Shown: positions 1-64,000 of the stretch, piece after piece
How positions within the stretch are numbered: the first letter of the stretch is position 1
How the letters are laid out: each line of letters starts with the position of its first letter
NCBI GenBank assembly: GCA_048885525.1
Contig: JBHLLP010000003.1
Location: 74,851 to 138,850 of the forward strand
Direction: 5' to 3'
DNA length: 64,000 nucleotides
Source of the DNA: Candidatus Hermodarchaeota archaeon
Lineage (GTDB): Archaea; Asgardarchaeota; Lokiarchaeia; Sigyniarchaeales; SOKP01
The notes under the pieces: generated by a model
The model's input: the letters and a program-made list of their open reading frames with translations, nothing else
The model's database searches: none
Told to the model about the DNA's origin: nothing
Position numbers and translations under genes: made by a program

Positions 1-343
1 TTGAAATCTCTAAATATTCAATATCGGCACATAGAGGAAATATCCGATTTAAATCAAGTGTAAATTTATTTCGAGTTAAAATTTTTAAAGCTTTAATATC
101 AATATCTACACTTAAAACATAGCTAGCATTGAAAAAAGCACTCACGATAGATAATCTTCCTGTTCCAGCACCTAAATCTATAATAAATGCTTTATTAATA
201 TCATTATATTCAAATCCAGCATAATAAATTATATCTACAGCACATCTTGCATCAATGGTATATTGTTCTAATTCAATTTTGGGATGGCTAAATGATTCGG
301 TTTTTTGAATAATAGAGACTAATTCTTTTTTTTTAAATTTCAT
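1..343 (-). CDS. METTL5-family SAM-dependent RNA methyltransferase (partial, runs off the window start)
   Basis: Not in the ORF track. Manual translation from ATG at 343: MKFKKKELVSIIQKTESFSHPKIELEQYTIDA...IIDLGAGTGRLSI, with the F-x-x-PK-x-x-LEQY motif and SAM motif I DLGAGTG. Confidence 0.85.
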   Translation of the reverse strand, partial: MKFKKKELVSIIQKTESFSHPKIELEQYTIDARCAVDIIYYAGFEYNDINKAFIIDLGAGTGRLSIVSAFFNASYVLSVDIDIKALKILTRNKFTLDLNRIFPLCADIEYLEIS

Positions 344-445
344 CCTAAAAAATGTTTGCTCTTTTTAAATTAATACATTAAATTTATTTATCTTATTTAA
401 TAATATTTACTTAAGGTAGAAAGAGTTTGAGAAATTAAAAAACTA

Positions 446-1057
446 TTGTTGATATTATTGAGTAAGAAATCCCTCAAAAATAAGGATATTGTTTTAACTG
501 GCCAATATTTGGGTGTAGTGGAAGAATTCCTTCCTGATAAACAATCCACATTTACTAAGGATGGCAAAATATTCGCCAGTAAAACAGGTATGATTACTAT
601 TAATGATAAAGAGAAGAGAATTGAAATAAGTACCCATCAAGAAAAAGATAGGAAGACTGTTAAAATAGGAGATACTGTTATTGGTGTAATTCTTTTTTTA
701 AGACAATATTCAGTTGGTATTAATTTTTTTACTATAAATAGGAAAATACATTTCAATTCAAGTTATTTTGGAAACATACACGTATCACAGATTTCAGATA
801 GGTACGTTGAGAAAATAAACGATGCCTTTCAAATAACAGATATAATACGTGCGAGTGTTGTAGATCAGGAGTATAATGAATACAAATTAAGTACCATTGG
901 AAAAAATTTTGGAGTTATATATGCTGATTGTGTAATCTGTGGAAATAATCTTACAAAAATCGGATATAATAAACTGAAATGTGAACGTTGTGGAAATGTG
1001 GAGAGTAGAAAACTTGCGAATGATTTTGGAAATGTAACGAATAATTTAAGATTTTAA
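446..1057 (+). CDS. csl4: Exosome complex RNA-binding protein Csl4
   Basis: N-terminal VLTGQYLG..EEF domain, S1 domain (GNIHVSQIS..DIIRASV) and C-terminal Zn ribbon CVICG...CERCGNVESRKLA. Probable start is TTG at 458. Confidence 0.92.
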   Translation: MLILLSKKSLKNKDIVLTGQYLGVVEEFLPDKQSTFTKDGKIFASKTGMITINDKEKRIEISTHQEKDRKTVKIGDTVIGVILFLRQYSVGINFFTINRKIHFNSSYFGNIHVSQISDRYVEKINDAFQITDIIRASVVDQEYNEYKLSTIGKNFGVIYADCVICGNNLTKIGYNKLKCERCGNVESRKLANDFGNVTNNLRF

Positions 1058-1095
1058 AAATTATTTTTACTTCTAAAAAATTCAAGTGTATATTA

Positions 1096-1314
1096 GTGAG
1101 AAAAGTCGGGAAAAAAGTTATTTATTTTTACAATAATAGTGGTTCATTAGATAATACAATCCAATTTCTTGAAAACATTCAGAAGAAAGTGAATTACCTC
1201 AATCTAAATGTCTCCGTTGAAGGTAAAAACATTAAAGTCACACTTTTTGGCTCAAAAGATCTCCAAAATTTGGCAACAGAAAGATTGAAGGATCTAGCAA
1301 ATCGGTATTTGTAA
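1096..1314 (+). CDS. Small hypothetical protein, possibly a truncated DUF2067-like protein
   Basis: 72-aa ORF between csl4 and rpoL, a position occupied by DUF2067 in some archaea. The family call is weak. Confidence 0.5.
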   Translation: MRKVGKKVIYFYNNSGSLDNTIQFLENIQKKVNYLNLNVSVEGKNIKVTLFGSKDLQNLATERLKDLANRYL

Positions 1315-1409
1315 GAAATCAGTTTTTTTTATAAAACCATAAAAAATTTATTATATTTTATATAATTTTTATTAATGTTATCAAATCTGTAGCATTAGGA
1401 ATAATAATA

Positions 1410-1904
1410 ATGGCAAAAAAAAAAGCTGTTAAACCAGAAGAAAAAGAAGAAGAGGAAATGGATGAATTTGCAGAGGAATTACTAGAAGATAGTGAAATGG
1501 ATGATATTTACCCCAAATTAAAAGAAAAAAAAGAAACAAAATCAAAACCTACTTCTCTTGAAGAAACTATTGATGAGGAAGAATTAGAATTTGAACTAGA
1601 AGAAGAAGCGAGATTTCCAGATTATAAATACCTCAATTTGAGAATTAAAAAGGGAAGTGGTGAAAATGATTATGAATTATTCATTGAAGGCCAATCACAT
1701 GGATTTTGTAATATACTTATAAAACATCTATTAGATATTGAAGGTGTTAACATAGCAGCATATAAATATACTAAAATTGAACCGGCAACAATATTCATCC
1801 GTCTTGAGAAAAAATGTGAAATTAAAGATATTTTACATAAAGGAATTGAATTATTACGAGAAGAAGTTAGCGAGGTTCAAAAATTATTTAAAAAACTAAC
1901 CTAG
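1410..1904 (+). CDS. rpoL: DNA-directed RNA polymerase subunit L (Rpo11) with an acidic N-terminal extension
   Basis: YELFIEGQSHGFCNIL...EGVNIAAY matches the Rpb11/RpoL pattern (ExEDHTLGNLL...VxFAxY); lies downstream of csl4. Confidence 0.8.
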   Translation: MAKKKAVKPEEKEEEEMDEFAEELLEDSEMDDIYPKLKEKKETKSKPTSLEETIDEEELEFELEEEARFPDYKYLNLRIKKGSGENDYELFIEGQSHGFCNILIKHLLDIEGVNIAAYKYTKIEPATIFIRLEKKCEIKDILHKGIELLREEVSEVQKLFKKLT

Positions 1905-1955
1905 CATTTTACTCTTTTTATAAAACTTTATAAGAATCCTTAATTCCATATCTTA

Positions 1956-2408
1956 ATGGATTACGATTTTTTAATATCGGATTTAAATATTAATAAGTCA
2001 CAAAAGATTATTGGGACCGATAAAGGCTTGGCTAAAATCGGAGATGCTATTGTTAATTTAGTTTATTCTGTTGCAAAATCTGTTTTTTTAACTAAAAATA
2101 ATCCAAACAACAAAATTGTTAGAACAGGAAAAAAAGTAAGTAAAAGTGTTTTAGAAGTAGCATTAAAACATGCTAATATGAAAAATTATGCAAAAACAAG
2201 AGCTGATGCTCATGATCTTGCTGATACAGTTGAAGCATTAGTAGCCTATGTTTGGTTAAGTAATAAAATGACCTTAAAGGAAATAATTAATTTTTTGGAA
2301 GAAAATCTTACTGGGGATTTATATAATAGATCTGAAGAACTTAAAAATGCAACTATAGCTTTTACAAATCTTTTAAATTATATTAAAAAATTTTTGCCAG
2401 AAAAATAA
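1956..2408 (+). CDS. Archaeal ribonuclease III-like (mini-III type) protein
   Basis: DKGLAKIGDAIVNLVYS and ADTVEALVAYVWL RNase III-type signatures; no dsRBD. Confidence 0.8.
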   Translation: MDYDFLISDLNINKSQKIIGTDKGLAKIGDAIVNLVYSVAKSVFLTKNNPNNKIVRTGKKVSKSVLEVALKHANMKNYAKTRADAHDLADTVEALVAYVWLSNKMTLKEIINFLEENLTGDLYNRSEELKNATIAFTNLLNYIKKFLPEK

Positions 2409-2412
2409 AAAG

Positions 2413-2973
2413 ATGAAAGATAATCCCATAACAATTGGATTCGATGATGCAAATTTTGATTTTCAATCAGAAATCAAATATACTCAATTAATTGGGGTTA
2501 TTTGTCAAGGTACAAGAATGGTTAGTGTTTTACGAGATAAAATCATGATAGATGGGGATGATGCAACAGAAACCTTAATAAATTTGGCAAAAAAAAATGA
2601 AAAACACCTACAATATATTTTAACCCACACAATAACCTTTGGTGGATTTAATCTTATAAATCTAGAGAAAATAAATTCTGAAATCCAAAAACCTATTATT
2701 GCTATAACTGAAAGAGAAGTAGATATTGACATAGTAACAAAGGCTCTTAAAAGCAAATTCCCTAAAACATATAAAAACAAATTTAGATGCATTATTGATG
2801 CTGGAAATTTATATGAAACGGAAATAATTACTGCAGGGGGGATGTCAAAATTATTTTTCCATTGTAAAGGTATTGAAATTAAAGAAGTGGAATCTCTTTT
2901 AAAAAAAATTTGTATAGACTCCAAATTACCAGAATCAGTCAGAATGGCACATCTAATTGGAAAACTATTTTAA
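2413..2973 (+). CDS. DUF99 / UPF0215 endonuclease V-like protein
   Basis: IGFDDA, DGDDAT, ITFGGFN and LPESVRMAHLI motifs. Confidence 0.85.
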   Translation: MKDNPITIGFDDANFDFQSEIKYTQLIGVICQGTRMVSVLRDKIMIDGDDATETLINLAKKNEKHLQYILTHTITFGGFNLINLEKINSEIQKPIIAITEREVDIDIVTKALKSKFPKTYKNKFRCIIDAGNLYETEIITAGGMSKLFFHCKGIEIKEVESLLKKICIDSKLPESVRMAHLIGKLF

Positions 2974-2989
2974 ATTTTAAAATTGGGCT

Positions 2990-3460
2990 TTAATCTTCCT
3001 CAATTTCATACTCTAAAATTTCACGGATTCTATCTCGTAAATCCGATCTTATTGCAGACATTCCATATGTAGTAACACCCAACTTCTTCTGAACTTTTTT
3101 TGCGCTTAAAGCCTGAGGAAGATCTTGTTTATTTGCTATAGCAATAATTTTAGTGTTCATATAGCGTGAAAACTTATCATATATTTCTTTAGTCCTTTCA
3201 ATGTTATCTTCTGTAGAATCACATACTAAAACCGCTAAACCCGTTCCCCTAATAAAATCTTGCCACATGAACCTAAACCGTTCTTGGCCTCCAAAATCCC
3301 AAATATTTACTTTTTTGCCATTAAGAACCGAGTCTTCAATTTCTAACCCTACTGTTGGATTTGTATCTTTCGATATTTCTCGACCTTGGAGCAAGCTTAA
3401 CAGTGATGATTTTCCAACACTACTCAACCCTAAAAAGCAAATTTTTGTTTTAGTTGAAAG
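2990..3460 (-). CDS. Arf-like small GTPase (eukaryotic signature protein); start extended upstream of the ORF-track TTG at 3427
   Basis: KICFLGLSSVGKSS (G1), PTVG (G2), WDFGGQERFRFMW (G3), ANKQDLPQALS (G4), MSA (G5). Strand beta1 and the first P-loop Gly lie upstream of 3427. Confidence 0.85.
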   Translation of the reverse strand, partial: LSTKTKICFLGLSSVGKSSLLSLLQGREISKDTNPTVGLEIEDSVLNGKKVNIWDFGGQERFRFMWQDFIRGTGLAVLVCDSTEDNIERTKEIYDKFSRYMNTKIIAIANKQDLPQALSAKKVQKKLGVTTYGMSAIRSDLRDRIREILEYEIEED

Positions 3461-3719
3461 AACTTTAAATCAACCTTCTCTAAATAGAAGTTTCTTAAGT
3501 AGAAAAGGCAAATTAAGCTTCAAAAAAGATAATAATATTCGTATATCATAAGAATACTATAATATAATACAAAGAAAATGTAATTTGAAATCAAAAAGGT
3601 TAACATTAATGTTGTTTTAAATATGCTTTTTGATTCATTTAATGAACTTAATAAATAGACTTAAAAAAATAATCAATTAAAAATAAGAATATAATAAAAA
3701 ATTTCAAGATAGGATTAAT

Positions 3720-5027
3720 TTAGGCTCCTGTGTTAATTTCCTTGACAATTCCCACGGCTACGGTTCTTCCCATATCACGGACAGCAAACCGACCCATTTC
3801 TGGAAAAGCTTCATATTTTTCAAGACACATTTTCTTGATAGGACTTAACTCTACAAGAGCAGATTCATTTTTCTTAAGAAACTTTGGTGAATCCTCAATC
3901 ACAGCCCCTGTCTTTTGATCCATCTTTTTAAGTAGGCTGGTGAATTTAGCAGCAACCTGTGCTGTATGTGCGTGAATTACGGGAGTATAACCTTGCGCAA
4001 GTGCTGTGGGGTGCCAAATAACAATAATCTGTCCAGTCCATTTCCCTTTAGGGGTAATCACTGTTGGTGGATCACTTGGATGACCTAAACAATCTCCTCT
4101 ACTTGCATCTGCCATTGTAATTCCTCGGATACTAAATCCTACGTTGTCTCCTGGTATGGCTTGTGGAATCTCTTCATGATGCATTTCAATACTTCGAACC
4201 TCCCCCTGAAAACCAGTTGGCATTATTATTATTTTATCTCCCTTCTTTAAAATTCCAGTTTCTACTCGACCAACAGGGACAACTCCTGTTCCTTTAATTC
4301 TATAAGCATCTTGAATGGGAAGCCTTAGGGGTTTACCAGTTGGCTTTTCTGGAAGAACAAATTGATCTATAGCATCAATCAGGGTTGGACCATCATACCA
4401 AGGCATCTTGTCACTTTTCCTTGAAAGGTTTTCCATTTGCATACCAGAAGTAGGGACAAAGGGTACTTCCTTAAGCTTAAAACCAATGTTTTTTAGAAGA
4501 TCTCCAACAGCATCCTTACATTCATTGAATCTTCCCTCAGAATAATCATAAACATCAGCTTTATTAACTGCAACAACCATTTGTTTTACACCTAATGTTT
4601 GTGCCAAGTAAGCATGTTCACGAGTCTGTCCATTAGCAGCGATCCCAACTTCCATTTCACCTTTCTTCCCAGAGACAACTAAGATAGCAGCATCTGCCTG
4701 AGACGCACCAGTTATCATATTTTTTACGAAATCCGCATGGCCAGGTGCGTCAATGATGGTGAAATATTTTGATTTAGTCTCAAATTTTCTAAATGCTAAG
4801 TCAATTGTGATACCTCGTTGCCTCTCCTCTTTTAATCTGTCAAAAACAAAGGCATAAGACCAAGATTCTCTATCATATTCCTTAGCTAATTTTTCTAACT
4901 CACGTGCTTCTCTATCAGTAACTGCTCCTGTCTCAATAAGCATTGCTCCCATCATGGTTGATTTACCGTGGTCAATGTGTCCAATAATCACAAGATTCAG
5001 ATGTTCCTTTTCGACCATTTTCATCAA
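3720..5027 (-). CDS. tuf: Translation elongation factor EF-1alpha
   Basis: GHIDHGKST, RGITID, DAPGHADFVKNMITGASQAD, NKAD, GRFAVRDMGRTVAVG. Confidence 0.98.
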   Translation of the reverse strand: MMKMVEKEHLNLVIIGHIDHGKSTMMGAMLIETGAVTDREARELEKLAKEYDRESWSYAFVFDRLKEERQRGITIDLAFRKFETKSKYFTIIDAPGHADFVKNMITGASQADAAILVVSGKKGEMEVGIAANGQTREHAYLAQTLGVKQMVVAVNKADVYDYSEGRFNECKDAVGDLLKNIGFKLKEVPFVPTSGMQMENLSRKSDKMPWYDGPTLIDAIDQFVLPEKPTGKPLRLPIQDAYRIKGTGVVPVGRVETGILKKGDKIIIMPTGFQGEVRSIEMHHEEIPQAIPGDNVGFSIRGITMADASRGDCLGHPSDPPTVITPKGKWTGQIIVIWHPTALAQGYTPVIHAHTAQVAAKFTSLLKKMDQKTGAVIEDSPKFLKKNESALVELSPIKKMCLEKYEAFPEMGRFAVRDMGRTVAVGIVKEINTGA

Positions 5028-5480
5028 TTTCCTTAATTTTTTTTGAATTAAATTTTCTAATTTTTAATTATCAAATAAAATAATTTTTATTAGATGTTAA
5101 TTGTAAATGTTGTTGAGTTTATATTTTTTACTATATTTCAGCGTAATCATCGAGTTTTAATAAGTATTACAATGAATAAATATCAATCCTTATATAGATA
5201 ATTTTTAATTAAGATTTCTAATAATCTCACCGGATAATTAAATGGTTTTATCCGATTAGAGTCTTATATTTTATCAATAAAATAAATAAAAGAAACTTAA
5301 TTTTGTATTAGTTTAGTTTAAATTTGGACTTCAAGTGGAGTTCAATATTTCAAACTATATATTAATAAAGTTCATAATAATATTTTAAAAGAAAAAGTAA
5401 GCTTAACTAATTTAATTACATTTTTAACTTAATTTATATAAAAGAATTCTTCTATTGAGAGGTGATTTTTTATAAAACGG

Positions 5481-6437
5481 ATGCTAAAGGGGATTAATAA
5501 AACATTAAGTGCTTTAGGAATGGGATGTTTTGGTATTGGAGGTCCATTTATGCGCTCCAATGGTTCTTATCTAGGATATGGAAAAGTAAATGATGAAGAA
5601 TCAATAAAGACAATCCATAGGGCTATAGAACTTGGAATTACTATTTTTGATACAGCAGATATATACGGAGTGGGCAGAAGTGAAAAAGTTCTTGGAGAAG
5701 CATTAAAGGAATATAGAGATGATGTTGTAATTGTTACAAAATTTGGTAGTGTTTTTGAGGAAGGAAATCCTCGTACTCTAGATAAGAAAGATACAAGTCC
5801 TAAATATATTCGCAATGCCCTTGAATCTAGTATGAGGCGACTTCAAACAGATTTTATCGATGTCTATCAATTACATTCCAGTGGCCATGATATTAATGAC
5901 GCAAGAAAAGTACAGATAATTTTAGAAGAATTAGTAGAAGAAGGATTAATTGGTGGATATGGATGGAGTACAGATGATCCAAACCGAATGGAAGTATTCG
6001 CAAAAAGTGAAAAATGCAATTCAGTAGAATATACTATGAATATTACACTTATAAATGATCAAATGATACAACTCTGCGAGAACAGCAATTTAATTGGATT
6101 GATAAGGAGTCCCTTAGCTTCTGGTATACTTACTGGGAAATATAATGAACACACTGAGATCCCAGCTGATCATATGTTAGCTGGAGTTGATTTTTCTCAA
6201 GATCAATATAAAAAAATAAATAGTAAGTTTCAAGAATTAAAAGAAATAATAAGGCAGGATGGTAGAACACTAATTCAAGGACAACTTGGCTATCTTATGA
6301 CTACCAGTGAAACTACAATCCCTATCCCTGGAGCAAAAACGGTTGAACAAATTGAAGAGAATGCTAGAACTCTAGAATTTGGGCCTTTACCTACAGATAT
6401 TGTAAAAGAAATTAAAACACTAATAGCAGATCTTTAA
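5481..6437 (+). CDS. Aldo/keto reductase
   Basis: FDTADIYG, SEKVLG, TKFG, RLQTDFIDVYQLH, SPLASGILTGKY, IPGAKTVEQIEEN. Start may be ATA at 5472. Confidence 0.93.
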   Translation: MLKGINKTLSALGMGCFGIGGPFMRSNGSYLGYGKVNDEESIKTIHRAIELGITIFDTADIYGVGRSEKVLGEALKEYRDDVVIVTKFGSVFEEGNPRTLDKKDTSPKYIRNALESSMRRLQTDFIDVYQLHSSGHDINDARKVQIILEELVEEGLIGGYGWSTDDPNRMEVFAKSEKCNSVEYTMNITLINDQMIQLCENSNLIGLIRSPLASGILTGKYNEHTEIPADHMLAGVDFSQDQYKKINSKFQELKEIIRQDGRTLIQGQLGYLMTTSETTIPIPGAKTVEQIEENARTLEFGPLPTDIVKEIKTLIADL

Positions 6438-6588
6438 TTATATTAATAATATTCGAAGAATTATCATAGCATATTAGAAATGTTTTTGAATTGATGGAAG
6501 TTAATTTTATTCAAATTTTTAGATAATATTGATTTGATTCAAATAAGAAATATAAACGAGTTGAAATTTAACTAAATAACAATTAATA

Positions 6589-8469
6589 TTGGTCGATAAA
6601 AAAGGGATTAAAATGGGAAATGGATATACTGGAAATATTTTAAGAATAGATCTAGGGAATGAAAGGACCTCAATAGAAAATCCCGACGATATTTTCTACC
6701 GTAGATATATTGGAGGTGAGGGCATTGTAGCCTACTATCTCTTAAAGGAATTAAAAGCTGGTATTGATCCACTAGGCCCAGAAAATAAATTAATCTTTGC
6801 AGCGGGGCCTTTAACAGGTTTGACTATTCCAGGAACGGGTAGAAATAGTGTTGGAGCGAAATCACCTTTAACAGGAGGTTTTGGAGAAGCAGAAGTAGGA
6901 GGTTATTGGGGTGCAGAATTAAAGCATACCGGATATGACGCTATAATTATTGAAGGAAAAGCAAAAAATCCTGTTTATCTCTGGATAAACAACGGAGAAA
7001 TTGAAATTAAAGATGCTGGCCATCTCTGGGGCAAAATTACAGGTGACACACAAAAAATTATACAGGATGAATTGAATAATAAAAATATTCGTATTGCACA
7101 AATTGGTCCTGGGGGTGAAAAGTTAGTAAGATATGCTTGTATTATTAATGAATTAAGAGATGCTGCCGGAAGAACAGGGATGGGATGTGTAATGGGATCA
7201 AAAAATCTTAAAGCTATTGCTGTTAAAGGGAACAAAAAACCTGAAGCAAAAGACAAGGAGAAGCTTCGAGAATTAATAAAAATGTATAATGAAGTTTATC
7301 AAGAAACTATTGCTGGTTATTTTGAATTTGGTACTGGAGGTGATTATATGGAAAGATCTGCTTCTTCAGGTAACCTTCCTTTTCGAAATTTCAGAGACGG
7401 AGGATTCACTAATGCTAAAGCATTAGACCCCATAAATATTAAAGAAACGTTTGGTATGGAGAAAGATGGTTGTTATGCTTGTTCTATTCGCTGTAAAAAG
7501 ATCATTAAGATTGAAAATCCTTGGACTATAGATTCCATTTATGGAGGTCCTGAATATGAAACATTAGGAGCGTTAGGTTCAACCTGTGGTATCGATGATG
7601 TAGCAACGGTATGTAAAGGCAATGAACTTTGCAATAAATATTCACTAGATACAATTTCAACTGGGGTTTCAATTGGATTTGCAATGGAATGCTATGAAAA
7701 TGGAATTTTATCAGATAAAGATACTGATGGGATTAAGCTTAACTTTGGAAATTCGGAAGCAATGATTCAAATGATAGAAAAGATTGCCCATCGACAAGGA
7801 TTAGGAGATATATTAGCAGAAGGTGTTAAAAAAGCTGCTGAAAAGATAAAAAATGGTTCAAATAAATATGCTATGCATGTTAAAGGTGTTGAGATTCCAA
7901 TGCATGAACCTCGCCTCAAACAAGGATTAGGTATTGGGTATGCACTCTCACCAACTGGTGCAGAACATATGACTAATCTCCATGATGATTCAATTTCTCA
8001 TAGTAGAGTTATGGCACGCCACGGTCCTATAGGAATATTAGAACCTTTAGAAATGAATGATTTAAGTCCAAAGAAGGTAAGAGCAGTACTATATCATACA
8101 AATTGGCAATATCTATCTAATGCATTGCTCATGTGTTACTTCCTTTCTTGGTCATATCATCATCTCACTGAAGTAGTACAAGCAGTGACTGGATGGAATA
8201 CTTCAATATGGGAATTAATGAAAGCAGGAGAGAGGATTTCTACAATGGCAAGGGTATATAATACCCGAGAAGGATTAACTGAGAATGATGATTGGTTACC
8301 AGAAAGATTTTTCGAACCACATACTTCAGGAGCTCTGTCTGAAGTCTCTATTGATCCTGAAAAGTTGAAAAGCGCAATTAAGACATATTATAAAATGATG
8401 GGTTGGAATGAGAATGGGATACCTACTAAAGCAAAACTTGAAGAATTAGAAATTGATTGGATTATCTAA
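6589..8469 (+). CDS. aor: Tungsten-containing aldehyde:ferredoxin oxidoreductase family protein
   Basis: DPLGPENKLIF, KSPLTG, AAGRTGMGCVMGSKNLKAI, CYACSIRC, GPEYET, DTISTG. Probable start is ATG at 6613. Confidence 0.93.
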   Translation: MVDKKGIKMGNGYTGNILRIDLGNERTSIENPDDIFYRRYIGGEGIVAYYLLKELKAGIDPLGPENKLIFAAGPLTGLTIPGTGRNSVGAKSPLTGGFGEAEVGGYWGAELKHTGYDAIIIEGKAKNPVYLWINNGEIEIKDAGHLWGKITGDTQKIIQDELNNKNIRIAQIGPGGEKLVRYACIINELRDAAGRTGMGCVMGSKNLKAIAVKGNKKPEAKDKEKLRELIKMYNEVYQETIAGYFEFGTGGDYMERSASSGNLPFRNFRDGGFTNAKALDPINIKETFGMEKDGCYACSIRCKKIIKIENPWTIDSIYGGPEYETLGALGSTCGIDDVATVCKGNELCNKYSLDTISTGVSIGFAMECYENGILSDKDTDGIKLNFGNSEAMIQMIEKIAHRQGLGDILAEGVKKAAEKIKNGSNKYAMHVKGVEIPMHEPRLKQGLGIGYALSPTGAEHMTNLHDDSISHSRVMARHGPIGILEPLEMNDLSPKKVRAVLYHTNWQYLSNALLMCYFLSWSYHHLTEVVQAVTGWNTSIWELMKAGERISTMARVYNTREGLTENDDWLPERFFEPHTSGALSEVSIDPEKLKSAIKTYYKMMGWNENGIPTKAKLEELEIDWII

Positions 8470-8528
8470 ACTTAATAAAAAGAGAGAGAAATATTCTTTA
8501 TTATTACCTCCAAAAAATTTTTCTATTC

Positions 8529-8975
8529 TTAGAGTTTTAAATCCTTGAATAATTTATCTTTATTTTTTCGTATTAAATCAAAGATTTCATTAATTTCTTC
8601 TTGGAAATTTACTTTTTCCCCGTCTAAATCATTAATTTCAACTATAACTTTGTTTTTTAAAAATTTCTCGAAAACTAGATCAATATCATAAATATTTACA
8701 TGAGTCTCTTTAAAAAAATCTAAGAGATGATGTAAATAAAGAGCTTTAATATAACCTTTCTTATTTGAGTCCTTTTCATAAAAATATTTAAGTTGCTGGA
8801 AAATGATACCCTCATCGTTATCTTCTAATTTTATATCATCTTGATGATGAATCGCCCATTCAAATCCATAATCAAGTGCTTTATTAATCAAATACGCAAT
8901 ATTATTTTTAATTCCGGCTTTTTTAGCCCATTTATTATGAATATACCAATTTGGAATTTTTGAATCACTTCTCAA
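8529..8975 (-). CDS. Hypothetical protein (PNWxIHxKWA N-terminus, LHHLLD motif; possible metal-binding helical fold)
   Basis: 148-aa ORF filling the gap between aor and aIF2alpha; His-containing motifs. Confidence 0.65.
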   Translation of the reverse strand: MRSDSKIPNWYIHNKWAKKAGIKNNIAYLINKALDYGFEWAIHHQDDIKLEDNDEGIIFQQLKYFYEKDSNKKGYIKALYLHHLLDFFKETHVNIYDIDLVFEKFLKNKVIVEINDLDGEKVNFQEEINEIFDLIRKNKDKLFKDLKL

Positions 8976-9080
8976 ATACCTTCTTTATTTGAATGATGAA
9001 AAAAATAAAAAATTATAGATTATTAAATTAAATTAAGAATTTATAAAAGTAATATAATAAATTATGGTGTTCTCAATACA

Positions 9081-9902
9081 ATGGTAAAAAGTAAAACGAA
9101 GTTTCCAAGGGAAGGAGAATTTGTAGTTGCTAAAGTGACAGAGGTGCAAGATCAATATGTTTACGTTGATTTAATTGATTTTGAGGGTTTAGACTCTGAA
9201 GAATGTGCTAGAGGAATGATACATATATCAGAAATAAGTTCTCGATGGATCAAAAATATACGTAATTATGTTCGAATTGGTCAAAGAGTAGTTTTACGAG
9301 TATTAAGGGTAGATACAGATAAGGGACATGTAGATTTGTCATTAAGACGAGTAAATTCTGCTCAAAGAAAAAATCGAATAAAAGAATGGAAATATGCATT
9401 AAAATTTGAAAATTTACTACAATTTCTTACAGAAACAGAAAATATTGGTATAACACTAGATAAGGCATATGAGACAATAGGATTTCCTATCCTTGATTAT
9501 TTCGATTCATATCAAGAAGCTGTTGAAAGTCTTAAAGAAAGTGGAGATGAACTTCTATCTGAATTACCTGGAATGACGGATGGAACAAAATCGTCTTTAT
9601 TAAAGATAATTAATGAAAATGTAAGTATTTCAACAGTGAGCATATCTGGTAAGGTTAAACTATCAATTCCTTCAGAAAATGGGATAGAAGAGATTAAAGA
9701 TTCATTATTAAAAGCAATAAATGTAATAGAGCCAAAGCAAACCAGAAATATTAATATTGATTATATTGCAGCACCATATTATCGATTAGAAATTGTTTCA
9801 AAGGATTATTTAGATGCAGAAAATATTTTATCTGACGCTTTAGAAATTATTGAACAAAATGCTGAAAAATATAATGGATCTTTTGAATTTATTAGAGACT
9901 AG
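9081..9902 (+). CDS. eif2a: Translation initiation factor 2 subunit alpha (aIF2alpha)
   Basis: S1 domain GMIHISEISSRWIKNIRNYVRIGQ...KGHVDLSLRRV and C-terminal YIAAPYYRL; followed by nop10. Confidence 0.95.
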   Translation: MVKSKTKFPREGEFVVAKVTEVQDQYVYVDLIDFEGLDSEECARGMIHISEISSRWIKNIRNYVRIGQRVVLRVLRVDTDKGHVDLSLRRVNSAQRKNRIKEWKYALKFENLLQFLTETENIGITLDKAYETIGFPILDYFDSYQEAVESLKESGDELLSELPGMTDGTKSSLLKIINENVSISTVSISGKVKLSIPSENGIEEIKDSLLKAINVIEPKQTRNINIDYIAAPYYRLEIVSKDYLDAENILSDALEIIEQNAEKYNGSFEFIRD

Positions 9903-9913
9903 AAATTCGAGAT

Positions 9914-10111
9914 TTGATATTAGATATGACAAAATACCTTCAAAAATGTAGTAATTGTAATAAATACGGATTACAAAATCCTGAATCAAAGTGCCGTTAT
10001 TGCGGAGGTCAGCTAATTAATCCGAGACCTCCAAAATATTCTCCAATAGATAAATATGGAAAATATCGACTAAAATATTTTAAAGAAAATTTCGATAAGA
10101 AGTTTAAATAA
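9914..10111 (+). CDS. nop10: H/ACA RNP protein Nop10
   Basis: CSNC...CRYCGG...PRPPKYSPIDKYGKYR; canonical position after aIF2alpha. Probable ATG at 9926. Confidence 0.9.
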   Translation: MILDMTKYLQKCSNCNKYGLQNPESKCRYCGGQLINPRPPKYSPIDKYGKYRLKYFKENFDKKFK

Positions 10112-10113
10112 AA

Positions 10114-10782
10114 TTAACTAATTTCTATTTCTTCAGCAAATTTTTCATATATAAGGATTTTTGCGTTTTTTTCGGGCAAATTTGCAATGTCGTCTTCTTC
10201 AAATGGTCCATAATTTATAAGATCAATACCAACTAATGGAGGCGCTCCTTTTAAAAATCTTACGAGAACAAATTTAATTTTTTCTTTATCAGATGTAATC
10301 TTTGAATCCCCAATAATTAATTCTACTTCATTTTTCGATTTTGATTCTTCTAAAACAGGGCTTTTGGGTTCTAATACAGATTCAATAAGATCTTCAAATT
10401 TGGATTCCCCTTCTTCTCCATAAAGTGAAATTGCTTTCACTTTGTTATAGCCTTTTATAGAGCTTATTAAGTTCTGATATAATAACTTTTCTGCTTCAAT
10501 AACATTATTCAAATTTATTTCCCCCATTAATAAAGCAGAATTTATTATTTTTATTTCCCGAATCTTTAAAAAATCTTTAAATAGAAAGGTAATATTTTCC
10601 TTGTAAGTGTTTAGTATATGATTTTTTAGATCATCTCTATTTTCTAATTTATATTCATTAATAAAATTCAAAATTCTTTTATAATATTTAAAAAGTTCTT
10701 CTTTTAATTCGGTTAAATCTGTTTGTTGGAACTCTTCAAGCCAATGCTGATAAAGTTTCTCATAATCTTTCTGCAAATCCAT
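10114..10782 (-). CDS. DNA replication GINS complex subunit (GINS51/Gins15 type)
   Basis: Helical A domain (IREIKII...EAEKLLYQ) followed by B domain VRFLKGAPPLVGIDLINYGPFEEDDIANLPEKNAKIL; downstream of priS. Confidence 0.88.
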   Translation of the reverse strand: MDLQKDYEKLYQHWLEEFQQTDLTELKEELFKYYKRILNFINEYKLENRDDLKNHILNTYKENITFLFKDFLKIREIKIINSALLMGEINLNNVIEAEKLLYQNLISSIKGYNKVKAISLYGEEGESKFEDLIESVLEPKSPVLEESKSKNEVELIIGDSKITSDKEKIKFVLVRFLKGAPPLVGIDLINYGPFEEDDIANLPEKNAKILIYEKFAEEIEIS

Positions 10783-10847
10783 AAATATCGAATTTTTAGT
10801 AGAAGGTTTATATTATAAACAGTGATTTTAAGTTTAAATTTTTTAAC

Positions 10848-12137
10848 TTATTTAGTTTTTGCTACACTTCTGCATAGCAGAAAAACAGCAATATGATGCG
10901 GGACCTCAACTATTTCTCCTTGTTTGTAAGGTCCATATGAAACACCCTTAATTTTTGTTAACGGCACTTCACGTTCGATTATTTCTATCTTTTGAGTAAA
11001 AGCCTTATCACTTTGAAATACTATTGGATCTAATTTATCAATTGATTCGTCTAAAGGATTAAACATATCAAGATCATCATAATATATTTCTTGAGCTTTA
11101 AATCCGGTTTTCCCGTGCAAAGAGCCAGGATATCGAATTAATCGATGTATATCAATAGTAACAGGAATATCTACTTTGATTCCTATTTCTGCAACCATAG
11201 CTGATAAGAATTTGTGCCAAGCATTTAAACTAAAACCTACTAGTGTCCAATTATTATTAAAATCACCCTTGATAATATTGCGAAAATTTTCTTTAAAGTT
11301 TATAAAATTCTCGATAATGTTTTGGCTTAAATTGAAGGTTTTTTTATCTGATAGTATAGTTTCTATTTCGATATTTGGTTTTATTAATAATTTTTCAATT
11401 TCTTTAATTAATTTTTGAGACCATCCTATTGTATCTTTAGATAGCCCAAAGATATTTCCTCCTTTTTCTTGTAAACCTAAAATTTCAAATGAAATATTCT
11501 CTCCAGTGATATAATCAATAATTTCCCTACGTTCATCACTAGATAAAGTTCTAATTTTTTCATCTTCGATTTTCAAATGATACCCTCGGTGTCCTGAAAA
11601 CGCTATTTTCATTTTTTCACGGCTAATATTAAAATCTTGATCCAAAAACTCATCAATTAATCTAATTATTTCAATTTTAGCAGTATTCAAACAATTTTCA
11701 CAAATCCAATTTAATTTTTTTAACTTTAATTTACCGCATTTAGGACATTTATCTATCATACCTTTTCCATTTTCTCCACACTCCTTACAATACCAGATAT
11801 CATGATCTTCTTTACATGGAGTGTAGAAGTGATCAACGTCGATATCAATAATCAAATCACAGCCAAGATAATCTTTTCCTTGCATATCCTGATATTCGGG
11901 TTGTAGGTAGAGTGCGCCACTAACATAAGCGTGTTTTGGAGGATTACTTATGAAATATTTTTTCAAATTCATCGGAGAGTTAAATCCAATATGCCTATTC
12001 ATTATTTTTTTCTCCCAAGGAATAAACCCAAATTCTCTTTGTTCAAAAAGATTAACTATTGGAATTTCAGATTGATTTTCTTTATAGTAAGCTTGAAAAA
12101 GTCTTTTCAAATATTTCTCGTTAGTCATTTTTTTCAT
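10848..12137 (-). CDS. priS: DNA primase catalytic small subunit
   Basis: QREFGF, DLIIDIDVDH, FSGHRGYH, VTIDIHRLIRYPGSLHGKTG; Cys-rich Zn insertion. Confidence 0.95.
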   Translation of the reverse strand: MKKMTNEKYLKRLFQAYYKENQSEIPIVNLFEQREFGFIPWEKKIMNRHIGFNSPMNLKKYFISNPPKHAYVSGALYLQPEYQDMQGKDYLGCDLIIDIDVDHFYTPCKEDHDIWYCKECGENGKGMIDKCPKCGKLKLKKLNWICENCLNTAKIEIIRLIDEFLDQDFNISREKMKIAFSGHRGYHLKIEDEKIRTLSSDERREIIDYITGENISFEILGLQEKGGNIFGLSKDTIGWSQKLIKEIEKLLIKPNIEIETILSDKKTFNLSQNIIENFINFKENFRNIIKGDFNNNWTLVGFSLNAWHKFLSAMVAEIGIKVDIPVTIDIHRLIRYPGSLHGKTGFKAQEIYYDDLDMFNPLDESIDKLDPIVFQSDKAFTQKIEIIEREVPLTKIKGVSYGPYKQGEIVEVPHHIAVFLLCRSVAKTK

Positions 12138-13307
12138 TCATTTCTTTTCGGAATTTTGTTTTATTGAATGATTTTTGGTTTTAAGATTAATATAAAATAA
12201 GGGGTGAGATATTTGCCTTTGTTCTTGTAATTTTTTAGAAAAATAACCTTCTAAGCATAATTTATCTTTATATTTACTCGCCATGCATAGAGTATATGAT
12301 TTTAAAGATTTGCATGAATATGGAGTATATCCTTTCTTAATTGCATATCTCACTTGATATGCAGTTTTTTCTCGATCAAAATCTGGTAAAGTTGAAAAAA
12401 CATTGATAATTTCTTCTTCAGGATACTCGAGTGCATTTAAAATCCATAATATAAACAACCTTTCTGTATGTATTAAATTCTGGCCTTCTTGCGCTTTTGT
12501 AAGTATTTCCTTTATACAAGGGGGAAAAGATTCTGATATATCTTTCCCTTCCACATATTTGATATCTAATGAATATTCAAATTCTTCTTTCTTGAATTCC
12601 CATATTGCTGTTATAGAATCATGTAAATCCTTAAATTCTTGAACTTCAAATAATTTTTGTTTAAATTTGTTTAAATTTGTAGAATCAACTACGTTTTGAA
12701 TTAATAATTTCATCCTAACGTGTTCTTGTAATAATCTATTTATATTTTCAGGTTTGAGATATATATAACCATTCAATAAGGCATTATTCACTAATCTTCG
12801 ATATTCATCCTTCAAATTAGATGTTAGTTTTAGGTAGTCTATGTAAGAAATCTTAAAATTTGTTTTATACAATTCTTTCTGGTCTTTTACAACAATTTTT
12901 TTGTAAGTAATTTGGTTTTTTTCATAAATTACATCTAACTCTAAATCTCTATAAATGTAGTATAAATTATACTCATTTTCTTTATTTAATTCACTGTAGG
13001 TGGTTTTGGAGTATATATTTGCTACGCGATTTGCAAGAATTTTATTATTCAAAATATAAAGTAAGATTCTTAGTATTAAATAAATAAAAATATTGGACTC
13101 ATCAAAATCGTAATCAGTCACTTTTTCAACGTTATTGAAAGCATCATTGAATAAATTTAAGATTTTGAGTTTAAGATTTTCATTTTTTTCAGATGTCATG
13201 ATTTCATTAATAAAACTGAACGGATCTTCTGAAGCAATACCAGAATAGTACTTTTTTAATGAAGGAAGCCATGGATACCGCTTTAATAAATCATAGATGT
13301 CACTCAT
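12138..13307 (-). CDS. priL: DNA primase large subunit with a C-terminal Fe-S domain
   Basis: FPPCI, NLIHTERL, PDFDREKTAYQV, YTPYSCKSL...C...C...HPL. Its stop abuts the priS start. Confidence 0.92.
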   Translation of the reverse strand: MSDIYDLLKRYPWLPSLKKYYSGIASEDPFSFINEIMTSEKNENLKLKILNLFNDAFNNVEKVTDYDFDESNIFIYLILRILLYILNNKILANRVANIYSKTTYSELNKENEYNLYYIYRDLELDVIYEKNQITYKKIVVKDQKELYKTNFKISYIDYLKLTSNLKDEYRRLVNNALLNGYIYLKPENINRLLQEHVRMKLLIQNVVDSTNLNKFKQKLFEVQEFKDLHDSITAIWEFKKEEFEYSLDIKYVEGKDISESFPPCIKEILTKAQEGQNLIHTERLFILWILNALEYPEEEIINVFSTLPDFDREKTAYQVRYAIKKGYTPYSCKSLKSYTLCMASKYKDKLCLEGYFSKKLQEQRQISHPLFYINLKTKNHSIKQNSEKK

Positions 13308-13737
13308 TACCCAAAATTTCTCTAATATTAAATATAAATAATTAAAGTTTAAAAAACATGATGAGAATAAACTTTAATAGATTAAGAGTAAATTAATTTA
13401 CTGATAATTTTAATAAATCTATTAATAAACTAATAAGTAATAAGTAAAGAGAAATTTTTTTAAACTACCACTAAATAATGAAAAAATTTTCTTTGAAATT
13501 TAATGTTAAATGCATTTTCTGACATTCAATCATATATTTTGAGAAATTTTTGGCTATGATGTTTTAAAGAACTTATATCTTGTTGAAAAATATTGACAAT
13601 AGGAATTAATTAGTTTTTGAATGAATATAATTTCATATGATACATCTAATTACTTCCTCTTCGATTGTTTTCTAATTTTTAACCGCAATTCGGATAAAAA
13701 ATGTCCCTCCCTGCCTAGATAATTTTTTAAACTCAGG

Positions 13738-14340
13738 ATGAATACTATGATTATGCGCAAGCCACCAATTACTGCATTCAAAAAAGATTTGTCACCAGAA
13801 CAACGTGAAGAACTACTCAGAGCATTGAAAGCCCGTTTTGAGAAAAATATGAACCGCCATAAAGGTCTTGAATGGGTTAAAGTACAAGTAAAACTGGAAG
13901 CTTTTACTGAAAAACTGTGGTCACTCAATGAAATGGAAAGAACTGGCGGTGAACCGGATGTTGTTGGTCATGATAAAAAGACGGGTGAATACATTTTTTA
14001 TGATTGTTCAGCGGAAAGTCCTAAAGGCCGCAGAAATGTTTGTTACGACCGTGAAGGGCAGGAGGCGAGGGAAAAGAAAGGGGTGCATCCAGAAGGTAAC
14101 GCTATTGATATGGCAGCTACCATGGGCATTGAACTTTTAACAGAAGAACAATATCGAGAGTTGCAGAAACTTGGAAATTTCGATACGAAGACGTCGAGTT
14201 GGGTGAAAACACCTTCTAATATTAGAAAACTTGGTGGTGCCATCTTTTGTGATCGCCGCTACGACCATGTCTTCGTGTATCATAATAGTGCACCCTCTTT
14301 CTATGGCGTTAGGGGGTTCCGTGGCTCGCTAAGGGTCTAA
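13738..14340 (+). CDS. DUF4256 family protein (bacterial type)
   Basis: LKARFEKNMNRHKGLEW, EMERTGGEPDVV, DCSAESPKGRR, FDTKTSSW, GGAIFCDRRY, RGFRGSLRV. Visibly higher GC than the flanks. Confidence 0.85.
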   Translation: MNTMIMRKPPITAFKKDLSPEQREELLRALKARFEKNMNRHKGLEWVKVQVKLEAFTEKLWSLNEMERTGGEPDVVGHDKKTGEYIFYDCSAESPKGRRNVCYDREGQEAREKKGVHPEGNAIDMAATMGIELLTEEQYRELQKLGNFDTKTSSWVKTPSNIRKLGGAIFCDRRYDHVFVYHNSAPSFYGVRGFRGSLRV

Positions 14341-14611
14341 ATTTGTACTTTGAATTTTAAAATTTCTATGATTTTTGCTTTTGTTTTTTACGAGATGCAT
14401 TTTGTGTTTGCACCCATTGTCCTTAAATTATTGATTGGGAAAAAAAAGTTCTATTTAATTTTCATTTAACTCGATTTGGTTTAATTTTAATCGATTCAGA
14501 AGAGAAACATGGAAAAATCGATAGAATTAAAATCTATTTCCCAAAAGTGTTAAAAGGAAAGACCAAATTGTTAGAATCTGATATTTTTTTTATGATTCCA
14601 TCGTAGTTAAA

Positions 14612-15415
14612 TTAAAATTCGTCCATATCTTCATCTTCATCAAATTCTGCTTCTTCAACTCTAGGTGCTAAGAAGTAGCTCAATTCGCCACCTTCAAGAA
14701 GATTAAATATCATTTTTAAGGGGTGATCCGTTTTTAGAGATATTTCTAACTTTTCCGTGATAGAAGCAATTTTTAATATGGCTTTTAAAAAAGTTAATGA
14801 ATATGCTCCACTACTGGTTCCATTAATATCCGTCTCTATTAAGTCATCTTCGCTTAGATTATATTCCATTTCACCAATTTGTCCCGTTGAACTAAATATC
14901 AACCCCTGACCTTCTGTTGAGGTCATGTTAAGGATTTCTGAATATATTTCAGCATCTTTTATTGCTTCAACTAAAAACTCTGGTTCAATTACCCATTTTG
15001 AAGGATATTCGATTTTTAATAAGTTATCCATAGGAATTTCTTCAATGTCGATATCTAATAACGCTAGGCTAAATGTTCTAGTACGTGTCATACCCTCGCG
15101 TTGCATTTTAATTTTTATTTTCTGATCAGCTTCATTAAAATCAATTTCAACGGAGTCATTCGCGGCAGATCTCTTCAAAATTTTATCTAAATCATCTAAA
15201 TTTAATCCAACTTTTGACTCCTTCGCACATTGATATTCATCAAAATTATCCTTTTTAATAGACAATTTTAATAAACAAATTCTACTAGGATCCATCGCTG
15301 AAATTGTAAACTCTTTAGGAGTAACTCGGAATTCCGTTTCATCAATAATACTTGCTAGAGTTTCAACAATTCCTTTCAATATCCGACTATTTTCTAATTT
15401 TAGTTTAAAACTCAT
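14612..15415 (-). CDS. pcn: DNA polymerase sliding clamp PCNA
   Basis: AMDPSRICLL, VGLNLDDLDKILKR, YSLTFL, LSYFLAPRVE. Confidence 0.96.
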   Translation of the reverse strand: MSFKLKLENSRILKGIVETLASIIDETEFRVTPKEFTISAMDPSRICLLKLSIKKDNFDEYQCAKESKVGLNLDDLDKILKRSAANDSVEIDFNEADQKIKIKMQREGMTRTRTFSLALLDIDIEEIPMDNLLKIEYPSKWVIEPEFLVEAIKDAEIYSEILNMTSTEGQGLIFSSTGQIGEMEYNLSEDDLIETDINGTSSGAYSLTFLKAILKIASITEKLEISLKTDHPLKMIFNLLEGGELSYFLAPRVEEAEFDEDEDMDEF

Positions 15416-15594
15416 ATTCTTTCAGCAAAATTATTCAATTATAAATAAGATAATATTATGTAATTCACATTATTAATAATGATTGATATTAGTCTTTTAA
15501 TAATATCAACTTTAGGTATTAAATTAATTATTTATACTTATCCTAAATTTTTCAATTTGAACTAAATAAAAAAATGATTCATATTTAAAAAAAA

Positions 15595-15915
15595 ATGTCA
15601 ATTCAGCACGCAAAACAAAGAATAGTCAAAGATATTACAATTAATGATGAACGAATCCAAGTTACTGGGTTCATTAAAACTAGAGTTAATGAAAGTCAAA
15701 TAATTCTAAATGATGAAACTGGGGAAATAAAAGTTAACATCTTAAGGATTGAGAATTTTGATTTTAAGGAGAATGATTTAATTAATGTTATTGGAGATCT
15801 AGAACTTCAATCTACAGGAGAAAAACTGATTAACGCAGATATAATTCAAGATATGAATAAATTGAATTTTAAATACTATCAAAAATTGTATCAGCTTAAA
15901 AAGGACCTTGATTAA
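15595..15915 (+). CDS. Single OB-fold protein, RPA14/Rpa3-like small replication protein A subunit
   Basis: IQVTG...ILNDETGEIKV...INVIG...ADIIQ OB pattern plus C-terminal helix LNFKYYQKLYQL; divergent from PCNA. Confidence 0.65.
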   Translation: MSIQHAKQRIVKDITINDERIQVTGFIKTRVNESQIILNDETGEIKVNILRIENFDFKENDLINVIGDLELQSTGEKLINADIIQDMNKLNFKYYQKLYQLKKDLD

Positions 15916-15938
15916 GATATAAATTTTTAAAGGTTGGT

Positions 15939-16299
15939 TTATCGATCTAAAAATTTTTGTATTTCAAGGGTGTACCCATTAGGATCTTTTAAGAAAAAAT
16001 GATAAATGTTGAATTTATGATTCATTTTAGGTTTATCTTTAATTTCTAGCCCTAATTTGATAAATTTATTATAAGTTTCATCTACATTATCCGCTATGAA
16101 AGTGATTATTGGACTTTTCTCTTTATAGATCAAATCCATATGCTCACAAAAAACCAATTTTACTTTGTTTATTAACATCGAATATCAAAAAAATAACTTG
16201 GTCTTTATACAAGGTTAAGCCTATGATATTTTGATAAAAATTAGCTGTTTTTTCATGATCTTTAGTTCCCAAAAAAGTGATAAGTTGCTTAAATTTCAT
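15939..16299 (-). pseudogene. VOC/glyoxalase-bleomycin resistance family gene with a one-base frameshift
   Basis: ATG at 16299 gives MKFKQLITFLGTKDHEKTANFYQNIIGL...SKIGFL* . The rest (CEHMD...HFFLKDPNGYTLEIQKF) is in another frame. The shift falls in a T6 run (plus-strand A6 at 16148-16153). Confidence 0.75.
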
Positions 16300-16461
16300 A
16301 AAACTCATTCTTTAAAAATTGGTTATTGGATATAGCTAAAATTTTCAAACGATTTCACATTCATATAAAAATTTTATATAGTTTTATAATTAGGATAAAA
16401 TTTTTTAAAGTTTAATATTTTTAAAAGTTAATTTTTTCAAATTTATTGGTTAATAATCAAT

Positions 16462-16797
16462 ATGGTGGAATTTTGTCCTAAATGTTCAAATCTTTTACGT
16501 AAAAGAAGAATAGATGACAAATTATTTTTAATATGTAAATGTGGTTATCAAAAGGAGTCATTAACAGATAATTACATAATAGAAAATCGTATCCAAGAGA
16601 AGAAGGACGAATTAGAAAAGAATTTACTAATTATTTCGGAAGAAGATAAAATTATGGTACATCCTATAACAAAAAAAAATTGTCCTAAGTGTAATAACAA
16701 AGAAGCTGAAACCTGGCAAATCCAAATAAGAAGTTCTGATGAACCAAGCACTCACTTCTTTAAATGTATTAAATGTAAACATACATGGCGTGAATAA
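16462..16797 (+). CDS. tfs: Transcription factor S (TFS/RpoM)
   Basis: FCPKCSN...CKCGY and CPKC...QIRSSDEPSTHFFKCIKCKHTWRE, with the acidic DE pair intact. Confidence 0.92.
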   Translation: MVEFCPKCSNLLRKRRIDDKLFLICKCGYQKESLTDNYIIENRIQEKKDELEKNLLIISEEDKIMVHPITKKNCPKCNNKEAETWQIQIRSSDEPSTHFFKCIKCKHTWRE

Positions 16798-16934
16798 TTT
16801 CTCATTTTATTAGGAACCAAATGTCCATTTAAATATATTAATAACTCTCATTTTAGAAAAAGATTAAAAATTTTATTAATTCTGGGATATAACATCAAAT
16901 TATTCTAATTTACTCTAATTTTCTACAGAATTGT

Positions 16935-18068
16935 ATGAAACGTTTAAAAAGCCTCGATACGTTTCGAGGATTAGCAATGTTATATATGTTAGTAGGGCAC
17001 TTGATTACATGGTGGCCAGTTCCTGAAATAAAAGTTATTATGATGAGTTTTTATATTTCCATTCTTTCTCCATTAGGTGCCGCAGGATTTACTTTCACAT
17101 CCGGAATAAGTACTTTTATATCTTATAGAAATCGGCTTATAAAAGTAGAAAAACTTGATAATTATAACCTTTCTCAAGTAAAATATGAATACTTATTTAG
17201 AGCATTGTTTATAATAATTCTTGGTTTAATTTATAATATATTTGTGGCAATATTATACATGGATCCCTTACAAATTTGGGCGTGGTTCATATTATTAACT
17301 TTAGGAGTATGTCTATTAATATCATGGCCATTATTAAAGACATCAAAAATATTTAGATTAGTCCTTGGAGCGTTAATTTGGATATTTAATCAGATATTTT
17401 TAATTTTATTAACTCCATTTGAAGGGCAATTCAACTTATTCGGTTTTTTATATCATGGTTTATATCATCCTATAGACCAAAACATTATTTTGTCATTTTT
17501 ACCATTTTTTTTAGTTGGAACAGTTATAGGTGACATAATCTATGACCTTTCTCTCATTGATAATGATTTAGAAAAGAGGAAATCTGTAAAAACTAAGCTT
17601 TTATATCCCTTTATGTTAATAGGCACCATTTTAATTGTGATTGGGTTTTACTTTTTGTATCCTTCTTTATTTACAGAAAAAGTTTTATCAATAAAATCAA
17701 ATATATGGTGGTTAATGTATTCTTTAGGGATTGAAGTAATCTTAGTTTCTGTGTTCATTACTGTTGAAACTTATGAAATTTTTAAACCAGAAAAAAGTTA
17801 TAGATTTTTATATTATTTTTCTTACTATTCTCTAACTGTTTTTTTATTACAGAATATTAATTACTTCTTTTTTTATCAATCCTTATATTTTTATAATATT
17901 TGGTTTTATATTCTAATAACAGTTATAATCTATGGGCTTTTTTTGAGGTTTGCTTATAATAAATGGGGACTAAAATTTTCTTTGAAGATACAGATCGGGA
18001 GGTTGGCCTCTGGAGCAACCGAAAAGGTTATGAATAGATCTAGGAAAAATTTGAGTAAAATATCTTAA
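16935..18068 (+). CDS. DUF1624 / heparan-alpha-glucosaminide N-acetyltransferase-like membrane protein
   Basis: RLKSLDTFRGLAMLYMLVGH N-terminus, FTFTSGIS, many TM helices. Confidence 0.8.
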   Translation: MKRLKSLDTFRGLAMLYMLVGHLITWWPVPEIKVIMMSFYISILSPLGAAGFTFTSGISTFISYRNRLIKVEKLDNYNLSQVKYEYLFRALFIIILGLIYNIFVAILYMDPLQIWAWFILLTLGVCLLISWPLLKTSKIFRLVLGALIWIFNQIFLILLTPFEGQFNLFGFLYHGLYHPIDQNIILSFLPFFLVGTVIGDIIYDLSLIDNDLEKRKSVKTKLLYPFMLIGTILIVIGFYFLYPSLFTEKVLSIKSNIWWLMYSLGIEVILVSVFITVETYEIFKPEKSYRFLYYFSYYSLTVFLLQNINYFFFYQSLYFYNIWFYILITVIIYGLFLRFAYNKWGLKFSLKIQIGRLASGATEKVMNRSRKNLSKIS

Positions 18069-18133
18069 TTCAGATTAAATAATTGTATTTTATATGCCTT
18101 TCTATTTTAAAATTTAGAGAATAAATAATCTCT

Positions 18134-18337
18134 TTAAGAAAGAACTTCTAGAATCTTAGTAAGAATTCTTGCTTTACCACCTGTAGATTGAAGTAAAGTT
18201 TTCCCACACACTAAGCATTCTACATCTGTGGCAGAACAACCAAATATGATTTGTTGATTTCCACAGTTTAAACATTTAACGCGTAAAAACCTGCTTTTTG
18301 GTTGTGGAATAAGTTCTTTCTCTTTTTTATTAGTCAT
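18134..18337 (-). CDS. rps27e: 30S ribosomal protein S27e
   Basis: [20 protein letters not shown]...CLVCG..L..STGGKA. Confidence 0.96.
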
Positions 18338-18351
18338 AAGTATTCACATTT

Positions 18352-18633
18352 TTATACTTCAGTTAATTCAAGGCGCTTAACGCGATATGATTTAGCATAT
18401 TGTTTTTTACCGCATTCAGTACATTCTAATAATGGAGTTGATTTCCTATTTAATTTTGCATTTTTATGGAAAATCTCCTTAGGAAATGAGCCGTATCCCG
18501 CCTTTTTCCTTTCTAATCTTCTCCTTCCATGATTGAGCATTCTTTCCTTCCCTTTTTTATAAAGCGAGACACTTTGCCTCGTATGTGATCTACAAGATGG
18601 ACAATAACGGTTGACTGTTTTAGGGTACTTCAT
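18352..18633 (-). CDS. rpl44e: 50S ribosomal protein L44e (eL42)
   Basis: MKYPKTVNRYCPSCRSHT...GRRR..RKKAGYG...ECTECGK; upstream of S27e. Confidence 0.95.
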   Translation of the reverse strand: MKYPKTVNRYCPSCRSHTRQSVSLYKKGKERMLNHGRRRLERKKAGYGSFPKEIFHKNAKLNRKSTPLLECTECGKKQYAKSYRVKRLELTEV

Positions 18634-18741
18634 TTATCAGTAATCAACAATTTTAAGTATATTTTTAGTAATTATTTATAAATTTTAAATTTTATTAGTT
18701 CAGATGGTTCTTTTTGTATAGCCATGGTGTAATAAAAAATA

Positions 18742-18771
18742 ATTTAAATCTTATTTACATAATGTTAATAA
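18742..18771 (+). promoter_or_regulatory. Candidate pyrB TATA box (ATTTAAAT) followed by an imperfect 21-bp inverted repeat
   Basis: TTATTTACAT-A-ATGTTAATAA at 18751-18771 (one mismatch), between the TATA-like element and the pyrB ATG. Chance occurrence in AT-rich DNA is possible. Confidence 0.3.
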
Positions 18772-18794
18772 AAACATAATGAATGAGGTTTTAA

Positions 18795-19712
18795 ATGTTC
18801 AAAGAGAAATTTAGTGAAGGAATAATTAGTGCTAAGCAATTTGATAGAGAAGATATTGAATATATTTTGAAAAAGGGGAAGGAAATGATTAATACTAAAA
18901 ATTCAAATCTTCTTCAAGGAAAAATCTTAGCAACATTATTTTTTGAACCTTCTACTCGTACTCGTCTAAGTTTTGAATCTGCAATGTATAGATTAGGCGG
19001 AAATGTAATCGGATTCCATTCAGGAGATGTTTCTTCAATTAAAAAAGGTGAGAGTATTGCTGATACTATAAGAACAGTAGAAAATTATAGCGATTGTATA
19101 GTAATGAGACATTCGCTTGAAGGTGCTGCGAAGATGGCAGCGAAATTTACGAGAATTCCGATTATTAATGCTGGTTCTGGAAGTGGAGAACATCCTACTC
19201 AAGCATTATTAGATTTATTGACAATAACAGAAGAATTAGGTCAATTAGACGGATTGAATATAGGATTAATGGGTGATTTAAAATACGGTAGAACCGTACA
19301 TTCACTAGCAATACTTTTATCAAATTTTGAAGTTAATATTTATTTCATAAGTCCAGTAGAATTAAAAATGAGAAATAGGGATAAAGATTTTTTACAGCAA
19401 CGACATGTTAAATACAAAGAGATTACAGATTACAGGAAAATATTGAACATTTTAGATGTTCTTTATATGACGAGAATTCAAAAAGAAAGGTTTGTTGATT
19501 CAGAAGAGTATGAAAGAATTAAAGGTTTTTACATATTTCAACAGGAAGATCTTAAAGAAACAAAAGATGATTTTAAGTTATTACATCCATTACCAAGAAT
19601 CACAGAGATTTCTCCTGATGTTGATAATTCAGAAAAAGCAGTTTACTTTAAACAAACTTTCTATGGAATTCCAATGAGGAAGGCACTCCTAGCGGAATTA
19701 TTGACAGAATAA
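18795..19712 (+). CDS. pyrB: Aspartate carbamoyltransferase catalytic subunit
   Basis: FFEPSTRTRLSFE, KGESIADT, HPTQALLD, GDLKYGRTVHSL, TRIQKER, HPLPR. Confidence 0.97.
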   Translation: MFKEKFSEGIISAKQFDREDIEYILKKGKEMINTKNSNLLQGKILATLFFEPSTRTRLSFESAMYRLGGNVIGFHSGDVSSIKKGESIADTIRTVENYSDCIVMRHSLEGAAKMAAKFTRIPIINAGSGSGEHPTQALLDLLTITEELGQLDGLNIGLMGDLKYGRTVHSLAILLSNFEVNIYFISPVELKMRNRDKDFLQQRHVKYKEITDYRKILNILDVLYMTRIQKERFVDSEEYERIKGFYIFQQEDLKETKDDFKLLHPLPRITEISPDVDNSEKAVYFKQTFYGIPMRKALLAELLTE

Positions 19713-19730
19713 TTTCTGAAATTCTATTTC

Positions 19731-21713
19731 TTAGATTAAGCATTCACTTAAAGAAATTGTACCTATTTTCGAATGAAATAACGTTTGTATAAATTTTTGA
19801 AACGACATTTCTTTTGGTTTTTTTTCAATAAATAAAGTCCCACCATTAAAAATTTCATCAAATTTTTTGATTAAAGTAATTCTTCTAAGCAGGGAAAGAT
19901 TTGATTCTCTTCTGATTATCCTTGTGGAATATGCATTAATCTTTGGATTAGTTTTTACCATATTATTATACCAACAGTCCTTTAAATAGGTATCTTTATG
20001 AGGTTGACTTAGGATATAATTACTATTCTCAGCTTGATTTTTCTCATCGATAATTTTTCTCATTAAAATTAAGATTTTTAATGCGAAATCTTCGCTATTT
20101 TCTGTTCTGTCAAGTTCTATTCCACAATGGTTTAAAATTGCTTCATTTAAACCAAAAAAGCTAATGGATTTTATTGCATCTTTAAATATTTCAATCGAAC
20201 TTTTGTTATAAATCCTTGTAGCTATGGATTCCCATTGTTTAAGAGAATTTAATTTCTTTTGTACCAATGACTCCTTAAATTTAAACAATTCGAATACAGA
20301 GTTTAATTTATGTTGTAATAGATCGAAAAATAAATCGTCATTTTGCTTTGCTTCTACTGAAATCAAGTGTAAATTAACTAAAATCTTATCTAAAATAACT
20401 ATATCATTCTTGGGATTTTGTATCTGAATTAGAGATGAATTTAATAGACTAGAATAATCCTTATTGTAAATAATTAGCTGATCTTTATTATCATTACTGA
20501 GAAGATTTTTTATGATAAAGCTACTCAAATCTGATGAAAAAATTTTAGAACACTCAAAAATAAGTAGTGGTTTTATGTGATTATTCTTCTGTTTTTTTAA
20601 AGAATTAAGAAAAATTTTATCTAATTTAATTTGATTTAAAAATTCCTCTGATGATTTTTCATTGTAATTAAACTCTAATGATAAATGTGATTTACCATCA
20701 TTATAGAGGGTATTAAATACGAGAATTTGAGAAGTAAAGAAATTATAATTGGATGATTGTATTTCTGGGAATTCTAAATAAGGAATAAATTGAGTATTAA
20801 AATCACTCAGAAGTAAATCCTCAGAATAAAACTGTTTTAATTTTTGTAGTAAATCTAAAAAATTCATGATTAAACTTGTATATTCTGTAGCATTTTTAAT
20901 TCTCTGTGGCTCATTTGAATAAATTTTTGAAAGATAATTAATCAAGGTTTTTGAATTTATATACAAACTTAATGGTCTTAAACCCCAGTAATTTAAATGA
21001 AGTAAAGCAATTTCTCCCGTTAAATATAAATCTGCCAGGTTTTTTGGTAAGAGGTTTAAAAGTAAAAATTGCTCTGAAACGTCAGAACCTAATTTTTTAA
21101 TAAATTCTTCTGGAGTAATCTCAGAATTTTTCGAATTAAATAGTTTAAATGCTTCAAATGGAGGAGTTCCTAGCCGAGTTAATTTGTGTCTTACTTCTTC
21201 TAAACCATTCTCTAATAGTATTGCATTTATATACTCCCGCATTAATGGTGCAGTCATATATTCTATATTTGTTCTAGATAAACGCTCTTCTACCTCATGA
21301 GCTATTTGCTTTGCTAAATAACGCTCCAATTCACCCTCTCTCACTAAATATTCCTCAATTTTTTTTATATCGAATACTTCTTTAGAGTATTTTGAAGTTC
21401 GGATCATCAGCGCCTTATTTTTTTTATTTAAAATTTGCTCAATAGATAAAATCCTCTCGATAATTTGCTCTCCTAAATATGTAATTGAATATCCATCTTC
21501 TAATGATATAATTAAATCACTTTTCTTTAACGTGTTTAAATGGAAAGATAAGTTGCCAGAACTAAGATCAGTTCCAAAAATCTCTTTTTGAAGCTTTGAA
21601 AACGATAACGGAGTAGAACTATATTTTAATTTTTTTAAAATATCAACCCTTACCTTTTGACTCAGTGCTTTTAGTTGCTTTTCTAATATATTTTGATTTT
21701 TGTCGGTGTCCAA
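19731..21713 (-). CDS. ArsR-like winged-HTH + ATP-cone + degenerate anaerobic (class III) ribonucleotide reductase NrdD-like fusion
   Basis: wHTH (LKALSQKVRVDIL...LSFSKL...SGNLSFHLNTL...YSITYLG); ATP cone (IRTS...FDIKKI...LVREG...MTAPLMREYINAILLENG); NrdD-like segments TRLGTP, LPKNLAD..LTGEI, VNL..I..EA, SISFFGLNE, KKF...NGG. No glycyl-radical loop. Confidence 0.8.
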   Translation of the reverse strand: MDTDKNQNILEKQLKALSQKVRVDILKKLKYSSTPLSFSKLQKEIFGTDLSSGNLSFHLNTLKKSDLIISLEDGYSITYLGEQIIERILSIEQILNKKNKALMIRTSKYSKEVFDIKKIEEYLVREGELERYLAKQIAHEVEERLSRTNIEYMTAPLMREYINAILLENGLEEVRHKLTRLGTPPFEAFKLFNSKNSEITPEEFIKKLGSDVSEQFLLLNLLPKNLADLYLTGEIALLHLNYWGLRPLSLYINSKTLINYLSKIYSNEPQRIKNATEYTSLIMNFLDLLQKLKQFYSEDLLLSDFNTQFIPYLEFPEIQSSNYNFFTSQILVFNTLYNDGKSHLSLEFNYNEKSSEEFLNQIKLDKIFLNSLKKQKNNHIKPLLIFECSKIFSSDLSSFIIKNLLSNDNKDQLIIYNKDYSSLLNSSLIQIQNPKNDIVILDKILVNLHLISVEAKQNDDLFFDLLQHKLNSVFELFKFKESLVQKKLNSLKQWESIATRIYNKSSIEIFKDAIKSISFFGLNEAILNHCGIELDRTENSEDFALKILILMRKIIDEKNQAENSNYILSQPHKDTYLKDCWYNNMVKTNPKINAYSTRIIRRESNLSLLRRITLIKKFDEIFNGGTLFIEKKPKEMSFQKFIQTLFHSKIGTISLSECLI

Positions 21714-21982
21714 TTTAATTATTGACCCTGTTCTATTTCTTTAATTCTGTTTAACTAAATTATATGATTAATAGTTATATAAAAATTTAGGAATCTCCTA
21801 GCCGGTTGATGAATAAGGATAATATGTAGGTGATATCAGACCAAAATTTTAAAGAAACAATTTCATGATAAATCTTTTTTTTTAGAAATTAAAAATTGGA
21901 CTACAATTTAATTTAATAAAAAAGAAATAAATATTTTTTATATTAGATATTTAATTTTAAAATCAAGTAAAATGGTAATTTA

Positions 21983-22657
21983 ATGGCATGGAATGAAATA
22001 AAAAAAAAGTTAAGAATTGGAACTATTGGATTATGGGTTATTTTTGGATTAACTACCATCGTAATGGTAGCTCTTGTATTAGGAGATGTTTTTTCGTATG
22101 ATGAGATTTGGATCCCGATAATTCCTATTGGCACTTTATTAGTATTAGCTATTGCAACCACAATTGTGGATATTAAGTCTGAAAGGAAGATTAAAATCGG
22201 GATTGTTGGAATATGGACCATATTTGCATTAACTCTTATTGTATTCGCTGCGCTTATAATAGGTAAAGTTTTTCAACCCAGTGAATATTGGATACCTTTG
22301 ATCCCTGTCGGAAGTTTGCTTATTTTGGCTATAGTTCCCACAATCTTAGAATATACATCTGGAGATGTAAGATTTTGTCCTAAATGTGGAAAAATATATG
22401 CAAGAAAAGGTGGTTTTTGCCAAGAATGTGGTACAAGAATCCTTATAACTTGTCCTTCTTGTGGCACCAAAGTAAAGGGAAATCCTAAATTTTGTGTTAA
22501 ATGTGGATCTAATTTAAGTGAGATGGAGATCATACAGACTCCTATATCCCAGTTTAAATTTAAAGCTGAAGGATATTCAGAAGTATGTAAACAGTGTGGA
22601 GCCCCAGCTAAACCAGATGCTAAGTATTGTGTATTTTGTGGATTTCAATTGTCTTAG
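21983..22657 (+). CDS. Membrane protein with a duplicated TM hairpin and C-terminal zinc ribbons (DZR)
   Basis: Four TM helices in two ~56-aa repeats; CPKCG, CQECG, CPSCG, CVKCG, CKQCG, CVFCG. Confidence 0.8.
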   Translation: MAWNEIKKKLRIGTIGLWVIFGLTTIVMVALVLGDVFSYDEIWIPIIPIGTLLVLAIATTIVDIKSERKIKIGIVGIWTIFALTLIVFAALIIGKVFQPSEYWIPLIPVGSLLILAIVPTILEYTSGDVRFCPKCGKIYARKGGFCQECGTRILITCPSCGTKVKGNPKFCVKCGSNLSEMEIIQTPISQFKFKAEGYSEVCKQCGAPAKPDAKYCVFCGFQLS

Positions 22658-22855
22658 TTCATCTATAATACAATTTAATTCAATATACAATCATTCTGGT
22701 ATGACAGAAATACCTTTATAATGAAATTGTTTTCATTTTTTTATTTTTGGACTTATAAGAATTGGACTCCTAATATTATAAATAATTATGAATTTGGTAG
22801 AAATTTATAAAAACTATTTTTCAATTAACTATAAAAAAAAAGGTATGATTTAAAT

Positions 22856-24619
22856 ATGAAAGATATTGAACAAATTGAAGAGCCTTACTTAATAGATACA
22901 AGTAAAGAGACTTTAAAAGAAGAAAAAGAATGGTTTTTTCAAATAGACTTTTTAAAAGTAGTAATGATTTTTTTAGTTATTTTTGATCATATGGTCCATT
23001 GGAACATTAAAAGTGAAATCGGTGTTACTCTATGGGAAAGAATCTCAATTCCTGTTTTTCTTGTAATTATGGGTTTTAATATGGGGAAATCATTTCAACA
23101 AGATGGTGATTTATCATTAAAGGAATTATATTCTTGGGGTTACTTTAAACACAAGATTTTGCGGTATATTTTACCATTTCTAGTTTTATATGCAGCATCA
23201 ACCTTTATAGGGTTGTTTATGTATGGATTTAATCTCTCAAATATGTGGTATGGGCAATTTTATCCAAATCATGGATTTATCCACTTGTTCATAGGATTCT
23301 TACCATTTTGGGGTCCTGGGAATTGGTTTATTCCTCTGCTCTTCCAATCTATCTTAATCTTACCTTTACTCTACTGGGCATTTAGAAAAAAGCCAGTTTT
23401 AACATTAATTATATGTTTTGTTGTAGAGGTAGCATTACAATTAATGATATTCTTCACAATTGGAAATATTGGATCTTATGAAGAATATCATATTCTCTAT
23501 TTAATTATAACAAGTGCTTTATTTTATCTTCCCAGTATCGGTTTGGGGATGTGGTTTTCTTTTGACCATGATTTAAAATCTAAACGAAATGTTTTTATGT
23601 GGATTTTATTTCCAATAAGTTTAGCATTTATAATAATGTATCAATTCTTTGGTTATAGAATACGGATTGATGGAGTACTACTTTTAAGAGGAGATTATCA
23701 TTTCTTAATTATTCCATATTCTGCGTTTTTATTTTTGCTAGCATTGAGATTCTTGCCTCAAAAATCAGAACAACCGATTTCGAGAGCTATTACCTTAATT
23801 GGAAAATCAACATATCATATTTTACTTACACAAATACTAGGTTATGGAATGATTTTCGCTTTTTGGGGTACTCATTATATAATAGATATTGGGTTTCAAC
23901 CCGATCAGGCACTAGATTTGATCATCGCTTGGATTTTGTTTATTTCATTTGGTGTCATGTGGTATAAAATAGACCAACAAAAGAGTGTTTTAAGGCGTGT
24001 TCTCTCCTATTTTAACCTATTTATAGTGTTTTCGTCAATCTTGTTTTTGACATTTTGGGCTCAAGAATTATGGATCCCAATACCGCTAGTAATCATTATA
24101 ATTTATGGAATTGCTGCTTTTATAACTAATTTTATTATTCAAAAACCACTTAATACAAAGATTCTGGCTTTTTGGACACAATTTGTATTGATTACGTTTA
24201 TAATGATGGTTCTTCAAGTCGAAGTCATGCATCCTAGTGAGTTTTGGATTTCATTTATATTCATAATTGGATCGTTTATTGTAGCACTTATAGGCACTAT
24301 TTTAGATACCATGAGAATTAGAGAATTGTTTTGGGGATTTTTCTTTCTACTTTCAGCTTTTTTTATCCTATTCATATCTATTTATAAATTTTCTGTTTAT
24401 ATGGCGCACATTTATATATTATTATTCGAAGTTTGGGAATATGTTACAATAATCGGATCAGTAATCATCGCGTTAGTGGCATTTAAGGCAACGGTTAATA
24501 GTTTTTATTTTTCGGATATAAAACCCATAAAATGGTACATTAAAGTTATCGTCATAGGTGCTGTGATATATAGTATGTATAACATTTCTTTAATATTTGA
24601 AATTCTTTCAAGATGGTAA
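22856..24619 (+). CDS. Acyltransferase-3 (OafA-like) membrane protein with an extra C-terminal TM region
   Basis: QIDFLKVVMIFLVIFDH, IPVFLVIMG, RYILPF, GNWFI, IGKSTYHILLTQ. Confidence 0.82.
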   Translation: MKDIEQIEEPYLIDTSKETLKEEKEWFFQIDFLKVVMIFLVIFDHMVHWNIKSEIGVTLWERISIPVFLVIMGFNMGKSFQQDGDLSLKELYSWGYFKHKILRYILPFLVLYAASTFIGLFMYGFNLSNMWYGQFYPNHGFIHLFIGFLPFWGPGNWFIPLLFQSILILPLLYWAFRKKPVLTLIICFVVEVALQLMIFFTIGNIGSYEEYHILYLIITSALFYLPSIGLGMWFSFDHDLKSKRNVFMWILFPISLAFIIMYQFFGYRIRIDGVLLLRGDYHFLIIPYSAFLFLLALRFLPQKSEQPISRAITLIGKSTYHILLTQILGYGMIFAFWGTHYIIDIGFQPDQALDLIIAWILFISFGVMWYKIDQQKSVLRRVLSYFNLFIVFSSILFLTFWAQELWIPIPLVIIIIYGIAAFITNFIIQKPLNTKILAFWTQFVLITFIMMVLQVEVMHPSEFWISFIFIIGSFIVALIGTILDTMRIRELFWGFFFLLSAFFILFISIYKFSVYMAHIYILLFEVWEYVTIIGSVIIALVAFKATVNSFYFSDIKPIKWYIKVIVIGAVIYSMYNISLIFEILSRW

Positions 24620-24750
24620 AGCAATTCTCCTCAAAATTTTTTTTTCTATTTTAACTTTTTAAAAAAGTAAGTTATTAATAATAGATGAGCCTTTACTAAA
24701 AAAAAAGAATTTTAAGCTTGTTTTAAGATCAGTAATAAATTTAATTGAAA

Positions 24751-24894
24751 TTAATTGATCTTCTGTCTTATTTCATTATTTTTAATTTCTAGATTTAATT
24801 CTTTAAATTTTGCTTTGTAATATTCTTTTGGATTCATTTCTCTCAAATCTTCCTTTTTAACTAACCAATCCTGTTTTTTTAGCGCCTTTATTAT
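24751..24894 (-). CDS. Putative 47-aa small protein with an ATA start
   Basis: AAGGAGGT ribosome-binding site 5 nt before ATA ATA AAG GCG...; open for 47 codons (IKALKKQDWLVKKEDLREMNPKEYYKAKFKELNLEIKNNEIRQKIN) to TAA at 24751. Confidence 0.45.
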   Translation of the reverse strand: MIKALKKQDWLVKKEDLREMNPKEYYKAKFKELNLEIKNNEIRQKIN

Positions 24895-25155
24895 TGATTA
24901 CCTCCTTAATTTAGCGATTAAGAGCAAGGGCGAATGATATGTAAATAAGCTTGTGATATATATCCTTATATAATCAAAGTTAATTTATACTATTAAAAGG
25001 AAAATGGTAAACTTTTGAAGTATAAGTACATCGAAATGCATTTGATAAAAAAGATCGAAACCAATCTTAAAGAATAAATGAATAACTAGTTCCAACTATC
25101 AAAAGGTATAACTTATTTTTATAAAAAGTGATTTTTTAAAAAGGTGTTTATAGAA

Positions 25156-25773
25156 TTATCGCGCTGAGACAGCAATCCTTTCAATTTCATCTTTACGTTT
25201 AACTGCTCTAGATTCCTGACTGTTATTTGCTGCTAGCATTAATTCTTGTGCTAAGTTTTCTTCAAACATCTTTTCATTAGCATGTGAACGAGCGCCAATA
25301 GCTTGAACGAGATATTTGATAGCTAAGTCAACTCGTCGCTGTGGAGCGATATCAACAGCAGAAGCGTATGAAATACCCCCCATTGCAATCTTTGTCGTTT
25401 CTTCTCTAGGAGCGGAATTGCAGATCGCATCTACTAAAACTTGGATAGGATTTTCCCCTGTGACTAATTCTATTAGTGTAAAAGCATTTTTTAAACTTCT
25501 TAGAAGTTTGCTTTTTTTACCAGAATGATAAGAACTTTTGTGTCCTTTAATTTTACTACCAATAAAACCAGGAGAGAGTAATCTATTTGAAAATCGTTCA
25601 ATAATAGAGACCTTGGAGGACTTCCAGAATCTTTTATGCTCATGCCTACCGGCAGAATAGGGAACGATAATAGGTTTCAGATTAATATAATTTTCAAGTG
25701 TATTATCCGATACATTAATATCTGTAAAAGCCCATTTATTGAAAAGTCTAATTTCTTTCTTTGTTTTACTCAT
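25156..25773 (-). CDS. rps7: 30S ribosomal protein S7 (uS7)
   Basis: IRLFNKW, SAGRH, SIIERF, ENPIQVLVDAI.NSAPREE, VDIAPQRRVD, KRKDEIERIAVSAR. Confidence 0.97.
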   Translation of the reverse strand: MSKTKKEIRLFNKWAFTDINVSDNTLENYINLKPIIVPYSAGRHEHKRFWKSSKVSIIERFSNRLLSPGFIGSKIKGHKSSYHSGKKSKLLRSLKNAFTLIELVTGENPIQVLVDAICNSAPREETTKIAMGGISYASAVDIAPQRRVDLAIKYLVQAIGARSHANEKMFEENLAQELMLAANNSQESRAVKRKDEIERIAVSAR

Positions 25774-25787
25774 AAACTATAACCTCT

Positions 25788-26231
25788 TTAGCGGAGCGGC
25801 TTTTCTTTCTTTCCTGTTAATAACGCTTCTAGTGAAACACCATTTACTTTTACAACTTTATACCTTACACCGGGGAGATCCCCGATACTTCTCCCTTTTG
25901 CTCCTCCAATTCCTTCAATAAGAACTCGATCATGCTCTTCTATGAAATTAAGGGCTCCATCCCCTGGAAGGAAAGCAGTTACTCCTTTTCCATTCTTTTT
26001 CAATTGGACTCTTACACACTTACGGATTGCAGAGTTAGGCTGTTTACTTTCTCGACCAACTTTTTGAAGAACTATTCCTAGAGCTTGACAGGATCCTTCA
26101 AGCGGATCTACTCGCTTTTTCAGTTGAATTTTTCTTCTTTTATACTTTGTTTTAGACCATCGAAATTTCTTTCGGTTGGTTTGAAGCTTTCTAGCTGCAT
26201 AGAGTCCTTTTGGGCTGCCTATATCTAACAC
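25788..26231 (-). CDS. rps12: 30S ribosomal protein S12 (uS12)
   Basis: [48 protein letters not shown]. True start is probably ATA at 26222. Confidence 0.97.
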
Positions 26232-26329
26232 CTATTAATAATTAATTGACAAAACTTTAGTAGTAGAAAAAATGATTCTTTAAACTTAAAATTTTTGTAT
26301 ATTATGAAAAATTTATACTATTGAATAGG

Positions 26330-27586
26330 TTATTCTACTCTTAGATCAAGACTTCTTATTGCATTATAACAAATATCTATGCATCCATTTAGATTGTCTG
26401 CAGAACATAAATCGGGAATATCTTTTTTAGAATGTACGTATTTTGAATCATTATTTGACAAAAAGCAACTTACTTGAAAACCATTTTTCTCTGCTTTTTT
26501 TGTGAGAGTGTGAAAAATTAAATAATCACTTCCTGTTCCGAGTACCATTTTTGGACTTTCAAAAACCATTTTCTGTTGTGTATCTGAGGCTTTTAAGACG
26601 TCATTCAGATTATCATTTAATTTTTTTTTCTTAAATAATCCCGTCTCCTCAATTAATCCTATATAAGTACCTACCTTATCTATATTGATATTGTATGAGT
26701 TGTTTAAATCGTAATCATAATCTAATTCTTCAAAATGTTTAGAAAAGTATTGTTTTGTCCCCCATATTCCCATTTCCTCTGCTCCACTCCATAAAAAGAT
26801 TACATCTGTTTTTTCAAGAGGATATTGTTTGATTAATTTCGCTAGTTCTAATAGAATTGCTACACCAGAGGCATTATCTATTGACCCTATGGAATCATTA
26901 GTCTTTTTCCTAAAAAAATTTATAAAAATTTCTGTAAGTAAAATAATTCCAATTATTAGGGATAGATTTCTTATCCATACGTATATGATATTAATATCAA
27001 TTGCTGTAAACAATGCTAAAATTGACCAAAAGGAAAGAATTAAGTTTGTAAGTAGAGAAATGATAAGAAATAAAACCATTGAAAGGTATAAAGGTTTCAT
27101 AACTTTGTATGGAAGATTTGATGAAACTGAATCATGATGAGCTGAAAATATGATAACAGGTCTTTTTGGATATAAATCTTTTGCTTGAATTGTTAATATG
27201 ACATTTTTTGATGTTCGTTTCTTTCCTAAAAATATAATTTTAGAATATTCAAAAGCATATTTCCCTCCGAAAATTAATGTTAGAAAAAATAGACCATAAA
27301 GAGGAAGTATTATCCAAATAAAAGTTGGGTATAATAATAATATCTCAATAATTATATTAACAGTAAATATCGATAAAAAAAACAATTTCCTTAATTTGCT
27401 TGATGTTTTTGTCCATTCAAAAGACTCTAATTTTGCATCAAGATTCTTTTTATCTAGTTCTTTTAGGATATAATTTATTGTTTTTGTTTCACCATCAGTT
27501 GCAGCATAACGTTTAAATCCTAGCGATTTAACATGATTAATAGCAGCGCGCTCGTCATATAGATTCAATTTTGAAATAGTAATCAC
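26330..27586 (-). CDS. M28-family metallopeptidase with inserted TM segments
   Basis: SAHHDS, GSIDNASG, AEEMG, NIDKVG, GSDY, VHSKKD; four hydrophobic segments. Confidence 0.85.
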   Translation of the reverse strand: MITISKLNLYDERAAINHVKSLGFKRYAATDGETKTINYILKELDKKNLDAKLESFEWTKTSSKLRKLFFLSIFTVNIIIEILLLYPTFIWIILPLYGLFFLTLIFGGKYAFEYSKIIFLGKKRTSKNVILTIQAKDLYPKRPVIIFSAHHDSVSSNLPYKVMKPLYLSMVLFLIISLLTNLILSFWSILALFTAIDINIIYVWIRNLSLIIGIILLTEIFINFFRKKTNDSIGSIDNASGVAILLELAKLIKQYPLEKTDVIFLWSGAEEMGIWGTKQYFSKHFEELDYDYDLNNSYNINIDKVGTYIGLIEETGLFKKKKLNDNLNDVLKASDTQQKMVFESPKMVLGTGSDYLIFHTLTKKAEKNGFQVSCFLSNNDSKYVHSKKDIPDLCSADNLNGCIDICYNAIRSLDLRVE

Positions 27587-27649
27587 ATTAAATTGTTACT
27601 TTATGATTAAATTATTCGCAATTATTAAGTATAATTTAGTTAATAAAAA

Positions 27650-28126
27650 TCAGATATTTTTCGTGTTGATAATTACATTATCAACCTCATAATATCGTAA
27701 TACTAATTCCTTAATTTTTCTTATCATTGATCCATCTTTGCCGATAGCTTTTCCACGGTCTTGAGGTCGTACTGTTATAATCACTGTTTTCTTTAGATTT
27801 CTACTCTCTTTAATTTCGATATTTTGAACCATTATTGAATTTTTTGTAGTTTGCAATATATTTTGAATGAACTGATTTAAGTTCTCGGAGAATGCAATAA
27901 CATCTATTTTTTTTTGGAGCTTTGATTTTAAATCTTTAACATGTTCGCCAGCTTTTCCAATTGCTTTCCCTACGTCTTCTTCTTTTACTAAAAAAATAAT
28001 AATTTCAGAGCCATTATCAGGTGATTTAAAAATCAAACAATCTTTTATAATAGCTCCAGATATATTATTAAATAGCGAAATAAGTTCCATTGCTTCCCGA
28101 TCAATCTTAATATTCTTTTTTAACAT
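27650..28126 (-). CDS. nusA: Archaeal transcription factor NusA
   Basis: Two KH motifs, GKAIGKAGEHV and GKAIGKDGSMI; follows L30e. Confidence 0.93.
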   Translation of the reverse strand: MLKKNIKIDREAMELISLFNNISGAIIKDCLIFKSPDNGSEIIIFLVKEEDVGKAIGKAGEHVKDLKSKLQKKIDVIAFSENLNQFIQNILQTTKNSIMVQNIEIKESRNLKKTVIITVRPQDRGKAIGKDGSMIRKIKELVLRYYEVDNVIINTKNI

Positions 28127-28154
28127 GCAAAAATCGCGTTATAAATTGTTAAAA

Positions 28155-28529
28155 TCATTTAGTTTTTAAGGTTATCAAATCTGAATCTCCAAAATCAATT
28201 ATACCTATAATAGAAATCATGTAAGGCTTAGCGCAAGCCAGCCCTAAATCCCAACTTGAACCTTTGTATTTATAGATAAAAATTTGATCTTTTAAAAGAG
28301 AATTATAATAATTTAATTGATTCATTAATTCTTCAGGGCAATTATAACTTACTATAAGCATTTTAAAGGGATTTTCTCTTTTTAATCTCTTCAGAACTTG
28401 ATTTTTACCATAAACTATTTTACCAGTTTTGTATACAACTCTAAGATTGGTGTCAATATCAAATTCCTTAGTTTTTTTCCTACTTAGATCAACTTTCTCT
28501 GTTACAGTTTTACTTTTTCCCTTTGCCAT
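28155..28529 (-). CDS. rpl30e: 50S ribosomal protein L30e
   Basis: KTGKIVYG, NCP, YKGSSWDLGLACAKPY, GDSDLI. Confidence 0.93.
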   Translation of the reverse strand: MAKGKSKTVTEKVDLSRKKTKEFDIDTNLRVVYKTGKIVYGKNQVLKRLKRENPFKMLIVSYNCPEELMNQLNYYNSLLKDQIFIYKYKGSSWDLGLACAKPYMISIIGIIDFGDSDLITLKTK

Positions 28530-28636
28530 AGTATTATCAATCAGTATCTATATATTAAGTTATAAGAATAATACTTTTTTAATTTTTTTTTAGGCACAAT
28601 TTTGTTATTTGATCCTAATTAAAATTTTTCGATTAT

Positions 28637-29839
28637 TTACAGCTTTTTTTTCTTTTTTTTTAAGAGATCTAAATTCGCATCAAGATCAAACATAACACTC
28701 ACACGTCCAGAACCAATTGGGCTAATTTGACCCACAATCACGTTTTCTGGTATCCCAAGTAAACGTTCTTCTTCTCCATAAAGACCAGCATCAAGTAGTT
28801 GATTAACAGTAACCTCAAAAGCAGCTCTTGCAAACACACTTGATTTTGAACCTGAAATTCCATGTCTTCCAATAGATTGAATTGATCCAGAATAACACAT
28901 TAGATCTGCTAAAATTAGGAGATGCCTCAAATCTACATCTAATCCTTGTTGTTCTAAGACTTTTTGAGATTCTAATATTATCATTCGACGTGCTGCTTCT
29001 ACGCCATAAAGTTTTTCTATTTCATGAATGTGGTTTGACACAGTTCTTGTTATATCTACTCCTTCAATTTGTATTACACTTTGCATATTAGTACCTTCAG
29101 TTTTAATTATCCATTCTTTACTATCATCTGAAGGAGTCAATAATCCCCTCTTTACACCCCTAATCCCTTTTACAACTTTTTTAAGTATCTTTTCTCTTAA
29201 TTTTTGCAGACTCTGCAGATCTTCTATTCCAGGATCTATAATTATAGAATTTCCTTCGCGTTTTATTGTTCCTTTCTTTTTATAACGTTTTAAGATTTCT
29301 GGAATTTCGTTAATTTCAATTCCTTTTTTTTCACAAATTTCTGGTATTAAATTGATAACAATATTCCAATTCACAAAATCTAAATCAACATCATGAGTAA
29401 TTTGCTCTATGCGTATTTGTTCAATACGGTTATGAACATCAATTGCTTTATCTTCGCTTTCATTATATGGTTCCTCAAGATAGATCGTCATTTGTGGTGT
29501 ACTAGGAAACCTTCTCGCATCAACAATTTCTATTAGCCGAGGGAGTCCCTGTGTAACAGAGAACTCTTCTACTCCCGCATAATGAAAGGTACGTAACGTC
29601 ATTTGAGTTCCAGGTTCACCAATTGATTGAGCAGCTACAGTACCCACAGGTTCTGAAGTTTCGACAAGAGCATTGGTAAAATTAATATATATTTTGTTTA
29701 ATAAATACTCAAGTTGTTCCTCTTCTAAATCCTCGTCAATTAGTCTTTCCCTAATTTTATTTATTAAATCATCGGGAATTCCATCTTCTTTCAACATATT
29801 TAGTTGTTCTTCTAAATGCTCTGGATTTACTTTTGCCAT
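28637..29839 (-). CDS. rpoA2: DNA-directed RNA polymerase subunit A'' (Rpo1C)
   Basis: [49 protein letters not shown]. Confidence 0.97.
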
Positions 29840-29870
29840 TATTCTGTTCCTTTTTTAGTTAAATAAATAT

Positions 29871-32798
29871 TTATCCTAATTTTTCTTCTTTCCATTCTAA
29901 ATAAGCTTTAGTTTCCTTACCACGCCAAATTGCGTTTTTGCCAGTTTCAGCTTCAAATTCTTCTATTAAAGCTTTATCATCCACTGTTTTTTTCTTTGGT
30001 TTTGGTTTATCTGCAGTTGTTTTAACGGGTTTTTTCTCAGAAACCTGTTTTTCTTTCGTTATTGATGGTTTTTTTGTAGGGCTTTCTTTGAGTACCTTAC
30101 GTACTTCTTGAACATTTAAAGCTTTAGCTTTCAATAATAAAACATCCAAATTTACAGCAGCACCATGATCTGTGTGCATGGCATCTATACCATCGTCCCC
30201 GAAACGGAATTGAATAATATTTTTGTCAGAGTTTCTGACAGTGCCATCATTTTCAACAATCATATCTTGTAAAGCGTTTACTAATCTCCGTTGCATATAT
30301 CCAGATGTGCTTGTTCGTACAGCGGTGTCTACAAGACCCTCTCTACCTCCCATGGCATGGAAGAAAAATTCTACTGGTTTTAATCCATTTCTATAGGAAG
30401 AAGATACAAATCCTCTCGATTTGGGAGAAAGATCATTAACCTTAAAATGAGGTAATGTTCTCATACTATATCCTCGATTAATTCTCTCACCTCTAATTGC
30501 TTGTTGTCCAACAACAGCAGACATTTGGCCTAAATTTAAAATATTACCTCGAGCTCCAGATTTTGTCATGATAACAGAATGGGCTTCATCTCCAATGAAT
30601 TCTGCTGCTGTTTCTTCCGCTTGTTTTCTTGCTTCCGCTAATACCTGTCTAATTCGTAATTCTAATGTTTCTCTCATTGAACGTCCAGGTGCTCTTCTAA
30701 GAATTTTTGTATCATTTTCGTAAAAAGCATTTATTAATTTCTCAGACTCTAGATTTGCATCTTTTAAAATTTTTTGAATTTCTTCATATGCATGTCCATG
30801 TACATACACTTCATCTAATCCCATTGTCATCCCATTTTGCCGAATAACATATAAGAGCATTTTTGTAGCACTATCTAAAAATTGCGCACCTCGAGCATTC
30901 CCATGATCTTTAATAATTCGTTGTAATATACTATTTGATTGCATAGCACCAAAAGAATTCTCATCAACAGTTCCAGTTATTAATTTACCATTTTCAATGA
31001 CTACATAAGCATCATAAGAACAATTTTCTTCTTCACAGATTTCACATTTTTTACAAAATTTGGACTTGACTTTAATGTTTAGATCATCTGGAAATAATGA
31101 ACTAAAAATTTCTTTGCCAGAATACATTGGTTCTGGATCAGTAATTACAGGAGTGAGTTGAACCAAACTAAAATTAGGATTATTTTTATAAATATCTCCA
31201 AAATACAACAATTTTAGGGTGTCTTTCTTATTGTATAATGAATTTTTACTCGTAAATTGGAATACGCTTGAAATAAAATCTTGGATTCCACCAAGGATTG
31301 GTCCACCAAACCGTGGAGATAATATGTGTTCTTGAACTTTGAGAAGTAATTCTGCTTCTGTACGGGCTTCTTCACTTTGAGGTACATGTAAATTCATTTC
31401 GTCCCCATCAAAGTCGGCGTTATAGGGGGGACATACTGTTAAATTGAGTCGAAAAGTCCTTCCTTCCATTATTTTTACTTCATGAGCCATTATACTCATT
31501 CGATGAAGTGAAGGTTGCCGATTGAATAAAACCAAATCTCCATCATTAAGATGACGTTCGATTGTAAAACCCGGTGCGAGCATATCAGCTATTATCTTTC
31601 GATTTTTTACATACCGTAAATCAATTCTTCTTCGATCATTCCGAATGATATAATTCGCTCCTGGATGTCTAAAAGGACCATTTAAAACCATTTGCTTCAT
31701 TTCTTCGATATTCCAGTCATTAACATTCGTAGGGATTGTTAAAATTTTCGCAATTTCTATTGGAACTCCTACTTCATTAATACTGATATATGGATTAGGT
31801 GATATCACACTACGGGCCGAAAAATCAACCCTTTTACCGCTTAAATTACTTCTAAATCGACCCTCCTTACCTTTCAACCTTTGAGTTAAAGTTCTAAGTG
31901 CTCTCCCAGAACGATGCCTAGCTGGAGGTATACCAGACACTTGATTATCAAAATATGTTGTAATATGATATTGTAATAATTCCCAGAGATCTTCAACTAT
32001 TAAATGAGGAGCTCCTGCATCAATATTTTCTCGTAATCTTTGGTTAATTCGAATAACATCTACTAATTTATGTGTCAAGTCATCTTCGGAACGAATACCG
32101 CTATCTAAAGTAATTGATGGTCTCGCACATACTGGAGGAATTGGTAAAACTGTAAATACGACCCATTCTAACCGTGCATTTTCGGGTGAAATGCCAAGAA
32201 TCCTAAGATCTATGTCACCAATTTTCTTTAAACGTTCTAAAATCTCAATAGGTGTTATTCTCCGTGAACCTTTTCCTTCTTCCTCTTCATAAAACGTAGT
32301 TGGTTTCTCGATAATTATCTTCTTTTTAGTAGCACCACAATAAGGACAAATTTTTGCTTTTCTTGCTCTTTTAAATACAATCTTAGCAGCATCCTCATCA
32401 CCCTCGAAAAATATTTTTCGATGTGTTATTTGTTCTTGCCTGAATTTCTCTTTTTCATCTTCCGTGAGCATTAATTTGCTGCATTCCGGGCAAATGCTTC
32501 TCAAAACCTTTAAAACTTTTTTAGCATAACCTACGTGAATAACTGGACGAGCGAGTTCTATATGACCAAAATGGCCCATACAATTGCTTACTAGATTACC
32601 ACAAGTCTGACATCGTTGTCCAGGCTCGATAGTACCTAATCTCTGGTCCATCAGACCACTTGGTATTGGTAGTCCATCCTCGTCATAGGTGTCAGCAGTA
32701 ATAATTCTTGCTGCAGACATCTTACGTATTTCATTTGGACTTAAGAGACCAAATTTTATTTTTTCTATCATCTTCGTCCTACTGAAGGTATAGCTCAT
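29871..32798 (-). CDS. rpoA1: DNA-directed RNA polymerase subunit A' (Rpo1N) with a C-terminal extension
   Basis: GHFGHIEL, GKRVDFSARSVI, NRQPSLH, catalytic YNADFDGDEMN, GGREGLVDTAVRT. Confidence 0.98.
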   Translation of the reverse strand: MSYTFSRTKMIEKIKFGLLSPNEIRKMSAARIITADTYDEDGLPIPSGLMDQRLGTIEPGQRCQTCGNLVSNCMGHFGHIELARPVIHVGYAKKVLKVLRSICPECSKLMLTEDEKEKFRQEQITHRKIFFEGDEDAAKIVFKRARKAKICPYCGATKKKIIIEKPTTFYEEEEGKGSRRITPIEILERLKKIGDIDLRILGISPENARLEWVVFTVLPIPPVCARPSITLDSGIRSEDDLTHKLVDVIRINQRLRENIDAGAPHLIVEDLWELLQYHITTYFDNQVSGIPPARHRSGRALRTLTQRLKGKEGRFRSNLSGKRVDFSARSVISPNPYISINEVGVPIEIAKILTIPTNVNDWNIEEMKQMVLNGPFRHPGANYIIRNDRRRIDLRYVKNRKIIADMLAPGFTIERHLNDGDLVLFNRQPSLHRMSIMAHEVKIMEGRTFRLNLTVCPPYNADFDGDEMNLHVPQSEEARTEAELLLKVQEHILSPRFGGPILGGIQDFISSVFQFTSKNSLYNKKDTLKLLYFGDIYKNNPNFSLVQLTPVITDPEPMYSGKEIFSSLFPDDLNIKVKSKFCKKCEICEEENCSYDAYVVIENGKLITGTVDENSFGAMQSNSILQRIIKDHGNARGAQFLDSATKMLLYVIRQNGMTMGLDEVYVHGHAYEEIQKILKDANLESEKLINAFYENDTKILRRAPGRSMRETLELRIRQVLAEARKQAEETAAEFIGDEAHSVIMTKSGARGNILNLGQMSAVVGQQAIRGERINRGYSMRTLPHFKVNDLSPKSRGFVSSSYRNGLKPVEFFFHAMGGREGLVDTAVRTSTSGYMQRRLVNALQDMIVENDGTVRNSDKNIIQFRFGDDGIDAMHTDHGAAVNLDVLLLKAKALNVQEVRKVLKESPTKKPSITKEKQVSEKKPVKTTADKPKPKKKTVDDKALIEEFEAETGKNAIWRGKETKAYLEWKEEKLG

Positions 32799-33094
32799 AA
32801 ATCCAAAACCTCTATATTTTCATTCATATACAAAATACCTCCAAATAACAACCCTCATTAATAAAATTTGAAGAAGAAGTACGATTCATGGGAGAAAATA
32901 TCCTCTATAACAGTTATAAAATGCTAATCTTAAAAAATAAGAGTACGAGTCTTCCACTGTAAGTTAATAAAGATAACAAATATTAAAAATTTTACTGTTT
33001 TGGGCATTTTAAATTTTCGAATATATTTAAATAGGCGAATTTGCATTTGATACTTTAAATATTTTTTTCACTAAAAAAAAAAAGAGAGGTAGAA

Positions 33095-34600
33095 ATGAAA
33101 GATTTTCAAAAAGCAAGATTATTTAGTTTAATCTTTATGAGTATTCTTATTTTTGGATTGTTAACATTCAATGCGAAAGCAGATAATGGCCCCCCCACTC
33201 CTGAAGAAGCGTTCGGCTCTGGTCATACATTTGAAGAAGGCTATTGGGATACAAATGTATTTAATAATTCAAAATGGGATCACCCTGAAGTTAATAACAT
33301 GACATCGTGGCTAAATAATACTTGGAATATCAAATGGATTAAAGAAGGAAATTTTGAAATGGGTATGCTAGCATTTGTTAACAAAACACATTTTGAAATG
33401 GGAGAATATTCAACATATACAACACCAGCACAATTTTGGTGGCAACATGCTTATTTGAATGGTTCAGAAATTCTAATTGCATCAATGCATTGTGCCTGGT
33501 TTGGTTTTGATGATACTATCATAGCTGATGATAATTATACGGATGGAGAATCCATAAATCCATTTTTTTATATGGGTGTAGCTAATAAAGAGATGCGAGA
33601 ACAAGTGGGTATTTATTCAAATCCTCGAACTGAAGTAACGAATATAGAAAGAACTGTAAGTGGGCCCATCATCACATATACTTGGAGTTATAAATATAAT
33701 GATATTATTTTTTATGTACCACATACCGATAATGTTAGTGGAACAAGAATTTTTGATTGGGGTTTTGATTATGATGATCCCGGTTCTTATATTAATGGAT
33801 CATCAGTAATCGGTAATCAAACTTATGTTATGTATACGTATACTTTGGAGATAGATACAACTGCTGGTGAGGCTATCTTGCATCAAGATTATGAAATAGG
33901 AGAGTTTGGTGTTTTAATGGCAAGGATTTCAAATGTCAGCCCTTGGGTAGAGGTAGGGGATGGAGCCCCTGGATATATGCCAGATAGTTGGGCAATGGCA
34001 TTAGGTACATGGAGTTTCATCATGGCAGATCAAGATTGGGCAATGACAGATCACGAAAAAGGAGAAATTAATGCTACTGTTCATAAAACAGGTTTAACTA
34101 CTGTAGAAACGACTTTAGGAGGATCTCATGCATTTGATTTTGGATTTAGTCAAAAACCAACATATGAGCTTACAGATATTGGGGGAACCACACCTAATAC
34201 ATATCCAGTTCTTTATGAATGCTTGGATGTTAATCATGATTCAGAATTTATTGAATTTGTTTCAGGAATGCTTCCATTAATGGGGAATTTTGCTAGATTG
34301 GTAATTAGTTATGCTGTTAATCAAACAAATCAATTTACAAATGGAATTCCTTTTGAAGATGCATGGGACGGATTTCATCCTAATGAAACTGCAGCTTTCT
34401 TTATTACTTGTTATCCTAAGTATGGTGAGAGTGGAGGAGGAAAACTCCTTCATGATCCGGTATTTACAGCATATTTTGATGCAAGTAAAGAAAAACCGTT
34501 TATATCAGGTTATTATATTGAAATTCTGACTATAACTTTAATAGTAGGTATATCAGTTTTTATCATTTCAAAGATGAAATTTAAAAAACTAATTCATTAG
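33095..34600 (+). CDS. Secreted/cell-surface glycoprotein with a C-terminal membrane anchor
   Basis: Signal peptide (..NAKA|D), 13 N-x-S/T sequons counted by eye, HDPVF near the C-terminus, then ISGY + TM + basic tail. Confidence 0.8.
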   Translation: MKDFQKARLFSLIFMSILIFGLLTFNAKADNGPPTPEEAFGSGHTFEEGYWDTNVFNNSKWDHPEVNNMTSWLNNTWNIKWIKEGNFEMGMLAFVNKTHFEMGEYSTYTTPAQFWWQHAYLNGSEILIASMHCAWFGFDDTIIADDNYTDGESINPFFYMGVANKEMREQVGIYSNPRTEVTNIERTVSGPIITYTWSYKYNDIIFYVPHTDNVSGTRIFDWGFDYDDPGSYINGSSVIGNQTYVMYTYTLEIDTTAGEAILHQDYEIGEFGVLMARISNVSPWVEVGDGAPGYMPDSWAMALGTWSFIMADQDWAMTDHEKGEINATVHKTGLTTVETTLGGSHAFDFGFSQKPTYELTDIGGTTPNTYPVLYECLDVNHDSEFIEFVSGMLPLMGNFARLVISYAVNQTNQFTNGIPFEDAWDGFHPNETAAFFITCYPKYGESGGGKLLHDPVFTAYFDASKEKPFISGYYIEILTITLIVGISVFIISKMKFKKLIH

Positions 34601-34710
34601 TAAAAACTAAAATATATTAAATTTCAATATCTTTTTTTTAAACAAAATAGATATAATTTCTAACTGTTTTTAAAAGAGTTTAATTTAATACTATATTTAA
34701 ATAACTATAA

Positions 34711-35319
34711 ATGAAGATAATTGACTTTTTTCGAAGTAGAATAATATTATTTCTTATTCAAATATTACTTCTAAGCTCTTTTATTTATAGTTTGGGATAC
34801 TTTTTCAAAATTAATTTTGATGCAGGTACATTAATAGAACAAGAAGTGATTATTCAGTTTTTAGCAAATTATATCTTGTTTGATGACTTATTGGGTTTAT
34901 GCTTTATTTATATAAGCTGGATAATCGTATCATTATTGCCTATTTTCATTTTTAATAATTTTAAGAAGGCATATTCGATGAATTTAATGACATTTTTCTT
35001 TCCAAATTTTTTTCTTTATGTTTTTTTATGGAAGTATTCACCAGATTATTTTAATTTAAATTTTCAATTTCATCTTTTACATACAATCTTGCTTGGATTA
35101 GTAATTATTGGGATTTCAATAGGACTTTCACTATTAATAAAGAAAATTACTAAAAAAGAAGTAATAACTCAAATCGAAGATTTATCTATCTTAGCAAGTG
35201 AAGGCAAAAAAGTGTGTCCAAATTGTGGAACTGAATTTGAATCTGTCCCTAAATTTTGTTATAAATGTAATACAGATCTATCAATAATAACTGGTAATAA
35301 TAATGGAAATAAACAATAA
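34711..35319 (+). CDS. Membrane protein with a C-terminal zinc ribbon
   Basis: About four TM helices; CPNCG...FCYKC; overlaps the next gene. Confidence 0.75.
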   Translation: MKIIDFFRSRIILFLIQILLLSSFIYSLGYFFKINFDAGTLIEQEVIIQFLANYILFDDLLGLCFIYISWIIVSLLPIFIFNNFKKAYSMNLMTFFFPNFFLYVFLWKYSPDYFNLNFQFHLLHTILLGLVIIGISIGLSLLIKKITKKEVITQIEDLSILASEGKKVCPNCGTEFESVPKFCYKCNTDLSIITGNNNGNKQ

Positions 35320-36766
35320 AAAACAATCATTAGAGAGACTATTTAACCCGGAAAAGGTTGTAATTTTTAAAATAAATCAGAGCATTTCTTTTTTTATAGA
35401 AGGATTTAAAAGACAAGGTTTTGATTTAGAAAAGTTATTTTTAATTTCAACAAAAGAGAAAGAGTTTTTGGGTTTAAGATGTTATAATACGATTGAGGGA
35501 ATTCCAGAAGATACAATTGATCTACTAATTTTATCAATAAGGAGAGATTTGCTTATAGAGTCTTTAGAACACATTTTATCAAAAAAAAAAGTAAGGTTTA
35601 TCCATATCTTTACTGCAGGAACTGGGGAATTTGATGAATTAGGTATTGAAATTGAGCGAAAGCTAAAGAGGTTATTAGATAATCATCAATTTACAAGAGC
35701 AATAGGCCCTAATTGTATGGGTTTATATAGTCCACGTGGAAAAACTGCTTATTATTCCTCATTTCCTGTAGAGAGAGGTAAAATTGGTCTTATATTTCAA
35801 TCAGGAGATTTACATTCTAAAATGATAAAATTTGGTTCACGAAGATATAATCTTAGGTTCTCAATTGGAATAAGTATAGGTAATTGTATAGATCTACAAA
35901 TCTCAGAAATTTTGGAATATCTCAATAATGATGTTGAAACTGATGTAATATGTGTTTATTTCGAAGGAATTTCACCATTCCACAAAAATGAGGGAAAAAG
36001 ATTATTGAATATTCTTAAAAAAATGGAAAAACCAGTTTTATTTATGAGGGGTGGAAGAACTTCAAGAGGTCAAACCGCTGTTTTGACTCATACAGGAGCT
36101 ATAGCGACAAAAGGTGATATTTGGAGTGCGATCTATAAACAAACCACTATTATTGAAGTTCCTCCTTCTTTGGATGAACTAATTGAATATACTTTTCTTT
36201 TTTCAAGTTATATTTCTCGGTTTCGTACATTAAAGAAGAGTGTTATTTACCCTAAGCAAAAAAGAGCTCTAGTAATTCTTTGGTCTGGTGGTTTTGGTAT
36301 ATTGGCAACAGATACCTTAATAGAGCTAGGATTAGAGTTACCTTATTTTGAAGGTGATGCTTTAGAGAAGTTAAAAGAAATATACCCAATAAAGGTTGGT
36401 AGTTTATCAAACCCTTTTGATTTACCTTGGATAACACACCAAAAAGTGCTAGTGGATGTGTGTAAATCCGCTATTAACGAGAATTTTGATTTAATACTTG
36501 TTGAAACCGATGCTTGGAAAGATATGGAAGGTGAACGTTTCAAAGGTTATTATAATAATTTATTAGAGTTAAGAGAGTATGTTGAATCATTAAATAAGGT
36601 ATTTATTATTATCCTACATCAATATCCTAGTGAATCTCAAGCAAAATTTAATCAACTACTATTGAATAATAATTTCATTGTTTATCCTACAATTGAAGCT
36701 GCTGCTAAATCATTTTTGAAATTATATGAATATGGAAAAAAGTTAAGCAAGATAAAATCAAAATAG
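35303..36766 (+). CDS. CoA-binding protein, acyl-CoA synthetase (NDP-forming) alpha-like
   Basis: LFNPE, FTAG, IGPNCMG, QSG, SIGNCID, YFEG, THTGA, SGGFG, SNPFDL. Confidence 0.82.
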   Translation: MEINNKKQSLERLFNPEKVVIFKINQSISFFIEGFKRQGFDLEKLFLISTKEKEFLGLRCYNTIEGIPEDTIDLLILSIRRDLLIESLEHILSKKKVRFIHIFTAGTGEFDELGIEIERKLKRLLDNHQFTRAIGPNCMGLYSPRGKTAYYSSFPVERGKIGLIFQSGDLHSKMIKFGSRRYNLRFSIGISIGNCIDLQISEILEYLNNDVETDVICVYFEGISPFHKNEGKRLLNILKKMEKPVLFMRGGRTSRGQTAVLTHTGAIATKGDIWSAIYKQTTIIEVPPSLDELIEYTFLFSSYISRFRTLKKSVIYPKQKRALVILWSGGFGILATDTLIELGLELPYFEGDALEKLKEIYPIKVGSLSNPFDLPWITHQKVLVDVCKSAINENFDLILVETDAWKDMEGERFKGYYNNLLELREYVESLNKVFIIILHQYPSESQAKFNQLLLNNNFIVYPTIEAAAKSFLKLYEYGKKLSKIKSK

Positions 36767-36934
36767 TAAACAGATCCTAATTTTTTTTTATATATTTTTG
36801 TTTTTTCTCCTAATTTAATAATTCTTTAATTAAGTTCAATTTTATTTTAGAGTAAAATCTAAAAATCTAAATCTAATGTTTAACACACGTTATATAAAAT
36901 AATTTCAGTCTCAGTTATTTAATAGATCATAAAA

Positions 36935-38413
36935 ATGGTTAGTGCGATGAATAAAAAATCCTTAGATCTTTTATTTAAACCCCGAAATATTGCAATATTT
37001 GAAGCAAAAGAAAAATTTGGATATTTTATTGAGGGTTTTAAACAACAAGGATATAATTTAGAGAAATTATTTTTAGTATCACCAGCAGAGGAAGAGATCT
37101 CTGGTATAAATTGCTATAAATCGATTGATGACATACCTGATAATGCAATCGATTTACTGATTTTAGCGGTTAGAAGAGAATTACTTATGCCATCTTTAGA
37201 AGAAATTACATCGAAAAAGAAAATCAATTTTATACATATTTTTACTGCGGGAACAGGAGAATTCGATGATATTGGTGTGAAAATTGAAAAACAATTAAAA
37301 AATTTTTTTGATAATCACACTAATATAAAAGCTATAGGTCCTAATTGTATGGGTATTTATTGCCCCGGTGGAAAGACTGCATATCTCCCTAGATTTCCAC
37401 TAGACGATGGGAATATTGGATTAATTTACCACTCTGGCGATTTACATTCAAGAGTAATAATGTACGGATATAGTAGATATCAACTTACGTTTTCAAAAGG
37501 AGTAAGTATAGGCAATTGTGTAAGTTTGCAAGTGACGGACTTTTTGGAATATTTTGAAAATGATAATGATATTGATATAATTAGTGTATATTTTGAAGGT
37601 TTTTCAAAATACCAAGAATCAGCAGGAAAAAAGTTATTAACTATTTTAAAAAAAATAAAAAAACCCATATTATTTTTAAGAGGAGGAATGACAGATCGCG
37701 CTCAATCAGCAGTTCAGACTCATACTGGTTCTTTAGGATCAGATGAAAGGATATGGGAAGGAGTTTTTAAACAAACACCATTGATTGAAGTGGGAAGTTC
37801 TTTAGATGAAATGGTTGATTATTTGTTTATTTTTCATAGCTTTTTTAAAAAATATAGAGATTTAATATTTGAAGAACGAATCAAATATTTTCCTAAAGGT
37901 AATAATGTCCTAGTTATTATGTGGTCAGGGGGATTAGGAATTCTTAACACTGATACTTTAACAAAACTAGGCTTTAATCTACCTTTATTTGAAAGTGAGA
38001 TAAAACAAAGATTAATGGAAATATATCCAATTAAAGTAGGTTCTCTCAATAACCCTTTAGATTTACCATGGATTTCCCGATCAGAAAAATATGTTGAATT
38101 ATGTAAGGCTGCAATTACAGAAAATATTGATCTTATAATTATGCACACTAATGCATTTGGTTATGAAGACAAAGAGAGGTTTGAAAGATATTACAATAAT
38201 TTAAAAGAAATTCGGGATCATATTGAGTCTTTAAATAAGATTTTGATATTGATTTTGGCAGATACTCCCACTAAAATTCGTAATGATTATTATCAACTTC
38301 TTATTGATGCTAACTTTATTGTTTATCCGTCTATTGAGCGTGGTGCTAAATCCTTCTCAAAATTGTACGAATTTGGTAAGAAAATAGAGAGATTAAATAA
38401 AGAACTTAACTAA
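36935..38413 (+). CDS. CoA-binding protein, acyl-CoA synthetase (NDP-forming) alpha-like (tandem paralog)
   Basis: LFKPR, FTAGTGEFD, IGPNCMG, HSG, SIGNC, YFEG, THTGSL, SGGLG, NNPLDLPW. Confidence 0.82.
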   Translation: MVSAMNKKSLDLLFKPRNIAIFEAKEKFGYFIEGFKQQGYNLEKLFLVSPAEEEISGINCYKSIDDIPDNAIDLLILAVRRELLMPSLEEITSKKKINFIHIFTAGTGEFDDIGVKIEKQLKNFFDNHTNIKAIGPNCMGIYCPGGKTAYLPRFPLDDGNIGLIYHSGDLHSRVIMYGYSRYQLTFSKGVSIGNCVSLQVTDFLEYFENDNDIDIISVYFEGFSKYQESAGKKLLTILKKIKKPILFLRGGMTDRAQSAVQTHTGSLGSDERIWEGVFKQTPLIEVGSSLDEMVDYLFIFHSFFKKYRDLIFEERIKYFPKGNNVLVIMWSGGLGILNTDTLTKLGFNLPLFESEIKQRLMEIYPIKVGSLNNPLDLPWISRSEKYVELCKAAITENIDLIIMHTNAFGYEDKERFERYYNNLKEIRDHIESLNKILILILADTPTKIRNDYYQLLIDANFIVYPSIERGAKSFSKLYEFGKKIERLNKELN

Positions 38414-38491
38414 TTTTTCAAAGTTTTGATTTTTAAATTTATAGATTTTCTAATGCAAAACAATTTATGTTGTTCATAATTTATTTATTCA

Positions 38492-39469
38492 ATGTTAGGA
38501 GAATTTATAGCAATTTTAGCTGTGCTAACCTTTGTTGGATCTAATGTAATTTTTCGTAAAACAGAGCACGAGGTAACACCAGCTTTTATCAATTTTTTCA
38601 GAACTGGTATAGGCACCTTAACATTTATAATTATAATTTTATTTTTAAATCAATCAAATCTCATTTTTATGCTTCCATGGGAATTATGGTTAGTGTTAAT
38701 TTTAAGTTTCATTTTTGGACAAGTGATTGGGGATACAGCATATTTTATTGCACAAAAAGAATTAGGTACTACCATAGCTCTAGCAATTTCTATGACATTC
38801 CCTCTTTTTACTTTTATTTTATCTCTCATTTTTCTTGATCGCCAATTTAAACTCAACTTAATTATATCATTAATTCTAATTGGAATAGGAATTACGATTA
38901 TTGGAAAATCCAAAATAAATTTTAAGAATTCAATATATGAAAAAAGCACTATCAATAAAATTTCCATTAAAACCAGATTTCAAGAATTTTTTAGTAAAAA
39001 TATCATTAAAGCAATATGTTTTTGTTTTATAGCATCTCTCGGATGGGCTATTGGTGCTGTTTTAATTGATTTTGGAATTATTCAAATAGACCAAATTATT
39101 CATGCTGAAGAATTAAGTTCTATTATAGGGAATGTTATTAGATTCCCATTTGCATTACTGATCTTAAGTGCAATGGTATGGAGAGAAAATAAAATAAAAA
39201 AAAGAAAAGAAGATTCACCAAATCAAAAGAAAAGTGTCCATACATGGATACTACTATTGGTTGCTTCAATTTTAGGAACATCGTTAGGGGCATATCTGTA
39301 TACTGAATCTGTACATATAGCTGGGGCAAGTGCGGTATCTTTGATTGCAAGTGCTGCCCCTTTATTTGCACTTCCACTAACTTATTTTATAAATAAGGAA
39401 AATATAACAAAATGGGGTTTTCTAGGTGTAATTTTGACTATTATAGGAGTAATAATTATATTATTTTAG
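38492..39469 (+). CDS. DMT/EamA family transporter
   Basis: About ten TM helices in two EamA repeats; PLFT and PLFA motifs. Confidence 0.85.
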   Translation: MLGEFIAILAVLTFVGSNVIFRKTEHEVTPAFINFFRTGIGTLTFIIIILFLNQSNLIFMLPWELWLVLILSFIFGQVIGDTAYFIAQKELGTTIALAISMTFPLFTFILSLIFLDRQFKLNLIISLILIGIGITIIGKSKINFKNSIYEKSTINKISIKTRFQEFFSKNIIKAICFCFIASLGWAIGAVLIDFGIIQIDQIIHAEELSSIIGNVIRFPFALLILSAMVWRENKIKKRKEDSPNQKKSVHTWILLLVASILGTSLGAYLYTESVHIAGASAVSLIASAAPLFALPLTYFINKENITKWGFLGVILTIIGVIIILF

Positions 39470-39483
39470 ATAGAATGCTTGTT

Positions 39484-40578
39484 TTATTCATAATATTGTT
39501 CAAATAATTTTAATTCCTCTGAAATTACTTTTAATTTTGCCATTTCCTCTTCTGTTGGTGCCTCTTCCTTATAAATGTCATATTCTTTCAATTTGAGACT
39601 TTTTCTAACTTGCCTTTCTAATTTATTTATTTTTTGCTTTGTGGCAAAAAATTTTATTATCTTGAACTTCAATTTAGTCAGAGGTTTCTCCCATTCTTTT
39701 ATAAATTCACCATCTTGAATTTCCTTTAAAATTTCAGTCATCTTTGGTATTAAATGAATTTTTCTGAATCGTATACCCCTACTCATAGCTCCGTATTGGC
39801 TTGTTTGAGAATGAAAATCCACTTGTTTAATTAAACCAACATCTGCCATCTTCTTATATGTATAAGACATCTCATTACTCATATACATTTCAACTAGTAC
39901 TGCTTCAGGAGGGTATCCTGCTTCAATTAAAGTATAAATACTTGATAATAACACTCTGCCAAATACTGGTCCAAATGCTTGTTCATTAAATAGATCTAAC
40001 TCAGCTTCTTGTTTGAAAGTTAGCATTATTGCACCTTTTTTTAGTGTTCCAATTCCTTTAGCAAGAGCAAGCAAAAGTTCTTTAGCTTTTCCTGATGCAT
40101 CTTGCTCTATAGCGATAAAACTAAAGAATCCTTCATTTTTCAAATAACTCTCTCTCACACCAACTCCTATCATTTTGGGTGCTATTAAGAGAACATCTAC
40201 ATTTGGTGGAGGCTTCAAAATCTTAAAACCGACGTTATATCCACTAGCAAATACAATTGTGGATTCTAACTTAAGGTTTGGTTTAATTTCTTTCTCAAAA
40301 ATTTCATTTAAAATCTCATCAGGGATTAATATAAATACTATATCAGATTTCTGAGTTGCTTCTTTAATAGAAAATACAGAAAAGTTATCACTTTCTGCAG
40401 TTCTCCAGTAATTATCTTTAATGTTTCCTATAATTACATTTAGCCCAGAATCTCTTAAATTAAGGGCTTGGGCTCTACCTTGATTTCCGTATCCAACTAT
40501 ACTAATTGTCTTATTGTTTAAAGTTGAAAGATCTCCATCTGTCTCATGAAAAATATCTACCATACTTAATATCTCCAA
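39484..40578 (-). CDS. ilvC: Ketol-acid reductoisomerase
   Basis: IVGYGNQGRAQALNLRDSG, LIPDE, DLFNEQ, GYPPEAV, SQTSQYG. Probable ATG at 40563 after GGAG. Confidence 0.9.
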   Translation of the reverse strand: MEILSMVDIFHETDGDLSTLNNKTISIVGYGNQGRAQALNLRDSGLNVIIGNIKDNYWRTAESDNFSVFSIKEATQKSDIVFILIPDEILNEIFEKEIKPNLKLESTIVFASGYNVGFKILKPPPNVDVLLIAPKMIGVGVRESYLKNEGFFSFIAIEQDASGKAKELLLALAKGIGTLKKGAIMLTFKQEAELDLFNEQAFGPVFGRVLLSSIYTLIEAGYPPEAVLVEMYMSNEMSYTYKKMADVGLIKQVDFHSQTSQYGAMSRGIRFRKIHLIPKMTEILKEIQDGEFIKEWEKPLTKLKFKIIKFFATKQKINKLERQVRKSLKLKEYDIYKEEAPTEEEMAKLKVISEELKLFEQYYE

Positions 40579-40636
40579 ATAAATACTTTATATGATATAA
40601 GAAAGAGCTTTCTTAAATAATAGTCGAAATAATTTT

Positions 40637-41245
40637 CTATTGCAATCGATCGTAATCTAATTTATTCTTTTCAAGTATTCTAATAACAAGCTCTTTGAAA
40701 ATTAATTCAATATTATAATTCTCTTTTGAAGATGTTTTATAAAAAATACTTTCTTCATGCCTTTTCATGAATCTATCAATTACTAAACCATCAACTCTCG
40801 CTTTTTCGTCTGCAGTCTTTATAAGATCACTTTTAGCTCCAATAAACATCCTAGGTGTATGTTCTTGGTTATAATCATCCAGCCGTTCATACCACCAATC
40901 TAATCTCAGTAAAGTTTGAATATCAATTAAATCGAATACCATAAAAATTCCGTTCGCCCCATTGATGTAATAAGGAAACAATTTTTTGAATTGTTCCCTT
41001 CCACCAAAATCCCATATACTAAGTCGTACGAATGAATCATCACCGTTTACAATAACAGGAACATCTTTTGTGTAGAATTCAATACCGAGTGTTTCTTTAG
41101 TATTAACATCAAATGTATCAAAACATAATCTTTTTGCGATACAAGTTTTCCCTACTCTTTCTTGACCCAATATACAGATTTTAAAAATATAACTAGGCTT
41201 CTCTTTATCATCCATATTCATAAGAGGAGCATTAAATTTAGCCAT
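40637..41245 (-). CDS. Rab-like small GTPase
   Basis: FKICILGQERVGKT, TLGIEF, IWDFGGREQF, GAKSDL, TSSK. Confidence 0.9.
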   Translation of the reverse strand: MAKFNAPLMNMDDKEKPSYIFKICILGQERVGKTCIAKRLCFDTFDVNTKETLGIEFYTKDVPVIVNGDDSFVRLSIWDFGGREQFKKLFPYYINGANGIFMVFDLIDIQTLLRLDWWYERLDDYNQEHTPRMFIGAKSDLIKTADEKARVDGLVIDRFMKRHEESIFYKTSSKENYNIELIFKELVIRILEKNKLDYDRLQ

Positions 41246-41355
41246 GATTCTGATATTTTTTTATTATTGAAATTATCTAAATCTTATAATTAAAAATAAA
41301 AGCCGAGATTTATAAGTTTTGTACATAGTAACTTAACAACGATGTTGAATGAGAT

Positions 41356-41820
41356 TTGAATGAAAAACAATTATTTCCAGATTATGAACCAAAAACAACT
41401 CCAGATACCATCTATGATTATTTAAGAAAACCAGATTCATTTGTTCATAAGATTCTAGAGGAAATTGGTCAACCGAGCTTAGAAAAACTGAAGCTCATTG
41501 TAGACTATTTTCATAGATATAAAAAGGCTGCAGATATGAATCCTGGAGGATATGAAGAAGGAAATATTGCGATAGGAGCTAGCCAAGATCAATATTATCC
41601 CTCAGAAGAGGAGATCCTTGTTTCTGAATTGGGTAAAATGATTAAAGATATTATTACTTCATATTCAAAAAAGCAAATTGAAAAAATTAAACAAAAAGAA
41701 AAAGTTCTCTCTCAAGCAATAATGTTTAATGAAATTATCTTTCGACATGTAGATGTAATGGGATCTGGTCGATTTTTTTATGCTGAGAAGAAGAAACCAA
41801 AAGTTGAGTTAAAATTATAA
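41356..41820 (+). CDS. Hypothetical protein
   Basis: 154-aa ORF with protein-like composition; no family recognised. Confidence 0.65.
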   Translation: MNEKQLFPDYEPKTTPDTIYDYLRKPDSFVHKILEEIGQPSLEKLKLIVDYFHRYKKAADMNPGGYEEGNIAIGASQDQYYPSEEEILVSELGKMIKDIITSYSKKQIEKIKQKEKVLSQAIMFNEIIFRHVDVMGSGRFFYAEKKKPKVELKL

Positions 41821-41846
41821 AAATTCTATACCATTTTATGAAATAT

Positions 41847-42917
41847 TTAAGAGTTGATGCCTCTAGTGAAGGATTTTAAATTTAAATTTCCATTTGTAAC
41901 GATTTCTACATAGGATGGTTGCATATGTTGCCAAGATCCACTATTCAATATTTCTACATCCCGATTGTTTATCTTTCCGTAAGAAAAACCACTATGATGG
42001 GTATGTCCATATATAACGTGATTAATTTTTGAAAAGTTATACTTATCATCCTCTAAAAAATCTTTTATTCTATCAAAATAATAAACAGGATTACTCGTAT
42101 TTTGCCACTTATTCATAATGCGCATGTTAGTCTTAATTAATTTAAATTCTACAGGACTTAATCCTGAAAAAAGTGTATTTATTGATTCAATTGACATGTT
42201 TTTTAGTGAAACTAGCTCTTCTTTCATCTGATCTAACGAAATAGGTTTGATTTTTCTTCCCTCTTTAATCACTTCATTCCAAAAATAATCGAAGGTTTCT
42301 TTTATTTCAAAATTATTATTGGAAATTAAAGATTTCCATATCTGCCCTACAAAAAATCGATACATATCACTATCAAATTGATATCCATGTGTCATAAAAC
42401 AGTAATAATCCGTGTCTAAATCAAGTCCTTCAATTTTTATTTTCTTTATTGGATTATTTTCAATTTGATCTCGTGAATCGTATAATAAAAGTATGGCTTC
42501 GTTATTGTGCTTTTTTAGTAATAAATAGTGACAGTATAATTCTTCATTAAATAATTCGCTAAAATCGCTATTTTTAAACTTGTTCAAAAACTTATGTTCC
42601 CGACGTTTAAATTTTTCATCATAATCTCCAGTAACAGGAATCTCATGATTTCCAAGGGTTATAATAAGATTATTTGATTTTTTAATGTCAAGCAAAAGTT
42701 TAAAAATTTCTTGGATTTTTTTCCTTTTTAAAATACCTTCGGGAACATCCATACATAAATCAATAAAGTCTCCCAGTATTATAAGAGCTTGTAACTCACT
42801 CCCAAATTCTCCATTAATAATGTCCTTTAAAAAGTGAATAAATAAATCCCTTTCACAATCCAAGGAACCTAAGTGAATGTCCGAAACAATTAATATCTTT
42901 GGTTTGATTTCACCCAC
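41847..42917 (-). CDS. Calcineurin-like metallophosphoesterase
   Basis: SDIHLG, LGDFID, GNHE, THG, GHTH, NSGSW. Confidence 0.88.
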   Translation of the reverse strand: MGEIKPKILIVSDIHLGSLDCERDLFIHFLKDIINGEFGSELQALIILGDFIDLCMDVPEGILKRKKIQEIFKLLLDIKKSNNLIITLGNHEIPVTGDYDEKFKRREHKFLNKFKNSDFSELFNEELYCHYLLLKKHNNEAILLLYDSRDQIENNPIKKIKIEGLDLDTDYYCFMTHGYQFDSDMYRFFVGQIWKSLISNNNFEIKETFDYFWNEVIKEGRKIKPISLDQMKEELVSLKNMSIESINTLFSGLSPVEFKLIKTNMRIMNKWQNTSNPVYYFDRIKDFLEDDKYNFSKINHVIYGHTHHSGFSYGKINNRDVEILNSGSWQHMQPSYVEIVTNGNLNLKSFTRGINS

Positions 42918-43428
42918 TTTTTATCATACCTTTATCGTATTTATTATTAAAATCTAATTAAAATAGAATACACTAAAATTATTAAGTAGATTGCTTAAAG
43001 TTTAAATTTGAGTATAAAAGAAATAAAGAATAAAAAATAAGAATTTTAAAAAGTCTTAAATTATACCTCAAAAATATTATATTGTAAAATTTATCAACGG
43101 TAAACAGGAAGAATTTTTATCTTCTATAATATGGACTAAAGAATCATTAAAAAATTCTTCCCAACTATAAACAAGTTTATATTACTAGGATCACAATTGT
43201 ATCATTTGAAATCTAAAATTGATCAATTCTAATTAACTGAATTCACTAATAAAAAATTTGTTAATTTTTTTGATGAATTTTTTTTGTCGACTAAATTTGA
43301 TTGATCAGATTTATCGGATTAATGATGATCAAACAACATATTTAAATATAAGAAATACTAATTAAAATTTAAATACACTTTAAAAAAAAGAATAAAATTT
43401 TAATATAAATTAGTGGAGGAATAAAAAA

Positions 43429-43635
43429 ATGGCCGCATTTGCATGGAGTCCACTACGGGCTCTAATGAAGAAAGCTGGAGCAGAAATCGTAAGTCGAGCC
43501 GCAGTTGATAAATTAATGGATTATTTAGAAGAATATGCAAAAAATTTAACTGGTTGTGCGCTTGATATTGCTAAACACTCCGGCAGAAAGAAAGTAACCG
43601 CTGCAGATATGAAAATCGCTATCGGCTTAGTATAA
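43429..43635 (+). CDS. Archaeal histone (HMf-like, tailless)
   Basis: Histone-fold pattern P...LMKKAGAEIVS..A...L...LEE......A..IAKHSGRKKV...D; GGAGG RBS upstream. Confidence 0.92.
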   Translation: MAAFAWSPLRALMKKAGAEIVSRAAVDKLMDYLEEYAKNLTGCALDIAKHSGRKKVTAADMKIAIGLV

Positions 43636-43682
43636 GTCTTTAAAGAAGGTTCATTTTTATGCGATTTTAATATTTCCAGCAA

Positions 43683-43698
43683 TTTTTTTTATTTTTTT
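43683..43698 (+). terminator. Candidate oligo-T terminator after the histone gene
   Basis: T8-A-T7 tract about 50 nt after the stop, in a convergent intergenic region. Confidence 0.35.
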
Positions 43699-43778
43699 AT
43701 TATTCTTCTTATATACACTCCAAATAGATATATTCATGGACTATTTTTTAGATAAAAAAAAAAATTAAATGAGAATAT

Positions 43779-44249
43779 TTAAGAAGTGTATTTAGTTGTT
43801 GCTTCTGAATATATAGTATCTTTAGCATAATCAAAAGATGCTATATGGTCAGGTGTTACTGAAATTTTTACCCATTCTCCTATTTCGGATAAGCCTTTAT
43901 AATAACCTTTTGCTTCCTTTTGAGGCATGTATCTACTGAATATGGAAATTGCTGTTTCTTCTAAAATCTTCTCATCTATATTTGCTTTACCATAAATTAT
44001 AACACCCCTAGTTGGTGGCCCATATTCATCAATTAGGATTGTAACACTATTATTTCGACCAAAATTTCGCACCCTTCTACTAGTTTTAGGTGCTCCTATA
44101 ATTATTTTCCCATTTTCATAATTATACCACACAGGTACAGCATGAATAGTGCCATCTTTATTATGAGAACATATTCTAGCAACTTTAGCAGTTTTTATAA
44201 ATTCTTCAATTTCCTTATCAGTTAAATGAGGAGGTTGTGTATATGACAT
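43779..44249 (-). CDS. Pyridoxamine 5'-phosphate oxidase-like (FMN/F420-binding split barrel) protein
   Basis: ARICSHNKDGTIHAVPVWY...RVRN..RN..VTILID...GVIIYGKA. Confidence 0.85.
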   Translation of the reverse strand: MSYTQPPHLTDKEIEEFIKTAKVARICSHNKDGTIHAVPVWYNYENGKIIIGAPKTSRRVRNFGRNNSVTILIDEYGPPTRGVIIYGKANIDEKILEETAISIFSRYMPQKEAKGYYKGLSEIGEWVKISVTPDHIASFDYAKDTIYSEATTKYTS

Positions 44250-44428
44250 TTTAGCCCTCTATTTAATATAATAAAAAAAAGAAAGAATTATTATTTATAA
44301 ATGCAGTATCTTTTTAAAGCTCTATATTTATTTCAGTGTATTCAAAATGCTGTTAATTTAATATAATAATAATAATTTTACTGAATATAGTTCAAATTAT
44401 TTTTTATAACAAAAGGGAAGTTAAAATA

Positions 44429-44983
44429 TTGTTAGAAAGGTTTAAAGAATCACCTAAAGATAAATATGTTATTCTAATTACGCTATTTGGCTTAGCTATA
44501 GTAATATTGACTTATATACTAATTTTCATGCCTATTGAGGTGGCAGTTCCAACTTATGGAATTTTAGATTACGAATTTGCCTGGACTCCCGAAAAAGTAG
44601 GAATTATCTTTTCAGTATGGGGTGCTGATGGTATAAATAGACAAATATCGGCAATATATTGGGATTTTTTGTATATTATAGGATATGTTTCTTTGGCTCT
44701 TGGATTGATTTTCCTGGTGTTAAGGAGATCAGAAGGAAAAATTCGAACACTTGGACTTTATTTTACTCTTACACCTTTTTTAACAGGAATTTTTGATATT
44801 ATCGAAAACATAAATCTATTAATAATGCTGAGCACTCCTATCTCAATCTCGACAATAAATCCATTTATAGCATCCTTAAGTGCATTAATAAAGTTCATTT
44901 TTTTATTTTCTGCAATAGCATATTTTATTATAGCTATAATTATCTTAGTTATAAATAGAGTTAGAAAGCATGAAAAAAAATAA
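44429..44983 (+). CDS. Hypothetical membrane protein
   Basis: Four TM helices; WDFLYIIGY and FDIIENI motifs. Confidence 0.75.
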   Translation: MLERFKESPKDKYVILITLFGLAIVILTYILIFMPIEVAVPTYGILDYEFAWTPEKVGIIFSVWGADGINRQISAIYWDFLYIIGYVSLALGLIFLVLRRSEGKIRTLGLYFTLTPFLTGIFDIIENINLLIMLSTPISISTINPFIASLSALIKFIFLFSAIAYFIIAIIILVINRVRKHEKK

Positions 44984-45062
44984 CAAATTTTAATTTTTTT
45001 AATTTAATTACTAAATCTACTTACTTTCTTTTTTTAAATTTTCTATAATTTCTACATTATTT

Positions 45063-45245
45063 ATGACAATAAACATTAGTTGTATTAAATGTGGAGGTTC
45101 GATGTCAAGCAATAATATATTACGTTCAGATGGGAATAAGTTAACGCAACATTATTGTAACAGTTGTGGATATCATTATGAATCAGGATTTCGTTATAAC
45201 TCATTAACTAAACAATATATTAAATATATACGTTTTAATCCTTAA
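45063..45245 (+). CDS. Small zinc-ribbon protein
   Basis: CIKCG...CNSCG in a 60-aa ORF that fills the gap. Confidence 0.55.
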   Translation: MTINISCIKCGGSMSSNNILRSDGNKLTQHYCNSCGYHYESGFRYNSLTKQYIKYIRFNP

Positions 45246-45256
45246 TTTCATATATT

Positions 45257-45751
45257 CTAAATTTCTATTGTCTTTTGCATCCAAATTATATCAAACGGTT
45301 TGTTGAACTTTTTAGCAATATTTTTAAACCTTCCACATTCACTAAAACCATGCTTTTTATGAAATTTTAAACTCTGTTTATTTAAAGATGATAGGTGAAC
45401 AAGAAATACGGAAATTCCTTTACTTATTGCATCTTCTACCAATTTATTCAACAAAATCGTACCAAAGCCTTTATTAGTATATTCAGGTTTAATGAAATAA
45501 CTTAATTGTCCAGTATGCTTGAAATTATCATAGGGTAAATAATTTCTTAAAAAGGCGAAGCCTGTAATTTCCTGTCCGATTTCTAGAATAATAAATGAAA
45601 TAGAGTCTTTAATTAGGTGATTTATGAAGTCAATATTAACCTCTTTTTCAGAATATACTGCAAATCCATTTATAACATGATAATTAAAAATTGATAAAAT
45701 AGAACTTATGTCAGATTCTTTTAAGTCCCTAATTTTAAATTCATACTGCAT
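45257..45751 (-). CDS. GNAT N-acetyltransferase (phosphinothricin acetyltransferase/YncA-like)
   Basis: IRD...D...I..IFN, YTNKGFGTILL, NKQSLKFHKKHGF, KFNKPFDIIWMQK. Confidence 0.88.
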   Translation of the reverse strand: MQYEFKIRDLKESDISSILSIFNYHVINGFAVYSEKEVNIDFINHLIKDSISFIILEIGQEITGFAFLRNYLPYDNFKHTGQLSYFIKPEYTNKGFGTILLNKLVEDAISKGISVFLVHLSSLNKQSLKFHKKHGFSECGRFKNIAKKFNKPFDIIWMQKTIEI

Positions 45752-45833
45752 TAATAGTACTTAATTTAGCTTTGGCATTTAAGATTATTTTACTTAAATG
45801 TATAGTTTAATATTTGGTTGATCATATACATTT

Positions 45834-46358
45834 TTAGCTAGAATACTTTTCGAAAAGAATTTCTGTTATAACATTAAAAGCTTTTTCAACATTTACCCCT
45901 GTTTTAGATGACAATTCAATAAAAGCAGCAAGATTGTATTTTTTTGCTGCTAAAATTCCATCATCTCTAGTGATTGCTCGAAATTCGATCAAATCTACTT
46001 TTGAACCAATCAACATTATAGGTATATCCCCCGCATGTTCTCTGATAACTTGAGTCCAATCTGGCAAGTGATCTAGGGATTTTTGATTGGTGATATCGTA
46101 TAAGAAAAAAGCACCATTCGCACCTTTGCTATATTGAGATAGTAAAAATCGAAATCTTTCTTCTCCTCCAAAATCCCAAATTTGTAATTTTACCTTTTTA
46201 TCTCTAAAAGATGTTGTCTTAGAATAGAAATCAACGCCTATTGTTAATTTTAGATCTTCCATAAAAAATCCCGAAATGTATCTCATTGTGAGTGAAGTCT
46301 TCCCAACGGAAGCATCACCTAACATCATGATTTTAAAAGTGTAATCGTAATCTGTCAT
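45834..46358 (-). CDS. Rab-like small GTPase
   Basis: YDYTFKIMMLGDASVGKTS, TIGVDF, LQIWDFGGEERFR, GSKVDL, LSSKTG.NV. Confidence 0.93.
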   Translation of the reverse strand: MTDYDYTFKIMMLGDASVGKTSLTMRYISGFFMEDLKLTIGVDFYSKTTSFRDKKVKLQIWDFGGEERFRFLLSQYSKGANGAFFLYDITNQKSLDHLPDWTQVIREHAGDIPIMLIGSKVDLIEFRAITRDDGILAAKKYNLAAFIELSSKTGVNVEKAFNVITEILFEKYSS

Positions 46359-46491
46359 TTTTTCGATTGCTCGGATATTTTGAGATTCTCTTAGGGAATT
46401 AACAAAATAAATTTAAAATTATTATTGAAATTTACCTAATAATAATTAATTTTTGTCTAATTTAAAATTAATATTTTATTATAAGTAAAAA

Positions 46492-47133
46492 TCAAATTAA
46501 CAATATGAGAATATTAAAGCAAGAATGAGCAATTGAACAAGGAATTATTGAATAATTATAGTACACATAAATTAGAGATAGCAATATACCAAAGATAAAA
46601 TAATACCCAAAAAAAGTTATAATTGTTGTTATTGGTACTAATAATGGAGGGAGATGATAAATTGTAAAAAATATTGAAGAAATAATAATTGAATAGCTTA
46701 TCTTCAATTTTGTTTTTATTTTTTGTATAAGATAGCCTCTGAAAAAAGCTTCTTCGCAAGGACCTATAATAATTATTTGTAAAATTACCAATATTATTAA
46801 TTGACCCAAATTAGGTAGAATAGGAGTTGTGTCTATAACACCTTCTTGTCCAAGTTCGATAAATTCAGAACCAAATAAATTCCGTACGATAAAATCCCTA
46901 AAAAAAATGATTATATAATTCCCAAAAAAAAAGAAGAGGATTCCAAAACTTAAGCCTGATATGATTTTAATTAAAATATCTTCATTTTTTTGAAATCCCA
47001 TCTGGTTTATAGCATCTTTAAAAGAAATTTTTTCCAATTTACTAGAGACTAAAGCTGGAACAATAACAAATAAAAGTTCAAAAATTGTTAATCCTATCAA
47101 AATCCAAGGATTTTCTCCCAACTGTATAGTCAT
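46492..47133 (-). CDS. CPBP/Abi (CAAX protease-like) intramembrane metalloprotease
   Basis: EEAFFRG, FTIYH and HSCFN motifs intact. Confidence 0.88.
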   Translation of the reverse strand: MTIQLGENPWILIGLTIFELLFVIVPALVSSKLEKISFKDAINQMGFQKNEDILIKIISGLSFGILFFFFGNYIIIFFRDFIVRNLFGSEFIELGQEGVIDTTPILPNLGQLIILVILQIIIIGPCEEAFFRGYLIQKIKTKLKISYSIIISSIFFTIYHLPPLLVPITTIITFFGYYFIFGILLSLIYVYYNYSIIPCSIAHSCFNILILLI

Positions 47134-47226
47134 TCTTTTTATACAAATGTTTTTAATTAGTACTCAAAAATCAAAAAATTAAATATCTCATTATTATTAT
47201 TTTTAATTCTATTATTTGTAGTTTTA

Positions 47227-48507
47227 ATGACAGTTAGGAATAAGAGTGTAAAAATAGAATTAAAAAAATTCAATATTCATTTTAATAATAAAGAAACTAC
47301 TAATAATCCAGGATTAACAAAGGAACAACTGCTATTAAAGGATCTTAAAGCTATTGCAAAAGAGTACTTAATTGTTGAAAAATTAAAAAAAAATTTTGTT
47401 AACATACTATTGAAAAACCTAAATAACATAGATTTCTCAACGTTCATCAATTTTCCCCGATTTTACATTAAAGAAGAAAATTTAAAAAAGGGGGTTTCTT
47501 CCGCTAATGTTAGAGGATTAAATGTTGTAAGTGTTGACGGAAGTTCGGTTACTAAAAAATTTATGAATGTAGATTTCTCATTCTTAAAGGCCATCGCAGT
47601 AAAATATTATTTCCAAAAAAATCATACTGCAAACATTATTTATTATCCTGATTTAAGTGGATTTAATAATTATTATGTACAAGCAAATTTCCTCAATCAA
47701 GATGAAACTGCTGTAGAAACTAAAGTCTCAATTGACATGAATTTCATGGAAATCAACCTTTTGAATAACCTAATAAGAAAATCTCCTGATATTGATATGA
47801 TAATAATTGATGGATCGATTGTTATTATGCCAATTAATTTATTATTCTCCAAAGATCCAGAAATATCGAGAAAATATGATAAACTTCTGAAAGAATATCA
47901 TACTTTATATTCATATTGTAAAGAAAATGGGATAATATTAATCGGCTCAATTAAAGATACGAGAACTTCGGCATTAGCACATCTTTTACGAGATTCGATT
48001 CAATTATTAAAGCCAAGCTATTCAAACTTAACTGACTTTATTAAAATAAATTACCGAACTATAATTGAATTTTTCTCAGATATTGATTTATTTAATCGTC
48101 TATTGAAGAAGGCTGAAAGATCTTGCATTTTTAACTGTAAAAGAGAAATTGATAAAATAAGAGACACGGGCATTAAAAAAGAAATTCCTTACTATTTTCC
48201 TCTGTCATTTTATGCATTTTATTTAAAAACTGCTCACTATGATACTCCTTGTAGAATAGAATTCTTTATGGATGAAAATCACGCTTATAAAAAAGCATCA
48301 GAGAAAGCAGATTTAATTTCTTCCATATTATTACCAATTTCAAGTTTGAATGAATATTATGGTTTACCAATTCCTCAAATAGAAGCTCATAAGAGAACAG
48401 TTTTTAAACCTAAAGAAGTAGACTTATTACTTAATAATTTAACTAGGACTTTAAATACCCATGGTATTTCTCTATTAGAAAAAAGAAGAAATAGAAGACC
48501 GTTTTAA
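47227..48507 (+). CDS. nurA: NurA-family nuclease
   Basis: VSVDGS, MEI, IIIDGSI, GSIKDT, RIEF, YGLPIPQIEAH. Confidence 0.85.
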   Translation: MTVRNKSVKIELKKFNIHFNNKETTNNPGLTKEQLLLKDLKAIAKEYLIVEKLKKNFVNILLKNLNNIDFSTFINFPRFYIKEENLKKGVSSANVRGLNVVSVDGSSVTKKFMNVDFSFLKAIAVKYYFQKNHTANIIYYPDLSGFNNYYVQANFLNQDETAVETKVSIDMNFMEINLLNNLIRKSPDIDMIIIDGSIVIMPINLLFSKDPEISRKYDKLLKEYHTLYSYCKENGIILIGSIKDTRTSALAHLLRDSIQLLKPSYSNLTDFIKINYRTIIEFFSDIDLFNRLLKKAERSCIFNCKREIDKIRDTGIKKEIPYYFPLSFYAFYLKTAHYDTPCRIEFFMDENHAYKKASEKADLISSILLPISSLNEYYGLPIPQIEAHKRTVFKPKEVDLLLNNLTRTLNTHGISLLEKRRNRRPF

Positions 48508-49199
48508 TAAGTCTTATATGTTAATTTATTTAGAAGAATATCTTCAAAGAAAATATGACGTTTTTCTACAATTTCATTTTTATAACCCAAATTATTAATT
48601 ATTCTATTTAATTCTAATAAGTTCGTCCTGCTTGATGTAATACAATAAATCTTACTTTTTTTCTCTAAATTTAGAAAAAGTTTTGCATCTTTAAGAAAAT
48701 TGATTAAAGTTTCGTTTCCTTTTACTCCACCTGCCCAACTATAATCAATGTTTTTTTTATAATCATCTTTATTTATTAATTCTGAGGATGGCAAATATGG
48801 GGGATTGAAAACAATAATATTAAAAGAATGCTTTAAATTTTCTGGAAAAGATGTAAATAAATCAGAATGTAAAAATGTTATTTCTTCATTGATCTGATTT
48901 GCTGTTTCGTTTAGTTGAGCACACCTTATAGCATCTTCCAAAATATCCGACGCATAAATTTTTGGATTAAATAAGGGATTTTGATTTTTGAGCAATTGAA
49001 AAAAAATAGCGATTATACCGGTTCCAGTTCCTAAATCTAAAATATATTTAATCTCACTTATCTCAATATCATTAAAATGAGTGTTAGTAATCACTTGTTT
49101 GAAATAATCAATTAGGAGATAACTATCATCAGAAGGAGCATATACATTTTGATAATCGCAACTTATTGTAGGGTCAGGTAAGGAAGGAATGGGCTTCAT
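48504..49199 (-). CDS. HemK2/N6AMT1-type protein-glutamine methyltransferase
   Basis: VYAPSDDSYLL, LDLGTGTG, FNPPYLP, SWAGG..G, FFEDI. Confidence 0.9.
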   Translation of the reverse strand: MKPIPSLPDPTISCDYQNVYAPSDDSYLLIDYFKQVITNTHFNDIEISEIKYILDLGTGTGIIAIFFQLLKNQNPLFNPKIYASDILEDAIRCAQLNETANQINEEITFLHSDLFTSFPENLKHSFNIIVFNPPYLPSSELINKDDYKKNIDYSWAGGVKGNETLINFLKDAKLFLNLEKKSKIYCITSSRTNLLELNRIINNLGYKNEIVEKRHIFFEDILLNKLTYKTY

Positions 49200-50062
49200 T
49201 TTTTATAAATTTTTTTTAAATTATAAAAAATTTTGCTAATTTTAATAAACTCTTCAATATTAAAGTTAAAAACTTTCTTATTCTCTAAATTATTTTTGAT
49301 TAAAATCATAAGAATTTCATCTTTTGTATACTGATTATCTTTTTGAGTGTTAAGAAAAAGACTGATAGCATTTGCAATGTTCTTATTCTTATATGGCATT
49401 ATTCCTGCAATGAATTTTAGAAAAAAAGTTTTACAATCCATATTTAAGAGGAAAGGATTTATATTCTCCTTAGGTTCTATTTTCATTAGAGATAACGTGA
49501 TATTTGGCATAGGGTAAAAACTATTTTTTGATATATCTGTTTTTAAAATAGGTTTCATAAATGCGTTGACACTAATACTGATCCGTGAGTAATTTTTATA
49601 AGTTTCATAGAGAAAAATTCTATTAGCAATAGTACTTTCAATTATTAATGTTCCTTTTGGCGGTTTTATTTTAAAAAATATTTTTTCTAATAATGGTCCG
49701 GTAATTGAATAAGGTATATTCGAAATGACTTTATTGTAAGTAGGTATTTCAATTTCAAGGATATCTCCATTTATAATTTCAATATTATTATAATTAGAGA
49801 ATTTATCTTTTAGGTATAAACAAAGACGACGATCTATTTCAATTCCATAGATTTTTTTACCATTTTTTGCTAGTTCTTCTGTTAATGCTCCTAATCCGGG
49901 TCCAATTTCTAAAATTACATCGTTTTGAGACACATCAGAAACTCGAATTATTTTCTTTATAACATTTTTATCAATTAAGAAATTTTGACCAAACTTTTTA
50001 TTTGGCTTTACCTCTAGTTGCTTCAAAATGAGTTGTACATCTCTTTTATTCATGAAACTCAT
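49196..50062 (-). CDS. rsmA: 16S rRNA adenine dimethyltransferase RsmA/KsgA/Dim1
   Basis: KKFGQNFLID, LEIGPGLGALT, IEID, SNIPYSIT. Confidence 0.95.
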   Translation of the reverse strand: MSFMNKRDVQLILKQLEVKPNKKFGQNFLIDKNVIKKIIRVSDVSQNDVILEIGPGLGALTEELAKNGKKIYGIEIDRRLCLYLKDKFSNYNNIEIINGDILEIEIPTYNKVISNIPYSITGPLLEKIFFKIKPPKGTLIIESTIANRIFLYETYKNYSRISISVNAFMKPILKTDISKNSFYPMPNITLSLMKIEPKENINPFLLNMDCKTFFLKFIAGIMPYKNKNIANAISLFLNTQKDNQYTKDEILMILIKNNLENKKVFNFNIEEFIKISKIFYNLKKIYKK

Positions 50063-50703
50063 TCATACTTTTGAGTTTTGCTAAAAAGGTAGTATTTTAC
50101 ATCTCTTTGAAGTTCTTTAATAATTCTCTGGGCGATTAATTTAGGAGGGTTAGAGATACTAGTTCTATCAGCAATATCTTGAAAAGTTCCGAACTTTTGT
50201 CTCTCTCTAGCCTCAAGAATTTCCCACATATGTTTTTGTCCTATACCTGGTAATAATTTTAGCGCATGCATTCTTGGTGTGATTGAGGTAGAATTATTAA
50301 AGAAATTTACGAATTCTGTTTCATATTTCAATACTTCCTTTTCGAGAATTGGCTGAATTAGAGCTTTGGATGTGCTAGTTAAATCGTTATAATCAATTTT
50401 TTTTAAAACATCTTTTAATTTATCCTCTAATAAGAATACTTCATATGTCTTTTGTTCTTGGACTACTATATTAGAGTTTTTATTCACTTTGACTTCATAG
50501 AGAACAAAATCTGGAAAAGTAAGAACTTGCGCTATTGGAGTTTTAGCCCAACTAGGTTTATCCTCTTCGGGGTGCCCATGTATTAATAAATCTAGGATTA
50601 CAACTTCCCGAAATTTCTTTATAAATTGCTTTTTCTTCTTCGGTCCATTTCGAAAACTTCTTCTGCGTGGAGGACCTCTGTATCGCTCTCTTCTTTCCAT
50701 CAT
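50059..50703 (-). CDS. DUF655 family putative RNA-binding protein
   Basis: FVNFFN...ITPRMHALKLLPGIGQKHMWEIL..R; conserved position between rpoF and rsmA. Confidence 0.88.
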   Translation of the reverse strand: MMERRERYRGPPRRRSFRNGPKKKKQFIKKFREVVILDLLIHGHPEEDKPSWAKTPIAQVLTFPDFVLYEVKVNKNSNIVVQEQKTYEVFLLEDKLKDVLKKIDYNDLTSTSKALIQPILEKEVLKYETEFVNFFNNSTSITPRMHALKLLPGIGQKHMWEILEARERQKFGTFQDIADRTSISNPPKLIAQRIIKELQRDVKYYLFSKTQKYE

Positions 50704-50869
50704 TACTATTTATTTTTTTTTTTACTTTTCCGATTACCATTTCAAAATTTTAATTTTAATGAACTACATAATTCGATGGGATTGTTCATTAGAAATATAG
50801 AGATTGAGACTTATAAATTCTTCGAATTTTAAAATCAAGAGTCTAAATTTTATAATTGGGAGAGCAAAT

Positions 50870-51235
50870 TTAAGATGTTTTTATATCCTCTATTTGATAT
50901 AATAGCTCTTGTAATTGTTCATCTGTTAAAGTTTTCCCAGTAAAACTTTTTTCTAGGATTATTCGTAATTCCACAACTGATTGCGGATCGATGTTAATAA
51001 TATTTATCGCGTAAATTTCCTCAATATCGTATTTATCCATTAATAATTTCTTTACTTTACTCGCTGTTTTTACGTCATATTTTGCAAATTTATTTACGTA
51101 ATTATATGTTATTTCTTGGAAATGAGACATTCCTTCATCACTATCAATCTCTAAAAGCTTTTCCTTCACGTTTTCCATTAATTCTTTTACTTCAGGTATA
51201 GAGACAGTTTTTTCATCTATTTTTCTTCCTGACAT
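50870..51235 (-). CDS. rpoF: DNA-directed RNA polymerase subunit F (Rpo4)
   Basis: VSIPEVKELM, Y..KFAK, AINIINI.P....ELR.IL; follows L21e. Confidence 0.9.
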   Translation of the reverse strand: MSGRKIDEKTVSIPEVKELMENVKEKLLEIDSDEGMSHFQEITYNYVNKFAKYDVKTASKVKKLLMDKYDIEEIYAINIINIDPQSVVELRIILEKSFTGKTLTDEQLQELLYQIEDIKTS

Positions 51236-51254
51236 AATTATTCATATATAAACT

Positions 51255-51566
51255 TTAGTTGGCATTAAATGAAATTGGATTTAACCTTAAATGTTCTTTT
51301 CCAATAATTAAAGTCTTTTTAGAATTACCTAATTTTACTTCGACTAAATAACAGCGACCTCTTTGACCTATTATTGTTCCAGTACGTCCATGATATCTAG
51401 AATGAGGCATTCCCCGTTTATGTTGGGAAGGATCTGTAATTATATCTACTTTATCATCTAGATTATAATCTATCAAATATTTTTCAACAGAACCCAATCC
51501 TCTTTTCCGGACATTTTTTCTGTGTTTATGCCGAGTTTTAGTTCTAAAACCACGATGCTTGGTCAT
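51255..51566 (-). CDS. rpl21e: 50S ribosomal protein L21e
   Basis: GFRTKTRHK, GMPHSRYHGRTG, KEHLR. Confidence 0.95.
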   Translation of the reverse strand: MTKHRGFRTKTRHKHRKNVRKRGLGSVEKYLIDYNLDDKVDIITDPSQHKRGMPHSRYHGRTGTIIGQRGRCYLVEVKLGNSKKTLIIGKEHLRLNPISFNAN

Positions 51567-51685
51567 GAGGTTTTTTCACCTTAAAAATTAATCTAATGAA
51601 AATAATTCTATTGATTTAGTAGAATTATTTATGATAACTTATTTATTTTTTGATTTTAACCTAAGAAAAACAAATGATTTCATTA

Positions 51686-53050
51686 TTAAAGGGAAATTTC
51701 AAGCACATTCAATTCTTTACATACTAATTTGTTTTCAAAAATCTCTGAAAAAGAAGGAGCTGTCCGACCTTCATCTCCACTAATAAGTTCTTTTATATAT
51801 GTTCCCCCTTGAGTTTCTATAATAAATTCGAAGATATTTGGTTTAATATATTTGCCATCTATGCTGTAAATTATTTTTTTTCTAATTTTATCAGCACGTC
51901 GATGAGATACTCGATAGGGGGTTCTCTGATGAATTTCTTGATTTTCTAAAGATTTCTTCAATTCTACTACTTTTTGGTTAAATTGTTCTTTATCAATTTT
52001 ATTTTTAGCTGTTACAAGAGCCTTATAAACTTTTTTTGTATTTTTTGCTTCAGATTTTAATCTAATTATTTCCTTCTTTCTACTGTATTTCAAATTAGTA
52101 ATTCTTATCTTTTTTTTATTATTTCTATTAATTTTCCTTTCTATCTTCTTTAAATCAAGATTTCTAATTTTAGGGTTTCGTAATTCAAGAATAAAAGGTC
52201 TTCCTGAGCCTAACATCTTTACATCAATGTCTTCTCTTCCAGCACCATGGAATTTTGAATCACTTGCTTTTGATTCATTAATAAACTGAGGACTTATTAA
52301 ATCCTCCACACTTATTAGATATTGCTTTCCAGTATAATTGCATGATTCACAACCTTTTCCCATACATTTCTTACAATGCCAGTGGGTTTGTGGAATTCCT
52401 CTTATCAGCTTATTATATCTCCCATAAATATAAAGCGATTGTAAAATTAACTCAATATGAAAAGAGTCATAATCTAAAGATATTATTAATAATACTTCAG
52501 GATTACTAAATTCAGGAGGTTTATTGAGATTTTTAGAGAGCTCTTTTCCTAATACACGATTAAAATGACTTTTAAAGGATTCTGCTTCTAAAAGATGAAA
52601 CTCGGTTTTAAATTTATCTTCTTGATTAATAATCAAACTATTGGGACTTGAACCTATTAAAAAGTTATTGAATTCAATTCCTTCAAGAAGTTGAATTGAC
52701 TTTTTTGAATATTTTTGAATAACTGAAAAAATGTTATGGCATAAAAAGCAGATTTGATTTGAATCTTTCTTAACATAATTTAAACCTTCATTAGTTAAGA
52801 CTTTTTGACTTGGAGGATAAATAGCGTTTTCAGCTAATAATCTCAAATTAATTATTGCCTCTTTTTGAAGAATACTATCTCCAGATAAGAAATTCCTATG
52901 ATTTTCCATAGTTAAAGAGAGTAACAATGAATTACCTCTATCATAGTTTGTTGTATTTGATCCTAAAAGAGAAAACATTCTACCAAGACAATGAATGCAG
53001 ATATAATATTTCTGATAAATTTCTAGAACTTTGTCAAAAATCATGCTCAC
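51686..53050 (-). CDS. pus10: tRNA pseudouridine(54/55) synthase Pus10
   Basis: CIHCLGR, GRYNKLIRGIPQT, HGAGREDIDVKMLGSGRPF, QRTPYRVSHRRAD, GGTYIKELISGD. Confidence 0.95.
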   Translation of the reverse strand: MSMIFDKVLEIYQKYYICIHCLGRMFSLLGSNTTNYDRGNSLLLSLTMENHRNFLSGDSILQKEAIINLRLLAENAIYPPSQKVLTNEGLNYVKKDSNQICFLCHNIFSVIQKYSKKSIQLLEGIEFNNFLIGSSPNSLIINQEDKFKTEFHLLEAESFKSHFNRVLGKELSKNLNKPPEFSNPEVLLIISLDYDSFHIELILQSLYIYGRYNKLIRGIPQTHWHCKKCMGKGCESCNYTGKQYLISVEDLISPQFINESKASDSKFHGAGREDIDVKMLGSGRPFILELRNPKIRNLDLKKIERKINRNNKKKIRITNLKYSRKKEIIRLKSEAKNTKKVYKALVTAKNKIDKEQFNQKVVELKKSLENQEIHQRTPYRVSHRRADKIRKKIIYSIDGKYIKPNIFEFIIETQGGTYIKELISGDEGRTAPSFSEIFENKLVCKELNVLEISL

Positions 53051-53195
53051 TTAAAATAAGTAAATAATTACTTATTGCTTTTATCAAGAAAAGAAATTGT
53101 AGTAAAAAAATTTTAAAATTAAAATTTATTTTTCTATATAATTTTTATTTAATATTTTTGATTTTTAGCGAAAAATAAAAGAAAGAGAGTTTTAC

Positions 53196-53438
53196 ATGGC
53201 AAAAAAGAAGAGTATGGTAAGAGGATACGTAAAGTGGTTTGACAATAAAAAAGGCTATGGATTCATTAGTGTTGCTAATCAAGATGATGTTTTTGTTCAT
53301 TTTTCAAATATTGATATGGAAGGATTTAGAAAACTCGATATGGGAGACGAGGTAGAATTTGAGTTAAAAGATTCTAATGAAGGAAAAGGTCCTGAAGCAT
53401 TAAAAGTAAAGGTTGTTTCGAAAGACAGAAGATATTAA
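53196..53438 (+). CDS. Cold-shock domain protein (CspA family)
   Basis: GYVKWFDNKKGYGFI (RNP1), DVFVHFS (RNP2), KGPEA. Confidence 0.93.
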   Translation: MAKKKSMVRGYVKWFDNKKGYGFISVANQDDVFVHFSNIDMEGFRKLDMGDEVEFELKDSNEGKGPEALKVKVVSKDRRY

Positions 53439-53512
53439 TTTTCTCATAAAGATCTTTAGTTATATTTTTACATCTCTTTTTATTTTATATCAAATAAATT
53501 TTAGGAATGTAG

Positions 53513-54559
53513 CTAATTGTTGAGAGGAAGTTTTATTTCAAATTGACAAATATCATCACCCTTTAAAAGGGATTTTAAGATATTAATTTGAACTGGTTTT
53601 TCTAATATACCCTCCCAATATTGGCGATACCACCCTGTACTACAATTACAAAAAGTAGGAGAGATACCTTTATCTAAATTTTCATTGATAAAACGACAGT
53701 GACAATAATTTTTTTTCTTTTCTTCCGGATTATTAGCTTTTTCATATCCTTCTGGATTTACCGGAATCTTACTTACATATATGTTATTACCTTTTCTTAC
53801 TGGATTTTCATACCAAGCGTAATCTTTATTCATTTCTTTTATAACAGCATCAATATTGCCATTTTTTCTATAAATTCCCTTAAGAAAATCAATGCGTTTT
53901 TGAGAGAATTCATGTGCGCAACATGATAGTATTTCATACTTCTCATCTTCATCGGCATGCTTATCAATTCTGTTTAAGGTATCTTTAAGCCATTCTAATC
54001 GATCTTCACCAGAAGATTCTAATGTGAATAACTTATCTCTATTAATCATGATTTCATTTCTAACTTTCTTACCTAACACCCTATCAAGACTTTTTTTTAA
54101 TCTATCATCCCATTTATGTAATTGGTATTGAATTTCTATTTCATTTTCTTCTGGTTTTTTTTCATTATATTGATGGTAGATCAGTCTTAACCAACTTGTC
54201 CCAGAAATTAAATGCTCTTGTAAATAATTAGATATTTTTTGGAAGGTTTTACTAAGAGTGTCGAGTGTACCGTGATGAGTTATAGATAACACTTCAATAG
54301 CTTCAAGAGATTTTGTTTTAAAATTATTAATTTTCTTCTGATCTTTAAGTTGGAAGCATAAATCTATATCTTTTCCTCCTTCGCTATATACACCATAATC
54401 AATAACAGCGATAGCTGGTCCAAAGATATAATCTTTACATATTTGGTATAACTCATCAATTTTGGGAGCAATATCTTTTATTTCTCCTCGAAAATTAAGG
54501 TAAACACCAAAGATTTTTTCTATTTTTTTATAAGATATTCCTAATTCTTGAAGAGACAT
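53513..54559 (-). CDS. GyrI-like effector-binding domain fused to a Cys-rich DUF6144/V4R-like domain
   Basis: N-half: VLSITHHG...EIEIQY. C-half: CCAH, YCHC, FCNCSTGW, SLLKGDDICQF. Confidence 0.7.
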   Translation of the reverse strand: MSLQELGISYKKIEKIFGVYLNFRGEIKDIAPKIDELYQICKDYIFGPAIAVIDYGVYSEGGKDIDLCFQLKDQKKINNFKTKSLEAIEVLSITHHGTLDTLSKTFQKISNYLQEHLISGTSWLRLIYHQYNEKKPEENEIEIQYQLHKWDDRLKKSLDRVLGKKVRNEIMINRDKLFTLESSGEDRLEWLKDTLNRIDKHADEDEKYEILSCCAHEFSQKRIDFLKGIYRKNGNIDAVIKEMNKDYAWYENPVRKGNNIYVSKIPVNPEGYEKANNPEEKKKNYCHCRFINENLDKGISPTFCNCSTGWYRQYWEGILEKPVQINILKSLLKGDDICQFEIKLPLNN

Positions 54560-54726
54560 TTTTTATAGTGTTTACTAAACTTCTTCAATATTATGATCAC
54601 CATAAAAAATCTTATTTTAGATTTATTTTATTAAAAAGTATTTGATGAAATATACGGAATTATCTTAATATTTAATATTATTGTGAGAATTTAAAAAATG
54701 AAAAAAAATTATTAATATATTTATGT

Positions 54727-56094
54727 TTATTTTTTCTCCCATTCAAAATCTAATAAGACATATTTTTTTGTATAGAAGTAAGATACAAGTAAAACAACTG
54801 AAACAATCGGACCAAATAGAACTAAACCCATAGAAAATTCTAAACCTAAACCCCCTGTAGGATTAACATCTGGTAATGACAAAATAGAACCTATTAAAAA
54901 TGCACCTGCAGCTTGAAAGATATTGAGAATAATAGAAGGAAATCCTGCGTATATTCCTGCTTTTAATTCTCCTGTAGATTTTTCATCATCCTCAGCAATA
55001 TCAGCATAAACTATATAAGGAAATAAGAACCACCCTCCAAGAATTGCACCAATCCCCATTATAAAAATTATGCCCAATATTAGGTATGAGTCCATTGGAA
55101 TTAACCCTAATAAAGAAATAGGCATAAAAGCTACTGCTGCAATAAAGACATATAATAATGTATTTTTTTTTCCCCTTTTTTGTATTAGTCTTCTCCATAA
55201 ATAAAGAAATATGAAGATACTTAGAAGAAGGACAACAGCTGATATTATATAATCTACAGTACTCATATGTAACGCATCTTGAAGATATTTCAACATAGTT
55301 GTGGTTATCATAGACCAACCTAAACCTGATATACCAATCATGAGGACAACCAACATAAAATTCTTATTTTTCACAATAATCTTTAAATTTTCTAGTAAGT
55401 TAGATTTAATCTTATATTTAGGTTCAGTTGGCATCTTAAAAGCAATGGAATAAAACAAGACAATCGTTAAAATACCAAAAGTAATGATAGAAAGACTTAT
55501 ACTTAATGGAATCGGAATATTTAGATCTACTGCTGCGTCTAAGTCTGTAATATAACTAGTAAGAACAATCATTGAAAAAAGAGCCATTATCCCATTTCCG
55601 ATATAATTAAAAGTATTTTGAAATTGAGAAACTTTTGGTCGTTCTTCTATAGGGAATTCTTCTGCCATCCAAGCTTGATAAGGAGTTGTAACTGCATAAC
55701 TAGCTCTAAAAATAATTTTCCATATTAACATCCATATAAACAATGTTCCTTTATCGTTTAAATCAAGGACCAATCCAGGGAGTAGTAAGAAAATAATCGA
55801 AATTCCTAATAGAGGTGCAAAAACTAAAATATAAGGTTTTCGCCTTCCCAATCTCGTATATTTTGCATCACTAATCCATCCTAATAAAAATTGAGAGAGA
55901 GCAATTGTTAAATAACCTATTGCAATAGCAAATCCAACGAGAAACGGTTCTAATCCATAACCACTTGTATAGAGGGTAAGGAGTGCCCATCCTTCTATAC
56001 CTAACAAAATAGATGTGCCTAATCTAGGGGCTGCAAAGAGTACTTTCTTACCACTACTTGTTTGATCTCTTATAATTTCCTCAGATTCACTCAT
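54727..56094 (-). CDS. MFS transporter, GPH/MelB-like
   Basis: GWISD..YTRLGRRKPYI, PYQAWMAE, ADIAEDDE..TG...AGIY. Confidence 0.9.
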   Translation of the reverse strand: MSESEEIIRDQTSSGKKVLFAAPRLGTSILLGIEGWALLTLYTSGYGLEPFLVGFAIAIGYLTIALSQFLLGWISDAKYTRLGRRKPYILVFAPLLGISIIFLLLPGLVLDLNDKGTLFIWMLIWKIIFRASYAVTTPYQAWMAEEFPIEERPKVSQFQNTFNYIGNGIMALFSMIVLTSYITDLDAAVDLNIPIPLSISLSIITFGILTIVLFYSIAFKMPTEPKYKIKSNLLENLKIIVKNKNFMLVVLMIGISGLGWSMITTTMLKYLQDALHMSTVDYIISAVVLLLSIFIFLYLWRRLIQKRGKKNTLLYVFIAAVAFMPISLLGLIPMDSYLILGIIFIMGIGAILGGWFLFPYIVYADIAEDDEKSTGELKAGIYAGFPSIILNIFQAAGAFLIGSILSLPDVNPTGGLGLEFSMGLVLFGPIVSVVLLVSYFYTKKYVLLDFEWEKK

Positions 56095-56285
56095 TTGATT
56101 TCACATATTTTTATGATTTAATAATTTTTATTTAGAAAATTAATTAAGTATAAATTGGAGAAGAATTTATTTAAAAGTTTATTAAATTTCAAAAAATGTA
56201 GCATTAGATTACATAAAAATAGGATAAATACCTTAAATCCTTGAAGAAAAGTGAAAATTATTCTAAATTAGAATTAAAATATTGA

Positions 56286-57272
56286 CTAATCTTCCTCTTG
56301 ATCCCATCCAAGATCTTTTAAAACAGAGCCTAAAGCTTCAGATTCTTCTTCAAGTACAAATTCAGTATCATATTCTGAAGCAGAAATTTCTGAATCGAAA
56401 TCTGGGGGTGTTAATTCTTCAAATGATGGTAATTTATCGAGAGATGGCAATTTTTTAGGTATTTTGGGTTCTTCTGAAACAATTGTAGGCTCTTCTGAAA
56501 TGGGTTCTTCATCAATCTCCATAGGTGTATAATCATCAAGTGGAATTGGCGGTACTTCATCTTCATAAACTTTGAATAGGGTTTCGGAAGTTTTACTTTC
56601 TATTATTTGAGTTTTAGAAAGTTCAGCTGTTTCTTTTATTTCCTTATCTATCTCTAATCCGATTGATTGTGGAATCGACACAATACCCGTATCAATTCCG
56701 GCCTCAATTTCTTCGAATTCTTCACCTTCCTTCTCCCAATCATCCAAAAATCCTAATAAATCATCTAGAGCCGCTTTATCTTGTTCAAGTGAAGGTTTGA
56801 TTATAGGTTTTACTTCTTCTTCCACTTTCTGGTGTTCAATCTTTGCTATTTCTGATTCCTCAAGTGAAAGCATCATCTTTGTTTCTTGATCCGCAGAAAT
56901 GAGTTTATTCAATTTTTTTGCTAATTCTCTTAAATAACCTAAATAGTATCCGATCCTATAAATTGCCCTTAATCCTCCAAATACAATATACTCATCATTA
57001 ATTGCCACTAAAATACTATAACCTGATGTATTGTGTAAAATAATTTCTGTCAAAGCACCATGAGCAGTTGCTTGGTTTAATCTTAACCCTAAATCTATTA
57101 AAGCAGTACTAGAAGCAGAAGTGGCATCAGCATCTAATTCTGAAGTAGTTGAGCTTGCTACTTTCATTCCAACCCGGGATAAAACAGCAAGATTTTCTAA
57201 ATCGGTTTTGTTTTCTTCATCCTTTAAAACAAACATCATTTTTTTACGGATATCTTCCTCAATTGTTGACAT
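56286..57272 (-). CDS. Roadblock/LC7 domain protein with a long acidic C-terminal tail
   Basis: AVLSRVGMKVASS...DAD..SA....L..LG.R.......G.L.EIIL....GY.IL..I Roadblock pattern in aa 1-125, followed by ~200 aa rich in E/D/P/S. Confidence 0.8.
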   Translation of the reverse strand: MSTIEEDIRKKMMFVLKDEENKTDLENLAVLSRVGMKVASSTTSELDADATSASSTALIDLGLRLNQATAHGALTEIILHNTSGYSILVAINDEYIVFGGLRAIYRIGYYLGYLRELAKKLNKLISADQETKMMLSLEESEIAKIEHQKVEEEVKPIIKPSLEQDKAALDDLLGFLDDWEKEGEEFEEIEAGIDTGIVSIPQSIGLEIDKEIKETAELSKTQIIESKTSETLFKVYEDEVPPIPLDDYTPMEIDEEPISEEPTIVSEEPKIPKKLPSLDKLPSFEELTPPDFDSEISASEYDTEFVLEEESEALGSVLKDLGWDQEED

Positions 57273-57371
57273 TTACTTCCACTCCTTAATATAATATAGG
57301 ATTGAACACGATTATTTAATTTCGATTTATGTATAAATAGAAAGACTATTTTAATATATTTTATTATTACT

Positions 57372-58082
57372 TCATTTCAGAAATTTCATTAAATTCATTT
57401 GAGTTGGCAATGTTTTTTCAAATTTCTCGAAGGTATAACCCGATAATTGTGTTATTTGTTCCCTCATTTCATTGATAACATCTTCGGGGGATAAATTTTC
57501 TGTACTGATCATTAAAACTCCCTCTTTAGATGAAAGAAATTGTTTGTAATAAGATATAATAGTTATTAGATACTCTTTATCTACTTCATTCCATTCCTTT
57601 CTTATTTTTTCTAAAGAACCTCTTTGAATTATGCGTTTAATGATTGTATTTGGTTCCGCATATAAATAAAAAATGTAATCCTCTTTCCATTGAATAGAGT
57701 TATATGTGTCTAGTATTAGATTAAAATCCTTTTCTTTTAAATTCAGACTCTTAGAATATATTAAGACACATAAAGGAGTTCTATCTAAAATAATTATTCT
57801 ACCGTTGTATTTATTATCAAAATTTACAATATTTTGATTACGCCTGATAAGTTGTTGAAGAAAATGAAGTTCGCTTCTAAATCCTATTTGTTTATTTGAA
57901 GACCCAAAGGGCCAGGGAGGCTTTTTTACATATCTTTCTGGAAAAAATTTAAATTTATTATTATCTTTCACTTTCGATTTGAAAAGATTGAAAACTGTTG
58001 TTTTTCCTACTCCGTGCACACCTGCAATAGAAATTACTATGTTATCTTTAGAGCCTTTGTTTCTATAGATAGTTTTACTCAA
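57372..58082 (-). CDS. Deoxynucleoside kinase / thymidylate kinase-fold P-loop kinase with a C-terminal PIP box
   Basis: ISIAGVHGVGKTT, ELHFL, IILDRT, FYLYAEP..I.KRI.QRG, EYL; ends QMNLMKFLK. Confidence 0.8.
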   Translation of the reverse strand: MSKTIYRNKGSKDNIVISIAGVHGVGKTTVFNLFKSKVKDNNKFKFFPERYVKKPPWPFGSSNKQIGFRSELHFLQQLIRRNQNIVNFDNKYNGRIIILDRTPLCVLIYSKSLNLKEKDFNLILDTYNSIQWKEDYIFYLYAEPNTIIKRIIQRGSLEKIRKEWNEVDKEYLITIISYYKQFLSSKEGVLMISTENLSPEDVINEMREQITQLSGYTFEKFEKTLPTQMNLMKFLK

Positions 58083-58206
58083 TATATTTTACTCCTAATC
58101 AATAATATTAAATCGTAATAACGAAACTATGCTTTAAAATAAATACATCTAGACATTATTGATTTTTTTTGTTATTAAAATTTTATATTTGGGGGGTAAT
58201 GATATG

Positions 58207-59271
58207 TTAAAAATAAAGATATATGAGGATAATGATGACAATATTATAGAAGACACTGGTGAAAATTGTACTACTAATATTTCCATTTGTAAGTTCAAAA
58301 ATTATGCCTAAAGCCATAAACATTAAGAAATTTCCAAGAATAAAACTCACTCCAATTGGAAAAGAGAATAATAGCATTACAAGTGAATAAGCGAGCGCTA
58401 CTAGGAGAATCACATAAAAATCATTTTTAAATTTTTGTTTTAAGGCATTATGTAAAACTCCTCTGAAAACAATCTCTGCAGAGAATGCACCTATACTTAA
58501 AGTAATGGTTAGAAGAATTAACCATAATAAATCAGCATTTTTAATTATCTGGTTTTGGTTCTCTATACTTAATTTGACATCAAAAAAATCTAAACCTAAA
58601 TCTGAAAGGAAATTAATAAATGAATCTGAGATATAATTAATTAAAATTAATACAATAGCACCTAAAATTCCTATAAATAATCCTAAAAATAATTTTTTTG
58701 ACTCAGGGTAAAAACCTATTTTATTAAAACTATGTTTTTTATTATAAATATACCAAATTGGATACACACCAAATACCAATTGAGGAATTTGACTTAATAT
58801 AATTTGTTGAATACTTCCGGTTAATGTATCTAACTGAAATGAAAGAATAGTAAAGAGCAAAAAGAAGATAATTACCATAATGTAAATACAAGTTCCAAAA
58901 ACATTAATACCTTCTTTTAAATTCCAAGTATCTTTCTTTAAAATAAATTGTTGTTCTAGCTCGAGCTTTTTACTTGTAAAAATTAAACCTGGCTTTTTCT
59001 GAATTGAGGCTTTTTTAGATTCAGAAATCTTTTCTAATTCAGTATTACATAATGGACATTGATTTAAAATAGTAGATGTTATTATCGACCCACATCCAGG
59101 ACATTTTCTTGATAATTCTAGTTTTTGAGGAACTTGAGGTTTTACAAGTTTTTCACCTGGTTCAAGTTTAATAATTAATTTACCACATTTAGGGCAATAG
59201 GTTTCATTTTTTTCTACATTAGATCCACAATATACACAATATTTGATTTTTTTCTGATTGTCTTTTGACAT
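58207..59271 (-). CDS. Zinc-ribbon + CPBP/Abi-like membrane protein with degenerate protease motifs
   Basis: CVYCG..CPKCG..CPGCG..CPLC, then TM helices with SAEIVFRG. Confidence 0.75.
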   Translation of the reverse strand: MSKDNQKKIKYCVYCGSNVEKNETYCPKCGKLIIKLEPGEKLVKPQVPQKLELSRKCPGCGSIITSTILNQCPLCNTELEKISESKKASIQKKPGLIFTSKKLELEQQFILKKDTWNLKEGINVFGTCIYIMVIIFFLLFTILSFQLDTLTGSIQQIILSQIPQLVFGVYPIWYIYNKKHSFNKIGFYPESKKLFLGLFIGILGAIVLILINYISDSFINFLSDLGLDFFDVKLSIENQNQIIKNADLLWLILLTITLSIGAFSAEIVFRGVLHNALKQKFKNDFYVILLVALAYSLVMLLFSFPIGVSFILGNFLMFMALGIIFELTNGNISSTIFTSVFYNIVIIILIYLYF

Positions 59272-59388
59272 AGCAGTAATTTAAAACTAAAATCTTTTTC
59301 TTTATATCATTTTGTTAAATATATAAACTAGAAATTATATAATTTTTGCTTACATTTTATTCACTTAAATAAATATCAAAATAGGTAT

Positions 59389-59793
59389 TTGATAAGAGAA
59401 CTTGTAATGTTAAAAAGAATTTTTAAGAATAGAATTAATGAAATACATGAAAAATATAAAGATAAAGAAATTCTAATTGCTGATGATATGTCTAACTTTT
59501 TTGGGTTAGAATCATTAGGAGTATGGAAAGTTCGTGGAAACGGAGTATTAATACTTACAGAAGAAGAAATATTTTTTGGAATGTGGAAACCCAAAAAAGA
59601 TCTATTAATTCCTATAAAAAAAATTATTGAGATTACGAATCCTAAATCTCATATGCACAGAACTGTATTTAGACCTCTTTTAAAAATAACATTCAGAAAT
59701 GAAAATGGAGAAACTGAGTCAGCTGCATGGTATGTACGAAAATTAGATGAGTGGAATAAAATTCTTAAAAAAATAATACTAAAAAATGGTTAA
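59389..59793 (+). CDS. Hypothetical protein, possible PH/GRAM-like fold
   Basis: RGNGVLILTEEEIFF...IPIKKI..I...LKITF...AWYV...EW..IL pattern. Probable ATG at 59407. Confidence 0.6.
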   Translation: MIRELVMLKRIFKNRINEIHEKYKDKEILIADDMSNFFGLESLGVWKVRGNGVLILTEEEIFFGMWKPKKDLLIPIKKIIEITNPKSHMHRTVFRPLLKITFRNENGETESAAWYVRKLDEWNKILKKIILKNG

Positions 59794-59796
59794 AAC

Positions 59797-61083
59797 TCAT
59801 AGATCTTTAGTTTTCATTTTTTTTTTTAAAATTCTTTTTGTTATCATGCTTAATTCCATGAGTAACAGTCCATGATAATAGGATATGGAATCAAAATAAG
59901 CTTCCCCTAAATCTGATTTATCGGCATGGATTAATGCCATTTGTGCGTTAAGGGCCGCTCTCATTAAAAGTTCAATACCTTTATAAATTAAGTTTGGACT
60001 CCAAATCCCTTTTTTAGGATTGGACCACCAAACAGGGCATGAATAGATACCACGATCATAGAAAAATCGACTAGTATTATAATAATTCTCAATTTCCCAA
60101 TCTGTTGTTAGATCTAAGTTATCTGCTAAGTTCATTAAATTATTAAGACTATTGATAAGTTTCCAGTAATAACTATGTATATTGTTATTAGGATGTTTCC
60201 ATAAGGGATAAGGAATTCCATTTTGAATGTCTTCATAAGTAGTACTCCAGCTCGATTCACGTGGTATAATTTCTTTATTACTTATTGGAAAATGCAGATC
60301 CAGCTCTGAAATTGATATAATTTTAATTGTTTCTTCGCCATAAATGAGATCTAATACCTTCTTTAAAAATGTTTTTTCATAATTTTTGATATGATGCCCA
60401 AAAGTCTCTCCATCCATTGCCGTGATAATGTATCTGTCTATTTCTTTTGTTGATTTTACCTTTACTTTATCTTTTGGTTGAAAAATTTCCTTAATTGCTT
60501 GTACAAAATCTTTGGCGGAAACATCCTTAAAAGAGATTTTATTGCTGAGAATGTCATCTCTAAAGAATAATTGAAGTCCATTTGGAGAACAATAAATTTG
60601 ATCATAAGGCCAATCAACTGGGCATGCAATTCCGCTCATAATTACCCATTTATACCCTAATTGGCGAATATATTTGGCAACAGCTCCAGAGATCGCCATT
60701 TCAGGAGAAAAAAATCCAATTCTTTTCCAACGACCAAATTCTTCTCTGTTTAACTCTTCATTTAACTGGATTTGGTGCCTAACTTCTTTTTCAGGTATTA
60801 AAGGTAGAATCGGGTGATATTTGGCAGTTCCAACAATTTCAATCTTGTTTTCAGAGACAAGATTTTTCAATATATCCACTGTATCAGATAAATCATACTG
60901 ATATAATAGCTCGATAAGCACTCCGTTGATATTTAGACAAATCTTTATCTTTTCATAACTCTCTAATAAAGAGAAAAATGGTCTATAGCATTCTTCGTTA
61001 ATTTTTCTCAAAATATTAAGATCTTGGGTGGGAGGTTGGTAAATATGAAATAATGGTGCCCAATAGGTAGTCAAATTAATCAC
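59797..61083 (-). CDS. Glycoside hydrolase family 57 (alpha-amylase/amylopullulanase-like)
   Basis: HIYQP, HPILPL, FFSPEMA (nucleophile Glu), AMDGETFGHH (acid/base Asp), SSWS. Confidence 0.9.
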   Translation of the reverse strand: MINLTTYWAPLFHIYQPPTQDLNILRKINEECYRPFFSLLESYEKIKICLNINGVLIELLYQYDLSDTVDILKNLVSENKIEIVGTAKYHPILPLIPEKEVRHQIQLNEELNREEFGRWKRIGFFSPEMAISGAVAKYIRQLGYKWVIMSGIACPVDWPYDQIYCSPNGLQLFFRDDILSNKISFKDVSAKDFVQAIKEIFQPKDKVKVKSTKEIDRYIITAMDGETFGHHIKNYEKTFLKKVLDLIYGEETIKIISISELDLHFPISNKEIIPRESSWSTTYEDIQNGIPYPLWKHPNNNIHSYYWKLINSLNNLMNLADNLDLTTDWEIENYYNTSRFFYDRGIYSCPVWWSNPKKGIWSPNLIYKGIELLMRAALNAQMALIHADKSDLGEAYFDSISYYHGLLLMELSMITKRILKKKMKTKDL

Positions 61084-61219
61084 ATCTGATTTTTTTAAAC
61101 ATACTTCACCAATAATAATATCTAAAATCTATGACTTAAAAATTATTAATGAATTTTTTTTATATTTTGCATATTTTATTTCTTATATTAGAGAAAAAAT
61201 TAAACTTGGGAAAATATTC

Positions 61220-61660
61220 ATGAGCTTTAGAATTGAAAATAAAGAACAATTTGTCGAATTATGGACTAATATTTACAAGACCGAAAGCAAACCTGATTGG
61301 TCGCATATCCTCCCATATTATGACGATAAGATATATTTTCGCGATACTATTCAAGAAATTCGAGGTATAAAAGAATTTAAAGCGATGACTGTACGATTAG
61401 TTGAGCGATCTAAAGATCTAAGAATGAATATAGTCAATATTCTTTTTGAAGGGAACATCATTTTTTTTGAATGGGAGATGAGGTTAAGTTTTAAGAAATA
61501 TCCTAATTCAACGTTATTCGGGGCAAGTAGGATAACCTTGAACGAGGAGGGTAAAATAATTGAACAAAGGGATTACTACGATCTTTGGGGTGATATTTTT
61601 GATAATATTCCATTTTTAGCTAAAGGGTATCGAAAGTTCATGAGGAAAATGTTCGGGTGA
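61220..61660 (+). CDS. SnoaL-like / NTF2-family protein
   Basis: YDDKIYFRDTI..IRG...F, FEWEM, GKIIEQRDYYDL. Confidence 0.85.
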   Translation: MSFRIENKEQFVELWTNIYKTESKPDWSHILPYYDDKIYFRDTIQEIRGIKEFKAMTVRLVERSKDLRMNIVNILFEGNIIFFEWEMRLSFKKYPNSTLFGASRITLNEEGKIIEQRDYYDLWGDIFDNIPFLAKGYRKFMRKMFG

Positions 61661-62607
61661 AATACTTGAATAAATACTTGAAACAGTACATACAGATATC
61701 AAATATTAAGGCAAATATTAAGGCATTGCTTCGCGATAAAGCAGAGCCATTGGAATGTCAAGATGATTTTAAAGGGCGTTTAGTGGCTATAACTGGCGCC
61801 ACATCTGGAATTGGATATGTGACTGCACGAGAATATGCTTCACACGGAGCTAATCTACTAGTAATTAATCGAAACGAAGAAAAAACGCTTAATCTGTGTG
61901 AAGAAATTACCCAAGATTTTGGTGTAGAATGTGATTTCATGCTTGCAGATTTTGCACATATTTCCGAGGTAAAGAAAGTTGGCGAAGAACTCGCAAATTC
62001 CGATCTGAATCTCGATGTGTTCATTCATAATGCAGGAGTCTATTCAACCGAGAAAACGATCTCTGACGATGGTCTTGAGATGGCTTTTCAAGTGGATCAT
62101 CTCGGTTCCTTTATCTTAAATTACATTTTAAAGGATAAACTTAAAGCCCAGCAAAAATGCAGGATTATATTAGTAAATTCTGAGGGCCACCGTTTTGCTA
62201 TTCTTGGTTTGAAATTAGATGATCTCAACTGGGAGAAGCGCCGCTATTCGGGACTCAAAAGCTATGGATCGGCAAAAACTGCCCAACTTCTGACAATGAT
62301 CAAATTTAATGATTACTTCCAAAATAGTGGCGTGACGATTAATGCAATGCATCCTGGTAATGTAAAAACCAACATGGGAGAAAATAGTACTGGATTATTC
62401 CAGAGGGTGTTCATCGAACCCTCTTACAGATCACCAAGGATATCCGCTAAATCCTTATACTATCTTGGAGTTTCGAAGGATATTGAGGGTGTGAGTGGTA
62501 AGTTTTTCAACCTCACTTATGAAGAGGAGCCCGCACCTCCTGCTTTGGACCGAGAGGTCGCAGAAGAAGTGTGGGATTTAAGTATAAAATTAGTTGGTTT
62601 AGCATGA
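61657..62607 (+). CDS. Short-chain dehydrogenase/reductase (retinol dehydrogenase-like)
   Basis: ITGATSGIG, HNAG, YGSAK, HPGNVKT; GTGA overlap with the upstream gene. Confidence 0.92.
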   Translation: MKYLNKYLKQYIQISNIKANIKALLRDKAEPLECQDDFKGRLVAITGATSGIGYVTAREYASHGANLLVINRNEEKTLNLCEEITQDFGVECDFMLADFAHISEVKKVGEELANSDLNLDVFIHNAGVYSTEKTISDDGLEMAFQVDHLGSFILNYILKDKLKAQQKCRIILVNSEGHRFAILGLKLDDLNWEKRRYSGLKSYGSAKTAQLLTMIKFNDYFQNSGVTINAMHPGNVKTNMGENSTGLFQRVFIEPSYRSPRISAKSLYYLGVSKDIEGVSGKFFNLTYEEEPAPPALDREVAEEVWDLSIKLVGLA

Positions 62608-64000
62608 CGAGTACAAGCAATGAGGTTATCATTGTAGGAGCAGGGATAGCGGGTTTAACAGCTGCGGCCTATTTATCAAGGGCAGGACATGATGTTCTTT
62701 TAATTGAAAAGAACGAAACTTGTGGTGGCTTGCTAACTTCAATCCAAAAAGATGGTTTTGTTTTTGATACTGGTCCGAGGTCGATTGAAAACTCGGGAGC
62801 CGTGCGACCCTTGTTAAATGACCTTGGAATTTCACTTGAACTCCTTAAAAGTCCGGTTTCGATTGGTATTGAGAATGAAATTTTACACTTCACATCAAAC
62901 GAAAGTATATATGAATATCAGTCTCTATTAGAAGAGCTGTATCCCGATAACAAAAAGGAGATTGCCGCAATTTTCTTGTTAATAGAAAAAATCTTGAAAG
63001 ATATGGCCATTCTAAACGAAATTGATAATCCGATTTTCAGAGACTTGAAAAAAGATATAGGTTATCTTGTTAAGGAACTTCTTCCGTATCTAGGCAAGTT
63101 CCTTCTTGCTAATCGCCGGATAAATCGAAGGAAGGATCCGGTTGAAGATACGCTGAAAAAAATGACTTCAAATAAATCACTTATCAATATTATGACACAA
63201 CATTTCTTCAAGAGCACGCCAACTTTTTTTGCCCTAGGATATTTTCACACTTACCTTGATTATTTTTATCCAAAGGGAAGTACAGGTAAAATTCCAGAAG
63301 CTGTTATGCAAAAAATCATTGAATGGGGAGGATCAATTTTATATGGTACAGAAATACATGAGATCATTCCTTCTGAAAGCAAGTTAACTGATATCGATGG
63401 AAACATGTTTTTCTATGAAAATCTTATTTGGTGCGCGGATTTGAAATCTTTATATCGATTTCTTAAATTTCATGATTTAGAGGAAAATGTTTCTCGCAAG
63501 ATATCAATTCAAAAGGATAAATTGCTATCGAATCGAGGCGGAGATTCAGTCTTTTCTTTATTCCTAGGGATAGACGAGCCTCTCGACAAATTTGAATCGA
63601 TTTCGAACGGTCATTTTTTTTATACTCCATCAAAAAAAGGTTTAAGAGAATCGACTTGGACTACCTTAAAAAAAATTATTAAGAATTTCGAATCAACTCC
63701 CAAAGAAGTCATTATGCATTGGTTAGACGAGTATTGCCAACTGAATACATATGAGATTTCCATTCCAGGGCTTAGAGATCCCACCTTAGCTCCAAAAGGA
63801 AAGACTGGATTAATAGTGAGCATTCTCTTTGAATATGATCTCATGAAAAAGGTCCAAGAGGGAGGATGGTATGAAGAATTCAAAATAGAAGTCGAGAATC
63901 GCATGGTAGAGATTTTATCAAAATCCGTATACCCGATAATCAAGGATAAGATTCTCTTTCGTTTCTCTTTAACACCCGTCAGCATTTCAAACAGAGTAGG
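62604..64000 (+). CDS. Phytoene desaturase-family FAD-dependent oxidoreductase (partial, runs off the window end)
   Basis: Not in the ORF track. ATG at 62604 overlaps the SDR stop (ATGA); MTSTSNEVIIVGAGIAGLTAAAYLSRAGHDVLLIEK...GG...FVFDTGP, later DPTLAPKGKTGL. Confidence 0.88.
   Translation, partial: MTSTSNEVIIVGAGIAGLTAAAYLSRAGHDVLLIEKNETCGGLLTSIQKDGFVFDTGPRSIENSGAVRPLLNDLGISLELLKSPVSIGIENEILHFTSNESIYEYQSLLEELYPDNKKEIAAIFLLIEKILKDMAILNEIDNPIFRDLKKDIGYLVKELLPYLGKFLLANRRINRRKDPVEDTLKKMTSNKSLINIMTQHFFKSTPTFFALGYFHTYLDYFYPKGSTGKIPEAVMQKIIEWGGSILYGTEIHEIIPSESKLTDIDGNMFFYENLIWCADLKSLYRFLKFHDLEENVSRKISIQKDKLLSNRGGDSVFSLFLGIDEPLDKFESISNGHFFYTPSKKGLRESTWTTLKKIIKNFESTPKEVIMHWLDEYCQLNTYEISIPGLRDPTLAPKGKTGLIVSILFEYDLMKKVQEGGWYEEFKIEVENRMVEILSKSVYPIIKDKILFRFSLTPVSISNRV

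Follow-up and report, generated by a model that had tools for sequence, protein, structure and literature searches.

A winged-helix and ATP-cone fusion to an inactive class III ribonucleotide reductase, a candidate nucleotide-sensing regulator in Asgard and TACK archaea

An open reading frame (P0001) of a Candidatus Hermodarchaeota archaeon, lying in a 64,000-nucleotide stretch of DNA that was analyzed as a whole (the window), encoded an ArsR-like winged helix-turn-helix (wHTH) domain and an ATP-cone fused to a class III ribonucleotide reductase (RNR) body without catalytic elements, hereafter pseudo-NrdD. We lean towards reading the gene as a dimeric nucleotide-sensing transcription regulator, functionally analogous to bacterial NrdR, with both DNA binding and nucleotide binding being inferred. 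A regulator of DNA-precursor supply has been missing in archaea, and the fusion probably fills this place, a role that has not been shown. To our knowledge, the regulation of archaeal RNR genes is largely unknown, and no description of an HTH-fused pseudo-NrdD family was found in the literature on archaeal NrdD, wHTH/ATP-cone fusions and RNR pseudoenzymes.

Domain architecture and catalytic landmarks

The frame opened with a TTG codon, and its orthologues with GTG, TTG or ATG, all at the same position (Table 1). The N-terminal domain matched DUF7347 (E 7e-11, 42.6 bits for a cut-off of 27.6) and came slightly under the cut-offs of HTH_20 and ArsR HTH_5, and the wHTH family profile matched PDB structures of ArsR, CzrA and HlyU (E 6e-5 to 1e-3), in agreement with the ArsR-like wHTH that a sequence-only reading of this DNA had proposed. 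The domain displayed the order H-H-H-strand-strand in the AF2 model, with H58 invariant and L59 and L62 almost invariant. The ATP-cone scored under the Pfam cut-off (PF03477, 19.3 bits for 25.8), which counts against the regulatory reading; its region, assigned beforehand to the archaeal NrdD type, aligned residue by residue to the NrdD cone of the same genome (P0122). It was the best-conserved part of the protein, residues R105, F114, E126, R159, E160, R175, R180, G182 and P184 being invariant. Across the family (n=59), DUF7347 was detected in 57 members, NRDD in 56 and the ATP-cone in 46 at E <= 1e-3 (best 7.7e-10). The remainder of pseudo-NrdD matched NRDD (PF13597, E 1.7e-17, 63.8 bits for a cut-off of 26.2), amino acids 196 to 655 covering positions 4 to 504 of the 562 in the profile, and reached 52.8 bits for the TIGR02487 equivalog, which has a cut-off of 326.35. 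The database name of the protein is 'anaerobic ribonucleoside-triphosphate reductase'.

Table 1. Features of the pseudo-NrdD locus (positions within the window)
Feature	Position	Strand	Basis
TTACATAATGTTA, a conserved palindrome of the pyrB promoter, 30 nt 5' of the ATG	18755..18767	+	
pyrB, aspartate carbamoyltransferase catalytic chain, converging on the pseudo-NrdD gene, 18-nt gap	18795..19712	+	TIGR00670
Whole frame, P0001, wHTH + ATP-cone + pseudo-NrdD, 660 aa	19731..21713	-	
Rest of the NrdD-fold barrel, aa 251-660, ending before Zn ribbon and Gly-radical loop	19734..20963	-	
NrdD-type dimer-interface helices, then first barrel strand (HxHD degraded to A-L-L-H), aa 186-250	20964..21158	-	Predicted homodimer, dN/dS
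ATP-cone and linker, aa 99-185	21159..21419	-	Alignment to cone of the genome's own NrdD, dN/dS
ArsR/SmtB-like wHTH (Pfam DUF7347), aa 1-98	21420..21713	-	DUF7347 match, profile against PDB, dN/dS
Box ACCGACAAAA over codons 3-6 of the pseudo-NrdD gene, candidate operator or RNA element	21698..21707	-	Orthologue conservation
Putative BRE/TATA (CCTAAATTTTTATATAA) of the pseudo-NrdD gene	21775..21790	-	Near-invariant in 30 orthologues; function inferred
Invariant upstream element ATATCACCYRNATATTA	21820..21836	-	Orthologue comparison

In NrdD, the finger loop carries the radical-initiator cysteine at its tip (Cys416 of PcNrdD), a second cysteine (Cys171) sits on the first barrel strand, and the NxN flap and HxHD triphosphate motif contact the substrate (PMC11226230). 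Landmarks were compared with P0122, the intact NrdD of the same genome, and motifs were counted over 140 HTH-fused relatives. GDIHVH of P0122 was replaced by GEIALLHL, and RPFC by RPLS with loss of the first-strand cysteine, whose equivalent remained in a single relative (1/140). The SQCCRKF finger loop was deleted in alignments with P0122 and P0250, none of the 140 relatives having the finger-loop cysteine, while EQPSES became SQPHKD and the C-terminus fell before the CLEC...CPQC and RVTGY of P0122. The sequence-only reading had seen the same losses by eye (HIHDL turned into ALLHL, no cysteine after W.LRP, no finger-loop cysteine, TPAES turned into QPHKD, and a stop before the Zn-binding CxxC pair and the glycyl-radical loop), and each of them held against P0122. 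Absent from that reading was the NxN flap (NAN in P0122), which was deleted in pseudo-NrdD and all members. The NLPR-strand Asn (N447), retained in 137 of 140 relatives, and the GLNEA motif were kept, and QPH was conserved within the window's clade. The C-terminus differed within the family, from a Zn ribbon to truncation: among wider relatives the Zn ribbon was found in 48/77 and the loop Gly in 22/77, and the window's clade had neither. As judged from these alignments, the pseudo-NrdD body lacks every element required for radical chemistry and is catalytically dead.

Complete RNR enzymes were encoded elsewhere in the genome. P0122 scored 440.8 bits (cut-off 326, TIGR02487), NrdG 157.8 bits (cut-off 131), and a class II RNR (nrdJ) was located via its ATP-cone, a PF02867 search having missed it; a second truncated NrdD paralogue was also present. 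The contig of NrdG was not that of pseudo-NrdD, in line with the earlier remark that no NrdG activase lies nearby. From these profile assignments, the dNTP supply of the genome rests on the intact NrdD, NrdG and the class II RNR.

The AF2 model of pseudo-NrdD (pLDDT 87.4, pTM 0.80) had class III RNRs, without exception, as its 36 best PDB matches (Foldseek), and the structural comparison suggested by the sequence-only reading thereby bore out the kinship with NrdD. Two copies of the core (aa 186-660) were predicted to form a homodimer (ipSAE 0.78 against 0.00 for the best control), with at least 80% of contacts in agreement between runs and a partner pLDDT of at least 81; in the calibration of the method, the pass mark was reached by 20 of 30 solved homodimers and by 1 of 23 proteins whose solved structures are single chains. 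The predicted interface (residues 188-221 and 241-246) lay on the best-conserved helices. This pass could stem from solved NrdD dimers that the predictor had memorized, which counts against the regulator reading.

Spread, selection and neighboring genes

Relatives of pseudo-NrdD amounted to 481 matches in a word-indexed search and 713 in an exhaustive one, some true NrdDs among them, and hundreds of full-length relatives were found in Asgard and TACK archaea. In the GTDB family to which the window belongs, 132 of 134 genomes matched the HTH+cone profile, about 8 of them at cone-only level (E near 1e-20). Median dN/dS was 0.13 for the wHTH, 0.075 for the cone, 0.08 for the interface and 0.28 for the barrel; dS was about 1, close to saturation, so that these figures are rough. 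Mean pairwise identity was 55% in the barrel, the least conserved part, and 82-86% in the cone and interface, and the uninterrupted frame of ~660 aa was found in well over 100 genomes. All domains of pseudo-NrdD are under purifying selection and the gene is not decaying. Neutral decay, which the sequence-only reading had named as grounds for refuting it, was displayed by no domain, and its description of a frame that is long and uninterrupted yet catalytically dead was upheld.

The convergence on pyrB, gap included, was confirmed as first described (TIGR00670, 364 bits for a cut-off of 237). Adjacency to pyrB occurred in three arrangements and about ten lineages, and a class II or class III RNR gene adjoined in others. 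Convergent pyrB was found at 28 of 30 loci in the window genus, and Culexarchaeum and four further Asgard groups outside that genus had it too, Culexarchaeum not being counted among the Asgard groups; two families had pyrB on the same strand upstream of the pseudo-NrdD gene, and one family had it downstream. At one locus of Bathyarchaeia the two genes were separated by a C-terminal NrdD piece of 433 aa. A class I/II RNR was convergent with the pseudo-NrdD gene in Conexivisphaerales, a class II RNR followed on the same strand 480 nt downstream in another lineage, and a true NrdD adjoined in one Asgard family. This conserved pyrB/RNR adjacency across Asgard and TACK archaea gives independent support to the regulatory reading, and the variety of neighboring enzymes favors regulation over a complex with PyrB or with the true NrdD. 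A heterodimer prediction with the homologous NrdD would pass on likeness alone.

Some features of the neighborhood count against regulation. Several lineages (f21, f26, Jord/Freya) had no nucleotide gene beside the pseudo-NrdD gene, a convergent gene pair is not the usual layout of regulator and target, and the pyrB promoter lacked the box described below. No tie to the regulator was found for the palindrome of that promoter. Its TTnACATAATGTnAA was rejected as a regulon mark, the single other intergenic ACATNATGT of the genome preceding a periplasmic-binding-protein gene.

A short box at RNR leaders and the gene's own 5' end

A short box, CCGACAAAA, was conserved in the nrdD leader, in the nrdJ leader and in the early codons of the pseudo-NrdD gene. 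In the nrdD leader, CGACAAAA was invariant in 30/30 genus orthologues and recurred in 4 of the 5 further genera examined. The nrdJ leader harbored two boxes in tandem plus a proximal one in 25/25, the distal tandem pair (at about -263) being probably upstream of the promoter, and both leaders were long and highly conserved. Codons 3-5 of the pseudo-NrdD gene read NCC GAC AAA in 48 of 50 orthologues from eight genera; the residue at codon 3 changed (Ser, Ala, Pro or Thr) while its 'CC' stayed, for a background use of 15% for GAC and 11% for a C-ending codon. The sharing of this box by both leaders and the gene's own 5' end is independent support for the regulatory reading.

What weighs against that reading is that the box is a post hoc definition drawn from the promoters of nrdD and nrdJ. 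An all-against-all comparison of 11-mers among seven promoters gave mostly noise, and only the nrdD/nrdJ CCGAC word survived phylogenetic footprinting of the shared promoter words. A relaxed box, CGAC[AG]WAAW, also preceded GlnA, a methyltransferase and unknown genes and was discarded as unspecific, another point against regulation by pseudo-NrdD. Further copies were found as a tandem pair upstream of a different gene for a wHTH regulator (contig C5:40526-41227) and, 205 nt from the gene, upstream of orc1/cdc6. Where a symmetric dimer would predict a palindrome, the box consists of one half-site-like word; all copies were sense-oriented and within a transcribed leader or coding region, and a signal at the RNA level would fit them too. 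Both observations speak against the regulator. No Rfam family matched the regions of nrdJ, nrdD, cdc6 or the pseudo-NrdD gene itself. ATATCACCYRNATATTA was rejected as a regulon mark, its one other copy in the genome having no link to nucleotide genes, and no convincing motif was common to the regulator promoter and the adjacent RNR promoter in the distant lineages L074, L076, L078 and L064.

Regulatory reading and its alternatives

NrdR has been called rare among archaea (PMC9110341), which leaves the regulatory niche open. Pseudo-NrdD resembles NrdR in fusing a DNA-binding domain to an ATP-cone; NrdR boxes lie upstream of RNR operons and often of the own gene, and the candidate box of pseudo-NrdD, whose binder is unknown, lies at nrdD, at nrdJ (as a tandem pair) and at its own 5' end. 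It differs in having an ArsR-like wHTH without CxxC pairs where NrdR has a Zn ribbon, in the 470-aa NrdD body that follows the cone, and in a cone of archaeal NrdD type, to which the homology is restricted. Pseudo-NrdD would be, by analogy, a counterpart of NrdR and not a member of its family, its function being untested. With class III NrdD it shares the fold (PcNrdD 8P23, S. thermophilus 9DCA, T. maritima 4COL and T4 1H79, Foldseek E 1e-19 to 1e-11, TM 0.5-0.66), the N-terminal cone and linker, the predicted dimer interface, the NLPR-strand Asn and GLNEA; unlike NrdD, it lacks both cysteines, the NxN flap, HxHD, the Zn ribbon and the Gly-radical loop, and carries the additional wHTH. Its N-terminal 95 aa resemble ArsR/SmtB proteins in their DUF7347, HTH_20 and HTH_5 matches and in a recognition helix with ...S(F/Y)HLxxL..., but no metal-site cysteines were evident, and the sensor would be a 560-aa RNR-derived module instead of a metal site in the dimer.

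Our favored reading makes the protein a one-component transcription regulator derived from a class III RNR after loss of catalysis. The NrdD-like body would dimerize via its ancestral interface and so present two N-terminal winged helices, while the retained cone would read the ATP/dATP or (d)NTP state, possibly aided by the former specificity site in the dimer interface. In real NrdD and NrdR, nucleotides change the position of the cone or the oligomeric state; a similar shift in pseudo-NrdD could switch DNA binding. Likely targets would be nrdD, nrdJ and the gene itself, via CCGACAAAA-type boxes, and perhaps also the neighboring pyrB or RNR gene in many lineages. DNA binding, nucleotide sensing, the identity of the box binder and the direction of regulation are all inferences, without experiment or binding data. 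The sequence-only reading had left the choice between an analogue of NrdR and a partner of the true NrdD: the analogue is supported by the pyrB/RNR adjacency and the shared box, with binding inferred, and the partner is disfavored because some lineages have a class II enzyme as the adjoining reductase.

Pseudo-NrdD could belong to a dNTP/replication regulon without governing it, the box being bound by another factor (the C5:40526-41227 wHTH protein or Orc1/Cdc6), and serve at the protein level by partnering or buffering RNR or ATCase in a nucleotide-dependent manner, its wHTH making protein contacts or having another DNA role. The tandem boxes of the C5 gene, which could encode the true binder, the box before orc1/cdc6, the enzymes next door (pyrB or RNR) and a conserved NrdD-type interface that makes a heterodimer with NrdD conceivable would all suit this reading. 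We regard it as unlikely, as the neighboring reductase is class II or class III by lineage, with pyrB in most, leaving no single fixed partner, and the wHTH is under strong purifying selection with its ArsR-type recognition-helix motif conserved. That the box is read in mRNA leaders and first codons, by this protein or another factor, to act on translation or stability is very doubtful: its constant sense orientation and the long, conserved nrdJ and nrdD leaders fit such a role, but ArsR-type wHTH domains are DNA binders, the leaders had no Rfam match, and the distal nrdJ pair probably lies 5' of the promoter.

The barrel may also have stayed alive with a new function, as an enzyme or a small-molecule-binding 'trigger enzyme' also regulating transcription, the loss of radical residues then marking new chemistry. 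GlyXL, a distant relative of anaerobic RNR, has no radical residues and an enzymatic role in glycine synthesis (PMC13759103), and so resembles pseudo-NrdD in being kept for another function; it is a separate and far more distant family without wHTH or cone, which has an ACT-domain partner and whose metabolic role has been demonstrated. The persistence of purifying selection in the barrel, the near-universal NLPR-strand Asn and the QPH of the window's clade agree with this possibility, which we nonetheless find quite improbable for the least conserved part of the protein, with the triphosphate motif and flap lost, no conserved co-operonic enzyme partner and a C-terminus that varies across the family. 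Only the database name points to a pseudogene in decay or to a broken nrdD annotated as a gene. This explanation is refuted by the intact frame across so many genomes, a dN/dS far under 1 in all domains and an intact nrdD elsewhere in the genome.

A wider version of the regulatory reading, which remains tentative, is that in Asgard and TACK archaea a whole RNR was turned into the master regulator of the supply of DNA precursors, sensing ATP/dATP via the cone (perhaps also the specificity site) and acting at boxes of nrdD, nrdJ and its own gene, with pyrB in many lineages and possibly orc1/cdc6. If true, dNTP synthesis, pyrimidine synthesis and replication initiation would be coupled by an independently evolved archaeal counterpart of NrdR. 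Asgard archaea are the closest prokaryotic relatives of eukaryotes, and the family offers a concrete, testable candidate for an RNR regulator in them and in TACK archaea, with a predicted operator and targets. Its current database name would mislead metabolic reconstructions. Wider relatives with the Zn ribbon and remnants of the Gly loop survive as intermediates beside the truncated clade of the window, and the family, if the regulatory reading is true, would clearly exemplify the reuse of a large radical enzyme as the allosteric sensor of a DNA-binding domain.

Fold of the window protein and loss of radical chemistry

The window protein aligned to the Pfam NRDD family over residues 196-655 (profile positions 4-504 of 562, E 1.7e-17), and reached 52.8 bits on the NCBIfam NrdD equivalog, for which the cut-off is 326. 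An N-terminal winged helix-turn-helix (wHTH), proposed by the sequence-only reading, was supported by the winged-helix family DUF7347 (Pfam, E 7e-11, above cut-off) and by ArsR, CzrA and HlyU structures, which matched positions 1-95 of the family profile. The Pfam ATP-cone match was weak (19.3 bits vs a cut-off of 25.8). The AlphaFold2 model, built with 145 relatives, was confident (pLDDT 87.4, pTM 0.80) and bore out the NrdD fold, its 36 top PDB matches being class III ribonucleotide reductases (RNRs) without exception (TM 0.5-0.66; P. copri 8P28, S. thermophilus 9DCA, T. maritima 4COL and T4 1H79 among them).

Motifs were compared with the intact NrdD of the same genome, P0122 (714 aa; TIGR02487, 440.8 bits; RPFC, SQCCRKF, EQPSES, CLEC...CPQC and RVTGY present), and a second true NrdD, P0250. 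In the window protein RPFC has become RPLS, EQPSES has become SQPHKD and HxHD has become A-L-L-H, the finger loop is deleted, and the C-terminal end precedes the positions of the Zn ribbon and radical loop. All these losses had been called by eye and hold against both references; the alignment added loss of the NxN flap. Roles of the cysteines and radical glycine were taken from Cys416, Cys171 and Gly711 of PcNrdD, where Asn114 and Asn116 form the flap and HxHD binds the substrate triphosphate (PMC11226230). Among 140 HTH-fused relatives, the finger-loop Cys was found in none and the first-strand Cys in one, the flap was missing in all, and the NLPR-strand Asn was retained in 137. Judged from these alignments, the window protein cannot be a glycyl-radical reductase, and the substrate contacts of the former active site are gone.

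Family spread, constraint and predicted dimer

A word-indexed search recovered 481 relatives, the best 120 of which were about 650-665 aa long and covered the full length at 53-75% identity; an exhaustive search recovered 713, some true NrdDs among them. A second tier (20-36% identity, 640-890 aa) kept the order wHTH, cone and NrdD-like body, usually retained the CxxC...CxxC ribbon, had an R-x-x-G remnant in some members, and never had the cysteines. By source names it came from Jord/Freyarchaeia, Baldrarchaeia, Odinarchaeia, Culexarchaeum, Bathyarchaeota and Conexivisphaerales. Across the phylum's GTDB genomes, matches to the whole HTH+cone profile (full length, E < 1e-55) occurred in 11 families, and the remaining families gave cone-level matches alone or none. 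Within the window's own family, 132 of 134 genomes matched this profile, about 8 of them at cone-only level (E near 1e-20).

Median pairwise dN/dS (Nei-Gojobori, up to 175 pairs, dS <= 1.2) was 0.13 for the wHTH, 0.075 for the ATP-cone, 0.08 for the interface helices and 0.28 for the rest of the barrel, values which are rough because dS was close to saturation. On these estimates no domain drifts neutrally, and the protein represents a conserved family rather than decay; the DNA-binding domain, cone and dimer interface evolve slowest. Within-genus identity was 55-75% for the pseudo-NrdD vs 83-91% for NrdD. The start codon was GTG or TTG, never ATG, in all 30 genus orthologues, and ATG in other genera.

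The core (aa 186-660) was predicted to form a homodimer, with an ipSAE of 0.78 vs 0.00 for the best control, contacts at least 80% consistent over three runs and partner pLDDT of at least 81. The calibration set contained 30 solved homodimers, of which 20 reached the pass mark, and 23 proteins solved as single chains, of which 1 did. The predicted interface (188-221, 241-246, 276-295, 321-332 and 487-493) coincides with the most conserved helices, and in NrdD the specificity site sits on the dimer interface (PMC11226230). The prediction shows likeness, not proof, and the pass may reflect model memory since NrdD dimers have already been solved.

Gene neighbourhood and genuine reductases

The convergence with pyrB across an 18-nt gap was seen as described, and pyrB was identified by TIGR00670 (364 bits). 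Convergent pyrB was found at 28 of 30 genus loci, in genus g2, families f9 and f11, a Baldrarchaeon and Culexarchaeum (3' ends overlapping); pyrB lay upstream on the same strand in families f3 and f10, the latter with a true NrdD also adjacent, and downstream on the same strand in f6. In Bathyarchaeia the proposed regulator gene was followed by a 433-aa NrdD C-terminal piece and convergent pyrB-pyrI. This piece covers the last two thirds of a true NrdD, including all catalytic motifs (NSQCCR, QTPAES, CRKC...CNRC, RITGY), and lacks the N-terminal third; it could be a reductase that is split or incomplete. A class I/II RNR was convergent across 5 nt in Conexivisphaerales, and a class II RNR lay 480 nt downstream on the same strand in one unplaced lineage; no nucleotide gene was adjacent in f21, f26 and Jord/Freya. 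The pairing with pyrB is old and survives rearrangement, and adjacency to varied nucleotide-synthesis enzymes is easier to reconcile with a regulator than with a fixed protein partner.

Coordinates of the features discussed
Feature	Location	Strand	Remarks
Proposed regulator gene	window 19731-21713	-	660 codons, uninterrupted; TTG start (21711-21713)
Ribosomal protein genes L44e, S27e	window 18134-18633	-	at pyrI's place in other lineages
pyrI	contig C14
NrdD (P0122)	contig C23
NrdG	contig C62		TIGR02495, 157.8 bits vs cut-off 131
Class II (B12-type) RNR, nrdJ	C27:30885-33131 (L079, L148)		N-terminal ATP-cone; RNR_Alpha, RNR-II insertion domains
Heliorhodopsin	C27:17705-18544		PF18761, E 4e-85
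Truncated NrdD paralogue (P0123)	C57:709-2514 (L002:709-2514)	+	601 aa; downstream neighbour a Gtr1/RagA-like GTPase
Second wHTH regulator (IclR/ArsR/TrmB-like)	C5:40526-41227		233 aa; TTCGACATAATCCGACAATATA upstream, near C5:41406
NrdD C-terminal piece	L074:7144-8445		Bathyarchaeia metagenome contig
Box, nrdD	78 nt before gene		CCGACAAAAT
Box, nrdJ distal	263 nt before gene		CCGACATAATT-TCGACGAAAAA
Box, nrdJ proximal	36 nt before gene		GCCGATAAAATT

NrdG lies on a separate contig, in line with its reported absence near the window gene. About 260 nt upstream of the class II RNR were nearly invariant over 25 species and matched no Rfam family; this region could encode a novel leader RNA or consist of closely packed operators. 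The truncated paralogue lacks both the wHTH and the finger-loop Cys and stops short of the Zn ribbon, and its cone is almost the same as the one in the real NrdD; only 7 of 41 genomes of the genus had similar copies, at 46-55% identity to NrdD. Some relatives have open frames of about 1190 aa for NrdD (G214, G204, G182) and 980-1250 aa for NrdJ (G224, G228, G206, G182, G205), and their matches break at fixed residues (~182 and ~455), which together suggest inteins in the real reductases of these species.

Candidate operator box and proposed regulation

A short shared word was found by promoter comparison within the window genome, then footprinted over orthologues. The nrdD copy formed an island of invariance in all 30 genus orthologues, and both nrdJ sites were kept in 25 of 25. 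Other genera of the family had (G/C)CCGACAAAA(A/T) at -83 to -86 of nrdD, and genus g2 a tandem pair; among the genera footprinted, no box was seen before nrdD in g4. Promoter footprinting found no box at pyrB. The regulator gene carries the box over codons 3-5 (NCC GAC AAA; 30/30 genus orthologues, 18/20 genomes of seven other genera). Codon 3 is TCC, GCC, CCC or ACC (Ser, Ala, Pro or Thr) with CC constant, C-ending codons making up 11% at comparable sites, and the Asp codon is invariably GAC, used for 15% of Asp in these genes. A varying residue with fixed CC and a constant GAC points to constraint at the nucleotide level.

The word was defined post hoc. CCGACAWAA has 28 copies genome-wide, 13 outside long ORFs. 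One copy sits 205 nt upstream of orc1/cdc6, and about 11 of 25 orthologues retain it; a relaxed form occurs upstream of unrelated genes. The second wHTH regulator, whose own gene is preceded by a tandem box pair, could be the actual binder, and an RNA-level role is possible because all copies are in sense orientation. Loss of the radical residues also need not abolish catalysis in an RNR-like barrel, for which GlyXL is a precedent (PMC13759103).

A dimeric regulator sensing nucleotides remains the best-supported model, with DNA and nucleotide binding inferred in the absence of binding data. Databases name members of the family anaerobic RNR or HxlR/ArsR regulator, and our literature search found no published description of a wHTH, ATP-cone and pseudo-NrdD family. 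The cone, perhaps with the old specificity site, would sense ATP/dATP or dNTPs and thereby gate the winged helices, with the RNR genes and the regulator's own gene as targets. The window protein would thus share its working principle with NrdR using different parts, making it an analogue that does not belong to the NrdR family.

Follow-up and report, generated by a model that had tools for sequence, protein, structure and literature searches.

A Kinase Gene with a PIP-Type C-Terminus

We analyzed a window of 64,000 nt, the whole stretch of DNA under study, from contig JBHLLP010000003.1 of Candidatus Hermodarchaeota archaeon (assembly GCA_048885525.1). It contains a gene for a P-loop kinase and, at a separate locus, the gene for the sliding clamp PCNA (table 1). 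The kinase ORF starts with TTG and has GGAG upstream of this codon. We consider the start codon correctly assigned because the N-terminus, MSKTIYRNKGSKDN, agrees with those of the homologues. A sequence-only reading of this DNA had described the ORF as ending in QMNLMKFL, one lysine and the stop codon; our translation agrees and places the linker EKFEKTLPT before the motif. The PCNA gene named in the same reading is real, since both the PCNA_N and the PCNA_C profiles matched it. PCNA_N had a single match in this 99%-complete genome, and thus one PCNA was found.

Table 1. Features of the kinase and PCNA genes in the window
Feature	Position	Strand	Description and basis
PCNA, proposed docking partner	14612..15415	(-)	PCNA_N 75 bits, PCNA_C 33 bits; 43 kb from the kinase, unlinked
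Whole kinase gene	57372..58082	(-)	236 aa, P-loop kinase of the dNK/TMPK superfamily; range includes stop codon
PIP box QMNLMKFL (Q228, L231, F234, L235), then K236 and stop	57378..57401	(-)	Translation; conservation; predicted PCNA contacts
Linker EKFEKTLPT, residues 219-227	57402..57428	(-)	Sequence varies, length fixed
Lid RIIQRGSLEKIRKEWNE, including RIIQRG; R150, R154, R161, W164, E166	57585..57635	(-)	Translation
D100-R101-T102, DRS/ERS-type motif of dNK and TMPK enzymes	57777..57785	(-)	Alignments
P-loop GVHGVGKTT, residues 21-29	57996..58022	(-)	Translation; alignment A1
N-terminal basic disordered extension, residues 1-14, MSKTIYRNKGSKDN	58041..58082	(-)	pLDDT ~40; family-conserved

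The Enzyme Body

The body of the protein belongs to the superfamily of deoxynucleoside kinases (dNKs) and thymidylate kinases (TMPKs), and its nearest relatives are dNKs. Pfam dNK (PF01712) matched with 44.7 bits against a cut-off of 27, over positions 1-198 of the 203 in the profile, and the match recurred in 24 of 24 members of the kinase family. Pfam Thymidylate_kin (PF02223) gave 34.8 bits but covered the C-terminal half only (profile positions 79-181 of 185), and the NCBIfam equivalog for dTMP kinase (TIGR00041) gave 36.9 bits, far under its cut-off of 83.25. Profile searches of the PDB returned the dNKs 8puu and 2jaq/2jas. The AF2 model had a mean pLDDT of 85.7 (84-97 in the domain), and its top Foldseek matches were Giardia dAK, human dCK, and M. 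mycoides dAK (E 1.8e-9 and TM 0.71-0.78 for the PF01712 dNKs). The VIA Z scores were 20.1 for dNK (rmsd 2.9 over 194 residues), 19.3 for TMPK, 19.1 for dGK, and 16.9 for HSV-1 TK; these fold scores do not discriminate between dNK and TMPK. The dNK/TMPK body read earlier from the letters was thus borne out by the Pfam dNK match over threshold, the dNK fold matches, and the presence of the P-loop, the DRT motif, and the RIIQRG lid.

The motifs of the superfamily are strongly conserved in the orthologues. G21, H23, G24, G26, and K27 of the P-loop were invariant in alignment A1. In the orthologue alignments D100 was invariant, R101 nearly so, position 102 was T or S, and R150, R154, W164, and E166 of the lid were invariant, with R161 at least nearly so. 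With the PF01712 dNKs (Giardia dAK 8puu, M. mycoides dAK 2jaq/2jas, Drosophila dNK, and human dCK/dGK) the kinase shares the P-loop, D/E-R-S/T, a lid rich in Arg with a Glu after it, and a Tyr-Leu pair that is conserved. The Glu after strand 2 is the general base of dNKs (E52 in Drosophila dNK). Its possible counterpart E49 was invariant in the tail-bearing set, and the HMM alignments with 8puu and 2jas put E49 1-2 residues off the dNK Glu. However, the identity to these dNKs is only 19-23%, the P-loop contains a His, the lid aligns to the dNK lid of 8puu with a 5-residue insertion, and the protein carries an added basic N-terminal arm and a C-terminal PIP tail. The F-x-x-Q test of dNKs was negative in the sequence alignments with 8puu and 2jas, the sole basis of this comparison: F68 paired with the Phe, and the Gln column was occupied by the invariant E71, with Q76 and Q77 lying 5-6 residues past it. 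Because of E71 in the Gln column and the lid insertion, the family departs from the classical dNK pattern and may act on another substrate.

TMPK (PF02223) and herpesvirus TK have comparable fold scores, and the DR-x motif is common to them and the kinase. TMPKs have an Asp in the P-loop (GxDGxGK) and DR[YHF], whereas the kinase has His23 and D-R-T/S, apart from its low equivalog score. Its GxHGxGKTT P-loop resembles that of HSV-1 TK, an enzyme with both TK and TMPK activity. The substrate of the kinase is probably a nucleoside or nucleotide.

Conservation and Disorder of the Tail

The tail fits the motif Q-x-x-[LIMV]-x-x-[FYW]-[FYW or hydrophobic], with a nonaromatic Leu in the last position. 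We found the strict motif Q-x-x-[LIM]-x-x-[FYW]-hydrophobic in the last 22 residues of 183 of 192 nonredundant orthologues, the Gln being invariant in all of these (183/183). Over the 192 orthologues the entropy was low only at the four motif positions (Q 0, +3 0.89, +6 0.59, and +7 1.37 bits); elsewhere in the tail it was 1.9-2.9 bits in the linker and reached 3.0 bits at the exposed +4, the most variable position. The last motif position was mostly Leu or Ile and seldom a second aromatic residue. Among close homologues (74-100% identity), all 120 carried Q-x-x-[LIM]-x-x-[FY] at or near the C-terminus, mostly as TQMNLxKFLK. A PIP-type C-terminal motif was also present in 79 of the 79 complete genes from 80 species-level Promethearchaeota loci; in a few of them the last position varied or the C-terminus extended further.

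The motif was kept where its letters differ. In the sister family (f21) it reads NQSKLSDWV, NQKKITSWI, or GQKVLDSWL, and in metagenomic representatives of 36-45% identity QAKLTNFI, QKFLTAWF, QQTLDKFW, or QLKLDAFY. The distance from I210 in the last helix to Q228 was 18 residues in 22 of 27 diverse orthologues. In the kinase model, residues 223-236 had pLDDT below 50, and the tail was not docked back onto the kinase domain. The f21 kinases have Trp at +6 and the Fen1 and DP2 of that family Phe-Phe or Phe-Leu, so that no signal of co-variation in PIP "dialect" was seen between the kinase and these two proteins. Terminal PIP-like matches in the genome numbered 8, against ~2.7 expected by chance among 3117 crude ORFs. 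A single match of this kind is not rare, and therefore the statistical weight rests on conservation. The sequence-only reading had named conservation of the Q, L, and F positions in orthologue tails as a check: it holds in about 190 orthologue tails and in f21, but not in the distant Asgard orthologues, where the tail is missing.

Distribution and Genome Context

The tail-bearing kinase was found in two families of one Asgard order, in 106 of 112 genomes (96/102 and 10/10). The orthologues of three other Asgard families were without the tail, and one genus of the kinase's own family had lost the Gln (FKDISKFL). Since the tail is absent from the more distant Asgard orthologues, it is a lineage-specific gain. 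A Micrarchaeota relative (P0147) ends in KQRSLKEFNCSKD; this resemblance was treated as chance. Among proteins of 414-2000 aa, a search at E <= 1e-10 revealed no fused or longer forms of the kinase, which counts as weak evidence. A viral origin or viral relatives were rejected, as IMG/VR yielded one weak fragment.

The kinase is the only dNK-like gene of the genome. Its role as the sole dTMP kinase was ruled out by a canonical enzyme (C8:33101-33640, 152 bits), and a role as the missing archaeal GMP kinase by a Guanylate_kin match on C6 (51.9 bits). Obligate salvage for want of RNR was ruled out by a class III RNR (462 bits); class I/II RNR and TK1 were not found in the genome. Together with the genes for a zinc-ribbon CPBP-type membrane protein and a 328-aa acidic-tailed protein, the kinase gene forms a conserved triad (74/74 and 69/70 species-level loci). 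The triad is partly kept in f21 and absent around the tail-less orthologues. The acidic-tailed protein had no Pfam match, and the neighbors offer no evident replication link and no functional lead. Membership in a defense system was rejected, as the PADLOC matches were insignificant (VakA, E 1e-4, no passing stretch; PifA, E 0.0018). The public runs listed as containing the stretch included no RNA runs, only sediment-metagenome DNA runs.

Predicted Docking to PCNA

Archaeal PIP motifs usually lie at the very C-terminus, and the genome encodes clamp clients of the same terminal format as the kinase. Fen1 ends in QVSLDDFFK, PolB in QKDLSCFI, and PolD DP2 in QHKLSDFF, each directly before the stop codon, and Fen1, PolB, and DP2 of the sister family end in this format as well. 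The likeness to archaeal Fen1 and PolB named in the sequence-only reading is found within one genome. The terminal-PIP set of the genome also includes two UVDE-like DUF72 proteins.

The complex of PCNA (chain 1) with kinase residues 203-236 was predicted alongside three controls. The score was 0.64 and that of the best control 0.02; because PIP-PCNA complexes have already been solved, the score indicates resemblance to those structures and may reflect memorization by the predictor. The mark used for these predictions was attained by 58 of 80 solved complexes and by 2 of 110 mismatched pairs. Contact agreement between runs was at least 81%, and the partner pLDDT at least 56. The contacts with the least predicted error joined Q228, L231, and F234 to PCNA residues 41-48, 128-135, 231-232, and 248-255. 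The predicted site corresponds to the canonical PIP pocket, that is, the hydrophobic pocket, the IDCL, and the C-terminal strand of PCNA. The complex prediction proposed earlier for this pair thus came out, in silico, as its proposers expected. Taken together, conservation, retention in f21, fixed spacing, disorder, and the complex prediction mark the tail as a PIP box that very probably binds PCNA; the docking itself is supported by modelling.

The tail could instead be merely PIP-like, a motif for another partner, for oligomerization, or for membrane or self association. The number of terminal matches expected by chance, the usual Leu or Ile in place of a second aromatic residue, the loss of the Gln in one genus, and the position of the gene in the triad, beside a membrane protein and an acidic-tailed protein and away from replication genes, all agree with such a role. 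We regard it as unlikely, since the invariant Gln and the pattern of conserved and free positions, +4 being the most variable, are exactly PIP-like, and since the motif survives complete turnover of the other letters in f21. Its terminal format also matches that of the bona fide clamp clients of this genome, and the predicted docking falls in the canonical pocket with controls of <=0.02. Moreover, the crystallized PIP peptide from the large subunit of RFC of the archaeon P. furiosus reportedly has an F-L ending.

A Proposed Kinase at the Clamp

The conserved docking tail suggests physical recruitment of a DNA-precursor enzyme to places where DNA is replicated or repaired. Our preferred explanation as a whole, a nucleoside or nucleotide kinase held at PCNA that phosphorylates locally, seems to us somewhat better than an even prospect. 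The enzyme would be a small-molecule kinase, nearest to dNKs and distinct from the housekeeping dTMP kinase, which gained two appendages in one Asgard order, a basic disordered N-terminal arm and a C-terminal tail. The tail would consist of a fixed-length linker of 7-9 residues and a canonical PIP box at the extreme end. On a PCNA subunit, Q228 would enter the Gln pocket, and L231, F234, and L235 would occupy the hydrophobic pocket beneath the interdomain connector loop, the docking site shared with Fen1, PolB, and PolD. Docking through the PIP box would therefore bring the kinase domain near the front face of clamps loaded on DNA, where it would most likely phosphorylate deoxynucleosides or dNMPs, either salvaged or freed by proofreading and by flap or patch processing, and the recycling of precursors would be coupled to the sites and times of DNA synthesis. 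That local precursor supply or recycling is the purpose of the arrangement is a tentative proposal. The sequence-only reading had likewise suggested that the kinase might supply or sanitise dNTP precursors where the clamp works. One kinase step alone, from dN to dNMP or from dNMP to dNDP, yields no dNTP, and therefore the channelling rationale is incomplete.

The N-terminal arm raises the question of whether DNA itself is the substrate. In cluster representatives, the N-extensions of tail-bearing kinases were basic and 7-76 aa long (net +2 to +15) and those of tail-less kinases 0-7 aa long, a comparison of only 8 versus 9 related representatives. The PIP tail thus co-occurs with a basic disordered extension that is missing from the tail-less orthologues. 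The protein might then be a polynucleotide 5'-OH kinase of the dNK fold, or another DNA-end or lesion kinase, which PCNA recruits to nicks and gaps, which makes ends ligatable, and whose basic arm grips DNA. To our knowledge, nearly all PCNA clients act on or regulate DNA, as would those of this genome (Fen1, PolB, DP2, and the two UVDE-like DUF72 proteins). The short linker of fixed length would hold the catalytic domain directly against the clamp, and in the sequence alignments another residue stands in for the base-binding Gln of dNKs. Phosphorylation of a deoxyribose 5'-OH, the chemistry of dNKs, is also what a DNA 5'-kinase needs. However, every one of the nearest structures is a mononucleoside or mononucleotide kinase, and there was no polynucleotide-kinase family among the Pfam matches with E up to 1. 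None appeared among the best 50 VIA or the best 50 Foldseek matches, which counts as less than an exclusion. In its invariant E166 and its Arg residues, the lid is like that of dNKs, which closes on a free nucleoside. On balance we consider DNA an improbable substrate. If it were the substrate, a new class of archaeal end-processing enzyme would have arisen from a nucleoside kinase that acquired a PIP tail and, for DNA binding, a basic arm.

To a mainly regulatory role we likewise give a slim chance. The protein might sense the nucleotide pool, its PIP tail occupying PCNA in the manner of p21, TIP of Thermococcales, or Spd1 of fission yeast, so that use of the clamp is tuned to dNTP-precursor status; or PCNA binding might switch the kinase on only in DNA synthesis. 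The lid of the dNK family shifts on binding of substrate or of a feedback-inhibitor dNTP, and with a short linker of fixed length the state of the domain could gate access to the tail. The identity of 74-91% among the 119 closest homologues seems beyond the need of a simple salvage enzyme. Spd1 is a precedent for linking PCNA binding with dNTP metabolism (PMC5448002). On the other hand, the catalytic-type residues (P-loop Lys, E49, D100-R101, and lid Arg) are invariant, as would be expected of an active enzyme, the tail is disordered and undocked in the monomer model, and our data hold no direct support for inhibition of PCNA.

Comparison with Known Systems

As a predicted PCNA client, the protein resembles the archaeal clients with C-terminal PIP boxes (Fen1, PolB, PolD DP2, RFC large subunit, and RNase HII) in its terminal Q-x-x-[LIM]-x-x-F-[FLI] on a disordered tail. 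It differs from them in its cargo, a nucleoside/nucleotide-kinase fold in place of an enzyme with a known action on DNA. In a 2016 review of archaeal PCNA-binding proteins, a term search returned no nucleoside or nucleotide kinase (PMC4929162). In the library searched, we found nothing relevant on deoxynucleoside or thymidylate kinases with a PIP box, nor on PIP or PCNA in Asgard archaea, in keeping with the earlier statement that no described archaeal example was known.

The notion of a tie between precursor metabolism and the replication machinery is shared with the phage T4 dNTP synthetase complex, the mammalian "replitase" (a concept cited in PMC9299187), and Spd1, whose PIP motif links RNR control to PCNA (PMC5448002). 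In T4 and the replitase, however, the associations are weak and involve many proteins, whereas here the link would be a simple PIP tail encoded on the archaeal enzyme itself. Spd1, unlike the kinase, is an inhibitor and not an enzyme.

The old idea of a "replitase", or of dNTP channelling, has so far been hard to pin down in any organism. Asgard archaea are the closest prokaryotic relatives of eukaryotes. The PIP-tailed kinase is near-universal in a large Asgard order, and the tail-less orthologues elsewhere in Asgard provide natural controls. If a metabolic kinase carries a PIP box under strong selection, DNA-precursor metabolism would be wired directly to the sliding clamp in a way that is simple in genetic terms and testable; if its substrate were DNA, it would reveal a new end-processing enzyme.

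Kinase Gene and Terminal PIP Box

A sequence-only reading had claimed a dNK/TMPK-like kinase with a C-terminal PCNA-interacting PIP box, and translation confirmed the tail together with all the body motifs: GVHGVGKTT, D100-R101-T102 and RIIQRG, the start of the lid. The TTG start is correct, since the predicted N-terminus, MSKTIYRNKGSKDN, agrees with that of homologues. The gene taken for PCNA proved a true one, and it is the sole PCNA found in the genome (99% complete, 3.58 Mb, 29% GC).

Locations of the features discussed (window positions unless a contig of the same genome, G000, is given)
Feature	Location	Strand	Remarks
Kinase ORF	57372-58082	-	236 aa; TTG start 12 nt downstream of GGAG
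PIP box of kinase	57378-57401	-	QMNLMKFL; EKFEKTLPT before, Lys and stop after
PCNA	14612-15415	-
PCNA C-terminus	14615-14656	-	acidic extension; EEAEFDEDEDMDEF, stop
Co-directional triad	56286-59271	-	zinc-ribbon Rce1/CPBP-like membrane protein, kinase, 328-aa acidic-tailed protein
Fen1 C-terminus			QVSLDDFFK, stop
PolB C-terminus			QKDLSCFI, stop
PolD DP2 C-terminus			QHKLSDFF, stop
DUF72 (PF01904) paralogue L008	G000:C36:28119-28919		outside window; ends NQKRLSEFF, stop
DUF72 (PF01904) paralogue L007	G000:C32:800-1681		outside window; ends GQVGLDKFIK, stop
LRR protein L004	G000:C17:2035-3711		outside window; 558 aa; ends YQKKITSFF, stop

In a crude ORF set of this genome (3117 proteins), the loose PIP pattern was counted 288 times; about 2.7 proteins were expected to carry it at most 2 residues from the C-terminus, and 8 were observed. 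Taken alone, the single match in the kinase is not beyond chance. Three of these eight are the classical clamp clients Fen1, PolB and PolD DP2, and therefore the kinase tail shares the terminal format of the bona fide clients encoded alongside it in this genome. The others include two DUF72 proteins and one LRR protein with a perfect terminal PIP-type motif. Among L008 homologues (59-100% identity), Q..[LIMV]..[FYW]-hydrophobic lies within the last 14 residues in 113/120. Since DUF72 is a UVDE-like TIM barrel (PMC11791011), its PIP-bearing members may be PCNA-guided repair nucleases. In two genomes of the sister family in this order (G089 and G083; loci L196 and L197), PolD DP2 frames of 1703-1713 aa matched the query in two separated pieces, which suggests an intein or other insertion.

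Conservation and Gain of the Tail

The weight for the kinase PIP box lies in comparison across genomes, not in the single match. The proposed check, conservation of Q/L/F in orthologue tails, was run and proved positive. All 120 of the closest database homologues (74-100% identity) carry Q-x-x-[LIM]-x-x-[FY] at or near the C-terminus, mostly as TQMNLxKFLK. A PIP-type C-terminal motif was found in 79/79 complete genes from 80 species-representative Promethearchaeota loci, a few of which vary at the last motif position or extend further. In a pooled non-redundant set, whose database proteins were length-filtered to at least 225 aa and whose locus-derived ones were unfiltered, 183 of 192 sequences showed the strict pattern within the last 22 residues. 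Entropy in this set was 0 bits at the Gln, 0.89 at +3 (L/I/M) and 0.59 at +6 (F/Y/W), whereas linker positions had 1.9-2.9 bits and +4, which faces solvent in PIP complexes, had 3.0 bits. In the sister family and in metagenomic cluster representatives of 36-47% identity, the motif is kept and all other tail letters have changed (NQSKLSDWV, NQKKITSWI, GQKVLDSWL, QAKLTNFI, QKFLTAWF, QQTLDKFW, QLKLDAFY). In 22/27 diverse sequences the PIP Gln lies exactly 18 residues beyond an invariant Ile that closes the last helix, and the linker letters are not conserved. A tail serving some function other than PCNA binding appears unlikely, given the invariant Gln and this position-specific pattern. In one genus of the kinase's own family (L170-L172), the Gln is replaced, with the hydrophobic half and terminal position kept (FKDISKFL; KKKLENFKDISKFL, stop), and these tails represent a natural variant bearing on the importance of the Gln.

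Within the class, 96/102 sampled genomes of its own family and 10/10 of the sister family have the gene, and 8 genomes from four other families gave no match at E <= 1e-20. In the wider phylum, three more families have clear orthologues scoring about 200-240 bits, and one orthologue cluster is labelled Jordarchaeia/Freyarchaeota. These orthologues (194-222 aa) end directly after the last helix and are tail-less; an older Asgard kinase has therefore gained the tail in a lineage-specific manner. In a small sample of related sequences, the N-terminus of tail-bearing representatives is extended by 7-76 aa that are disordered and basic (net charge +2 to +15), and that of tail-less ones by 0-7 residues.

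The triad is conserved at 74/74 and 69/70 species-level loci, kept in part in the sister family and absent near tail-less orthologues. Its 328-aa protein had no Pfam match, and the triad has no evident replication link. Searches gave no fused kinase forms at E <= 1e-10 among proteins of 414-2000 aa, no viral relatives beyond one weak IMG/VR fragment, no significant defence-system signal and no public RNA data for the locus.

Predicted Docking to PCNA

Complex prediction from an alignment of PCNA and kinase residues 203-236 scored 0.64 (runs 0.66, 0.64 and 0.63), and the highest of three controls reached 0.02. This check, proposed with the sequence-only reading, put the motif in the canonical site. 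The runs had at least 81% of contacts in common, with partner pLDDT of at least 56, and only residues 226-236 touched PCNA. Q228 is predicted to contact PCNA 206, 250 and 252; L231 to contact 41, 45-48, 132, 232, 248 and 250; and F234 to contact 248 and 250. The modelled docking thus has canonical geometry, involving the C-terminal strand and IDCL of PCNA as well as its Gln and hydrophobic pockets. Because many PIP-PCNA complexes have already been solved, passing the tool's mark (met by 58/80 solved complexes and 2/110 mismatched pairs) demonstrates likeness to them, not binding by this copy.

After the usual LAPRVE, PCNA of this order continues into an acidic extension that has a terminal aromatic residue. 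Sister-family PCNAs end in EDDDDDSIYED, EEDDDSMYED or EDEDEEY, and those of other sampled Asgard families in APR[IV]E.E. Because Lys is the last residue of many PIP tails here, the extension could modulate PIP binding.

Kinase Class and Proposed Role

The dNK/TMPK fold was borne out by Pfam, a profile search of PDB sequences and Foldseek. The Pfam dNK match was full-length (44.7 bits), the Thymidylate_kin match weaker and partial; 24/24 aligned family members matched dNK and 23/24 TMPK, and the protein falls far under the NCBIfam dTMP-kinase equivalog cut-off. In the profile search dNKs came first (8puu, 1.9e-14; 2jas/2jaq, about 2e-13) and TMPKs next. The confident AF2 model (mean pLDDT 85.7, pTM 0.81; residues 1-11 and 223-236 disordered) ranked Giardia deoxyadenosine kinase, human dCK and M. 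mycoides dAK top in Foldseek. An independent aligner gave Z of 20.1 for dNK, 19.3 for TMPK, 19.1 for dGK and 16.9 for HSV-1 TK, and fold alone thus leaves dNK and dNMP kinase unseparated. The P-loop Lys, E49, D100-R101, R150, R154, R161 and E166 are invariant, consistent with an active kinase. Textbook dNKs have a base-binding Gln where HMM alignments place an invariant Glu (E71), and the lid has a five-residue insertion relative to theirs. A DNA-directed kinase, for example one acting on 5'-OH ends, would accord with the basic N-terminal arm and with clamp clients being, as a rule, proteins that act on DNA, but the fold neighbours speak otherwise and we consider it quite unlikely. The genome also encodes a separate canonical TMPK, a guanylate-kinase-like gene and a class III RNR; neither TK1 nor a second dNK-like gene was found in it. 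Based on this complement, the protein is its only candidate deoxynucleoside kinase and fills no obvious gap among NMP kinases.

Full-text literature searches on a PIP box on a deoxynucleoside/thymidylate kinase, or on Asgard PCNA/PIP, yielded no relevant paper. Conceptually closest are the T4 dNTP-synthetase complex, the replitase idea and Spd1. The replitase idea is cited in PMC9299187, and Spd1 is a PCNA-binding RNR inhibitor (PMC5448002). A term search of a 2016 review of archaeal PCNA-binding proteins turned up neither a nucleoside kinase nor a nucleotide kinase. That the kinase is itself a p21/TIP/Spd1-like regulator or a pool sensor is unlikely. We rate the kinase as a PIP client carrying a new class of cargo. 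As for substrate and purpose, we infer that a dNK-superfamily kinase, tethered by its terminal PIP box and short fixed-length linker to PCNA loaded on DNA, at the front face of the clamp, would phosphorylate deoxynucleosides or dNMPs, and would thereby couple the recycling of precursors to the places where DNA is synthesised.
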